This document shows, in pieces, positions 1-64,000 of a stretch of 64,000 bases of DNA. The number at the start of each line of letters is the position of its first letter. Positions within the stretch are counted from its first letter, which is position 1. This DNA is from Octopus sinensis (taxonomy: Eukaryota), in the NCBI RefSeq assembly GCF_006345805.1, contig NC_043002.1, forward strand, positions 82,088,001-82,152,000, in the 5' to 3' direction. Both the position numbers and the translations under genes were made by a program. Under the pieces are notes generated by a model that was not told the origin of the DNA, did not search any database, and saw only the letters and a program-made list of their open reading frames with translations.

Positions 1-177
1 AGCGAGTAGAGCTGTATAACTATTATGTTTTTTTTTTAATTTACCCCTTTCCACCTTTTTCTTTTGTTAACTCTGCATGTTAAACAATCATGATAGTGTT
101 TTATTTATTTTCTTGTATTTCGATAGTTATTTAATTATCTACCCATTTCCTACTCTACCCCCACTTTCTCAGTTAAG

Positions 178-527
178 TTCCTTGTCTTGTAAGTTGCTTG
201 GTACCTTCACTAGTGCCAGTAACATGTAAAAAGAAAACGTACCCAGTACACTAGTCTGTAAGGTGGCTGGTATTAAGAAAGGTTGACTTTGCCTTTCATC
301 CTTTCGGGGTCGATAAATTAAGTACCAGTTATGCACTGGGGTCGATATAATCGACTTAACCCGTTTGTCTGTCCTTGTTTGTCCCTTCTGTGTCTAGCCC
401 CTTGTGGGTAGTAAAGAAATAGGTATTAAGAAAGGGCACCCATGCAAAAGCAGACACACTGGAGCTTAGTGCAGTGTTTCTGCTTGCCAACTCCTGTCAA
501 ACTATCCAACCCATGCCAGCATGGAAA
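178..527 (+). mobile_element. Family E retroposon 3' fragment (RTE-like tail), interrupted by a SINE-A insertion
   Basis: Matches the in-window E copies at 6529-6783 and 56390-56627 (gtgg.tgg..ttaggaagggca..ca and ccaacccatgccagcatggaaa). Confidence 0.75.
283..421 (+). mobile_element. 5'-truncated SINE-A with 14-bp target-site duplication
   Basis: Core ttgactttgcctttcatcctttcggggtcgataaattaagtaccagt shared with many SINE-A copies. ggtattaagaaagg occurs at 269-282 and 422-435. Confidence 0.85.
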
Positions 528-540
528 CCATCATCGTTAT

Positions 541-770
541 CATCATCGTCATTTAACATCCATTTTCCATGCTGGCATGGGTTGGCCAGGTTGACTGAAA
601 ACTGGTAAGCTGGGGGCCTGCACCAGGTTTCAGTCTGATTTAGCATGATTTCTACAGCTGGATGCCCTTCGTAATAATGCCAACCACTCTGAGAGTCTAG
701 TGGATGCTTTTTATGTGCTACCTGTATCGGTGCCAATTACGAAACACCGGCATCAGCCATGGCTATGATC
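541..770 (-). mobile_element. Family E retroposon 3' fragment
   Basis: Reverse complement of the E tail (tttaacatccattttccatgctggcatgggttgg...gatgcccttc); similar to 17508-17712. Confidence 0.8.
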
Positions 771-1043
771 TCACTTGGGGTGTTAAATGAAGGTGGTGAT
801 AATGATGATGACGATGATGATTTGCATGACACATGTCCACCTTTTTTTTTTTTTGGCATGAAACATTGGCCCTCTCTAGAATGTTGCTACAAAATTGAAA
901 AAAATCACCTCTGCTAACATCTAGCAATCACATTGTTCCTTTTTTTCCTTGTACACACTTAACATTTAAAAACAAACGGATGGCATCATTATTTGAACAA
1001 CAAAAAGTGAAAGATAAATATATTTAACTTTCTTCCTTCCTCT

Positions 1044-1046
<3 letters not shown>

Positions 1047-1082
<36 letters not shown>
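1047..1082. repeat. (CT)n microsatellite
   Basis: Direct reading. Confidence 0.95.
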
Positions 1083-1085
<3 letters not shown>

Positions 1086-1665
1086 TCTCTCTCTGTTCTC
1101 AAAAAACTAATTACCATCTTACCTCAGGTCAGTAATTCAATGACTTAAAGTCATTATATTTATCTCCTTTTTATTTAATATTTTTATTTAAAAAAAGAAA
1201 CTTTTTTGTTGTTTTTCTTCTTCTTGCCATTGTCTTTCTTCCTCTTCTTTGTTCTTTGCTAAGGTGAAGTTTAAGGTGAGAGAAAGAGAATTTCACTGGC
1301 ATTCCACTGCACCTGTCCACATCCTTCAAATTCAGGTGTCTATGGAAATTGTTCTAGCACTCATTGTTAAATCACCTCCAAGCCACTTACCTCACCACCG
1401 CCACCAATATTGGACTATTTAGTTTTTTTTTAGACATTTAGATGATAAGAATGGCTGAGAGGTTCTTTTTTTTCTTCTTGTTTTACCCCCCCCCCTTTTT
1501 TTAGTAGGGGTCGGGCTAAACCTTTTAGTAATTTTTTTTTTAACCAATTATTTTAACCTTATTGTTCTTAATGCTACTTTAAGAGTTCTAATTACTGTCA
1601 GTCAAGATAGTCTTAAGCTACTTACTCTGACGAGGTGTCTTATTTATCTGTTGATATGCTCAGCA

Positions 1666-1702
<37 letters not shown>
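1666..1702. repeat. (CA)n microsatellite
   Basis: Direct reading. Confidence 0.95.
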
Positions 1703-1704
<2 letters not shown>

Positions 1705-2067
1705 CATGCATGTGTGTGTTTGTACATAGTTTGATGTGTATTTTGCATCTTATAGCAGTTCACTGACTATAGGCTCCATCCTCTCATTAGCATAATGGCC
1801 TGGTCAGAATTAGTCTAATTTGGTGAAATTACTGCTCCTTATGTTGGTGGTCCCTCCTGCTTACTGACCTGTTAACTTTTCTTTTAGTTAATAATTACTA
1901 GGATAATATGCTGGGTTGGGGTTTGTGAATCAATTTGTCTCTCTTGTTTTCTCTTTCTTTCTCTAGCTCTCCTACTACCCTCTCTCTTTCTTCCCTTCTC
2001 TGTTAATGCATACAATTGACCCCGTTTAATACCCCCCACCCCCGTGAAGGTAATATTAATAATAATA

Positions 2068-2282
2068 ATCCTTTCTACTAAAGGCACAAGGCTTGAAATT
2101 TGAGGGAAGGGGACTAGTTGATTATATCAACACCAGTGTTTCCACTGGTACTTAATTTATTGACCCCGAAAGGATGAAAGGCGAAGTCAACCTTGGCAGA
2201 ATTTGAACTCAGAATGTAAAGATTGGTGAAATGCCACTAAGCATTTTACCCAGCATGCTAACAATTCTGCCAGCTCACCACC

Positions 2283-2284
<2 letters not shown>
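2068..2284 (-). mobile_element. SINE-A, near full length
   Basis: Reverse strand gives head gagctggcagaattgttagc, B-box-like gagttcaaattc, the conserved core and a tail ending agtagaaaggattatt. Confidence 0.85.

Positions 2285-2332
<48 letters not shown>
2284..2332. repeat. (AAT)n microsatellite between two SINE-A copies
   Basis: Direct reading. Confidence 0.95.
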
Positions 2333-2337
<5 letters not shown>

Positions 2338-2338
<1 letters not shown>

Positions 2339-2551
2339 CCTTTCTATTAAAGGTACAAGGCCTGAAATTTTGGGAGAGGGAACTAGTTGATTACATTGAC
2401 CCCAGTGTTTCACTGGTATTTAATTTATTGATCCTGAAAAGTTTGAAAAGCAAAGTCAACCTTGGTGGAATTTGAACTCAAAATGTTAGGAGGGATGAAA
2501 TGTTGCTAAGCATTTTGCCCGGCATGATAATGATTCTACCAGCTCACTGCT
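2338..2551 (-). mobile_element. SINE-A, near full length (tandem with the previous copy)
   Basis: Colinear similarity to 2068-2284. Confidence 0.85.
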
Positions 2552-2562
2552 TTTGATCTTAA

Positions 2563-2880
2563 CTGACTGGAAGTGTTATCTTGGTATATAAAAGATGGAC
2601 TACAGTAAATATTCTGCTCAATACCATAGATTTGCTTGTCAGTTGTTTGACCGTAACCAGTTGACCATGTCCCTTAGTGGCTGACAATTTGTGCTTCTCT
2701 AACCATGAAGTATTGGGGGAACATCATAGCCATGTGTTGAGAGGGATTCTTTGGGGTTTGGATAATTCATCTCTGGAAACATGGGTGTTTCATTCAACAT
2801 CCTTAAATAACTCTTATTCTTGACCTTTTGAGCAGGATGGGCTATTTGACCTGAAGAAAATTCTAACTGGGCCCCACCTG
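2563..2880. repeat. Probable interspersed repeat fragment (Octopus family, unclassified)
   Basis: Only one copy in the window. Recognised from memory of Octopus genomic repeats, not verified. Confidence 0.35.
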
Positions 2881-3047
2881 CATTTTAACATGCATAAGGA
2901 CCTTCCCTCCTAATTTGAGGGGTGGGCTTAAAATTTGGAAAAAAGGTTTTGCAAGGGGTTATAATACTATCCATGTATAAGAAACTCCCATATTCTTTTA
3001 ACCTAATTTTGACAAAAAAGGGTTCCTTATACATGTTAAAAAATGGC
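2879..3047. mobile_element. Tc2/pogo-like MITE remnant
   Basis: Imperfect TIRs: cattttaacatgcataagga (2881-2900) versus tccttatacatgttaaaaaatg (3024-3045). Confidence 0.6.
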
Positions 3048-3054
3048 AATTTAA

Positions 3055-3112
3055 AACGATGTGAATGAATAAGCTTTACATATGAGAGAGTAATCTGAAT
3101 ATGAAAGGGTTA
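3055..3112. mobile_element. MITE D2 terminal fragment
   Basis: gtaatctgaatatgaaagggttaa matches the D2 end at 11647-11670. Confidence 0.55.
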
Positions 3113-3564
3113 AATTTCTGATTTCTCTACATACTTGGATTAACTGTCTTCAATACAGCATCTTTCTACACATCTTATTTGATATATTGCTGTCTCATCA
3201 GTCATGTCTGTCTGTCTGTCGGTCTAGCCATCTAAAAACTTATTGTTTTCATCCAGTGTCATCCTTTTTACAAGGATTTTTTGGTTTTTATTTTTGATTG
3301 GTGGGGGAGGAGATATTCTATTTTTTATTAAATTCTCCCAGTTTATATTAAAGGGTTAGATTCTGGAGCAAGGTTTGGTAAATGACATTCTTGCTTTTTT
3401 AGTATAGGGGGGAAAAAGTCACAAAACTTGACCTTAAATTTTTTTTTGTTTGTCTCCTGCTGATCAATGAGATTTAAATTAATCTGACTCATTTACTCTT
3501 AATTCATTATCTTATACCCCCTACATACACGTGTGTGTATGTGTTTGTATATGCATGTATGTAT

Positions 3565-3628
3565 ATGGTGGCCCAAAAAGTCACACTACCATTTAGTGTG
3601 TATATGTAAATGGTAGCGTGACTTTTGG
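3565..3628. mobile_element. Mini Tc1/mariner-like TIR pair forming a hairpin
   Basis: 20-bp arms 3576-3595 and 3607-3626 with 1 mismatch and an 11-nt loop. The left end ggtggcccaaaaagt resembles Tc1-type TIR starts. Confidence 0.55.
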
Positions 3629-3899
3629 AATTCTACTCCCATGTGTGCATGTGTAAGCAGATAACAAACATTTATCATAATGATTTCCCTCCAAAAAAAG
3701 AAATAACATGAGGGTAATTTGTGAAATGAGAAACAGAAGCAATGATATTTATGCTTGTCTCACAAGTGTTAATGGAATAACAGAATAAATGAAACAGGGA
3801 ATCAGAACTGGGTTCACAAACTCTCTTTACTTATAGTGTGGTTTACACTCCTTTAAGAATTTCTTAATTATATGTTGTTTATCTTTTGGCACAAAACCT

Positions 3900-4102
3900 T
3901 AGTGGCTGAAAGTTGTGGATTCAATTCCTACACTGATTAGCACACCGTGTCCTTGAGCAAGGCACTTCATTTAACAGTCTTCTCAGCTGAGGTACTGGTG
4001 TAATCCTCTCTCTCCTTCCAGATGTTACATCCTTATTGTTCCATTGGGTCAAGGTGTAAGAGGACCAAGAGGGTGTCTACATCTGCTCATGACTACTTTG
4101 GC
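3900..4102 (+). mobile_element. SINE-F degenerate copy
   Basis: B-box-like ggattcaattcc and gtgtccttgagcaaggcactt, shared with 55523-55855. Confidence 0.5.
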
Positions 4103-4104
4103 AC

Positions 4105-4290
4105 TTAACCCTTTTATTACCATTTTTCTGTTGACATATACTGCTTTTTGTTGCAATTAATTTTTAAAATAATGAATTTAGTGAAATAATTTCTGTCATT
4201 ATTAAGCTAGTGTTTGGAACATGACTTAGCAAAATTTTCATGGACGATTATGATTTAGGTCACTTTAAAACAATGAGTTTGTGTTATAAA
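4105..4290 (+). mobile_element. MITE D1-related partial copy
   Basis: Starts TTAA-CCCTTTT; the internal sequence is similar to 37982-38197. Confidence 0.55.
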
Positions 4291-4314
4291 GCAGGGTCTG
4301 TACAGATGATTCAG

Positions 4315-4605
4315 CTGCTAGAAATAGTAGCCAAAATCTCTTTCAAATCACACTCTTCAGTCCGAGATTCACTATGTTGGTGGGAGTGGGTTAAGATGAG
4401 ATAGTCATTTCTGGAACATCTTTGATCATAAATGTGCCATATCAGGGTTGAAATACCTGCTAAATCTCCCTCAAAACACCTTCCTACAGTGTTTAAGAAT
4501 ATTCATTTTGAATTAATGTAATCTTAGATACCCTTTGTCTTGAGAGAAAAGCAGCAGAACGGTGGTCATCATATAAGCGCCTAAGATCATAGGTCTGCCC
4601 TATCA
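4315..4605 (+). mobile_element. Family C repeat, two degenerate partial copies
   Basis: gctagaaatagtagccaaaatctc..caaatcacac and gatcataggtctg motifs, shared with 5616-5960, 20261-20468 and 31608-31790. Confidence 0.6.
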
Positions 4606-5615
4606 GTTCCTAACATTTGACTGAGCAGCACCAATATTACATAACTGTTCACTAAAGACAGATAACTGTTATCACATTTAAATGGTTTCCTGTATACAAA
4701 GTGAATAGCAAAACAGAAATAGACTTTATTTTAATGTTGTAGTTATTTCACAGTTTGCTGTTAAAATATAATCAGTTTGCAAACTAATGCTACTAACTAC
4801 AAGGCTGAGCTATTAAAACGCTTTAATTTGTTTTTTTTTATTGGGGGGGGGGGATTTTATTTATTTTACTGCAGTTCAAGTAAATATGTTTGGTGTTGAA
4901 AATTGAAATAGTTTGCTTTTATTTATTTTATTTATTTTCAAATTATAGTTATGGTACGCTCCGATTAAATACGAAAAAAATTAATAGTAATAATATCGTT
5001 CTTTTTTTATTATGTTGTTTTCCTTGTCTGTGTTTTCCTCTGTATCACCCACTCACTCTCTCCCCCCTCTCTCTCCCTCTCAGTTTAACAGTCGGTCATC
5101 ATTACTAAAAACATTTTTTTGTTTTGGTCAAGAAATAAACCTCTATGCTCTGCGACTTCATCCAGGTAAATAGCACCCACCTTTGAAAGTGTTTGAGCTT
5201 GCAGGAGGCCTGCAGGTGTTGAAGAAGCACTAGAGAGGTGCTGACTCTTTAGATTGGCAGGAGGGTCATGATTTTCTTCAGAAATAGAATATTTAAATTA
5301 TATACAATAGCGATTTCTTAAACACATTTTCAAATTGTAATGTAAGAAAAATGACTAATGATACAGCTAGGCCCAATGTTATTTCATTATATAAGTCCTT
5401 GCCTTCGTAAGTAATCTTCTATAAAAATTCAACATAAAGTGAACTAGTTCTCACAAATATCTAAAAAGAGGTGCATCTAAAAAGATGGGATAGTGTATGA
5501 AAAGGTGAATTATTTTCTCCCCTCCCTTCCTGCAAAATATGCAGAAAAGCATTTGTAAAAGCTATTCAATGAAAGGGGTCACCAGGCTACAAAAGGTCTA
5601 GAGCACTACTCTGTG

Positions 5616-5960
5616 CATTTGATCACTTGACTTTCTAGAAATCATAGCCAAATTTTCCTTCAAATCACACATTGCTATCTTAAAAATAAAAATGAAAGTG
5701 CTTGTTGAATAAAGTATCTTATATATGATAGCTGATAAAAATGGGTTGGTTGTGGCTGGAATAACATTTGATCACATGACTTTCTAGAAATCATAGCCAA
5801 ATCTACCTTGAATCATGTGTTGCTTTCTTGAAAATAAAAATGAAAGTGTTCACTGGATAAAGTATCTTATATTTGATGACTGATAAAAATGGGTTGGTTG
5901 TGACTGGAATGCCTTTGATCATAGCTCTGCTCCAAAAAAGGCTGACCTGGGGCTGAACAA
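5616..5960 (+). mobile_element. Family C repeat with internal ~148-bp tandem duplication
   Basis: The unit catttgatcac..gactttctagaaatcatagccaaat starts at 5616 and 5765. The element ends ggctgacctggggctgaacaa. Confidence 0.75.
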
Positions 5961-6348
5961 TATCAGTGGTTAGGGTCAGATAAGAATATTTTTTTTCTAT
6001 TCATTTTGGAAGAAAAGCCACTCTTGATCATAAAGTAATTAGTCTGGTGGAATGAGGCTATTTTCTTGAGCCAGTGAAATAAATACCAGTAATACTATTG
6101 TGATGAAATCAAACTTACCCCCACCCACTGAACCACCTTTGTATTAAAAACAAAATAAAACAGATAAAAACAGATTTTATTCCTGAATGTTTTACTTGCA
6201 CCTTAAGGACATTTCTGTATCCCATTCACAAGCTCAAAGAAGTCAGTTCCTTGGATCCCACAAACCTTCATTGAGAGAGATCAGGCTTAATAATGTATAG
6301 AAAAACGTAGTTATGTGGTAGTAGAAGGGCTTTAAAAGTTGTGACATA

Positions 6349-6789
6349 CTCTCTTTTTTCTTTTTTACTTGTTTCAGTCATTTGATTGGAGCACCGCCTT
6401 TGGTCGAGCAAATCGACCTCAGGACTTATTCTATTGGACTCTTTTGCCGAACCGCTAAGTTACGGGGACGTAAACACACCAGCATCGGTTGTCAAGCAAT
6501 GTTGGGGGGGACAAACAGATACACACACGGCCCCCGTGCCGGTGGCACGTAAAAAGCACCATCCGATCATGGCCGTTTGCCAGCCTTGTCTGGCACCTGT
6601 GCAGGTGGCACATAAAAAGCACCCACTACACTCATGGAATGGTTGGCGTTAGGAAGGGCATCCAGCTGTAGAAACACTGCCAGATCAGACTGGGCCTGGT
6701 GCAGCCTTCTGGCTTCCCAGACCCCAGTTGAACCGTCCAACCCATGCAAGCATGGAAAACGGACGTTAAACAATGATGATGATATATAT

Positions 6790-6830
<41 letters not shown>

Positions 6831-6950
6831 TGCTTTGGTCAGCTTGAGGCTATAGTAAAAGATACTTGCCCAAGGTGCCACACAGTGGGAGTGAACCTGG
6901 AACCATGTGGTTGGTAAACAAGCTACTTACCACACAGCCACTCTTGCGCT
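6349..6950 (-). mobile_element. SINE-B split by a family E insertion in its central microsatellite
   Basis: The 3' half (6349-6528) and the tRNA-like head (about 6830-6950) match 11692-12110. Confidence 0.85.
6529..6783 (+). mobile_element. Family E retroposon 3' fragment, nested in SINE-B
   Basis: Contains gtgccggtggcacgtaaaaagcacc and ends ggacgttaaacaatgatgatgat. Confidence 0.85.
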
Positions 6951-8485
6951 TATACATGCCTTTCTAAAAAGTATTTAGCAGCAAAAAGCAAAGCAGAATA
7001 ATTACAACTGGGAATTGAAACCCTGTCGTAATACTTACATTTGTCAGCAGTTTACCTCCTCTTCCTCCTCCATTATGTTTGCAGTGTCACCATACCTGTA
7101 CTAAATGCAGTTTTGTGATTGCTATCAATGAATTTCTTCCCCCTCTACTAATTATGCATTGCTCTAGCTCCTTTTTTTTAAAGTACACAAAGCGAGTTGA
7201 AAAATGGTTTTATTTATTTATTTATTTTTTTTAATATTTGTTTTTTAATTCTTAGTTTTATTTATTTATTTTACTTTACAAACCATATCAGACCTTATTC
7301 ACTTGCAGGGCTAGCTAGAATTGTCGTCTTTCTTGTCAATAATGAACAATTATTTTAGATATTGCTAATTATTTGTTAGTTAAAAACTTGCCTAAGGCAA
7401 AAATTTGAGTTGTATAACTTCCTCTCTCTCTCTCATGCAGGAGAAAGAGAGAGAGAGAGAGAGAGAGAGCTAGCAGGAGGTGAAAGCAGTAATATGTCTT
7501 CACATAGCTGTCATGGTAATTCAAGCTAAAATCACTTCAAAAGCCTAGTTTCTGAAACACAACTGTGCTGTAATATGGCTTTCAGCAGCTGACATCACAT
7601 AAAATTTAATCTGCTCTAACTTAACATGTCAGTTTTCATAATTTTTACCAGCACTCTTTCAGAAGTACTAATGCCTCACATTTCCACCCCGCTACTCATC
7701 ATACCTCCCACCACATTTCTTTCAATATATCCACAATTAGCTCTTTGTTCTTCAACAAAACAAGAGTAAATTTCAAAAATTGTTTTATTTTACATGCCCC
7801 CTCCCCCCGTATATATATATATATATATATATAAATTTTCCTGTAATAGAATATTTTCCAGTCCTGCATTTTTTTCTCCACTTTTCGTCTTGGAATAACA
7901 CCCACTCGTCTCATGGTGTATTTAAAGAAATCAATGCTACGATTAGCATATTGAGGGTACCACTAATTTTATTTTTTTGTCTACAAATGATCCCTCATCA
8001 TATCTATGAATTGGCTACAAGCATTTGTCCCTCTATAGCTTTAGATTGACAAGCCATTTGAATGAGTTTGTGTAAGAATGCCCCTGTTTGTGAGTATTTC
8101 AAATGTACCCTTTTTAATCTTTTTTTAAAATTTCTTTTTATACCAAACCACATGAAAATGCCTCTGGTTCTAATAAAGAACCTCTAAATTTGAAGTGTTC
8201 ATGTTCTCATTGAAGCCTTTGATCTGTAGTTCTATGTAAGAAAGAACCTTTTAAAGTCATGCTAAAAACATGAACTTAATAATGTCAAGTTAATGGCTAA
8301 GAATTTAATATGAAAAATGATATGAGATATTGAAAAACACTAATTTAAGGCAGAAAATAGCAAAAGACCCACCAATAGGATTCAATCACATATTTGCATT
8401 CCAAAATCCCTGCAAATTTTTTAATATTTTCAAAATCAGTTGAAACACATAAGCATTATATTTCTCCTACTTAGATATAAATAAT

Positions 8486-8870
8486 GGTGCAAGCATGGCT
8501 GTATGGTAAGAAGTTCACTTCCTCACCAGAACCATCTGGTGGTGGGAGTGGGGGTGGGTCAGTCCCACTGTTTGGCATCTTGAACAAGTATCCTTTTCTC
8601 TAGCCCCAGGTCAACTTGTGAGTGGATTTGGTAGATGGAAACTGAAAGAAGCCTGTTATGTGTGTGTGTGTGTGTGCATGCATTACATATCATGTGATGT
8701 CCTTTATTCATCTTCTGTGAGAACATCTGGTCATGGGGAATTATTACCTTACTTGGAAACAGGTGGAGGTTAGCTACAGGAAGAGCATACAGCTGTAGAA
8801 AATATACTTCAACAAAATTCAGTCTGACCCATGCAAGCATGTAAAAGTGGATGTTAAAGTAATGATGGTG
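8486..8870 (+). mobile_element. Chimeric SINE: SINE-B head with an E-type (RTE-like) 3' module
   Basis: B head runs to gaaactgaaagaagcc, then (TG)n, then a module ending cccatgcaagcatgtaaaagtggatgttaaa. The same architecture is at 57912-58295. Confidence 0.65.
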
Positions 8871-8881
8871 TGGTATGTATG

Positions 8882-9263
8882 GGTGGAGGCATGACTGTGT
8901 GGTAAGAGCCTGGCTTCCTAACCACATGGTTCTGGGTTCAGTCCTACTGCATAGCACCTTGGGTAGCCTCAGGCCAACCAAAGCCTTGTGAGTGGATTTG
9001 GTAGATGGAAACTGAAAGAAGCCCATTGTGTGTGTGTAAATAAGAGTAATCTACACAGTGTGTGTATATGTCTTTGTCCCCTCATTACCACTTCACAACC
9101 AGTGTTGGTGTGTTTACGTCCCCTGTAACTTAGCAGTATGGCAAAATAGACTGAAAGAATAAGTGCTAGGCTCAAGAAATAAGTCCTGGAGACAATTTGT
9201 CCAACTAAAACCTTTCAAAGTGGTGCTCCAGCATGGGCCACAGTCAAATGACTGGAACAAAAA
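8882..9263 (+). mobile_element. SINE-B full length
   Basis: A-box-like tgactgtgtgg, B-box-like ggttcagtcc, central (TG)n, and 3' end gctccagcatgggccacagtcaaatgactgga. Confidence 0.85.
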
Positions 9264-9304
9264 TATGTATGTATGTATGTAATATGTATGGCTATTAAAA
9301 TTCA

Positions 9305-9535
9305 CAACAGAACATGTGGAAAGGTGTGCCTCTCAGTTGGCGGTCTAAAAAGACATGTTAAGGGAGTGCATATGGTGGCACTTGTTTCTCCTGCCTGCCA
9401 GCACAGTTGTCTAGTATGTAATAAAATGTGTAAAAGCTTGGCTGGGCTTAAAAGTCATATAAGGGCATCACATGGCAACAATCATGAATCATTTCAGCAA
9501 TGGCTTTTCTTGTGTAACGAGGATGCAGCTGCGAT
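9305..9535 (+). pseudogene. Tandem C2H2 zinc-finger fragment, probably the 3' end of an RTE-clade LINE ORF2
   Basis: TCGKVCLSVGGLKRHVKGVH (first Cys lost) and CLVCNKMCKSLAGLKSHIRASH (C-x2-C-x12-H-x4-H, 9408-9473), followed within about 60 nt by a (TA)n tail. Confidence 0.7.
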
Positions 9536-11173
9536 ATATATATATATATATATATAATATATATATATATATAATATATATATATATACACACACACCAC
9601 TACCATAGCGTTTGCCCTTTTCTTACCCCTGTCTTTCTTTTCTCTCTATCAACCTCCAAAGATCAAACAATAACCTAGCTTAGCTCATCTACTTTTCTTT
9701 ATAGTAGTTCACGTGCAAACAAGATTTAACAGAGTATATCAAGAAAAATGTTTGTAAATTCTTTTCTATCATAGGGTAATTGTTTCTGGCTAGAGAATTA
9801 TTTATTAATTTTTCCAGTACAACCTGTTGTTGTTCTCTCAACTATAAGATGAAAGATTTATCCTCTCCTGACAGACATTTCCAACTGATTTGGTAACCAA
9901 ATAACTTTAACATTAAATAATCAGATAAAAAAAAAAACAACCTCTTATCTATTCAAAGAGGGGGCAATTTTTTCTTCTTTTTCATTTTGTGCTTTTTTCT
10001 TTTTCTTTTTTTTTTTATAAATTTTAACTGTAATTTATCATCTTTAATTTACCAATACCTTTATCAACGCCAAATAATCTCCAAAAAATCAAATAAGGAA
10101 ATTTGTTAACCGATATCAATTTTGGGGGGGAAATATATTCTGTATTTTTTCTTTTTCTTTTTTTTAATGTTTTGCTTTTTATTCATTTTTTACTTACTCT
10201 CTTTCTAATTTCTACTATGAGTCATTAAAGTCATTATTCGGATAAAAATAATAATGATAATAATAATAATACTGTATCTATCCATAAATGTATCTAGTAA
10301 TTATATTTTATCACCAGACTAGGAAATGGGTCATTGATTAGAATGTTTTCATTAAAATTTTCAATCTGATTGGTTGTATATTTATGTTCTTGGTGAATGG
10401 CAAAACAGAATTTCTATATACACTCTTCACTTCATTCTATAGGAAAACAAAATCAGAAAACAGCAGTTTTTCTATTTGTATTTTTACTCAATTTCCTGGC
10501 CTTTGTTAATTGCCTCATTGTTTCATTTATATTATCCTCACACACAATATATGTTATTTAACAACCAATAATGTGTTGTCATGTTCTCAGTTGTATCATT
10601 CTGGATGTTTTTCTTTCATTCAAAAGTGTTGACTAGTTAAAGAATTCTATACTTAAGTATGGTACTTGCAGACAGTTTTACTTGATTGGTATGTTTTCTT
10701 TAAAATAGAACGAAATATTTCTATTGACAACATATATTATCCATTGAGATTGTGGTGCCATGTTTGTTTATGTTTATAGGTTCTACATTTTGTGTCTAGT
10801 TTCTTACCCAGATGCCATAAATGGTATTCAAATTCAGAATTAGAGATGTTCATGTTTTAGCAATATAACTTATGTATGTATGTAGTTGTAATTGAAATTA
10901 AAATTTGTAGTTGAAATTGAAGGTTGTAGATTTTGGTTTCATAGGAACTTCTTGGAATCGAAACTCTGCAGCCAATTTACCTCATCTATTGTTAGCTATT
11001 ACGTCTTTTCTGGAATTCAACAGTAACGCCTCATCAAGGAAACCTGCATGCTCTGCTATTTTAATAATTTTACCCATGCTTTTTGGTGGAACCAACAAAA
11101 ATAGTATAAAGCTATAAATGAATTTAGTTCTTGAGGAAACATTGTAGTATCATCAAAATTGTAAGAAAAAGGT

Positions 11174-11403
11174 TTAACCCTTTCGTTACTGCATTTATTT
11201 TGAGATGTTCTGTGTTTCTTTCAATTAATTTTAAATATAACAAAGAATTTAGTAAAATAACTTAGTTATCATTCAGCTAGTGTTAGGGACATAAATTGTG
11301 ACTAAGATTTGGTGGAAGATTTTTATTCAAAACTTACAAAAACAAGATATTTGTACTCAGAACCAGAGCCGGTTTCAGCCGGGTTGGTAAAGAAAGAGTT
11401 TAA
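11174..11403 (+). mobile_element. piggyBac-like MITE family D1
   Basis: TTAA at 11174-11177 and 11400-11403. TIR ccctttcgttac versus degenerate gtaaagaaagag. Antiparallel to 44204-44432. Confidence 0.8.
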
Positions 11404-11440
11404 GAATAGGAAGTAATAGTCTTTAGGCACCTTTATATCA

Positions 11441-11670
11441 TTCATCCTTTAGTATTTAATCTGGCCAGATCTGGCTGAAATACCCTATCTGTTTTTTTGT
11501 TAAAACTGACCAGATCTAACCTCTCACACATATCATGCAATGTCATTCTAAACATATACAAACATACCAATTGAAATCTTGAAGCCATAAGATAATTTGT
11601 GATTAATTCAAAACAATGTGAATATATAAGCAATATATTTGACAAAGTAATCTGAATGCTAAAGGGTTAA
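11441..11670 (+). mobile_element. piggyBac-like MITE family D2
   Basis: Ends gaatgctaaagggTTAA; colinear with 52514-52742 and 56061-56287. Confidence 0.8.
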
Positions 11671-11691
11671 AGTTTTATGTTAAAATTGTAT

Positions 11692-11894
11692 ACTCTTTTA
11701 CTTGTTTCAGTCATTTGACTGCAGCCATGCTGGAGCACCGCCTTTAGTCGAGCAACTCGACCCCAGGACTTATTCTTTGTAAGCCCAGTACTTATTCTAT
11801 CGGTCTCTTTTGCCGAACCGCTAAGTGACGGGGACATAAACACACCAGCATCGGTTGTCAAGCAATGCTAGGAGGACAAACACAGACATACACG

Positions 11895-11944
<50 letters not shown>

Positions 11945-12110
11945 TATATACGACGGGCTTCTTTCAGTTTCCGTCTACCAAATCCACTCACAAGGCTTTG
12001 GTCGGCCCGAGGCTATAAGTTGAAGACACTTGCCCAAGGTGCCATGCAGTGGGACTGAACCCGGAACCATGTGGTTCGTAAGCAAGCTACTTACCACACA
12101 GCCACTCCTG
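11692..12110 (-). mobile_element. SINE-B full length, young-looking copy
   Basis: Very similar to 42352-42742, with many CpGs retained and a central (TA)n. Confidence 0.9.
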
Positions 12111-12599
12111 TATGTAGGTTCTCTTTATACACTATATAGAGGTTCAAATGTAATAGGTTGCCTGAATATTCTCTTTTATACAGATAATATTTTTGTAGCA
12201 ATTAAACCAGTCAAAAGACAAAATTATTCATTTTTTTTTTGTAACGCTCACACACACACACACACGTTACCATTTGATTTGTAACTCTCTCCCACCACAT
12301 ACGAAGAAGTCCTTTGTTATTCTGAAGAAATAGAATTTAACAAAAATCATTTTCATTTTTCTGAATACCATTTTAATTTATACATTAATAGGTCTTCAGT
12401 TCAATCATCATAGACATGTGATCACCTTTTTTTTATAACCATACATACATAGTAATTATATTTGTCCAGAAGTTTTTTTTTTTAATTCAATAGATCTTAT
12501 CACTAGGTCTTTATCATATATGATGCTTAATACCAAGTGAAATTTCGCTAATATGACTGAGTTTTGCCTTTTGTCCTATCAAGTAGCAGACATTTAACA

Positions 12600-12740
12600 T
12601 GGAACATACACCATAGACAGGAAGTATTAGAGTAGTGGATAAAATGCTTTGCAGAATTTATTCCAGATCTCTATGTTCTGTGTTCATACCCTACTAAGGT
12701 TAACTTTACCTTCCACCTCTTCAAAATCAATGAAGCACCT
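12600..12740 (+). mobile_element. SINE-A degenerate
   Basis: aaaatgctttgcag...taactttaccttccacctc resembles the SINE-A core. Confidence 0.45.
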
Positions 12741-12755
12741 TATCCAATACTGAAC

Positions 12756-12761
<6 letters not shown>

Positions 12762-12826
<65 letters not shown>
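12762..12826. repeat. (CT)n microsatellite
   Basis: Direct reading. Confidence 0.95.
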
Positions 12827-12836
<10 letters not shown>

Positions 12837-12854
12837 TCCACACACACACAGAAT

Positions 12855-12990
12855 TGCCGTCTACCAAATTCATTCGCAAAGTATTGGTTGGCCCAGTACT
12901 GCAGTAGAAGACACCCAAGGTGTTGCGCAGTGAGACTGAACCCCAAACCACATAGTTGAGAAACAAACTTCTTAACTACACAGTTAATGC
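12855..12990 (-). mobile_element. SINE-B head fragment
   Basis: ccgtctaccaaatt...gaagacacccaaggtg...gactgaaccc. Confidence 0.7.
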
Positions 12991-13034
12991 CTGCTTAAGA
13001 AATTGGCTATGGTTCATTGTGGTTAACTTAAAAC

Positions 13035-13193
13035 CAGGGGCATAGCTAGAGTGTGTCCCTTGCAGGGCAGCCTTTGAGTTTGTCCCCAGCCCCACAAGTC
13101 TATACAGGCTGATGCAGCTGACCCAAAAGAGTTACTCCCATAAAAGCATTGTCCAGGATGGACTACCCCATTCCCTTCCTAGTTATGTTACTG
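13035..13193. mobile_element. hAT-like MITE
   Basis: Degenerate TIRs caggggcatagctag / ctagttatgttactg. The flanking 8-mers cttaaaac and cccaaaac match at 6/8, the hAT TSD length. Confidence 0.55.
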
Positions 13194-14921
13194 CCCAAAA
13201 CATGTATGTTACTACAGTGTCTCTATGTATGACTCCAGCAAGAATTGAGCACTCAAAATATTGCATACATCCATATGCATATAATTTGGTTCCTTCAGCA
13301 AGTCACAAAATATTTGAAAGTAAATATGTAAATTGATTGGGTTGTTGGCAATCAGTAGTTTTTAACTTTCTAAGAGAACCATATGATCAGCACTGCCTGA
13401 TGAGTTGGGAGGCAAAACTCAGTTGCATTAGTGAAGTTCCAATTTCTATTACAGCTCATATATTGCTTTATACTTCATATTGAGTATTTTTTCCTCGTGT
13501 TTGTGTGCATTAACGTACAGTCACTCATTTCACACACACACACACATGCACATGTGTGCATACACACCACTACACATAGGTTGCATGGAAAATTTCACCT
13601 GATTTTGATAAAAAAAAATTAGTAACCAATCATAAGTTAAGTAAATTATGAAAATCAAATATTCCCTATGAGTTTTAAAGCAAAAATAATGAATTAATTA
13701 ATTATTAATTTATCAAAATTGGTGGACCTTTCTGCACACTTCAAACACACATACACACACACACACAGATACAGATACACAAACTCACACATACACGAGA
13801 ATGGTTTGTGTGTGTGTGTGTGTATTAAAAAAATCATTTTCACAAGCCAAGGTATTAATTTAATGTTTCCATCTTTCACATAACTCCCAAGTTTAAAATT
13901 GTCTCTAAAAGTTACACATGATTCATATCTATTTATTCATGTATGACAAATTCTTTTTTTGTTTTTGCTAAAAGGGATTTTATTTAATTTTTTTTTCTTT
14001 TAAATTTAACTATAGTAATAAGTATTATACATACAATAAATCAAAATCTTAACTGTTCATATTTGTTGCTATATTCCAAAATAATATTATTTCTGTGTGA
14101 ATTTTTCTCTCAATTTTTGCAATTCGTAAAAATAAGCACATACAAGCATAAAACATATTTTCTCTATGTAATATTTGTATTTCTTCAGTAATATATTTAT
14201 TAGAAACCTAAGAGTGTGAGCTAAACTTTTGATTTTGATTTCATTTTTTATGAGCCTTTTCATGTATAAACTCATACACTTAACTTTCTTATAAATAATA
14301 AAAAACAGAAGAAAAAAAGGGAGATAAGAAAAAGGAAAATTGGAGAAAATATATAGAGATATTATGTATAGAGAGATAAAAAGAAGGAAAAAAACAGTAC
14401 CCTGTATAGATATATGTTTAAAATATTTATAAAATTCCTGTTTGTCGTCCCAAGTTCTCCTTGTGTTTCCTTTCTTTACTCCTTTGAATATGTATGTGCC
14501 ATATATACATACATGCATATATATATCTATGCATGTACACATCTGTGCAGATATGTGTGTGTGTGTGCATGTATATATATATATATATATATATATATTA
14601 ATATTATAAATAGCATGCATGCATGTACACACATATTTGAGGGAATAAGAGCAAGAGAGACGGTGAAGGCTTGAAACAAAGAAGAGGAATCATAAATGTG
14701 TGTGTGTGTCTATATATATATAAATATATATATATATGTTAATGAATGAGTGACTGTGCAATAATGCATACAAACTCCAGAAAAATGTACTGTATTTAAG
14801 GTTTAGTGTTGTATAAAATTTAATCGCAGGTAAAAGTTTGCAAGCTTGACTCTGAGTTTTACTTTTATTTTAAGCTACTACCAAAAAGTTTAAATATTTT
14901 AAATCTATATGTATGTATGTG

Positions 14922-14960
<39 letters not shown>

Positions 14961-15137
14961 GCATACATATATATATATATGCATACATATATATGTATAT
15001 GCATACATCATTATATGTACACAACTTTGTACAGAGGCAGTATTATACATAGCTAGTGTGGTTTTTATCTCAGATGTGGTTATTACAAGTCGGAAACTAA
15101 GATTTCAGATATATATGTACATTTATATGTCTGCACA

Positions 15138-15194
<57 letters not shown>

Positions 15195-15696
15195 ACATCA
15201 GTTTTACATAAATATAAATTCAATGTGTGTAGGTCTTTATAAATTCAAAAATGTATGTGTGTGCTCCAAAGACTAGATAGTTTAACATGTGGACACAGCT
15301 CTGCCATATGTTATCCAATTTCAGCATTCCTATAGTTTGAATGAGAAACGGGATGATGTTGCCTCTAAGGATTTGAACAATGATTACGTAAGTACATTCT
15401 CAAACATTCCAATAAATAAAGATTATTATTTGTGATGAGTATAACAAACTGGTCGACAGAGTAACAGCCTGCCTGAATAGATGTTATTTGGTGTCTTTCT
15501 GAAGTTTTTGAACAATAGCTTCAACAACAAACATAAGCAACATAAATCCTTGTTTTTAATATATATATATATATATATGAAATAAGTAATAATAAAAATA
15601 TTAAAATGAATAATGATAAATAATTTGTTAAAGCCCCTGCATAATAAAAGTATTTTTTTTATGTGACATTACTAAAGATAATGGTTTAAAAGAAGA

Positions 15697-15801
<105 letters not shown>

Positions 15802-16163
15802 GGAAAATAATAAATCATGTTTTTATCATGGTGGTAAATGAAAAATCATTTAGTGTATTTGTTAAACTGTGTTGTACAGCTATTGTTGTTTCAATTCATT
15901 CTTTGATTGCCTAAACCACTTGTGTGTGTGTGTGTGTTGTTTTTTCTCCTTTTTTTTTTTGTCATTATTTGTACCACAATCCCTGCCTCTTCTTACCTAT
16001 TTTTCACGTTCTTCCCCACTCCCTCTCATTGTTGTGATCTATCCTATCTTGAGCCTTCTTTTGCATGTACTGAACCTGAGCTCAAAGCTTGGTCATTCTA
16101 CCAACCTTCTTTTTTTTTCTCTCTTGAGGTTTACCGGTTTCATCACAATTGCATCTACAGGTC

Positions 16164-16229
<66 letters not shown>

Positions 16230-16692
16230 CTTTATTAATTATTTTTTTGCGCCTCGTTTTTCTCATCAGATTTTGTTTGTAATGTTTATAATTTCTAAGT
16301 CAGTAAATATGTATTGTTTTTCTTCTTTCTTTTTTTTTTCGTTATTCAAATGTTTTGTATAAAACAATGATGTAAATTCATAGTAAACATTATAAGTTGG
16401 TTGAAATTTAGAGTGTGTATGTGCTTACATGTAAATACAAGAAGAAAAAAAATACCGAGTTTATGCATTAATTCCTGACTCAACTTCAACGATAATATAT
16501 ATATAAATGGCGGTGCCCCAGCATGGCCACAGCTCATGGGCTGAAACTAGAATCAATCAATCAATAATGTGTGAGTACATACATGTGCACACATACACAC
16601 ATGCATGCATATATCTATCTATGTAAACACACACACAAACAAGGAGATAGTGAAAGTAATTAAAGTATCTTAGTTTTGTCTTTATTGTGATT

Positions 16693-16885
16693 AGATGGCA
16701 GAACCATTAGCATGCTGGAGAAAATGCTTAACAGCATTTCCCCTATCTTTGCATTTCGAGTTCAAATTCTAGCAAGATCACCTTTGCCTTTCATCCTTTC
16801 AGGGTCATAAAATAAGTAGTAGTTAAGTACTGAATTGATGTAATCAATCCCCACCCCCACTTCAAAAGCTGTGGACCCTATGCCA
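16693..16885 (+). mobile_element. SINE-A
   Basis: tggcagaaccattagcatg...gagttcaaattc...tttgcctttcatcctttcagggtc. Confidence 0.8.
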
Positions 16886-16938
16886 TTATTATTATTATAT
16901 TATTATCATCATCATCATCATCATCATCATCATTATTA

Positions 16939-17253
16939 GAGCTCTCGATCTTGCTCCGGTTAATTCTGTGAGAGTGGACATTAACCTGTTGTCAAAGGTC
17001 TTACAGGGGTCTCTTTCCATAAATTATAAGATTTAGTACTTAGATGTTAGGTATTGTGGAAGGTACTTAACATCCATGTACCATCTCAAAACCCTTACTG
17101 ACCCCTATGGTGCAGTTTTTTTTGGGGGGGGGGGTTAGCATGTTCTACACTCCTGTCAGTTCTCCGACATATTTCTCAAACATTGTTAGTGCTCCAAGTG
17201 CCCCTTACAATTACTGGGATGACAGTTACTCATTTCTTGTAATTTCCTTTTTT
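16939..17253 (-). mobile_element. R4/Dong-like non-LTR retrotransposon 3' end (degenerate)
   Basis: Minus strand reads VTVIPVIV/GALGALTMFEKYVGE and, after frameshifts, KTAP*GSVRVLR. This matches the R4-clade C-terminal pattern VIPIVVGALG...KTALLGTARILR. An (AAT/GAT)n tail follows. Confidence 0.65.
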
Positions 17254-17287
17254 AGTAACTATCATCATCATCATCATCAACAGCAAC

Positions 17288-17507
17288 AAAGTGGCAAGCT
17301 GGCAGAATCATTAGCACGCCGGGCAAAATGCTTCGTGACATTTCATTTGTCATTACGTTCTGAGTTCAAATTCCGCTATGGTTGACTTTGCCTTTCATCC
17401 TTTCAGGGCCAATAAATTAAGTACCAGTGAAACACTAGGGTCAGTGTAATCGACTAATCCCCTCCCCCAAAATTTCAGACCTTGTGCCTATAGTAGAAAG
17501 GATTATT
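17288..17507 (+). mobile_element. SINE-A full length
   Basis: Intact head, B-box-like motif, core and tail. Confidence 0.9.
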
Positions 17508-17712
17508 CATCATCATCATCATCATTTAACATCCACTTTCCACGCTGGCATGGATTGGACGATTTGACTGAGGGCTGGCAAACCAGATGGCTGCACCAGG
17601 CTCCAATCTGATCTGGCAGAATTTCTACAGCTGGTTGCCCTTCCTAACACCAACCACTCCGAGAGTGTAGTGGGTGCTTTAACGTGCCACCAGCACGAGG
17701 GCCAGTCAGGCG
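17508..17712 (-). mobile_element. Family E 3' fragment
   Basis: Reverse complement of the 56390-56627-type sequence. Confidence 0.85.
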
Positions 17713-18538
17713 ATTATTATTATCAATATTATTAATATTATTATTATTATTATTATTATTATTTGCCTTGTGTGTTGGATGATTCAAAAATTTGATTTCT
17801 CTATTTTCTGTTACAATATCTGGCCAGTTCTGAATGTAATGACTGTTTTTTGTTTTTTTGCCTGCTTGGGGGTCTCCAAGAGAGAACAGAGTATAAAATA
17901 TCATCAAAATATGGCCTGGCACCATGCTAAATGGGCAATTGTTTCTATTTGTATTAGCCTCTCCACACACTTCCCCGTCACCTATCTTTAGCCCTTTAAC
18001 CTCTTTCTTTTCTTCTCCTCCTCCTCCTCTTCTGTCTTAATTCACTTTAAAGTAACCAAATCTCTGCAAGTACCTGACAGCATGACAATTTACACTTACA
18101 CTGCAAGGTTTAATTATCGTGCCATGTTGATAAGTGTTGTTGGTAGTTTATTGATATCATGGCTGCAAGCAACATGTAGTATAGAGTTAATGCATATGTA
18201 TGTGTGTGTGTGTGTGTAGCATTTTGCATTTCATCTGGGTTTTTTCTGAGGTTTTTTTTTTTTTTCCTTGCTGCAAATGGTAACACACATTGAAAAGTCT
18301 AGACATGTGCATAAATTGTTCAGACAAAATGTTTGTTCCACCCTCACTCTCCCACTACACACACACACACACACACACACAGAGTTGTCTTTTGTGCCAA
18401 CCACTCAGCATTGTATGTTGCAGTGCCTTATGTTTTTTTTGTGAGGGTTATTATTAGAGAACAAGATACAAGGTTCAGTCTTTTCAGTTCAGTTTGGTTG
18501 TGTGAGTATAGGTTCCCTTTATTTTTTTTATTATTTTA

Positions 18539-18908
18539 GGTGCAGGCATGGCTGTGTGGTAGGAAACTTGCTTCCCAGCCACGTAGCTCCGGGTTCAATC
18601 ACACTGCATGGCCCCTTGAGCAAATGTCTTCTACTATAGCCTCAGATTGACCAAAACCTCATGAGAGGATTTGGTAGACAAAAACTGAAAGCAGCCCGTC
18701 ATGTGTGTGTGTGTGTGTTTGTCCTTCAACAATGCTTGACAACCGGTGTTGGTGTGTTTACATTCTCCATAACTTAGCAGTTTGGCAAAAGAGAATGATA
18801 GAACCAGGATTAAAAACTAAAAGAGTGGGAGTTGATTCATTCGACTAAAAATTCTTCAAGGCGGTACCTAGCCTGGCTAAAGTCTAATGACTAAAATAAT
18901 TAAAAGAA
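18539..18908 (+). mobile_element. SINE-B full length
   Basis: ggtgcaggcatggctgtgtgg head, ggttcaatc B box, and the B-type 3' half. Confidence 0.85.
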
Positions 18909-19355
18909 AAGATTTCTTTGTATTTGTTTGTGAGAATGGATAACCATGAACTGTATTTAAGTTGAACACAAAGAGCATAAAGTGATGTTTCTTCCTCATA
19001 GTGTAAAAGACATATATTTGTAGATACAACTGTTATCATATTTAGATAGCTAAGTCAAGCAACATTGATCACACCCAAGCAATCTACCCTCTGTGTGTGT
19101 GTGTGTGTGTGAATAAGAAGTCATGAGGGAGATAACTCTTCTTACATTTATAAAATTTTTATGGATAAAAGAATTGTTATAGGTTGTTCTAGTTCGTTAC
19201 AGCAGTTCTAATCTTAGTTCTCTTTTTGAGAAAAGAAAAAAAAACAAAAAAAAACTATTAGGTAAAGAGCCATAGAGCAATCCAAGAGGCTACAATGCAG
19301 CACAGCTCTGGGTTGGTCATTTCCAAGCTTCTGTTTCTTTTACTTTGGGTGTATT

Positions 19356-19560
19356 TTAACCAGTTTGTATTTAAACCAGTCGTATTTGGCCCAAGTATTC
19401 TCCCTATTATATGTTCAAACTGGCCTGATCTGACTTCTCACATCTCCATTACAATGTCATTTTGAAAACAAATACATTATCAAAGTATCAAAGCTAGCAA
19501 GATAATGCATGATTAATTTAAAATGACACTAAATAGTATGCTGAACGCTTAAAGGGTTAC
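19356..19560 (+). mobile_element. MITE D2 degenerate
   Basis: Starts TTAA-cc, ends aaagggtta, and is colinear with other D2 copies. Confidence 0.65.
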
Positions 19561-20260
19561 TGCAAATGTAGTTTTTTTTTTTTTTTTTTTTTTTTTCTCG
19601 GCAACAAAAAGAAGTATATATTTTAACCTATAAATATAATTTAAACTATGGAAAATCATTTAGTACTTACACCTCCGTTCAATGACTGAATCATACTTAT
19701 CAGTATTTTATTTGTGAAACTTCAGTTTGTATCTCTCACCTTTCGTAGCACTGTTTAGAAATCACTGGATTTTAGGCATTTCACTGATAATGTCTGTTCC
19801 TCTTCCTTTGTGTCACGTATTCCTATTTATAAGACGAGTAGTTTAATATTGACTTGCTGAAGGAAAGCAATAAACCACAGATGTCCATCTGCTGCCTCCC
19901 TTTTAATTAACTCCAGACATATTAACAAATTGTCCAAACATGACTTTTCACATGTAGAACTCACTCCATAGGCAGACCACTATTATTATTAATATTAACG
20001 TCGGTAATATGACAGAGGAATTGATGCGGAGGATAAATAGCAAAGCTGTTACAGTATCAAGTTCACTGCCATGTATTGTTCATTTCAAATTTGCCTGCAG
20101 TTGATTCAATCAGCTCGTTTCTTTTCCCTTTTCAAAGAGAAGTGGGATATGTTTAAATTTTATTGTTGCAGCCTGTATTTTCCCATCTCTACTAGGAATG
20201 ATACACTAAACCTGTTTATCTGAGGTGGAAGTGCCAGTCTCAATTTGTAATTGTTGCTGG

Positions 20261-20468
20261 GTGTTGTTGTTTAGCCCCAGGTTGCTGTTATAAAGCAGAC
20301 CTATGATCAAAGACTTACCAATTATATCCATCCCATCTTTTCCATATACCTTGGCTTATAGATATATAACTATAGATATAGTTATATACTAAGACCTGTA
20401 TCTCCTTTTGTTAAAAATGTTTGGTATGATTTAAAGGAGATTTTGACTGTTGTTTCTTGTTGGTCAAG
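20261..20468 (-). mobile_element. Family C repeat
   Basis: gttgttgtttagccccagg...cagacctatgatcaaag...gatttaaaggagatttt. Confidence 0.65.
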
Positions 20469-20902
20469 TGACTGTTTTGAGCATCTCTGACTGACCTACC
20501 TTTGATCATAGTTAAAGAGTTAGTCCTATGGGGCATATCGGGGCATAAGTTATTTGCTCTGACAATTTATGTAGAAACATCTTGATATGCAAATCTATGG
20601 TGCCAAGAAATATGAAAAATAAGAAGAAGAAGAAAGGTTATGAAGGACAAAGAACTTTTCTGTTGTGACCCTAAATAGGGGTTGCAAAGAAAGGGAATTG
20701 TATATTCAGAAGAACAGCTTGAAACTAATGTAATTCTTGTATTTCTGTATAGAAAACCAGCTTCCATTGAGGGATGCTTTCATCTGGAAATGTAAGTGAA
20801 ATGAGAAGCAATATTAGCTGAAGAACATTCAAACTCTTAGATGATATTATAGTGGTACTATAATTACAAGCATTGTGTGTGTGAGAGAGAGAGAGAGAGA
20901 TC

Positions 20903-21260
20903 CTTAACCTTCATCTTTCATGCTAGCATGGGTTGGTTGGATGGATGGTTCAACAGGATTTCATGAGTTAGGAGACTGCATTGAGCTCCAATGTCTGCTG
21001 CTGGATGCTCTTCCTAATACTAGCTAGTTTATAAAGTGTACTGAGAACTTATTACTCATGGCATCCACCCTAGTGAGGTCGTCAAGTAACTTGCAAGGCA
21101 ACCTCTTGACTGAGTTAAAGAGTAATGTTGAGGAAAGATGGCTTTATTCCTGGTGTTGAGAAGGCTAAAGTAGGTAGAGAGATAGGAACAGGTGTATTGC
21201 TGTTGAGTTGATGACCTATGGCTACCCAAACTGGAAAGAGACAAAAGATGGTGGTGATGA
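20903..21260 (-). mobile_element. Family E, longer degenerate copy
   Basis: E tail plus a 5' extension homologous to about 59290-59400 (aacaggtgt.tt.ctgttgag). Confidence 0.65.
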
Positions 21261-22204
21261 GCTGTTTGGACATACCCTCAGAGTACTAGAAAGTGTCTAT
21301 AAAAAGAAAAAGAAAATAGGGACATAGGTTTAGAACGGATAGTGTGCAGATACATAAGTTCTCAAGGGTGTGAAAGGAGCAGGACGATGGATTGAAGGAC
21401 AAACCACTTATCAGCATCAAAATATGGTTTCTGAATGAAACTAAAGTAGTCAGTGGGAATATTTGGTCAGCTTTCTCTATAGTTTAAGAATGCAGTTCAT
21501 ATGAAGATCAAAGATGTTCTCTGTGTATATCGCTATGGTCACCTTCTACAGACTGCCACTTCTAGTATATGGAAATGTCATGTTGATACAGCAATTGTAG
21601 GGGTCAAGAATGTCATCTTTTTATGTAATGTTGTTGTGAATTGGAGCTAAACTGAAGTATCAAGCAGTGACCAATGAACCTTCAGAGTGCAATGTAAAGG
21701 AAAGATTTAGGCATCATTTTATTGGGAGTTGTTGATGAAGGAAATGGTGACAAAAGACAGTATTATCTCCATTATGCATTTGAATAATTTGAATGTTTCC
21801 TTACTCTCCTGCTTCTTCAACTTTAGTGAGATTCTAGTACAATATGATCCACTGTCTGTCTGTCTGCCTGCCAGTTTGCTTCCCTACCTCCATACATGCA
21901 TGGAACCACACACACACACACACACACAGATTCAGAATTATTTACTATAAAATGGTTAACATCCAAGATCTTAATATATGTCTCACCTTCTTACTTCACT
22001 ACACTCATTAACCTCCCCTCTGCTCCCCACCCACTCACCATCAACTGTTCTGACTCAGGGGTTCCAGGATTAACTAGTCTCCTACTGTTGTTCTTACTGT
22101 CAGCTGCCTGGACCACCCCAGGCAAATGGACTGGGAATGCCCTTTCAGCTAGACAGGATTGTAATATATTGTTGTGCTGTACCATTTTTAGGACAATGAT
22201 TATG

Positions 22205-22272
<68 letters not shown>

Positions 22273-23619
22273 TACCTAATAGCATTTTTCTAAAATATAT
22301 AAAACATTATTTAATCAAAAATATATTTACAACAAAATAGGTATTAAAAATACCTGGAAAAAAAATTGTAGCAAAATAAATAATATTTTGTATCATGTAA
22401 ATGCTAAAAGGCGCTTCTGAATAGCTTGTGTGTGTGTGTGTGTGTGTGCGTGCAAGCAGGTATATTTGCTTGCAAGGTGATTGATGCTTAGAATGACATA
22501 GAGATTTCTTCTCAAGGTGTTTGCTTTATTTTGCATGACACTTCTTGTATAAGATGACAAAAAATGTCACATTTACTAATAAGGGTTTTTATAGACAACT
22601 TATTACTCCAGGCATAGAAATATCTCCCAACAGGTTTTTTTTTCTTTTTCTTTTTTTTTTTTTTCTTTTGCTGTAATTCTTGAGCAGTCAGTGTCTTCCT
22701 GTATGTTTGTTTATTTATCATGCTCCTTAGTTTTGTGTGTGTGTTGTAACTGACGCGATTACGATTGCCCTACGGAAAAGAAAGATCGTGTGCAATACAT
22801 ATTGTTATAAATCTTTGTTCCTACACGGACTGATGCTTGTTGATTTGTTCCATCAACAGATTTGGCGATTTAGAATGCATACACCGTTTATAACAAAGGC
22901 AGTTTTGTTTCTATCTTCAATTATTGTTATACACTGAAACATGTGTGTGTATGTGTATATGTGCCATGAACCTTCTTTGAGGATTGCCTCTGGGCATGAA
23001 GCTATCGTTAATGAGATGTGAAGTGACCCGAACTAATAACATACAAGATATATTTACACTGCTCATGTATTGAGTTCTTTTCACGTTGCCATCAAAAATT
23101 ATTTTGCAAGTAGGACTTTGCAAACACAATCCAGTTATTTCACATGTATGTATACATATACATACATATGAAGTCATTGGGTTATATATATTCACTTTTT
23201 GAGGTGTTGTTTCACCAGAAAAAAAAATGTTTTTTTTTTTTATTGAGAGTCAACAAGCATTAAACAGTAAGGTGAAGTGGTTAGTGGTGGTAAAGGTGGG
23301 GTCCTAGATTTAAAAAAAAATTATTGTGTGTGTGTGTGTCTGTTGTAGGAGGAAGATTATTGCTTTCTTCAGGCTCTGCTTTAGAAACTTTTGGAATGCT
23401 AATAATATATTTAAAAAAAAACAAAAAAAAACAAAAAATAATAATATTGAGCAGGGGTGGGAGTGGTAAGGGTGGGGTAGGGTATGTGGCTGATTACTGT
23501 TTTATTTTTCTTTCCTCTCTATATATCTGTATTTGTGAAAGAGAGAGAGAGAGAAAGCTTGTGTGTGTATGAGAGAGTGAGAAAGAGAAAGGGAGAGAGA
23601 GAGGGGGGAGAGAAAGAGA

Positions 23620-24105
23620 AACATTTGGATTGGCTGGCAGGCCTATAGCTGTCCTTCAAGCCACCTCTTAAGATCCATGTATGTTATGGTAGTTGACTGG
23701 CTCAGTAAGACTAGAAGATATACAAAACTGTCAAGTGTCACCAGCAGCAATTGGCATGATATATTGCATGGGGCTGTCACCCCAGCTGTAGTAGTAGAGG
23801 AGGAGAAGGAGGTGTTGACTTGGTGGAGGGGGTGGGGACCTTGAGGTTGTAGGGGAAACCAGGGTGGAGAGGAGTTTTTGGTGGGGTGAGGGCGGAATGA
23901 GCTCTGGCTAGCCAGCTCAACCTACTCCACTTCCACCTAACAGTCAAAACAATAATGGCTGGGCCCAGCTTTTTTACAACTAGCAAACTAGATCACTATA
24001 CACATTTATATAGCTGACTGGTAAGAGGACCCTCTGTCATTGACATCACACAGGCCCACATATGCTAACCACTAGTTTTCTGAGAGGGTTTGGTCTTAAG
24101 GATTT

Positions 24106-24110
<5 letters not shown>
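23620..24110. promoter_or_regulatory. Candidate cis-regulatory island (SINE-free, GC-richer than its surroundings)
   Basis: Three CTGTCA (TGACAG) motifs, TCAAGTG, AACAAT and two 12-bp palindromes, flanked by GA and CT tracts. Function is inferred only. Confidence 0.3.

Positions 24111-24112
<2 letters not shown>

Positions 24113-24191
<79 letters not shown>
24113..24191. repeat. (CT)n microsatellite
   Basis: Direct reading. Confidence 0.95.
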
Positions 24192-24192
<1 letters not shown>

Positions 24193-25202
24193 TTTTTCTT
24201 CTTTTTTTTTTTTGTAAATTCTTTCTCCCCTTCTTTAGCATTTATTTAACTTAAAACTACTTTTGAAAGAGACACATGCCTGCAGATGATCACTTATTTA
24301 TTCCAAACTTTATTTATAATCATCATTATTATTTTACATCACAATATACGCCAATACCATTCATTCAGATAGGATTATTGCTTCTGAAATGCATTTGAAT
24401 ATTTTACACCCATGTGAGAAGCCTTTCCTACTTTTACCTGGAGTATTTTCTCCAACATTAGCCATGGTAAGCACAACATTCCATTTCTCAATGTTTTCAT
24501 CATTATCATCACCATTACCATTATCATCATCATTGTTTTGATTATTCACCTGTTGGTAAACCTGTCGGCTACTATACAAAGCAGGCATGTTGTGGGTGTG
24601 ATAGTTGTTAAACATTGTTGTTGTTGTTGTTAATATTATCATCATCATTATTATTTTAATAGAATCATAATTTCTACGTAATTTATTTTACTTTTTCTTC
24701 ATTTTTCTCAATATGCTTTCTCTCTTTTTTTAACAAACATCTTACCTAACTGTCGGCCCCTTTGTCTCCCTGTTCTTTGTAATCAAATTTTTTTTTTATT
24801 TTAAAACAGAATAAGTAAAGCATATTAGTTTAAGCTTGCTTTAAAAAAAAAAGTTTTTTTTAATCAAAACAAAAACGAGTAACATACATACATTGTCAAC
24901 TATTTTGCATTTTACCTGCAAACTCCATTAACAAACTAATTTTGGACACAACTACCCTAATAGTTATCAGAGCATTTATATGTTATAATGATATTAATAA
25001 ATAATCATAATTAATTAAATGCTGTTATTTTGCTATAGTGTACATATAGTTGGTGTTGACATTAGATTCTGGTATTTATTTTTCTAGTCCCATATAAAGT
25101 TGAAGAAACCTGAACAGTGCAATACTAAAAACATATAATCTGGTTTGCCATGAACTTCTATATCTTTGTAAAATGGGGTGGCACTGTCTTGTAAGAAAAG
25201 CA

Positions 25203-25400
25203 ATAATTTCCAACATAGGTATAAGGCCAGAAATCTGAAAGGTCAGGGTGGGGTGGGGGGATAATCGATTATAGCAACCCCAGGGCTTGACTGGTATTTT
25301 ATTTCTATTAAAGCAATGCCCCCTAACCATGACAACCAGCAAAGTTTACCTCAACGGGATTAAAAGAGCTGAGGGAAATACAAAGCGTTTTTATCTAACA
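25203..25400 (-). mobile_element. SINE-A degenerate
   Basis: aaggccagaaatctg...cttgactggtattttatttc...aaagtttacctc. Confidence 0.55.
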
Positions 25401-25841
25401 ATCTTAACAATTCAGCTAGCTTGCCACTTTGTTGTGTGTCTCTATTTTTTGACATGAGGCCAATAGTTTTGAGGGGAGGGGCCTAGTCTTAGCCGGTTAT
25501 TTTCATATCCATTGTCCCTGGAAAAGTGGAAGGCAAAATTAACCTTGACAGGATCTGAACCCAGAATGCTCTGAACTGGAACAAATACCACTACATATTT
25601 TTTTCTTTTCCAATGTTCTACCAATTCTACCAGATTACAGCAATTTTGAGGGTAAGGGAAAGGGGGTTAGGCAATTTAAATTAACTCCACTCCATGTCAC
25701 ACCCTGTACTTGTCTGGTGCTTTATTTAATCTACTTAGAAAGAATTAACTGCAAAGTTGACCACAGCAAGATTTGAACTTACAACATAGAGAATCAAAGA
25801 GAAGTGCTGTAAGGCACTCTTTAAATCCACCACCCTCGTAA

Positions 25842-26043
25842 TAATACTTTCTACTATAGGCACAAGGTGTGAAATTTTGGGGAAGGGGGTGAGTTGATCA
25901 CATTAACCCTTGTGCTCATTGACCCCAAAAGAACAAAAAGCAGAGTCAACCTCAGTGAAATTTGAATTCAGAACGTAAAGGTGAAAGACAGGCTGCTAAG
26001 CATTTTGTCCAGCATGCCAACAATTCTATCAGCTTAGTACCTT
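25842..26043 (-). mobile_element. SINE-A
   Basis: Colinear with 2068-2284. Confidence 0.8.
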
Positions 26044-26072
26044 AATAATAATAATATTAATAATAATAATAA

Positions 26073-26276
26073 TTTCAAATTTTGCCACAAGGGCAGCAAT
26101 TTGAGGGAGGAGATGAGTCAATGACATTGACCCCAGTTGGTACTTATTTTATCAATCCTGAAGGGATGAAAGGCAAAGTTGACCTCAGCAGAATTTGAAC
26201 TCAAAACGTAAAGCTGGACAAAAGACTGCCAAGCATTTTGCCCAGCATGCTAACAATTCTGCCAACTCACCACCTC
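26073..26276 (-). mobile_element. SINE-A (tandem)
   Basis: Colinear with the other copies; (AAT)n on both sides. Confidence 0.85.
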
Positions 26277-26309
26277 AATAATAATTATAATAATAATATG
26301 GGTAGTGGA

Positions 26310-26530
26310 GTGGTGGTAACATTGAAGTGCTGAATTTTAAAATCCCTTGCAGTTTTTTTGGGCGGGGTTGCCTGTCTCTCTACTTCCTGAATTTAAATTC
26401 CCTTGGCATTGATTTTTACTTTCATTTCCCCTGAGTTGATACAATAAGTACCAGTGATGTGCTGGGATAGAATCAATCAACTGCAGCTGTCCCTTCCAAA
26501 TTTGTAGCTCTTATTGTAAATAAATGATGA
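26310..26530 (+). mobile_element. SINE-A degenerate
   Basis: gaatttaaattcc...tttactttcatttcc...aataagtaccagtg. Confidence 0.5.
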
Positions 26531-27335
26531 TTAACAGATTCGTTTGAACACGGAATAATAAAAATTGCTTGCCCTATTTGTTGTGGTACTTCACATCCTG
26601 GCTTGAAATCCCTCTGCCTGGCACCAATACATAACAAATATATATGTATATGTGTATACAATTTAAAAGTATAAAAGAAAATTTCATCAATATCATTATA
26701 TAAGTTGGGTAAAAGCAGTAATGCAACAGTCAGAATGCATTGCAATGTTTAGTTATGTCCCTTTACATTATGTGTGCAAATCCCGCGTTTATCGTTGTTT
26801 TTTGACTTTCATCCTTGCTGGATCGACGCAATAGTAAAGCGCACTGAGGGTCGATTAAATTATGTACAAGTTAAGTATAGTAGACCAATGACTGGTCTGT
26901 TGGAAACCTGTAAGTAATATCATTGTTGTTCACAACCTGTTGTATGAAATCAACATAGGATTTAATACAACCAACTACATTTTTTTTTTCCCCGCCTCAA
27001 AGTCTGCATGTAGCATTGTGTCTTTAAAACAAATTTTTATTATCTTGTACTCGTAATGCTTTTCATTGCACATGGTCCTTAACATGATTTCTTCTTGTAT
27101 GAATTTCAACGTCTTTTTGTTTTTGCTGTTTAGCACCCCATGTCAGCTTTGATACATAGCTTAATCGGTAAAATGCCTTGGTATGTTCAGCAAATCCATT
27201 GTTCGAGGAGCATACTGTGTATCTTGACGTGCAGTAGTTTATCCTATGGGAGAGGACTCTGTGACAGTCTGGGTACGTCAGTGGAGGCATGACAATTCGG
27301 ATGTTCTGTTTCTTCTTATTATTATTGGTTGTGTT

Positions 27336-27545
27336 AAAGATGGCAAGCTGACAGAACTATTAGCATGTCAGTATTTCTTCTCGCTCTTTACGTTCTGTGT
27401 TCAAATTCTGGCGAGGGTTGGCTTTGCTTCCCATTTTCTCGGGGTTGATAAAATAAGTACCAGTTGAGCACTGGGGTCAGTTTAATTGACCAGTCCCCTC
27501 CCTGCAAAATATCAGGCTTTGTGCCTATAGTAGAAAGAATTATTA
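27336..27545 (+). mobile_element. SINE-A
   Basis: Head, core and tail present. Confidence 0.85.
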
Positions 27546-28083
27546 CTCATACTATACATTCTAGCACAATTTAATAAGGACATGATGCTTTAAGTATTTC
27601 TATGTATGTATGGTGTTTTTAGATCGTCATGATCAAGTCAGAAGAATTCCTCCCACTTAAGACTCATATTATTGTTGTGTGTTATGCAATTCCCTGTCAG
27701 CTCTGATTGAACCATTCATTCTATGGCACTCGGGTAGTTGGCCAAATGACTAGGCCTGACCCACAAGAACTTTTGTTTCAGTTATGGTATATTTATATGT
27801 ACGTGCAGGCTTTAACCGTTACTGAGGTTAGTGGAAAAGATGCTGTTGTAATAGTGTTGTGAGGTATTGTGAACATGTCTGGGTATTTGGAAGCGATTAT
27901 GTGATTTTTTTTTTCCCCTCTGTTGTGACTAGAGATTGTGAAGGTTAACATGTGTTATAGCAACAGCACCAAACTGTGCTCCTCACATATCCAGATCTTT
28001 AGTTTTGGGTTTTGTTGTGTGTGTAAATGGTCTGTGGGTGTTGTCCGAATACAATCTGTGATGATATATAGTGTGATGTTTTA

Positions 28084-28120
<37 letters not shown>

Positions 28121-28812
28121 GTTCATGTGTTGCACGTGCACCCTTGTTATTGTTACTTTGTTGGCCAAAAAAATGTGTCTATGATTGTAGTGTGTATGAT
28201 TATGCATTGGGTTTTTTTCCTGTTTTCTATATCTTCTGTTGTTGAATGTTATTACTGGTTTGTTATTTGATGTTCTGTTGTTGATTGAGAAGAAAATATT
28301 GGTAGGTGCCACTTTGCCTGTTGTTTTGGAATCAGGCTTCTTCTAGCTTGTCAGTGTAGTATTTGGCGGTGTTGTGCAGCTGATTGTTTCTAGAGAACAG
28401 TGGGATATTGTGAATAGAATATCACCTGCATGTGAAACTGTAGGTATGTTTTAAGAAGGTATGGGGAAATCACATAGGTTTGTATTGAAAAAATATGGCT
28501 AAGATGATGAATCCTTCTACCATTTCAAAAAAGGAAGAAAAAAAGAAAAGGGGTTTTATGTCATAGTTATATTCTGTAGTGTTGTGGCAGTGTTATGAAG
28601 TGTTGTTGTAGTGTTTTGAGAAGAGTTGTAACAGTGTTTAAGAAGTATTGTAGCAGTGTTGTTATACTCAGGAAGGACAAAATACAGAGGTCAACTTCGC
28701 TTTTTGTCATTCCAGAGTCAAGAAAATAAGTATCAATCAAGTACTGAGGTTGATATGATAGAATATATATTCTTCCCTTAAGATTCGAGGCCTTGTTTGT
28801 TATTATTGTCTC

Positions 28813-29035
28813 AGGGTGGCAAGCTCACAGAATTGTTTGCATGCTGGCTGAAATGTTTAGTGGTATTTTGTCTGTCTTTGTGTTCTGAGTTCAAATTCCA
28901 TCAAGATTGACTTTACCTTTCATCCTTTCAGGGTTAGTAAATTAAGTTCCAGTGAAACACTGAGGCAATATAATTGACTTGTCCCGTCCCCCCAAAATCT
29001 CAGGCTTTGTGCATTTAGTAGAAAAGATGATTATT
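28813..29035 (+). mobile_element. SINE-A, preceded by a partial copy at about 28665-28800
   Basis: Head, core and tail present. Confidence 0.85.
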
Positions 29036-29439
29036 ATTATTTTTTTTTTCTCTACTTATTTTCATCAAGCTTCAAATCAATACTTTTAGATTTCAAGTCA
29101 GTGGCACTTCAATTCCAGTAGGATTGATATGATGTATGATCATAATTGTTGGACAACTGATGAGAAAGAAGAATGAGGCTGAAACTGTGCAAACTAAACG
29201 GCACTGCTGTTAATTTCTTACATGTGTTTAACAGAGGATCATAAATGTATAGTAGAGGGGTAGATTCAATTGAATTGACATGCTTGGTACTTCCTTCACC
29301 TGCTCTCTTCCTTGAATGCAAGATAGAGTCAACTCATGAGAGATTTGAACCTAGAACATTGGCACGATTATATATGGAATGCTTTTAGGTACTTAGTCTG
29401 TCACTTACCCTGCTCTAATTGTATAGTAATTATAAATTC

Positions 29440-29635
29440 TAACGTTGATAAGAAGTCACACATTTTTGGGGAGGAGTGTCGTCAGTTTTAATTAACTGTA
29501 GTACTAAATGGTGTCTATTTTATTGACTATAGCAGGAATGAAAGGCACAGAGGAACTCCTTCGGAATTTGAACACAGAGCTAAAGGAATGTAACTAAATA
29601 CCTGCAGACATTTTATTCAACACTGTTGATTCTGC
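29440..29635 (-). mobile_element. SINE-A degenerate
   Basis: ggaatgaaaggc...ggaatttgaac...gattctgcca. Confidence 0.55.
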
Positions 29636-29984
29636 CATGACGATGATAATGATAATAAGGATAATAATAAGTAGTACTTTCTTATGTAGTCATAAAATTT
29701 AAGATTCTTACAAGCAGAGAGACAAGAAGTGTAAGAATATTACATTTGACGTTAAGCAAAGCGAAGTGAGAACTGGAACTTGCAGCTGGCTTAATGGGAT
29801 ATTTGGCTACCGCAACAAATATCACAGCAATGCAGATTTGGTATAAACGTCCTTCAAAAGACATTGCTGTATACACACATGTATGCACACACAGATACAC
29901 ACACATGCAAAGTACACTAGTTGCTGCACAGAAATTTTGCATAAAACTGTTGGAAAGCATTTATGATAAATATTATTGTTTCTC

Positions 29985-30075
29985 TGAAGTTGACTTTGCC
30001 TTTCATCATTTCTGGGTCATGAAAATAAGTACCAGTTGAGGACTGGGGTAGATATAATCAACTGGTCTCCTCCCC
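29985..30075 (+). mobile_element. SINE-A core fragment
   Basis: gttgactttgcctttcatc...aaataagtaccagttga. Confidence 0.7.
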
Positions 30076-30260
30076 AGATTCTTTGTATTTGATTTCAAGT
30101 CCTACTGAAGTCTGGTTTCTCCATCATCCCTTCATGGTTGATAACATAAAGTACTAGCGAAAGTACTTTGCCAGGGGTCAATGACATTGACTGAACTCCT
30201 TCTCTGAAAATTACTGGTCTTGTGACCAAATTAGAAACAAATATTATTATTTGCTACTTA

Positions 30261-30666
30261 GGTGCAGGAGTGACTGTGTGGTAAGTAGCTTGCTTGTGAA
30301 CCACATGGTTCCGAGTTCAGTCCCACTGCATGGCACCTTGGGCAAGTGTCTTCTACTATAGCCTTGGGCCGACCAAAGCCTTGTGAGTGGATTTGGTAGA
30401 CGGAAACTGAAAGAAGCCCGTCGTATGTATGTATGTATATATATGAAAGTGTGTGTATATATGTTTGTGTGTCTGTGTTTGTCCCTCCCCAACATCGTTT
30501 GACAACCGATGCTGGTGTGTTTATATCCCCGTAACTTAGCAGTTCAGCAAAAGAGACCAATAGAATAAGTACTAGGCTTACAAAGAATAAGTCCTGGAGT
30601 TGATTTGCTCAACTAAAGGCAGTGCTCCAGCATGGCCACAGTTAAATGACTGAAACGAGTAAAAGA
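30261..30666 (+). mobile_element. SINE-B full length
   Basis: Complete head, microsatellite and 3' half. Confidence 0.9.
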
Positions 30667-31607
30667 TACCAACACACACAAAGTTTTGAAGGAAAGTGGA
30701 AGTGATTAAATTAATTCTGAGTGTGATTAACTATATTAATTTTATTAATCACTGCCTTGATATAATAATGATACTTAACGAGCAAAAAACCTTTTCAGAA
30801 TTTATTAACTTCACCAGTGTTTTCTTCTCTCCCTCTCATGTACATAACATTTTTTTCTATATATCTCTCTATCTCATTTGACATCTGCAGAAGGCAGTAT
30901 TCCAGCTTGGTCGTGATCCAATAACTGAAATCGTTGAAAAGAATGCACACATGCATACCTAACTTCCTTCTACTTTTGACTATCACTTATTTAATTCTTA
31001 CCCTTCTGTATACTCTTTCCATTGTTCTGCCACACTTCTATCATGGTTCTTTTAAAACAGCCATATAATACTTCTGAATTAGTAATTATCACAAAATTGT
31101 CCAGATGTTCTTCTCATTCTAAAATTTAGGCAAGAAAAGCCAAATATCTGAATTTTATAGGATTTCTCTATCGTAAGTATGAAAATGGCTTCTGTTTGCT
31201 CTGATAATAATTATGGTAACGATGATGATTTCTTAATTAAAGAATACTGCCTCAAGCAAGTAGAATTAAGTGAAACACAAATTGGGGGACTGATTGCATC
31301 ACTTGTAAGAGGATATAAATTCATTGTTTTGGAGAACCCAGAAGCTAGAAGTCTTAGGCTGTTTGGACCTTATTCATTTCATTTATTGAGCTCTAATAAT
31401 ATTTATTGATGCATTCTTAGTTATAGTTGTATATATCCAATTGAATCAAACTTAGTATGTTACTGGTATTCAGTCTTATTGAACTGGATGGTAGAAATGA
31501 TTGTCTGATTGTTTGAATTTGTTAGCATATTAGTAATTAAGAGAAAACAACTGTGACTGTACTATAATTGCTGACACCTGTTGCGAGCCAATAAAGGCTG
31601 GGACCAG

Positions 31608-31790
31608 GTATCTCAAGGTCACTCAGCCTGTTAATAATATTAGCCATATCTCCTTCAGATCACCCTCTTATTGTCATAGTGAGGAAGATATATGAATCTA
31701 GGTTGACATAGTTCAGTATAAAATGACGGGATGGTCATGGCTGAAATACATTTGCTCACAAGCTAGTTCAGTCAGGGACTAAACTACAGC
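31608..31790 (+). mobile_element. Family C repeat
   Basis: agccatatctccttcagatcac...gggatggtcatggctg. Confidence 0.6.
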
Positions 31791-32107
31791 AAATACAACT
31801 ATATGGGCCTCTGTGTGTGTGTGCGTGTGCGCACATGTAGTTGGTCCAGTGACATGCTACACTGGTGTTTCCACAACATTTAGCTGCTATTCAGGCAAGT
31901 CAGACTGGGTGAAAAACACATTACTCTACTCTAATATCTGTACACATTTTTTTTTTATTTCCATCTCCAGGTTTGACTTGTCTGAAGATGCTGCCTTGTT
32001 TGCATGTCATTGAAACTGCAGAATAACAGGCCACTGGACTAGCTTAAATAAACTACTGCATTCTGTTTGTATTGAGTACTTCTTTTGTAGATTGTTACCC
32101 AACAATG

Positions 32108-32142
<35 letters not shown>

Positions 32143-32189
32143 ATACACACACACACATACATATGTGTGTGTGTGTGTGTGTGTGTGTA

Positions 32190-32465
32190 TGACAAAGGAC
32201 TGAGACACCTCTCACCTGGCTGTACTCAAGAAGACCCATACCCTGCAGTAGAAGTGTTAAAACCGATCCTTCTGGTTGTGTAAAGCACTCACGGTGGTGC
32301 CATGTAAAAGCACCTGTGTGGTGACACTTAAAAGCATTGCATCCAGGTGTAGAAACCATGCCAAGTTAGACTATAGTCTGGAGCAGTACCCCCAGCTTGC
32401 CAGCTCTGATCAGACTGTCCAACCTATGCTAGCATGAACAACAGATGTTTGTTGATGATGATGAG
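32190..32465 (+). mobile_element. Family E degenerate
   Basis: ggtgccatgtaaaagcacc...gtccaacctatgctagcatg followed by (GAT)n. Confidence 0.65.
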
Positions 32466-33706
32466 GAGGAGGAGGAGGAGGATGATATATATATTCCTAA
32501 GTTTATATCTATAAATTTTTTGTAGAATTTAGGGCTAGCACTGCAAGTTATGATGTTTTGTATATGAATGCATCTATTGAAGCAATGTGATTGAATACAT
32601 AAACATATTTGTATATTAAATATTGTAACTTGCAATGCTGGCTCTATATTCTATAGAACATTGCACTGCTAACACAAAAAGCAAGGCACAATATTGACTT
32701 GTAAACCTTTAGTAAACTTGGGAGTATATTATTGTTGCAAAACAACATAGTGTGTACTTACTGCCAATTAACACACACACCCCTTGACCATATGTCTAAG
32801 TATTTTAGCTGGCCATTTTCTATGCCAGCCTACCAGGAGAGAATGCATAATGGTGATGTGTATGTACTTTGGAGGGGGGGGAGTTTCCATATAATTTGCA
32901 TGTCCCAAATTTTGCTCAAAAGGCATTGGTTGAGGTTAACCTAATATTATAGAAGAAAATACCCAAGGTGCCATACTGTAGGCCTGGGCTCAAAACTATG
33001 TGACTACAATGCAAACTTGTTAATCAACACAGCCTTACTTATGTCTGTTCCTTAAATCACACTCAGCAGCATATTAACTTAAAGAAAAGCTAAGCTGCTA
33101 TTTCTAGCACATCAGCTGACCACGTGTAGACTTCCTCTTGTTGGCCCGATTTGATGTAAGTGTTGGCACATGGGCCTAACCAGGAACTGAAACTGTATCA
33201 CAGTCTCATCTCAGCGGCAACTTGTTCATATAGTGCTAACTAGCAGTTTTTGGTGATGCTGATGATGATGATGAAGTTAGCAAATATTATAAGTCTCAGC
33301 TTTAGAAGTAATATTTCAAGACAATTAAATCTTAATTGGCATTAAATTCCTCTCGGTTTTATTTAAGAGTTTGTATATGTTTGGCAGTAAGGCTTGCTCC
33401 TCTCTTGCAGAAATTTTGCCAACCCTTGTGTTTTTATTGCATTCTGAGCCTTTAATCTCCCTAAAAATCTCTTAACTTGTTTTACTCATTATTTAAATCT
33501 TATTCTTTTATTTATTGTTATCATAAATATCCTTATCAATAGTAGTTAGTGATAGTGGTGGTGGTGTTGGCAACGTTGGTGGCGGCGATGGTGGTGGTAG
33601 TAGTAGCGGCAGCAGCAGTAGTAGTAGTAGTAAAATATGACAGACACAGTAGACCACCAAACAAAAATGCTTTTTTTGCAGTTTTTTTAATTATTTACTT
33701 CTATGA

Positions 33707-33875
33707 TGCAGTGAGCTGACAGAATAATTAGTGCGTTGGGCAAAATGCTAGCGATGTTTCTTCTGGCTCTCTATATTCTGGGTTCAAATCCTGCTGAGGT
33801 CAACTTTACCTATCACCCTTTTTTGGGACTGATAAAATGAGTACCAGTCAAGTATTAGGGAATTGATATAATTGC
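33707..33875 (+). mobile_element. SINE-A
   Basis: gtgagctgacagaat...gggttcaaatcc...gtcaactttacc. Confidence 0.7.
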
Positions 33876-33969
33876 CTTACTATGCACACACTACAATCAA
33901 ATGACTGAAACGAAAAAAATAAAAGGTGATAAGCTGGCAGAATCATTTGTGCACTGAACAATATGCATT

Positions 33970-34062
33970 CTTTTATTTGTTTCAGCCATTTGATTGTGGC
34001 CTTGCTGGAGCGCCACCTTTAGTTGAAGAACTCAACCCCAGGATTTATTCTTTGTGACCCTA
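33970..34062 (-). mobile_element. SINE-B 3' fragment
   Basis: gtttcagccatttgattgtggccttgctggagcgcc. Confidence 0.7.
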
Positions 34063-34067
34063 GTCAT

Positions 34068-34330
34068 TTGACTGGATTTGGTAGATGGAAACTGAAAAAT
34101 GCCCACCATACATATATATGTGTGTGTTTGTTTGTTTGTTTGTGTTTATCCCCCCACCATCGCTTGACAACTGTTGTTGGTGTGCTTACATCCCCGTAAC
34201 TTAGCAGTTTGGCAAAATAGACCGATAGAATAAATACTAGGCTTACAAAAAAATAAGCTCTGAGGGCAATTTGTTTGACTAAAAGCGGTGCTCCAGCATG
34301 GCCACAGTCAAATAACTGGAATGAATAAAA
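34068..34330 (+). mobile_element. 5'-truncated SINE-B
   Basis: ggatttggtagatggaaactg...ggtgctccagcatggccacagtcaaa. Confidence 0.8.
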
Positions 34331-34457
34331 ACAAAATGGACCTTGATTCAGATCTACTGATACAAATCTTTGATATGGATAAAGTAAGTACCAAATCCTA
34401 AATTCAAAGAAATTAGTGATGGTTTGTGTTAGCTAAGAATTTGAAAGTCTGGTTTGA

Positions 34458-34564
34458 AGAATGTCAGCAAGTTCAGTTGTGATGAGTGAAAAGTCTAAAG
34501 TGCAGGTTCTAAGAACCTGCACTTTAGACTTTGCACTCACCACAACTGAACTTGCTGACATTCT
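34458..34564. repeat. 107-bp near-perfect palindrome (52-bp arms, 3-nt centre)
   Basis: 50 of 52 arm positions are complementary; centre TAA at 34510-34512. Confidence 0.97.
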
Positions 34565-34913
34565 GGGTAGTAGTTGCTCCCTCCCCCACTGGAGGGGTAT
34601 TGTGAACTCACAAAGTGTCAGCAATATGAAGAGGGTACTATAGGGTGTACTGGGCAGTTTTGTTTTTTAACTGCTCTGATGATGGATTCACTCACTAAAG
34701 GCTGATCTGGGGGTTAGATGACTCCAACAACAATGACAACAATACTGGGAAAGATAGAAAGAAGTGATGATGAGGTTAACTTTGTTTCACCTGTAACCAA
34801 CAGATTGCAACAAGAGAAACAGAATTGGGCCATTGGGTGATATGTGAAGAAGGTGGGCCTTTGAATACCTCTAATGAAGCAATATTATTAATGTTAATAT
34901 TATTTTGTTATTT

Positions 34914-35126
34914 AAGTTGGCAAGCTGGCAGAACCGTTAGCACACCAGGCTTGGCAGCATTTTTGTCCATCATAATGTTCTCAGTTCAAATTCCACTGAG
35001 GTCAGCTTTGCCTTTCATCCTTTCAGGGTCGATAAATTAAGTACCAGTTGCATACTGGGTTTGATCTAATCAACTGGCCCCCTTCCCCAAAATTCCAGGC
35101 CTTGTGCCTAGAGTAGAAAAGATCAT

Positions 35127-35127
<1 letters not shown>
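34914..35127 (+). mobile_element. SINE-A full length
   Basis: Head, core and tail, followed by (AGT)n. Confidence 0.9.
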
Positions 35128-35165
<38 letters not shown>

Positions 35166-35399
35166 CAGCAGCAGTAGTTGTAGTTTTTCTTCCATTAAGT
35201 TTTTTTTTCCCCATTTCTTACTGAGTGTCTTCCTGATACCTAGGGCAAAGAAACTCACTGTATACATTAATAGGCCATTGAAATAGATGCACCAGATTGT
35301 TCATTTACAAAATCAAATAAAGTTACTACTCTTATTAATGCTGCTGCTATGTGGACAATACATACTACAAGCCATCTTAGAGCTTCAACAGTCCCACTT

Positions 35400-35545
35400 T
35401 TCCAGTGTTCTAGACTTTATTTATCAACCCAGGAAGGATGAAAAGTAAAAGTGGGACTTCGGTGAGATTTGAACTCGGAGCACAGAGAGGCAGAATGAAT
35501 AGCGGCAAGACACTCTATCTGATTCTCTTACAACTTTGCCAAGTG
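35400..35545 (-). mobile_element. SINE-A degenerate
   Basis: aggaaggatgaaaag...gagatttgaactcggag. Confidence 0.5.
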
Positions 35546-36925
35546 GCTCCAAGTCAGAGCTGATAGTTTTGACTGTATTACATTCAATTGTAGTACATCT
35601 GGCATTGTGTAGGTGGATGGGTGGGTGGGTGGGCCTTGCAGGAAATGTATGTAAATATGAGCTGAGTAGAAAGGGATACGTGTGTGTGTGTGTTAGAGAA
35701 TGAAAGATGTATAGATAGATAAGTTACAAAAACTCAGACTAAGGCATGTAAGTAACTCCATCCAACCCCCCCCCCCGCTCCCTGGCTGCTATCATAGGCT
35801 GATATAGATAGATAAAGTGAAAAGCTGGGGCTAAGACGTGTATATGTAAACCTCTAAGTGTAGCTGATATCTTCAATTCTTATGGAATATTGTTTCGCTT
35901 TCTGATATATATATATGCACACATCATACACACACACAGAACACGTGTATACATACAAGCAGTGTCATTTCTCTTCTCCCTATTTCCAATGAAACCTGTT
36001 GAATCTGATCTTATTTAGGTTTTTATTTCTTCCTTCTCTTACCGGCTCCCCTTTCTCTCTCTCTCTCTCTCTCCTCTTTCATTTCCTTTCTCTCTTTCTG
36101 CCTCTCTCTCTCTCAGTGTCTCTCTCTCTCTTTCTCTGCCCCTCTTTTTCCATTACTCTATCTACATCATCTGTTCAAATGATTGCCAACAAAAAATTGA
36201 ATCTTTGCACTACTGCTTTTTAGTTATTAGCTGAGTTTAGTCTGACTCACTTTTCCTCTAGTCAGCCAGTTTGACTGATGATGTAGATGGTGGCAGCGAT
36301 GATGAAGACCACGACGACGATGGTGGTGGTGGAGAATGGAGCACCACCACGACCACCTCCATTCCCACCACTATATTACCCACACCTTTTCTTTTCTCTC
36401 CTTCCTCCCCCTGCTCACTCACCTCTGCCAGTCTCTGATACATAACCTGAGCTTGCTTTCATACATTTCTTGTCCCACCACCACCACCACCGCCACCACC
36501 TCATTACCACCACAAACACCCTTATAAGCTTAGTTTTTTTTTCTTTTCTTTTTGTTTCTTTCTTTTTCTCTTCCCTCTTTTCCCCACCAATATGTTCGCT
36601 GCTGTTTAGTCATGGCACTTCAGTGCTTATTGATTTCGCTGAAATAAAGCTTACATGAATTATAACTATTAATAAAAGAACAGATCATTTGAGCTATTTG
36701 TCAACAAAGTGCAGTTTTCTGTGCGCGCACAGTACCATCGTGTGCCCCCCTCTTCCTCTTGACTACATCCTTCTGCTTCTATCTACTGCTTGCTATCCAC
36801 TTGCTTCACCCACCCCCTCCCCCTTCATTTCCTTTCTTCGTCTTCATTTGCTCTCGAAAAATAATGAATTGTACTTTCTCATACCCTTTTCACTGGAATT
36901 TCAACACAATTTGAAATTTATAGCT

Positions 36926-36956
<31 letters not shown>

Positions 36957-37156
36957 ATGCATTCTCATTCTGCAAAGTGTGTTTATTTCTTGCTGTAATG
37001 TTTTTTGGAGGAGGGGGGAGTATGGGGGTGTTGTGTGTGTGTGTAATATTTTTATATGTATACTTTTAAAAAAATTCTTTTCTAAGGATTTGATTTATCA
37101 AACTTGCTTTTATTCTTGCTGTATAAAAAGTTGTGAGTGTTAGTAATTTGTGCTAA

Positions 37157-37170
37157 GTTGCCGTAGCAAC
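37157..37170. promoter_or_regulatory. RFX X-box-like motif
   Basis: GTTGCCGTAGCAAC versus the canonical GTTGCCATGGCAAC (12/14), in non-repeat DNA. Confidence 0.35.
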
Positions 37171-37483
37171 TCCACCTGACTAGGAATTCCAGTTGTCAAC
37201 TTCAACAAGACTAATAGGTTTCCCAGATAACTAAACTAAACTAAAATAAATAAATAAAAGAATACAGGTATGCATCTCACTACAAAGCATCTGCATTGAC
37301 TTTGATATATTTGTTATTAAATAAACAAGCAAAAAAAGAAAACAGGTAAATACTCTCTTAAAAAACAAAACAAACAAAAAAAAACATTGTTTCCAAATAT
37401 CCGAAAATCTTCAGTCTATTTTCAAATGGTGCTCTATTTCTTGCATTGAATGTTTTCTGGTATCAGAGGTCTGCTGATATATC

Positions 37484-37874
37484 TTTTTATCTCTCACTTG
37501 CTTCAGTCATTGGACTGCGGCCATGCTAAAGCACTGCCTTGTTGAAAGGTTTTGTGAAAACAAATCAGCCACAGTTATTATTATTTTTCAAGCCCGGTAT
37601 GTTGTTCTGTCAGTTTTATTGCTGCAATGTTAAGTTACGGGGATATAAACAAACCAACACTATTTGTTAAGGTGTAGTGGGTGACAAACATAACACACAT
37701 ACATTCTCATGAGCACACAATGGGTTTTTTCAGTTTCTGTTTACCAAATTCACTCACAAGGCTTTGGTCAGCCTGGAGAACTATAGTACAAGACGCTTCC
37801 CAAGGTACCATGCAGCAGGAATGAACCCAAAACCATATGGTTGGGAAACAAGCTTCTTAACTACACAGCTGTGC
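37484..37874 (-). mobile_element. SINE-B full length, older copy
   Basis: Colinear with 11692-12110. Confidence 0.8.
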
Positions 37875-37981
37875 TTTGTAAATTTATTTATTTACATATT
37901 TTTACTTGCCATGTTTTGACAAAGGGAAAGTACCCATGAGCTTTGCAATCCATCTTAGATTTGTGAGTCTGCTTGATGCCA

Positions 37982-38197
37982 TTAACCCTTTTGTTACCAT
38001 ATTTCTGTTGAGATGCTCTGTGTTTCTTTCAATTAATTCTAAATATAACAAAGAATTTAATAAAACAACTTAGTTATCATTAAGCTAATGTTAGGAACAA
38101 AAATTGTGACTAAGATTATGTGGAAGATATTAATTGCGAACTTTTGAAAACAAAGCCAGAGGTGGTTTCTGCCAGGTTGGTATCAAATAGGTTTTAA
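37982..38197 (+). mobile_element. piggyBac-like MITE D1
   Basis: TTAA at 37982-37985 and 38194-38197; starts cccttttgttacc. Confidence 0.8.
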
Positions 38198-38199
38198 TG

Positions 38200-38417
38200 C
38201 AATGGTTCTCAACTTTTCTTTTTTTAACTTATAAACTCTCCCCCCCACTTCCAATTTTACTCTACTAGACCTCCATAACAATTTGAGATGTATAAAATAA
38301 AAAATTTTAATATTTTGTGTATTGTAGAAGCATAAGCAATTTATTGGCACAGAAATTTTAACAACAAAATCTTCAATGAACCCAAAAGGCCATATGGACC
38401 CTAGTTGTGAACCATTG
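38200..38417. mobile_element. hAT-Charlie-like MITE
   Basis: TIRs caatggttctcaac / gttgtgaaccattg (13/14). The 8-bp flanks match at only 5/8. Confidence 0.7.
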
Positions 38418-39499
38418 TGTTATAGTTTTCATTTAAACTGTTGCGGGGCAACACCTGCAGGAAAGACATGAATGAGCAAACAGGAAGTTTCTAGAAGGCC
38501 AGTGTTCTGGGAAAGAAGAAAAGACGAATATTGAGCTTTGTGCTGGACTGGAGAGGCAGGGGTTGGGCACATCCTGAGGAGTGAGAGGTAGAGAAATGAG
38601 TTGATTAAGGATGCCTAACAGTATAGCAGCATCTGTAATGTGTAATAGTGTTTGTCTGTGTGTGTCCATCCGTGTCCGTCCCTCTATGACAAATAAAAGA
38701 TGTTCAATGTTGATGGTTTTTGGTCCGGACCTTCCATAAAAGAATCAATATTATAGTATATTGTTCTGTTAAGTACAGTTGAAATGGTGCCAAGATAGAA
38801 GACCAATCTTGATATCCTGCAATGTCTAATTTGTGTTCCTCAATTCGTATACTCTCTCTCTCTCTCTTTCTCTCTCACTCTCCCTCTCACACTCATCATC
38901 TTTGTATTTCTGTGTTTCACACTTGTACAAGACAGGAACTACTCTCATATTAGTAACCTCAGCTCAAAAAATAAAACACCCATTCATAATAGAAATCAAG
39001 TTAGGTTTTTCTCCTTCACTAATTGAAATCTCGAAAGAAAAGAACTAAAATTACGTTTGACTAAATCCACAACAAATTTTTCAAAGATAAGAGGCGAGGG
39101 GCACTGAATCAACCTTGCTATATATTATTGTGAGCTTCCATGTAATAGCATAAACCTGCTAGACAGACATGCTTGCTATCTCCTTTCTCAAAACTTTTCT
39201 ATTGCTATGACAAGGTTCTCTGATTCTTAGAGCTGGTTGGTTGATTGTTGATCTTAGGCCACCTCTGCTCTCCCTCTTCCCTCATATTGTTTCTCCATTC
39301 TCACATTAAGCATTACATCTACTTCCTCTCCATCCAACCTAGAAGTTGGTCCTCTACAATTAATTCTTCACTCAGGTTTTCCCTGCAGCAGTCACTTTGC
39401 AGCTCTCCAAATATTAACTATATCAATCCCACTGAGGTCCTCAAAGCCCTTGTGCACAGCTCCTTCCTCACTAACCTTAATCTTCCCTTCTGCTTCCTC

Positions 39500-39665
39500 A
39501 AAATCCAGCGAAATTTTCCTGAAAACACACTACATTGTTAAAAGAAGCCACATTGGATAACATAGCCCCAAACAGATACATTATGTCTGAACCATATTTT
39601 GGAATGGTTACAACTGCAATGGCTCTAACCAGGGCTGAATGAATGTGGTGAGGTGGATAAACAAC
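39500..39665 (+). mobile_element. Family C degenerate
   Basis: cacattggataa...ggaatggttacaactg...taaacaacag. Confidence 0.45.
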
Positions 39666-40156
39666 AGTAACTTATTGATCTTGAAGTGATAAATTTAAAT
39701 CACACCCAGTAGTATTTGAACACAGGACTCGGGGACTGAAACACTAATCTGTTCTTCTGTGGCTTCTGCTATCTGTCCTGCATCAATATTGTAGTACTTA
39801 CTATAAGCAACAGACCCTACTTAGAAAGGAGTCTTTAGCAATTAATAGACAAAACAAATAAAACAATTGCTTTCCTGGCAACCACTTAATGGTAATTGTT
39901 AAAGATAACAAAAAGCAATTTGATGAAAATTGGTTTCTTGACACTCCTTCTGTCCTGTGTAATATATCAAGATAGGTTAGCTTCATCTTAAGTGTGTATG
40001 ATTGTGCTTGTGTGTGTGCACACGCATGCATGTGCGCACGAACACACACACACAGGTATATACATATATATATACAGATATACTGATAGATAGATAGACA
40101 GGTAGATAGATAGATATGCTTATATGCGTATTGCACATAATTTGTTTCTGTATATG

Positions 40157-40665
40157 TATCAAGTCATTAAGAATGAAATGTCTGATTTTGAACTGAAAGC
40201 TTATTTTACTTTTATCTCAACAAAAAGCAATGCAGTTAATCAAAGTATGTACCTAAATTATCAACACAATTTTGCCGTTTTATTGGTTGCTTATTTAAGC
40301 TGGCAGCGAAGAATTCTGGAGAACAAGTGGTGATGAAATCACAAAAGGTTGTTTCTGCATCTTCTTCAGATTTGAAGTCTTTTCCTTGCAAAAAGTTGTC
40401 TAGTACCTGGAAAACATGATAGTCAGTTGGTGCAAGGTCTGGTGAATATGGTGGATGACAGAGTACTACCAAGTTCAGTTTCTGTAACTTGAGTAGCATT
40501 CTTTGTGCAACATGTGGTCAAGCATTGTCTTGCAAGAGAATTGACCTGTCTCTATTGACCAATCTCGGCTCTTTAACTGCAAGTTCACTCATCATTTTAT
40601 CCAATAGGTTGATATATACATCCACTGAATTAACTTACAATTGTGCTTGTTTTTCCTGATTTGGA
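40157..40665 (-). mobile_element. Mariner (Hsmar1/cecropia-like) DNA transposon, 3' portion with TIR
   Basis: Transposase C-terminus followed by a TA-flanked TIR-like end (TA-tcaagtcattaagaatgaaatgtctgatttt) at 40157-40189. Confidence 0.85.
40236..40610 (-). pseudogene. Mariner D34D transposase pseudogene fragment
   Basis: ...PRLVNRDRSILLQDNA*PHVAQRMLLKLQKLNLVVLCHPPYSPDLAPTDYHVF...GTYFD. The two catalytic Asp are 34 residues apart, with an in-frame TGA at 40520-40518. Confidence 0.92.
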
Positions 40666-41494
40666 CTTGTCGAGTGTCAGTAAGCCTGTAAAAGATGCAG
40701 ACATCCCCCTCCATAAATCTCCATTCACAAAGCCAAGCCTATATATATATATGTCTGTATAGTATTGATTATTGGAAGAAAGATACTCATTACTATAGCA
40801 GAGGTTAATTTATTTTTAGTAGAGTCAATCACTTGCTACTCTGGGGTCATCAACTGTGTGTTCTCTAGGTGATGATGCAAGTTATGACCGCTTGTCCAGT
40901 GACTGAACACGCAGTCATCAGTTACAAGATAAATAAATGTGTGTGTATGTGTAAATGTAGGAAAATTAATGAATTGGGTGTAGTTTTTTTGTTTTTCACG
41001 TTTATTGACCTTCATCAGAATATGCAAAATATGCCGAAAAGCAAATATTTTTATTTCTTCTTTTAAATATTGTAAAAAAAGATGATTTATTAATTTTTTC
41101 TTCCTATCTTCTCTTTATGCATGATCCTATACCAGCTTAAGTACATTTTCATTTCATCTTCTAACATATTGCAATCTTTATGTTGAATTCTGCAACTACT
41201 ACCATCTGCTTTCCAACTTCATAATTTCTAAAATCCCCATCGAGTTTGTATCTCATCTTTATCTGCTCCAGCTTGGTCATTATCCCCATTGCATGAATGT
41301 TGCTGCTCTAAATTTTAAAATTCTTCATCATTGACTTCCACACATAATGTCAATCAAGCAAATTCTCTGACATTGCCATTGTTGATCCTAGGAATGTCAC
41401 AAGTGTAAAACAAGTTGAGTGATTTCTTCTAAAGCCCTGTATCTTCAACCTCCAATCAACCAAAAACATAAATGCACGTACACATGCATGTACA

Positions 41495-41645
41495 ACTAAC
41501 TTTTAGCTTCTGTCTATCAAATTCCTTTGCAAAGGTTTGGTCAGCTCAAGGCTAAAGTAGAAAACACTTGCCCCAAGGTGAGGTACAGTGGATCAGGAAC
41601 ACACAAGGCTAGGAGGAAATCTTCTAAACCACACTGTCATGCTTG
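41495..41645 (-). mobile_element. SINE-B head fragment, degenerate
   Basis: ttggtcagctcaaggcta...acacttgcccc. Confidence 0.6.
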
Positions 41646-41835
41646 TGTGTATACAGAGAGAGAGAGAGAAAGAGAGATGTATATTTTGGTGCTGACCCAC
41701 CAATGAGAGGGTATTGTGGTTCAGAGTTGAAACACCTGATAATTGTTGGTTACTGTCTGATGGCATCAATTCCTTTTGGCCCAAACTGCATTCAACTTGG
41801 TGAATGGAAAAGAAGCTTCTTCTAGGTGTTATCAA

Positions 41836-41869
<34 letters not shown>

Positions 41870-41974
41870 CAGGAGCTGGTAGGGCAGTGCAAAGATCAGG
41901 GCTGGCAAGTACATTCTGAGGCAACAGAAGTAGGCTGTTGGGGATTTTGTGGGATGGTCATTCTTGAAAGCTCT

Positions 41975-42337
41975 GACTGGGGCTCTGCTTTGAAGAGGTT
42001 TTAGTTAAATGAATCAACCCCAATACTTTTTTTTAAAAAAACCTGGTACTTATTCTATCAGTCTCCTTCGCCTCACCACTAATTTACAGGGACATAAACA
42101 CACCAACAGCAGTTGTCAACCAGTGGTGGAGGACAGATACAAACACACACACACACAAATAAATATATATGTGTGATGGGCTCCTTTCAGTTTCCATCTA
42201 CCAAATCCATTCACAATGAATTACTTTGCCTATGGCTATAGTAGAACACACTTGTCCAAGATGCCTTGCAGTGGAACTGGAACCCGGAACCATGTGGTTG
42301 GAAAGCAAACTTCTTCCCATACAGCCACACCTGCACC
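41975..42337 (-). mobile_element. SINE-B
   Basis: Colinear with the adjacent copy. Confidence 0.8.
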
Positions 42338-42351
42338 TATATCCATATATT

Positions 42352-42742
42352 ACTCTCTCTTTTACTTGTTTCAGTCATTTGACTGCGACCATGCTGGTGC
42401 ACCGCCTTTAGTCGAGCAACTCGACCCCGGGACTTATTCTTTGTAAGCCCAGTACTTATTCTATCGGTCTCTTTTGCAAACCGCTCAGTGACGGAGACAT
42501 AAACACACCAGCATCGGTTGTCAAGCAATGCTACGGGGACAAACACACACACATACACATATATATATACACATATATACGACAGGCTTCTTTCAGTTTC
42601 CGTCTACCAAATCCACTCACAAGGCATTGGTCAGCCCACGGCTATAGCAGAAGACACTTGCCCAAGATGCCACGCAGTGGGACTGAACCCAGAACCATGT
42701 GGTTGGTTAGCAAGCTACTTACCACACAGCCACTCCTGCGCC
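42352..42742 (-). mobile_element. SINE-B full length, young-looking (head-to-tail with the previous copy)
   Basis: Near identity to 11692-12110. Confidence 0.9.
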
Positions 42743-43575
42743 TATTATTTTGTCAAATGAGAAAGGTAGTTCCCAGTCATATTTTACGGAGCCTTCAAGA
42801 CTGGTGGAAGGTGGATGGGAAGTATCCTCTCACTGGAAACCCGGTTTTAATGCTTAAAACAGAGTTGACTCCATTAAAAGCATCTGAGGTGCCAGATGGT
42901 ACCCTAAATCGAATTCTTATACACAGAACTTGAATCTTGATGGCAAACTGTTGTTAATCACATAGAAATCACAAACTACAGTGATCTGACTATTCCTCTA
43001 GGTGTGTATGTATGTGTATATGTCTGTGTGTGTGTGTGTATATTTGTGTGTGTGTGCATAAACACACGTGTGCATGTTTTCTTTTCTTCCCTCTTCTTCC
43101 CTCTTTAATTTATGGCATGTATCAAATTCTGGATGGATTGGACTCCCAAGTATGACTAGAAGGAGGCAGCTGAAAATGGTAATGAAATATATTTTACTTG
43201 AATAACTAAAGAAATGCTAATAGAAAAAAAAAAATTTATGTATTGGCTGGTGGGGGGGGGGGAGAAGGAGAAGAAGGGGGGTGTATTGTAAATTTTTCAG
43301 ATGTTTAACTACTCCTGCCTGCCACTTTCTGATATTAACTAATATTTCATCTGAAATTTAGTTGAAAGTATATTACTCCATTTGTGTGGTATTGTGGCAT
43401 CATCATCATCATCATTATCATAATCACAATCATCATTATTACCACCACCAACAACAACAACAACAACACCAGCATTATCATTTACAGTTGTGGCTTCAAT
43501 ATCACCATTTTTCTGATGATTAAACATAACATGTCTTGCTCTCTAACAATGAACGCTTGTAGTCTTATGTATGTT

Positions 43576-43607
<32 letters not shown>

Positions 43608-44069
43608 AAATAGTTTCTTGTGTTATATTTAATACCTCCCTCCATCTGATCATTTCAACATGCACACACACACACACAACACAGCACAAACCACCCGTTT
43701 CCTCTCCTTTTTTTTTTTTTCTTCTTTCCATAATGTCTTGATAAATTCTCTAACTTTCACACTAATATGAATTCCATTCCTTTGCTGCTAGTATTACTAT
43801 TACTAGTATTTCTCTGATAACAGATTGTTAGCAGATTAGTGGAAGTATAGTTTTATATATATATATATGGTTTATTATATGTATGTATGTATTTACACAT
43901 ATTTATATTCATCATAATTTAACATATGTGTGAGAGAGAGATAGGGTATGCTCATTTCATTTTGCACTCTTGAATTTAAGTTAAAATTAACTTCAAATTC
44001 GCCTTTACAGATGTTGTCTTGATTTGCCTTTTTTATTTCAAAAAAAAAAATTTTTTTTGACGGGTTTAT

Positions 44070-44485
44070 AATCCTTTCTGCTATAAGCATGAGGCCTGAA
44101 ATTTGTGGAGTGGAAGGACAGAAAGTTAATTTCATTGACTCTCCAATGCTTAGTTGGTAATTATTATATTGACTCCCAAAAGAATGGAAAATAAAGTCAA
44201 CCGTTAACCCTTTTGTTATCAACCCAGCTGAAACTGGCTGTGGCTCTGTAGTACAAATGTCTTGTTTTCATAAGTTTTGAATTAAAATCTTCCACCAAAC
44301 CTTAGTCTCAATTTATGTTCCCCACACTAGCTTAATGATAAGGAAGTTATTTTACTAAATTCTTTGTTATATTTAAAATAATTGAAAGAAACGCAGAGCA
44401 TCTCAAAATAAATACGGTAGCGAAAGGGTTAATGAGAACATAGAGATGGATGAAATGCCATTCAGCATTTCATCCAGTGTGTTAA
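44070..44485 (-). mobile_element. SINE-A split by MITE D1
   Basis: Tail and core at 44070-44203; head at 44433-44485. Confidence 0.65.
44204..44432 (-). mobile_element. piggyBac-like MITE D1 with intact TTAA TSDs
   Basis: TTAA at 44204-44207 and 44429-44432; ends cccttttgtta / tagcgaaaggg. Confidence 0.88.
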
Positions 44486-46590
44486 CAGTTTGTGTATATG
44501 TGTGCATGCATATATGTATGTGTGTATGAGGCTCACAATGATCTCTGTGTCTGCTTATGATTATGTAAGCACCTTAAATACGAAACCATAGTGCATGCTG
44601 CTAAATTGGTCTCAATTTTGAGCGACAACTATTGTAGTTTTTATATGTGAACCACAAAAACAGTGATATTCCAAATGAACCCAAATGAATGTGGCAGACT
44701 TTGAAAGGATTTTAGCAATCATGGTTCTGTGAACAAAACAGTTTTAAGAATCCAAGAGCCATAGTGTGTTTTTGCAGCATCAGTATTTGAGTTCTTTGTG
44801 GGCTTTCTTTATCACTAACGGCTCCTAAGTTTCTATGATTATTCCAAAGCTACTTTGCCAAAAGAAACTATGGTTTTTATCTTGGAGTAGCTCGGATTTG
44901 TTTTCATTCAGAACATATTCCATTCAAACTACTTGATGACTGCATGGAGATCTGATTAGCGAAGGGGTTGGGGCTTTTTTTTTTCTCCTCACTGCCTTAC
45001 ATTTTACTTTTTCACTTTGGGAGTTCATTTACATTTTTTTTTTTTAATTTTCTATTTATTATTGGAACTGTGAGTTAGGTTTGTTTTCTTGTGTTAATTC
45101 CTTTCATCTTACACAATGTTTTTAATATTTCATGAATCTAGTTCTTCTGTCTCTTTACTTTGTGTGTATGTTTGTGTATTCTGAGAATGAATTAGAGCAT
45201 ATAGAACGCAAATCTTGCTCCTCCGTCTTGTAGAATTGTGCAAGAAACACAAACGGGTGGGAAGGTGGGATGTAAAAGAAGCAAAGGCAACAATAGCATT
45301 TTAGTTGCAGCAAAACAGTTTCTGATGTACATTTCTATCCATGTGTGTCTAATGTTGTTTGTAAAATAAGTTCCTTCCATTTACCATTTAAGATTTTTCC
45401 ATTTCCAAAAGACATTGGATACAGTGAGGAAGATAATACATATACATTATACACTGAACAGCATAGATTTGGTCATCTTATATAAAGAATATTTTATTAT
45501 TTCATTTGTTTATCATAATATTCTCTCTCTCTCTCCCCTCTCATGTCCATTTGAAGACCTTGGCTTAGATTATAATTCGTAGTCTATGTCTGTCATTCGT
45601 ACATTTTCCTTCATTTTCTTCAATTTTTTAAACAGTAGATTTCAATTGATATCTGGGAAAAGTATCTTTGTTGCAAAGGTGTATTTATTTATAATGTGTG
45701 TATGCACACACGCGCTCACTTACAAAACTATACATTGTGTACAGACTACTTAGTGTTATGTGCAAACTAAATACAATAACCAGGAGGGCAGAGCACCGCA
45801 GCACTGTTCTAGCTCATAAACTTTCTGTGTCTTCCTTTCTCCTCCTTCCACTCTCTTTGGTCTCTCATTCTTTAGCAGTTTTAGCTCCTCTGCCACCACC
45901 ACCAATCTTTCTATATAACACCTTCACTAGTTTTCCCTCCCCACTCCTTCTGCTAGTTTATTGTTGTTGTTGTTGTTGCCCTTCCCTTGACTTAAGTGCA
46001 CTTGATGATTGGATGTTGTTAGTAGATGTGATATTGTTGCACCGGTCTACCCCACTGTGGGAATGTGTCAGTCTCTGCAGTGGAGTGGTTGGTTCTTCTA
46101 TGGGGCTGAGGGAGGTAGAGGGTGGGGGTGGCAGCAGTGGGGAGTAAATGAGCAGGGGACCTAACCCTTCTCTTTAGGCTAGTTGCTCTCTCTCTCTCTC
46201 TCTCTCTCTCTCATACACACACACTGTCTCTACCTACCCCTCTCTCCTCTAAGAACAAGGTCCATGTGAAGAGGTGGGGATTAAGTTTTATTTAGATTTC
46301 ATTGATTTATTTTTTGTCTCTCTGCTTCTCTCTTTGTGTGTGTGTGTGTGTGTGTACACATACATTGGTGTATACAGTGTGTTTGCTCTATGGTAGCAGC
46401 TGAATTTCTAAGTGTCCATAGGTGGAACAGTTTTGCTTAAGGAAACTGAATGATAGGGAGTGATTATAATCCTTATAAATCATGATTGTGAGGGCGTCTG
46501 AGAAAGACAAGGACTTTTCCTTAAAGCTAAAATGGAAGGAAGACTTGGAAGGAGTTTACCTAATATAATTTGTGCTTTTGGATCTGTTCA

Positions 46591-47187
46591 GTTTCACTCA
46601 CAGATTTTTAAATTATTTTTTTAAACTAAACTGTTTGAATCTTTGTATACTGGTGTAATTTCTCACGCTCAATATGGTTTACTTTCAACACTATCAACTA
46701 CCAATCAGCGAGTAAACTTGTCACTGCCACTACAATTACTGCTATATCTCTAACTACATGTCGGGCAAATGAATAAATATATGTAAATAATATTTCTTCC
46801 TTCTTGGTGTTGATTTTTCAATGTTTACTGGTTATTCCAACATGAGAACCAAAAAATAAAAAAGGAAAAAAAAGCATGTAATGTGCAACACAGGCAGTAA
46901 ACAAAAATAAGATAGAACAGAGTGGTGACATTTAGTAGAGATAACCCCGAAGTTGTTCCTCTTTGATTACTATCGCAAACAACAGTAGCTTTCTTCAACT
47001 GAATACATATTGTTGATTGGTCAAAATTATCCAAATACAACAATTTTAACACAAAATAACTTCTAAAATACGAAATTTTGCCCAAAATGTTGAAAGTAAA
47101 CTGTGTTGAGCATGAGAAATTTCACCAGTGTATGAAGTTTCAAACTCTTTAGTTAAAAAAAATAATTTTTAAATTTGTGAGCGAAAC
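46591..47187. mobile_element. Long-TIR non-autonomous DNA element or foldback remnant
   Basis: 46591-46690 and 47088-47187 are ungapped inverted repeats, 84/100 by hand alignment. Confidence 0.75.
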
Positions 47188-49195
47188 AAATCCATACTTA
47201 CAAAGACAGTCCATGATTTTTTTCCCTCCTCTCCTTGCCCACTCTTAATCAAACGAACCATTCTGATGGGCACATGTCATTTGTAAGAGTGGTCTTACCT
47301 TTTTACTAAATTAACAAGGCAAGCAAAAAAAAAAAGTTCTCCTGAACAGGCTGTTGCCTCTACCCGGGGTTTTAAACTACTAATTGTTTTTGCTTATTTA
47401 ATTTTGTTTATATATTTTATTCTGGTCCTAATTAATATTTTCATTGTAAGTTTCACTGTTCAGAAAATAGTCCGAGGTAAATTGGAGGTGAAAAGAGAGC
47501 CAGTATTTACACGACCCAGTAACTTTGACACTGCTAATGAAATTAATTTCTTTTTGTCATTTACTCTTTTGTGTTGGATTAACTTAATCTGTTAGCTTCT
47601 GTAGACATAAACTTGTTTTGTTGCCTGAGCCGTATTTATATAAATGAAATCAGTTTTCTCATTCACTATTTTCTCTTTTAATTTCACACTTGAGGGAGGA
47701 GGGAAAAAAGTCTATGCCTGCTTTACAAAAGGATTGGATATTTGTGTTTGTGCAAGGGTGAAGGAGAAATGTATTTTAACTGTGAGCCTGACAGAAAACA
47801 TGAAGCTTAGCAAGATTAATATATTGAGTTGTTTTATTCTATAATTTCTATTACTTTCTCTTAAGGCAAGCTGTGTTTTCTGTTAGTTTGCTTTTTGTTG
47901 TATCCCCTTTATGTTTGAAATTCCCTCCACATACAATAAACTGATCTTTTACTTACCTATGTATTTTGTATGCTAGCATAGTGTGGACAACGCTGGAAGT
48001 AAAGCTACTTGAAAACAGATGTTTGACTTTGGTGGCTGCTATCAATGGCCCTTCCATGCAGTATCCCCTAGATTTGGGCTCATTTTCTTTGCCAATCATA
48101 TTTGTTCTTACCTCTTTTTTTTTTTTCTGGTTTGGTTCATTGAAATGGATGTGGAGCCTGTAATTTGTTCATCCAGGAGTAGGCAGTTGGATGCTTAGGC
48201 ATACAACACAATGACTGTGCTACTACTGTTATTAGTAGCCTAGTACTCTAATCTGGTGCTAGAAGTGCTTTATATCGGATAGCCTTGTCATTGTTACTTA
48301 TTTAAAAGATATAATTTCAATTTTTTTAAATTTACATGTGTTTGCATCTACTGCGAGTGTATATTTACATTTAAACAAAGCATTGATGCAGATATAAAAG
48401 AGCATATAAAAGAAAAGCAACACTGCATTTTCTTTTTTCTTTTTCTTTTGTTATGCTTCATTGTAATTTCCTCGATAGTTTAGTATCCATTATAAATCCT
48501 GTATGGTGTAGTTTGGTAATTACACCAGGCTACCAACAATAAAACATGAATTCAGACTTCTACAAGTTGCTTATGTTTGTTCTCTTCTGTGTATTTGTGT
48601 GTGTGTGCTCTTTATATTTGATGCAACATGTTGCGTAAATGTAAGCATGACACCATAAGAAATTCCATTAGATGCACTAAACTTGTCAAATATGGTATAA
48701 TCCTCTCCTGTCATCGGCCTTGTATGCAATGAGAGTGTGGGTGTGTGAATTTGTGACAGCAGCTTGAATGAATTCTTAACAATTACTTCAGCAGAAGTTC
48801 AGGTCAGTCCTACTTAAATTCACTAGTCCGCTTAATGCCAACAGTCCTTCTCCATGGGACTGGTGGTTGGAAATGGAAACTAGATTCAACGAGACACTTC
48901 CCAGTTGGTAATGATTTTAGTCCTTGTCATTGTTAATGACCGAGCCACAACACTAACACTTGATGTAACCATATGAATAAGCTCTTTATTTAAAACCACA
49001 TTAATATTGCTCTGCAGTTTGTATCAATTCTAAGCTTTATATATATATGTATATATGTATGTATGTATGTATGTATATATGTATGTATGTAATATGTACA
49101 TATATTGTTGATGCCATAAGAGTTTAAAAACTTTGAGAGAACATGAAATAATTTCTTTTTGAAATAGTGGAACTTGAAGTAGATAAAGCTATAAA

Positions 49196-49522
49196 TCGAG
49201 TTCTCAACCATTTCTTATCTATGGATCCCTTTGATTACTATTTTAGTTTGGTAGACCCTTTAGTCATTTGATGTTGGAAAATTAGTTTTATAGAAAGTTC
49301 CTTAAAAAATTTCAATTTTTTTTTGCACATTAACTTGTGTAGGTTGAACTATGTAGAATGTTAGGTAAAGAAGTCTAGAACCTAGCTGTTTGTCTTTCAA
49401 TACATAGCAATACATACATCTAAAGCAAAATTTTTTCAGGGGCATTTAAAATAGTATTATGGATCCTTGATTTACTATTTTGTTGTGTGCACCCCACTTC
49501 TCAATTTTATATGGACCCTCAG
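49196..49522. mobile_element. hAT-like MITE fragment
   Basis: Begins ..gagttctcaacc like the element at 38200 and shares its atatggaccc end motif. Confidence 0.45.
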
Positions 49523-49665
49523 GGTCTCTCACACCAACCCTACAATGTCATTCTTAAATAGCCACATCATTGAAATCTCAAAGCTATGAGATAATGCATG
49601 ATTAATTCAAAACAATGTCAATAAATAAGCATTATATTTAACAAGTAATCTGAAAGCTAAGAGGT
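49523..49665 (+). mobile_element. MITE D2 3' half
   Basis: tctctcacacc...gtaatctgaaagctaagaggtta. Confidence 0.7.
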
Positions 49666-50254
49666 TACATATATTCTGAACATGTTTTTATATACTTCAA
49701 CACACACATGTTAATGGACATACATTTTACTTCCTGCTCCGATGTTGTGAGTTCTAATCTAGTAATATACTACCATTGTATTTCTGGACACAGAATCCTA
49801 TATTATACATTGTTTCAGTTCCCCAAGCTGTCAAGAATAGTTACCAGAATATTTGTAAATGTTTACCTGTCAAAGATTAGCGTTCCATCTCATTTGCATG
49901 ATGCCATAAACTCCAGAGACATATGAATTACATTATACTCACACACTTCTTATCCACATGCTGTTTAGTCTAGCTTTTGCATTCAGTTTCTTCCTGTCCA
50001 AATTTCATTAATTGCTTTCTTCAGTAAAAGTTATTCACAGGCTAGACAGACATTATTAATACAGGAACTCTTTATGTATAATATTTGGATTGTTGGATGT
50101 TTACATTGATGAAAATGACTCTGAAATATGATGAACCAACTTCTGAAAACCTGAAGAGATCTCAACTGAAATTATTAGATATGTAGTTTGAGAATTAAGG
50201 GGCTCTTTCTTCAGGTTATCTTGTACAGTCATCAGTCATACCACTGAAGCTATG

Positions 50255-50630
50255 GCACAAGACCAGCAAGTTAAGGTGTAGGGGTAAGTCAATTACATCG
50301 ACCCCCAATAATCTGTTGGTACTTATTTTACCAACACTGACAGCATTTGAACTCAGAATATAAAGATGGGCAAAATGCCATTTAGTATTTTTGCTTGGCA
50401 TGGTAATGATTCTGCCAGCTCACCACTTTAGACAAAAGTGGAATTGGCTTCAAATTTTGGCACAAGGCCATCAAGCCCCAGTGATCAACTGGTTCTTATT
50501 TTATTGACCCCAAAAAGGCGAAAGGTAAAGTTGACCCTGGCGGAATCTGAACTCAGAGCAATAAAGTCGGACTAAATGTTGCTAAGCATTTTGCCTGGCG
50601 TGCTAACAATTCTGCCAGCTCGCTGCCTTA
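50255..50630 (-). mobile_element. Two tandem SINE-A copies (50255-50428, 50445-50630)
   Basis: Each ends, on the plus strand, in tctgccagctc.c..c.tta. Confidence 0.8.
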
Positions 50631-51010
50631 CACTGAAGCTATATAATATTAATTGTAGATAATGATCAGAAAATTGAATATAATTGTTTGTCATTAGTAA
50701 ATAACGCTGCTTGAAACTGTTTATACTTTTGATTGTGTATCTGTGTGTGTGGTTTCTCTGCTAACCTCTTTTGGAAGCAAAATAAATAAATAAAGAAAAC
50801 TATACAAGCTGTCAGAATGACATGGTTTGTATTTATATAGAATTAATCAGCCAGGGTTTGTTTCTTTACTTGTTATTAACAGAGCGTGACATGTAGTATG
50901 TAACAATTAGAAGATATCTCCACAGGTGTTCTTATTTCATTAATTACATTAATTATTTTACAGGTCGTTTGTCAGCCTTCAACAACAGAAACAACAACAA
51001 TAACAATAAT

Positions 51011-51225
51011 GCTTTCTACTGAAGGCACAAGGCCTTGAAATTTGGAGGGAGGGGGACTAGTCGATTACATCAACCCTAGTGCGTAACTGGTACTTAATTT
51101 ATCAACCCCGAAAGGATGAAAGGCAAAGTCGACCTTGGCGAAATTGAACTCAGAATGTGGCAGCAGATGAAATACTGCTAAGCACTTTGCCCTCCGTGCT
51201 AACGATTCTGCCAGCTTAGCACCTT
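51011..51225 (-). mobile_element. SINE-A full length, CpG-rich
   Basis: Intact core aaggatgaaaggcaaagtcgacc. Confidence 0.9.
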
Positions 51226-52264
51226 AATAATAATATAAAAAACAAGAGCAATGACTTGAGATTTTGTCGTTATGCAAATTAGTTTTATCCTACACTTCAC
51301 AAATTACCTTTTTGCATTTGTTTTGTAAGATTCTTCATTTGAAATGGTGCATCAAACCAGATGTTGTTTTTATCTTGGGAGGGTCATTTTGCTTATAAAG
51401 AATCACACGCACTGATTCTATTATACTTTATTATTATTGTTGTTGTTATTATTATTATTACTATTTGTCAACTAGATAACCAGTCAAATGATTGATTTCT
51501 TGATTAAGATCAGCACTTGGACTAACGAGGACATGTCATTGATGAGGTTGCAAATATCGGTGAAAGGGTTCTGACAAACCAACTGATTAACTGATTGATT
51601 GAACATTTAATCAGGCAATCTATTAGTTAATTGGTTAACTAGTTGATGACGACAACAACAACAACAACAACAAAAACTACTACTGCCACTAATAATAATA
51701 ATGATAATAATAAAAGAAGGGAAATACAACCACTATGTGTGTTTCTTTTTGACAAAATGAACTTTCAAAGATAAAAAAGTTTTACAAATTATTCTGTAAG
51801 ATAACCAAGATCATTGTAGCATCACTGCTTTGCCAATATTTTCATTTAGCATGATACTGTCCATTCAAACATGTCTTCTTATCGTAGGTGTTGAATTAAT
51901 TAAATTCAGGCTTGGGATCGATGTTTCGGTATTATGTTGGCAGACTCAGTAGAGCGATAGACAAAAATGCTTTGCGATATTCATTTGTATAGCTTTGTGT
52001 TGTAAGTTTAAACTCTGCCAAAAATCAACTTCATTTTTTTTTTTTTTTTTTTTTTATTCTTTCACTCTTTTTCACTGATGGTAAAATAAGGATCAGTTGA
52101 ATATGGAAAGGTTGCTCCAATCTATTATAGCACTTCTCAAAAACAGTTGCCCATGCTGAGATATCTTGTCCACAGACAAACAAACAAGCAAACACGACTG
52201 AAAACAATACATCTGCCTTCGTTAGGGCGGAAGTAATAATAATTACAATAGGGCTTTTAATATA

Positions 52265-52470
52265 CAGACTAATCGTGAAATTCATGCCAGATGACCAGAT
52301 ATTATGGTTCTTGACTTGGGGAGAAAAAAGTGCACCATCATAAATGTGGTTATATCTGCTAACATGAATGTAGTGGTCAAAGAAAGAACAGGGAAAATTA
52401 GAAAAAGCACCAGGATTTGGCCAGAGAAATACAACAACTGTAAAGGGTTTCTACTAAAGTAACCGAGCTT
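52265..52470 (+). pseudogene. R4/Dong-like restriction-like endonuclease (PD..D/ExK) remnant
   Basis: QTNREIHAR*PDIMVLDLGRKKCTIINVVISANMNVVVKERTGKI, then after a frameshift KHQDLAREIQQL*RVSTKV. This matches the R4-clade pattern QTDR.I.ARRPDI...IID...KEKIEKYQDL..E..RLW. Confidence 0.75.
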
Positions 52471-52513
52471 TTATAGCTCCCTTATTGAGATTGGCGTAAC
52501 TTCAAGAGCTGCA

Positions 52514-52742
52514 TTAACCCTTTAGCATTTAAACCAGCCATATCCGGCCAAAAGTATTCAACTTGTTTTATGTTCAGACTGGCTAAATCTGGTCTCTCAC
52601 ACCTACCCTACAATATCGTTTTAAAAATTAACGGCTACCTCATCAAAATCTCATAGCACCAAGATAATGCCTGATCAGTTCAAAGCAATGTGGATAAAAA
52701 AGGATTAATTTTGGCAGAATAATGCAAACACTAAAGGGTTAA
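52514..52742 (+). mobile_element. piggyBac-like MITE D2
   Basis: TTAA-ccctttagcattt ... acactaaaggg-TTAA. Confidence 0.88.
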
Positions 52743-53539
52743 TTCAGAAATCTGCTCTATTGGGAGCAGCAAGGATTGTAAGAAAGGTCCTTGATACCTA
52801 AAGGAACTAGTTCTGACCCGGTATCAAGGACATTGAATTTGAATGTAAAAGATTTATTGCACACCATAAATATTAATTTAGCACAAGGCCAGCAATTTTG
52901 AGGGCAGGGTATACATGAGCTCAGATCACAATAACTGATTAGCATTTACTTTTTACATATTTAGTAAGGAGCCTCAGTAAATGCATTAGTTAATCCCAAA
53001 ATGTGGGACTTGGGCAATAGAGTGTGAGCTACAGGTGTTACTTTAAGTTTTCACTGAATTCATAAATTCAGTTCATTTGCAATTTCTTTCTTTTTTTTCT
53101 TCTCCTTCCCCCCAACACCTGTCTTCTTGAATTTAATTTTTATTCTTTCCCCTGTATGTATTCAACTTATTGGGGGTGAGGGTTAGAAATAGAACTGAAG
53201 AAGATACCATTTGTCAACTTTAACATTTTTAGCTTAAAACCTTATTTTGCTCCCTGGTGACTAAACATTTTTTTTTTTAATTTTCTTTTGTGTTTTACAA
53301 GTTTAATTCTTTTGTTTATTTATTTTTTTCATGGGTGATGGTGGAGTAATTAACCTCATACACTGACTAAATACCAGTTCTTTCCCAGTTAAGTTTCTTA
53401 ATTAGCTAATTTCATTGTCATTCAGGCAAGATTTATGCTCAATATTTTCCCAATAGGTGTTATTTAGTTTGTAAATCAGCTTTTTCTTTCTTTTCTTTCT
53501 TAAATTTGTATCATTATTATTGTTGATGTTGTTATTAGA

Positions 53540-53935
53540 AAGGGTAGTGGGTTGGCAAAGTCATTAAAGCACCAGACAAAATTCTTTGCAGTATTTGTTT
53601 CTGTACTTTGTTTTGTATTCAAATAAAGTACCAGTCAAGTGTTGGGTTGATGGTGTTGACTGCTCTCTCTTTTGCTGGCCTCATGCATAAATCAGAAACT
53701 ACTACTACTACTACTATCATTATTATTATTATTATTCTGGCAGAATTGTTAGCAAATCGGACAAAATGCTTAGTGGAATTTCTTTTAGTTATTTTACATT
53801 CTGAATTTGAATTCTGCCAAGGTCAACTGTGCCTTTCATCCCTTTGGAGTTGATGAAATAAGTACCAGTTGACTACTGAGGTCAGTTACATTGACCCAAA
53901 ATTTCAGGCCTTGTGCCTATAGTAAAAACAGATTA
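53540..53935 (+). mobile_element. Two tandem SINE-A copies (about 53540-53700, 53737-53935)
   Basis: Head and core motifs, separated by (ACT)n(ATT)n. Confidence 0.75.
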
Positions 53936-55165
53936 TTTATTGGCTATTTTCACTATTCTAACTACTTACTTGGGTTTAAATGTTTGCATTTTCCCATGCA
54001 GGGTTAGGTTCAAGAAAAGGTTAAAAAAAAAAAGAAGAAATGAATAAAAAAAACCTGAAAAGTCTCTACAATATATAATGTTATTGTGTTTTAAAAATGA
54101 ATAGATTTCCAATGCAACTTCTTGTTCTCTTTAGCCATTTATTTCATTTCCTCTAGGTGATCATTATTTTCTTTCCAGACAAAACTCAGCATTCAATATT
54201 CTAATTATGTTCATATACAAATGATGTTTTAAATGCTTTTATTTTATTTTTATTTTATTTTTTACTTTCTTTTCTTATCTATCTACTAGACCTAAATTGT
54301 GTGTGTGTGTGTGTGTGTCCTTCATTATCCAACTTTCTTCAATTCAGTTAAAAACCTTTCAGAAAGCAACAATAGCTGTCACCAATCTCTCTTACTGTAA
54401 ATATAACACTGCCCCCACCACCACCACCACACACACACTACCACCACCACTACCACTCTCTCTCTTTCTCTCTGCGCCAGCATTAGTATAAGAAACTATT
54501 GATTCCTTAATGCAACTAACTAATTGATATATCACTGATGAGCAAAAGGTTCGAATGTAATTAATAATTAGTTAGTGAAAAAACCAGTGAGGGCTAATAT
54601 CTGTCTACTGTATATAGCTATCAATGATATGGTACAATTAGAGATTGACAAATAATGATGATGGTGATGATGATGATTGTAATTCAAGATATACAATTAC
54701 ATTTTTATTTCTCAAAATTGTTTCTGTTGAAAGCTTTATGTCAACAAAATCATTTTGGTGAGCAGCATACAACATGAGGCTATTGAGTGCATATGTGAAG
54801 ATGCATGAAGTTCCTTTTCTTATAAATGGCTCGTTTAATGTCAAATATGATCAAAGTTTTGTTCAGTGATATCATTTTTCATCCTGGGACCACTAGATTG
54901 CTGATCATCGTTCTCAAAATGACTTCATCTCTGGTTTTTTAAGCACTGGTTGACCATAAAGGCTGCCATATGCTAATAACTTTGAACTTATTTGGGTAGT
55001 CTGCTGAGAAGCTTTAATACATGTCTGAATGAAATGGAATCTTAGAAATTCAAGGTAAAACGAAACAAATTCTATGTAGGAATTGTGAAGGAATACCTTT
55101 AACAGACTAATAAGTGCAGGAACGAAGATAATATTTTGCTTTGTGTAAACTATGCAGCTTGTGGA

Positions 55166-55212
<47 letters not shown>

Positions 55213-55522
55213 GTATGTATGTATGTATGTATGTATGTATATATATATATATAATTAAAACATTGCTATTTCTGGTATCCATTTTTTTTTTTTTTTCATT
55301 CCATGCTGCTTAAGTTTTGCTATTATTTGGAATTCATAAAGAACACTACAAATAGCAGCAAAATTATTTATTCTGTACTTGAAATTACTGGTTTCTTTTG
55401 ATGCTCTAAAATATATAATAATGCAGGAGAAGTTTGTTATTCTGAGGTTCCAGAAAAATAATGTCAGAACCAAACATTTCAAGAACAACTTTATCAGCTT
55501 ATTAAATTTAGCTTATGGCTTA

Positions 55523-55855
55523 TGGTGTGAAGGCACATGGCTCATTGGGCTTACATTTGTGGGATTGTTGGTTTGATTCTTGGACTGGGCTGTGTGTTGT
55601 GTTCTTGAGCAAGACACTTTATTTCATGTTGATCCAGTTCACTCAGCTGTAGAAATTGAGTAGTGATGTCACTGGTGTCAAGCTGTATCGGCCTTTGCTT
55701 TTTCCATGGATAATATTCTTGCCAGGGAGAGGGGAAGCTGGTATGCATTGGTGGCTGCTGGTCTTCCATAAATAACCTTGCCCAGACTTGTGCCTCTGAG
55801 GGAAACTTTCTAGGTGCAATCCCAGTCATTCATGATCAAAGGGGATGTTTACCCT
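55523..55855 (+). mobile_element. SINE-F (tRNA-like head)
   Basis: A-box-like tggctcattgg, B-box-like ggtttgattc, and ttgagcaagacacttt shared with 3900-4102. Confidence 0.6.
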
Positions 55856-56060
55856 TTTTTTATGGTTTATAGTTCTGTTACTGCTGTTGTTAATGGCTGT
55901 GATGACTCCATTTCCTCCTCATCATCATTCTTGTTGGTCTTGAAATTAAATTCAGCATGCTCATTACAGTTTAGTTTCTCATCATCTTTATATGGTGCCG
56001 GCATTCCTTCCTGAGTAAGCTTTGAACCCAGAAATATAAATGCAAACTGCATGAGTACTA

Positions 56061-56287
56061 TTAACCCTTTAGCACTTAAACTGACCATATCAAGCCCAAA
56101 TATTTTACCTTTTTTTTTATATTCAAACCAACCAGATCTAGCCTCTCACACCTACCCGACAATGTCATCTTAAAAATAAACAGTCACATCATTGAAATCT
56201 CAAAGCTACAAGATAATGTGATATTAATTCAAAATAATGTGAATAAATATTACATTTGATAGAATAATCTGAATGCTAAAGGGTTAA
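56061..56287 (+). mobile_element. piggyBac-like MITE D2
   Basis: TTAA-ccctttagcac ... gaatgctaaaggg-TTAA. Confidence 0.88.
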
Positions 56288-56389
56288 ATACTCTGATACT
56301 CTTGGTTGTTTTAGTCACAGCATTTCAGCCATTTTAACCTACAGTCTTCTTCAGCTGTGCATCACATTTGATAATGTTCTCAGAATTTT

Positions 56390-56627
56390 GAATCAGGAGC
56401 GTGGCCGTTGCCAGTATTGCCTGACTGGCCCTCGTGCCGGTGGCATGTAAAAGCACCCACTACACTCTCGGAGTGGTTGACATTGGGAAAGGCATCCAGC
56501 TGTAGGAACTCTGCCAGATCAGACTGGAGTCTGGTGCAGCCATCTGGTTCACCAGACCCCAGGCAAATCATCCAACCCATGCCAGCTTGGAAAGTGGACG
56601 TTAAACGGTGATGGTGATGATGATGAT
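56390..56627 (+). mobile_element. Family E 3' fragment
   Basis: Ends ggaaagtggacgttaaacgg followed by (GAT)n. Confidence 0.85.
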
Positions 56628-57911
56628 GTTTTTGTGTTTTTTTTTTTGTTTTTTTTTTTAGTGTCCATGATAGGTAAATTGTTCTCATTCCATTGTCCGT
56701 ACCAGGGATATTCTTTTTAGTTCTGTTACATGTGATACTGTTAGTTCATTGTGCTTCAGCTAGAGTGAGTGAGCAAGTATGTGTTTATACATACATGCAT
56801 AGGTTGACTGATCCATGGATTGAACTCAGCACCCCCCCTAGCTATACTGCTATGCTCCAACACTTAATTCTTAATCAGTGCTTATGTTCAATATCCTATT
56901 TACCCCATTGTCTCATAGGATTATCCAGGCCACTCTGTCCTATTTCTCCTCTGCCATACTGTTCTTATACACTCATGGAAACAATGATATGAATCTATAT
57001 TCTGATAGTATAACACAAGCTTGCCAGGGATGCAAGCCTCAGTTATAACGGTTACACTGAGTGACAATATTAGATGACTGTGTGTGTGTGTGTTGATTCA
57101 TCATTACCATCAAAACATGATTTTTTTTTTATCTTCGTGTGGATTTTGCAGTACACAATATCTCTATTATCTTATCTATGAAGGCCGCACATTCTTAGAT
57201 CTGATGTCATCTAATCTTTTTGTGTTTTCTTTTTCGTCCACCACAAACATCTTTCATTGTCAGCTCATGGCACTTTTTTTTCTTTTCTTTTTTTTTCTCT
57301 CTCTCTCTCTCTCTCTCTCAACCAGCAGGTGTTATTAATTCGCATTACATGCTTACATCACCAGCACACAACTGCCTTTAATATTCAGCCATTTTACTCT
57401 GCTCACTTGTGCTTAGCCCGGATGATTAGAACATAATAAGCAGTTATATAGGTGTATGATTCTTGTTGTTACCCAGTAAAATATCATAGTGAAAAGAAGT
57501 GAATTGCTATACACATGTCAGTCAATCTACAAATTACAATGACAGCGTATGTAATATCTTCTCCGATTTCTTTTCTATTGTCCCAATTGATTGGAATTAG
57601 ATTGAAGTGGTTGTTTGTCTATTTATAAATAGTTAAAACTTTATTGATTTTTATGGAAAGTGTTTAGATATACTGCCCCCCACCCCACCCCACACTGTTA
57701 ATATTTGAAAGGAATATGATTTTTTTCCCTTACTTTCCGACTCTTCAAATCTTGATTCAGCATTGCTGTTATATATTCCTGTTGCTTTTTTTTTTCTGTT
57801 CACCTGTTTAGTTTAAAGCATGAGAAATTTAAAAAAAAACACTAAGACTAATAAAAAACAATAAAAAAAAGAACAAGCATGCATGTTCAATAATGGCTGT
57901 TCTTAGCTAGG

Positions 57912-58295
57912 TATCATCATCATCATCATCGTTGTTTTAACGTCCACTTATTCCATTTTTGTCTGAGTCTGACAGAATGTGTCGAAGCAGATTTTCTATG
58001 GCTAGATGCCCACCCTTCCTGTCACCAACTTTCACCTCTTTCCATGCAGGGTAATATTCCCCTGTTGCCAGACATGCTTTCATAGAGGAAGACTGGAAAT
58101 AAACAACTTCATTTGTATGCTGAAATACTCGTGTTAACTATTGTGCAATATCAAGATGAGGAAGCATACACACAATGAGATTTTTCCAGTCTATTAAATC
58201 CACAGTCCACTCATGAGGCTTTGGTTGACCTGGGGGTATGGTAGAAGACACTTGCCTAAGATGCCATGCAGTAGGACTGAGCTCAAAACCATACA
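57912..58295 (-). mobile_element. Chimeric SINE (SINE-B head with E-type 3' module), second copy
   Basis: Reverse complement is colinear with 8486-8870. Confidence 0.6.
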
Positions 58296-58975
58296 ACCAT
58301 ACTTGAGTCTTGTGTATCTGCTTGAATTTACAAATGGTTTTGGAGAATAATCAGAACATTTGGCATTTATTCATTTATCTGAAGCTGTCTTTCATTCTAT
58401 CATGACTCAAAAAAAACGCAGTTTTGTTATTCAAACAAAATGGACCATTATTCCTTGATACCAATGTTGGATGATGCATTTACAGTGTTACAGGGATATA
58501 AATGTTACTATTTTGCTTAGTAGTAAATAATATTCATTCTTTAATTACTACATCCGTCCCCTTTTTGGTTGTTAGTTTCCAAGGCTGACAAGTTCAGTGA
58601 TTCACTAGAAAAGTAAACAAACAAATCTGCATATCTTGATTAGAATATAATTTGATGATAAGTAAATTAATTAGTGATTTTGAAAGAGATACACAAACAC
58701 CAAACATCAAATTTATTGGTTTCATTTGAACATGTATACATAAAATGCTTGCAAGTAATTTGGAGTTTTTTTAGGTCTATTTTTGGTACTTATGTTGTTT
58801 AGCTCTTGGAGATTGGCCCTGTTCGAGCAGATTTATGATCAAAGGAATTCTGGCTGTGTTTCTCAGACTACATTATTTTGATGTGTCCTCCTATATATAT
58901 ACACATACATTACATGCATGCATACATACATACACATGTACATATATATGTGTGTAGATATATGCATATATGTAT

Positions 58976-59745
58976 CATCATCATCATTTAATGTCTGCTT
59001 TCCGTGGGTTGAACAGTTTGACTGGAGCTGGCTAGGCAGAAGACTGCACCATGCTTCATTGTCTATTTTGGCATGTTTTTTTTTTTTTTATGGCTGGGTG
59101 CCCTTCCTAACACCAGCCACTCTGCAGAGTGGACTGAATGCTTTTTACGTGGCACCAACACAGGGAATGATCAGTTTTGGCATGGTATTTTTACAGTTGG
59201 AAGCCCTTCCAGATGCCAACCACTCTACAGTGTGGACTGAATGCTTTTTACATGGCACCAGCACTGGCAGGGTCACCGGGTGTTGGAAGATGTGATTTTG
59301 TGCCAGATGCTGAAAGGTTAGAGTGTGACAAGAAGTCAGAAACAGGTGTCTTACTGTTGAGGAGACGTATGGTTATCTGGTGAGAGAAATAGAAGGAGTG
59401 ATCAAGACTGAGGCCAGTAGCGGGTGTGTCGCCTGGTTAACTAGTCTGAGACATAGAGCAAGAAGAAAAGTGCAAGAGAGATGGTGATGAAGTGCCAGGG
59501 TATACTCACAAGGAACAGGGGTCAGAATATAAATAGGATGGTAGAGAAGAGCCAGGGAGAAATAAGTGGTGGCAAAGTGGTAGGGTATTGCCAAGGTGCA
59601 TGAGTAGTGAGTAGAGACTTTAAATGAATGCAAGGAATGTGTGGGGGGGGGGTATACAGTGACTGGTAAAATGTGGGCATATATAGTGGGGGGGGACACA
59701 GTATGGTGTGATTTGAGGGAGATTTAGCTGCTGTTTTATGCAATC
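58976..59745 (-). mobile_element. Longest family E copy with an internal ~100-bp duplication
   Basis: E tail at about 58976-59070, duplicated unit at 59066-59158 and 59175-59260, and a 5' extension partly shared with 21100-21260. Confidence 0.65.
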
Positions 59746-59826
59746 TAGTAACTGTATGAACGACTTCTTCATGTGTGTGATGGTGCAGTAGTCATGGTTT
59801 GTCCCATAAAGACAGTTGGTTGCTTA

Positions 59827-60209
59827 GGTGCAGGAATGTCTGTGTGGTAAGTAGCTTGCTTACCAACCACATGGTTCCGGGTTCAGTCCCACTGTGTGGC
59901 ACCTTGGGCAAGTGTCTTCTACAATAGCCTTGGACCGACCAAAGCCTTGTGAGTGGATTTGGTAGACGGAAACTGAAAGAAGCCCGTCATATATATGTAT
60001 ATATGTGTGTGTGCGTGTCTGTGTCTGTCCCCCTATCATCGCTTGACAACTAATGCTGGTGTGTTTACATCCCCATAACTTAGCAGTTCAGCAAAAGAGA
60101 CTGATAGAATAAGTACTAGGCTTAAAAAGAATAAATCCTATGGTCGATTTGCTTGACTAAAGGCAGTGCTCCAGCATGGCCGCAGTCAAATGACTGAAAC
60201 AAGTAAAAG
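59827..60209 (+). mobile_element. SINE-B full length
   Basis: Complete head and 3' half. Confidence 0.9.
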
Positions 60210-62239
60210 TAATGTCTAAAAGTGTGTTTATCAATAGACTGTCGTGGTCAGTAGCCTCACATTTTGTAATAGACTTATTGGTGTTCATAAACCTTGAGAG
60301 ATTTAAACTCTCATCTACTGTTAACAAATGCAATCATTTTCACACTCCCCTGGCACTACAACAAATGCCAGTTTGTTAAAATGAAAACCTTGTCTCTAAG
60401 ATATTTGGTCAATCATTTTTACTTACACTCCTGTATGTCTGGTTTTGGTTATATACACTGCGAGGGAAGTTCTATTGTTGCCTCTGCTGTTTTCTAACCC
60501 GACTATTTTAGCCATAAAATAAACTATTTCAGAATCCATAGAAAATCTCCTGCAGCCTATTTCAGCTGTCACTTTTTGATGATGCTTTTTACTTTCTAGA
60601 ATCTCTAGATTGCGTGATAACTACTGTTAGCTGCTTCAAGTAGATGTTTGATTAACTATATAAGGAACTACTTTAACAACAAACTTGTACTTCATTTCTA
60701 TCATTACTATAAGGACATGTGTGTGTGTGTGTGTGTGTGTGTTGATATATATATGCGAATTTGCAGACATGAATGCTTGTGTATAATACTGTGTTTTTGT
60801 AAACATGATAGCCTAGTAAATGTTTTTCCCTTTTTTTTACTAATCCTTTCAAGAGAGTTGGTGGGGGGGGGGGCAAACAAGGGGGCTTAAAACTGTATAT
60901 CTTAATTTAGGGGGATGTGTGAAGCGAAGGGAATGATACTTTGGGTAGTTTAGCAAACTCCTCCATACTAAGATACAGAGTTGAAAACATTTCATTTCTG
61001 AAAACTGAAAAGAAATGAGTTGAATTCTGCTGTCAGTAGTAGCTTCAGTGAGAGCCAGTATAGTTTTTGTTTTTGTTATTATTACTGTTACTACTACTGC
61101 TGTTGCCATTCTGACCCCTTTCATCTCTACTCTTTAACTTGGTTTCTTTTGGAAAATCTGAAATCTGAATTGATTGTGATTCTTGACACATGAGGGGAGA
61201 AGGTAAAGATATCACCATATTTTATAATAGCCCCACCCACCTAACTTAATTAAATTGATTAAAGAGAAGCATGTAATTAGAAGACCAATGGTTCTGAAGC
61301 TGCAAAGTGAACATTTTTCTTGCTTATTATTTATTTACAAATTGACTTATATTGCTGTTCATATTTCAAATTGCTATTATTAAAAGCCATCTATCTTATT
61401 CTCTGATTTTACTCCTTCAGCTTTTCCTCATCTTTCTTCAGCCAACATATCTCCAGATTTTGCTTTCCTTTTCCTAATCTACCCCTCCTCTCTCTCATTC
61501 TAAACCCTTTTATTCTCCCCTTTATTCATCCACCCATCTCAGTTTTCATTCTATTTCATCATTGTTTGCTTCTTTTCATTTTTGTTTCTTTCCATCTTGA
61601 CCACATTCATTCCTTTTCTCTCAAACTGCCTTTGTGTTTCCTTCTTGCACACCCTCTTTGTCTTCATTTCCCTCATTACTCTATGCATTCACTCCATCTT
61701 TCTCTCTCTAACCTATTTAATTTAACTCCTCTCACTACATTTCTCACCTTCTCTTGTAAATCTTCCCTTCTTTCCCTTTTACACTTTTACATCACATTTT
61801 CCTTTATCTTTTTCCCTGTCTCCTTACAAACACCTCTCTTCAGACCCATCCATCTTTCAAGATTATTATTACCTGATTCTTATAAATTTCTCTGTAAATA
61901 TAATTCAACATTTGCTTAGGTGGATTCCATCCTAGCCCACCATTCCATGTCCTACCTTGTTCCTTCTCAGTCTTTCATCAGGAACCTGAAAGAGTTTTAA
62001 AGTCTTGTGTTGCTAAACCAACCAGAAAAGACTAAGATTCAATGAGTTTGAATTCAAAATATATGCTTTAGTGTAATCTCATTAAAATGGTATTTGAAGC
62101 AGTTGTAAGGTATATGCTATCAGTGTATTATATCATATTTCTCTCCACTGCTGAATGCTGATTGGCAGTATGGACAGAGATGTAGGAGAGGGTTTAAAGC
62201 TTGTTAGAATCATAATGGTGTGGATGGTGATTGTTGTTG

Positions 62240-62270
<31 letters not shown>

Positions 62271-63104
62271 TGTTGTGGTAATGAAGGTAATGATGGGGGA
62301 GTGGCTGGTCATGAGGGTGGAATGGAGCACTAGCTCTTGGACAGAACTAGTTGTTGATTTATTTCTTACATTCTTGTGTGGCTGTGATTTATAGGTGCTA
62401 GTTCAGTATCTGTTACCTTAAATGGCCTTTAGAGCATATCTTCTCATGCCTGACTGGTTTCAGTTCAATGTTCCTGTTGGAAAGAATTGCTTCATTTGAT
62501 AAGTGTCATCTATTCAATGAGAATGAAGCATGAACATTTGATTAAGGTTTGCTATCTGGGGAGTAGAAATGTAAAGGTGGGGGGCAGGGGGAGGGAGGTC
62601 TTCCTCTCAGGCAACATGAAGAGCTGTCAGCAGTGGTGACTGGCCACACATGAGGCTCACAGATTCTTTATCTCTCAGCCTTTCTGTCCCACTCTTTATT
62701 CCCCTCTCTTCCTTTCATCCTTTGCCTCCTCCTCCTCCCCTTCATCTTCATCCTTTTCTCTAGCTTTTATCTCTTTACCTATCTTTCTCTTTCTCTCTCT
62801 GTCACCCATTTCTCAGTCTACATCTATAGTTAACAATTACACTGAGTTGCTATTGCTTTGTAGAATGGAGCCAACTGTCCAAGACAAATAATGTGCTGGT
62901 CAATTTCTTTCAAATTTCTTTGTGACTGAGATTACAGTTATCAAACAGCTATTTAAAGTAGCAGGATGAGGGTGGATAGGGTCTCCACCAACCCTTACAA
63001 TGCTCATCCCTGTTTCTACCCCTGGGTTTTCTTTCCATTAGTTAAAAATTCTCCGGGGATTTTTATATTTCATATAAAATGCAGCTGATCTGCAGAATAG
63101 GTGG

Positions 63105-63270
63105 GTGGAACATTGGACTATATGTTTGGCATGTACCCTTATATACACTCAGAGTTCAAATCACACTGAAGTTAACTTGGCCATTCATCCTTCCAGTTCA
63201 GTATTTAAGTATCAGTAAAATACTGGGAATAAGACTGTACTCTCTCCAAAATGTGTGACAAACATAAACT
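63105..63270 (+). mobile_element. SINE-A highly degenerate
   Basis: gagttcaaatcac...gttaacttggccattcatcc...aagtatcagt. Confidence 0.45.
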
Positions 63271-63552
63271 ACTAGAGTGTTGGAGTGAAAGAAGGAGTAC
63301 AGCAAAAGTAGATTTGAAGTCTTGCTGTATCCAATAGTCTTCTCATCATTCCAAGATCAAGTCCTGCCAGAATTATCTCTAGCATTTAGAGTATCAATAA
63401 AATAAACACTAGCTTTGTAATGGGTCTCTTCAAACGTGTATTTTACCTACCTATTCTCTACCAATGTTTGGTCCTTTGGCAACCAAATAGTCTGTATTAA
63501 TATAGGCATAAATATCACTAGGTATTGACCATATCTGCATGCAAACTCCAAA

Positions 63553-63588
<36 letters not shown>

Positions 63589-63624
63589 CATTAAAATATA
63601 TATTAGGGTATCTACGAGATACCA

Positions 63625-63674
<50 letters not shown>

Positions 63675-63899
63675 GTGTGTATATACAGTTCAGAGAAGAA
63701 GCTAACAAAGCTTGAAAGATTACAGGATAGTACAGAGCAAGCTATATAAGCTTGTTCAACTACTGTACAATTGGAGCATGAAACTTAGAGTAGCTCCCAT
63801 TTAAATCCTGTGTTTATTTATATTTATTTCTCACTTGATAAAGTGCCTTTTTGTTGTTGTTGTTCTTGCCAACAATGGAATGGTACATTATGTATTCGT

Positions 63900-64000
63900 T
63901 TATTTGTTTCAGTCATTTGACTGCAGCCATGCTGGAGTACCGCCTTCAGTTGAACAAATCGACCCCAGGACTTATTCTTTGTAAGCGTAGTATTCTATTG
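63900..64000 (-). mobile_element. SINE-B 3' end (runs off the window)
   Basis: gtttcagtcatttgactgcagccatgctggag. Confidence 0.85.

What the first reader, a model, noticed from the sequence alone, without database searches (positions are those of the whole stretch)
34458..34564. Isolated 107-bp near-perfect palindrome of unique sequence
Seen: 52-bp arms of complex sequence (agaatgtcagcaagttcagttgtgatgagtgaaaagtctaaagtgcaggttc) around TAA. The only mismatches are A34482-C34540 and A34489-G34533. The ends are abrupt with no TSD, and no in-window family matches it. The centre TTCTAAGAA fits the STAT/GAS consensus TTCNNNGAA, and the 9-mer tgtcagcaa recurs at 34616-34624. The two mismatches argue against a pure assembly fold-back artefact. 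Established: such palindromes extrude cruciforms, are usually unstable, and as RNA are Dicer/ADAR substrates, with A-C mismatches being favoured editing sites. Inference: a hairpin-RNA/endo-siRNA locus, a palindromic MITE, or a template-switch scar.
Basis: partly seen in the sequence, partly recalled or inferred. Interest (0 to 1): 0.7.

Follow-up and report, generated by a model that had tools for sequence, protein, structure and literature searches.

The report
Lone 107-bp palindrome in octopod DNA
A real, single-copy 107-bp near-perfect palindrome sits in non-coding DNA of an octopus-like genome; it is most likely a young scar of DNA-replication template switching, with no evidence of function.

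Summary
Positions 34458-34564 form a 107-bp palindrome with 52-bp arms around TAA and exactly two mismatches (34482/34540 and 34489/34533). It is the only complex-sequence palindrome in the 64-kb window and is far beyond chance.

The window is non-coding, SINE-rich cephalopod (octopod) DNA. The palindrome lies in a 552-bp stretch that is unique in the window, between two old SINE copies. It has no target-site duplication, no second copy in the window, no Rfam family at threshold and no protein-family signal. The GAS-like centre and the recurring 9-mer are at chance level.

Best reading (about 0.55): a short inverted duplication made in one step by a replication template switch or fold-back. 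Arm divergence puts it at roughly 5 million years, younger than the flanking SINEs, and it is probably neutral.

If it is transcribed, it would form a 52-bp dsRNA hairpin. In a mollusc that points to ADAR editing or miRNA-type Dicer processing, not endo-siRNA, because molluscs lack DICER2 and siAGO.

A palindromic MITE, a functional hairpin-RNA gene and an assembly artefact remain possible. No cephalopod genome, read set or small-RNA data could be searched, so origin and expression are untested. Interest is low to moderate.

The parts
34458..34509 (.). Left arm of the palindrome (52 nt)
   Evidence: (I2). It pairs with 34513-34564 except at 34482 and 34489.
34510..34512 (.). Centre/loop TAA. 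The symmetry axis is at A34511. T34510 and A34512 are complementary but cannot pair in a hairpin.
34513..34564 (.). Right arm of the palindrome (52 nt)
34482..34482 (.). Mismatch 1: A34482 opposite C34540. It is A-C on the plus-strand RNA and G-U on the minus-strand RNA.
34489..34489 (.). Mismatch 2: A34489 opposite G34533. It is A-G on the plus strand and C-U on the minus strand.
34331..34882 (.). 552-bp stretch with no other copy in the window; it holds the palindrome.
   Evidence: Self-BLAST of the window. The flanks and arms are not related to the SINE-A consensus, apart from a marginal 16-mer at 34378-34393.
34056..34330 (.). Old SINE-B copy that bounds the unique stretch on the left (68-81% identical to other copies in the window)
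34883..35184 (+). Old SINE-A copy with a (TAG)n tail that bounds the unique stretch on the right (68-76% identical to other copies)

Best explanation
The palindrome is a lineage-specific short inverted duplication in unique non-coding DNA of an octopod cephalopod. The proposed mechanism is a single template-switch (fold-back) event during DNA replication or repair. The nascent strand left its template at about 34511, perhaps helped by the small natural inverted repeat TTC-TAA-GAA. It copied roughly 52 nt of itself or of the sister strand backwards, then returned to the original template. That leaves an inverted copy directly next to its source, with abrupt symmetric ends and no target-site duplication.

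Two later point substitutions, one transition and one transversion, produced the two mismatches.

With the Octopus vulgaris repeat clock the event is about 5 million years old (roughly 1-20), which is younger than the flanking SINEs.

It is probably selectively neutral. Whether it is transcribed is unknown. If it is, either strand would fold into a 52-bp dsRNA hairpin. In a mollusc that hairpin would be a substrate for ADAR editing or for miRNA-type Dicer processing, not for a canonical endo-siRNA pathway.

Shown here: the structure, its uniqueness in the window, the absence of a TSD, the repeat context and the taxon. Inferred: the template-switch origin, the age, neutrality and any RNA fate.
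For: - The structure is exact and non-random.
- It is the only complex palindrome in 64 kb.
- There is no other copy of an arm in the window.
- There is no TSD and the ends are abrupt.
- The arms and flanks are not derived from the local SINE families.
- It lies in a unique stretch between SINE copies that are only 68-81% identical to their relatives, whereas the arms are 96% identical, so it is younger than its surroundings.
- Template switching is documented to create perfectly paired hairpins in one event, from sequence with no pre-existing similarity, with inverted fragments of 15 to about 83 nt (PMC10710096).
- Age: d = 2/52 gives JC 0.039, or 0.020 per arm. Divided by about 0.0036 per My (JC 0.065 = 18 My, 0.2 = 56 My; PMC13282606), this gives about 5.5 My.
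- No Rfam family reaches its gathering score, and there is no Pfam signal in the ORFs that cross it.
- The taxon is octopod.
Against: - No orthologous or ancestral sequence could be examined, so the defining test of a template switch was not run. That test is a parent sequence with one arm only.
- Genome-wide copy number is unknown, and a low-copy palindromic element would look the same within one window.
- A spacer-less palindrome of this length is expected to be somewhat unstable. Survival for millions of years could instead hint at selection, or at a more recent origin with sequencing errors.
- The age rests on two substitutions and on a clock borrowed from another species.
Confidence: 0.55

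Rival explanations
1. It is a member of a palindromic MITE or foldback-type DNA transposon family whose other copies lie outside this window. The whole element would consist of two terminal inverted repeats.
For: The size (107 bp) and the full-length inverted-repeat architecture fit short MITEs. Octopus genomes carry TIR elements and annotated MITEs (PMC13282606). A mariner-like remnant lies in the window at 40239-40517. The symmetric abrupt ends are also what a MITE predicts.
Against: There is no target-site duplication of any length. The ends carry no TA, TTAA or other self-complementary TSD. No second copy or fragment exists in 64 kb of very repeat-rich DNA, where the SINE families recur dozens of times. 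The arm sequence was absent from the metagenome and viral contig collections, though these are not expected to hold cephalopod DNA.
Confidence: 0.2
2. It is a functional hairpin-RNA gene: a young miRNA-like or other small-RNA precursor, or a dedicated ADAR substrate, whatever its mutational origin.
For: Both strands fold into a very stable 52-bp hairpin (-91 and -93.9 kcal/mol, z about -14 to -16). Template-switch hairpins are a documented source of new miRNAs (PMC10710096). Coleoid cephalopods gained many new miRNA families, and their A-to-I editing is concentrated in hairpins of introns and 3'UTRs (PMC9699675). Sub-threshold hits to miRNA covariance models reflect only the hairpin shape.
Against: No evidence of transcription is available. 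The geometry is wrong for canonical Drosha/Dicer processing, which prefers a stem of about 35 bp and an apical loop of at least 10 nt (PMC10710096); here the stem is 52 bp and the loop 3 nt. No Rfam family reaches threshold: best 28 bits against a gathering score of 66. Molluscs lack DICER2 and siAGO and show no endo-siRNA signature (PMC11114477). The flanking sequence does not extend or frame the stem. The two arm differences are not compensatory.
Confidence: 0.1
3. It is an assembly or sequencing artefact: a chimeric fold-back molecule or a polishing error fixed in the consensus.
For: Fold-back chimeras occur in several library types. The locus could not be checked against reads.
Against: Both flanks are different unique sequences, so this is not a read that turns back on itself. 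A consensus needs the same 53-nt inverted insertion in most reads. The two arms differ at two positions.
Confidence: 0.07
4. It is a palindromic protein-binding site, for example a STAT/GAS element centred on TTCTAAGAA.
For: The centre matches TTCNNNGAA.
Against: The motif occurs 16 times in the window against 20.4 expected by chance. Dimeric binding sites span 10-20 bp, not 107 bp. Any palindrome with this centre would match.
Confidence: 0.01

Closest known systems
Template-switch mutation (TSM) hairpins, as in Loytynoja and Goldman's four-point model and the TSM-born primate miRNA loci (PMC10710096)
   Same: An inverted copy lies directly beside its source. Pairing is perfect at birth. The sequence is single-copy, with no TSD and abrupt ends. 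The copied length is within the reported range. The location is non-coding.
   Different: No parent sequence was available, so the event is inferred and not reconstructed. The loop is only 3 nt and the stem 52 bp, longer and tighter than the miRNA-yielding cases. The lineage is a cephalopod, where such events have not been catalogued to my knowledge.
Miniature inverted-repeat transposable elements / foldback elements
   Same: Short length, near-perfect inverted arms that make up the whole unit, and symmetric ends.
   Different: No TSD, no characteristic terminal motif, and no other copy in a repeat-rich 64-kb window.
Animal pre-/pri-miRNA hairpins
   Same: A stable stem-loop with a few internal mismatches, on either strand.
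   Different: The stem is about 17 bp too long and the loop too small. There is no family match at Rfam thresholds. Expression and conservation are unknown.
Drosophila-type hpRNA (endo-siRNA) loci
   Same: A long, almost perfect intramolecular duplex.
   Different: hpRNA stems are typically several hundred bp (my knowledge). The required DICER2/AGO2-type machinery is reported lost in Mollusca (PMC11114477).
Inverted-repeat ADAR substrates (for example inverted Alu pairs in primates, intronic/3'UTR hairpins in octopus)
   Same: It would form a perfect dsRNA over 50 bp long if transcribed. Cephalopods edit such structures heavily.
   Different: Those substrates are usually pairs of dispersed repeats separated by a loop, not a spacer-less palindrome of unique sequence. 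Editing here is untested.

Membership tests
Template-switch mutation product | A parent (outgroup or ancestral) sequence carries one arm only, and the child is explained by one inverted copy of adjacent sequence | not testable with these tools
   No cephalopod genome collection was available. The protein-based and DNA-pattern routes returned nothing.
Template-switch mutation product | The inverted fragment is adjacent to its source, at least 15 nt long, single-locus, and without a TSD | tested here: met
   52-53 nt arms separated by 1-3 nt, no TSD, and no other copy in the window. The range 15-83 nt comes from PMC10710096.
MITE / foldback transposon | Target-site duplication flanking the terminal inverted repeats | tested here: not met
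   The flanks GGTTTGA | GGGTAGT share no direct repeat. The palindrome ends AGAA...TTCT contain no self-complementary TSD such as TA or TTAA.
MITE / foldback transposon | Multiple dispersed copies in the genome | tested here: inconclusive
   There are no copies in the 64-kb window. The rest of the genome could not be searched.
Canonical animal miRNA precursor | Stem of about 35 bp with an unstructured apical loop of at least 10 nt | tested here: not met
   The stem is 52 bp and the loop 3 nt. The criterion is as stated in PMC10710096.
Canonical animal miRNA precursor | Match to a curated miRNA family, or small-RNA reads of about 22 nt with a 2-nt overhang | tested here: inconclusive
   There is no Rfam hit at gathering score: best is mir-1289 at 28.4 bits against 66. 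The supplement of PMC9699675 holds no precursor sequences, so its negative result is uninformative.
hpRNA / endo-siRNA locus | The host has the DICER2 / siRNA-Argonaute pathway and the locus yields 21-nt duplex siRNAs | tested here: inconclusive
   The literature reports the pathway as lost in Mollusca (PMC11114477), and the window is octopod. I did not search for DICER2 or siAGO in the source genome, and the locus's small RNAs were not testable.
STAT/GAS binding element | TTCNNNGAA enriched or positioned beyond chance | tested here: not met
   16 matches against 20.4 expected.

The most novel reading that the evidence does not exclude
The palindrome is a newly born, template-switch-generated hairpin RNA locus in an octopod. 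It would be transcribed from a host intron or a non-coding RNA and either heavily A-to-I edited or cut by the miRNA-type Dicer into small RNAs. That would make it a snapshot of de novo regulatory-RNA birth in the lineage known for miRNA expansion and extreme RNA editing.
Probability: 0.08. Interest if true: 0.55.

Novelty: new member of a known kind. Interest (0 to 1): 0.22.

Why it matters
If the template-switch reading is right, this is an ordinary by-product of replication, though a clean and unusually long and tight one, in a cephalopod genome. Such events have been studied mainly in primates, rodents and yeast.

It would matter more if the hairpin is transcribed. Cephalopods combine a large expansion of new miRNA families with the heaviest known A-to-I editing, and one-step palindrome birth is a plausible raw material for both. 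On the present evidence it is a curiosity with a cheap decisive test, not a discovery.

Tried and rejected
- **External copies through proteins.** ORFs run through the palindrome on both strands (60 and 63 aa). Neither is on record, and the 60-aa ORF has no word-sharing relative among 5.8 billion proteins. The collection holds almost no octopod ORFs (one search found 3 candidates for a very abundant SINE), so this says nothing about copy number.
- **Exact arm patterns in public collections.** A 21-mer and a 23-mer of the arm gave 0 hits in JGI metagenome contigs, and the 21-mer gave 0 hits in viral contigs. This is as expected and uninformative for a cephalopod.
- **Rfam.** There was nothing at gathering thresholds. 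The sub-threshold miRNA-model hits reflect generic hairpin shape.
- **Octopus miRNA paper supplements.** The arm strings were not found, but the files do not contain precursor sequences. I rejected this as a test.
- **Arms as part of a degraded SINE.** This would have told which arm is ancestral. Alignment to a SINE-A consensus built from window copies is at shuffle level for both arms and for the right flank. Only a 16-mer at 34378-34393 in the left flank is marginal.
- **Larger structured RNA around the hairpin.** Folding 34331-34882 on both strands adds nothing that extends the stem.
- **GAS motif and the 9-mer TGTCAGCAA.** Both are at chance level.
- **Coding potential.** No Pfam family matches the ORF across the palindrome.
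- **miR-17-type seed.** The match to AAAGUGC inside the arm is noted from memory. I rejected it as expected by chance given the hundreds of known seeds, and that family is vertebrate-specific.

Full report
**1. The observation.**
Reading 34200-34860, the repeat finder (pair I2) and a direct base-by-base check all give the same picture. Positions 34458-34564 are a 107-base sequence symmetric about A34511. As duplex DNA the arms are 53 nt with one base between them. As a folded single strand it is a 52-bp stem closed by a TAA loop.

Only two positions break the symmetry: A34482 opposite C34540, and A34489 opposite G34533. Outside the arms the next four position pairs are all non-complementary. 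The flanks ...GGTTTGA and GGGTAGT... share no direct repeat.

Fifty of 52 pairs in complex sequence has an expectation of the order of 1e-21 for the whole window (my calculation). The folding energies support this, with no shuffle as stable:

| Fold | Energy (kcal/mol) | z-score |
|---|---|---|
| RNA, plus strand | -91.0 | -14.2 |
| RNA, minus strand | -93.9 | -15.6 |
| DNA | -56.9 | -16.9 |

The minus-strand RNA is slightly more stable because the A-C mismatch becomes a G-U wobble. A scan of all centres and of all inverted repeats up to 300 bp apart shows that every other long close inverted repeat in the window is (AT)n microsatellite. This is the only palindrome of complex sequence.

**2. 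The side observations.**
TTCNNNGAA occurs 16 times in the window against 20.4 expected, so the GAS-like centre carries no information. The 9-mer TGTCAGCAA does recur at 34616-34624. However, a 9-mer shared with the palindrome appears in 8.8% of shuffled flanks and in 28 of 421 150-bp tiles elsewhere in the window. This is chance.

**3. What the window is.**
- GC content is 25-40%.
- There are no tRNA genes.
- No Rfam family reaches threshold.
- Microsatellites are abundant.
- No ORF looks like a real gene. The only protein-family traces are a weak DDE_3 (mariner-like) remnant at 40239-40517 and a C2H2 finger-like ORF at 9252-9554.
- Two short interspersed repeat families recur dozens of times.

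The translation of one of these SINE families has a single relative among 5.8 billion proteins, a hypothetical protein of the octopod Argonauta hians. The DNA of that locus shares the SINE core at up to 92% identity, but little else. I conclude that the window is non-coding DNA of an octopod cephalopod. It is probably not Argonauta itself, because these SINE families are far denser here than in the Argonauta locus. My recollection that these repeats look like Octopus SINEs is a lead from memory only.

**4. Local context.**
Self-comparison places the following features around the palindrome:
- a SINE-B copy at 34056-34330;
- an inverted SINE-B fragment at 33958-34064;
- a SINE-A copy with a (TAG)n tail at 34883-35184;
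- between them, 552 bp (34331-34882) with no other copy in the window. The palindrome sits in this stretch.

Neither arm nor the right flank aligns to a SINE-A consensus beyond shuffle level. Folding the whole 552 bp on either strand does not extend the stem.

The flanking SINE copies are 68-81% identical to their relatives, whereas the two arms are 96% identical. The palindrome is therefore much younger than its surroundings, unless its arms are being homogenised.

With d = 2/52 (JC 0.039, or 0.020 per arm) and the Octopus vulgaris repeat clock of about 0.0036 per My (PMC13282606), the age is about 5.5 My. The Poisson range is roughly 1-20 My. This is an inference that assumes neutrality and a borrowed clock.

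**5. Search for relatives.**
No cephalopod genome, read archive or small-RNA data set is reachable with these tools.
- ORFs through the palindrome are not on record and have no relatives.
- Exact 21- and 23-mers of the arm are absent from metagenome contigs, and the 21-mer from viral contigs.

These negatives are expected and do not bear on copy number. The supplement of the octopus miRNA paper does not contain the arm, but it holds no precursor sequences, so that is not a test either.

**6. Mechanism.**
Two models predict symmetric, abrupt ends: a palindromic mobile element, and an inverted copy of adjacent sequence.

The mobile-element model fails the one defining feature that could be tested, the target-site duplication. 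It also has no second copy in a window where true repeats recur many times.

The inverted-copy model is the documented outcome of replication template switching. That process creates fully paired hairpins in a single event, at loci without prior similarity, with inverted fragments of 15 to about 83 nt (PMC10710096). The small natural inverted repeat at the centre (TTC-TAA-GAA) is the kind of microhomology that could seed an intramolecular fold-back. This last step is my inference.

I therefore commit to a template-switch or fold-back origin followed by two point substitutions, at about 0.55.

**7. Function.**
Nothing here shows transcription.
- The geometry (52-bp stem, 3-nt loop) departs from the roughly 35-bp stem and loop of at least 10 nt preferred for miRNA processing (PMC10710096).
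- The sub-threshold hits to miRNA covariance models reflect hairpin shape only.
DICER2 and siRNA-type Argonautes are reported lost in Mollusca, and no endo-siRNA signature was seen in a mollusc library (PMC11114477).
- If the locus lies in a transcribed intron or UTR, the likeliest fate is A-to-I editing, which in octopus is concentrated in hairpins of introns and 3'UTRs (PMC9699675).

I rate a functional RNA gene at about 0.1.

**8. Artefact.**
A read that folds back on itself would make the flanks palindromic too, and they are not. The arms differ at two bases. An artefact remains possible (about 0.07) until reads are inspected.

**9. Verdict.**

This is a new instance of a known kind of mutation product, of low to moderate interest. 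The decisive tests are simple and are listed under next steps: a genome-wide BLAST of one arm, orthologous loci in related octopods, reads that span the locus, and RNA and small-RNA mapping.

Noticed in passing
window 33971-34053 and 34248-34330: Two SINE-B pieces lie in inverted orientation 194 nt apart (83 nt, 73% complementary), just upstream of the palindrome. This is the classic inverted-repeat-pair type of potential dsRNA/ADAR substrate (I1).
   Followed up: partly
window, many sites, e.g. 30250-30664, 42360-42619, 59937-60208; L001:10040-10152: A SINE family ('SINE-B', about 275 bp) recurs throughout the window at 68-83% identity. Its roughly 110-bp core is shared at 87-92% with an Argonauta hians locus, which suggests a conserved cephalopod SINE core.
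   Followed up: partly
window 2051-2547, 34883-35184, 26043-26299, 51005-51238 and others: A second SINE family ('SINE-A', about 270 bp) has a tRNA-like GGTTCAAATCC box and a trinucleotide tail (TAA/TAG/ATT)n. Two copies lie in tandem at 2051-2547.
   Followed up: partly
window 40239-40517 (-): A 93-aa ORF carries the ...HPPYSPDLAPTDYH... motif typical of mariner/Tc1 transposases. The Pfam DDE_3 hit is weak (E 0.029, below cut-off). It is probably a decayed DNA-transposon remnant.
   Followed up: partly
window 9252-9554 (+): A 101-aa ORF has two C2H2-type zinc-finger-like motifs (Pfam E about 1e-4, near the cut-offs). It sits next to an (AT)n array and SINE copies. It may be a fragment of a retroelement or of a zinc-finger gene.
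   Followed up: no
window 14900-15800: This is the most AT-rich part of the window (GC 0.25 for 14001-16000). Several (AT)n/(TATA)n arrays form long AT-only palindromes, the only other long close inverted repeats in the window.
   Followed up: no
window 5616-5921: A tandem duplication of a 148-bp unit, 2.1 copies at 85% identity, of unknown nature.
   Followed up: no
window 34579-34600: A short GC-rich hairpin (CCCTCCCCC ACTG GAGGGG) lies 15 nt downstream of the palindrome and appears in the plus-strand fold. It is probably incidental.
   Followed up: no
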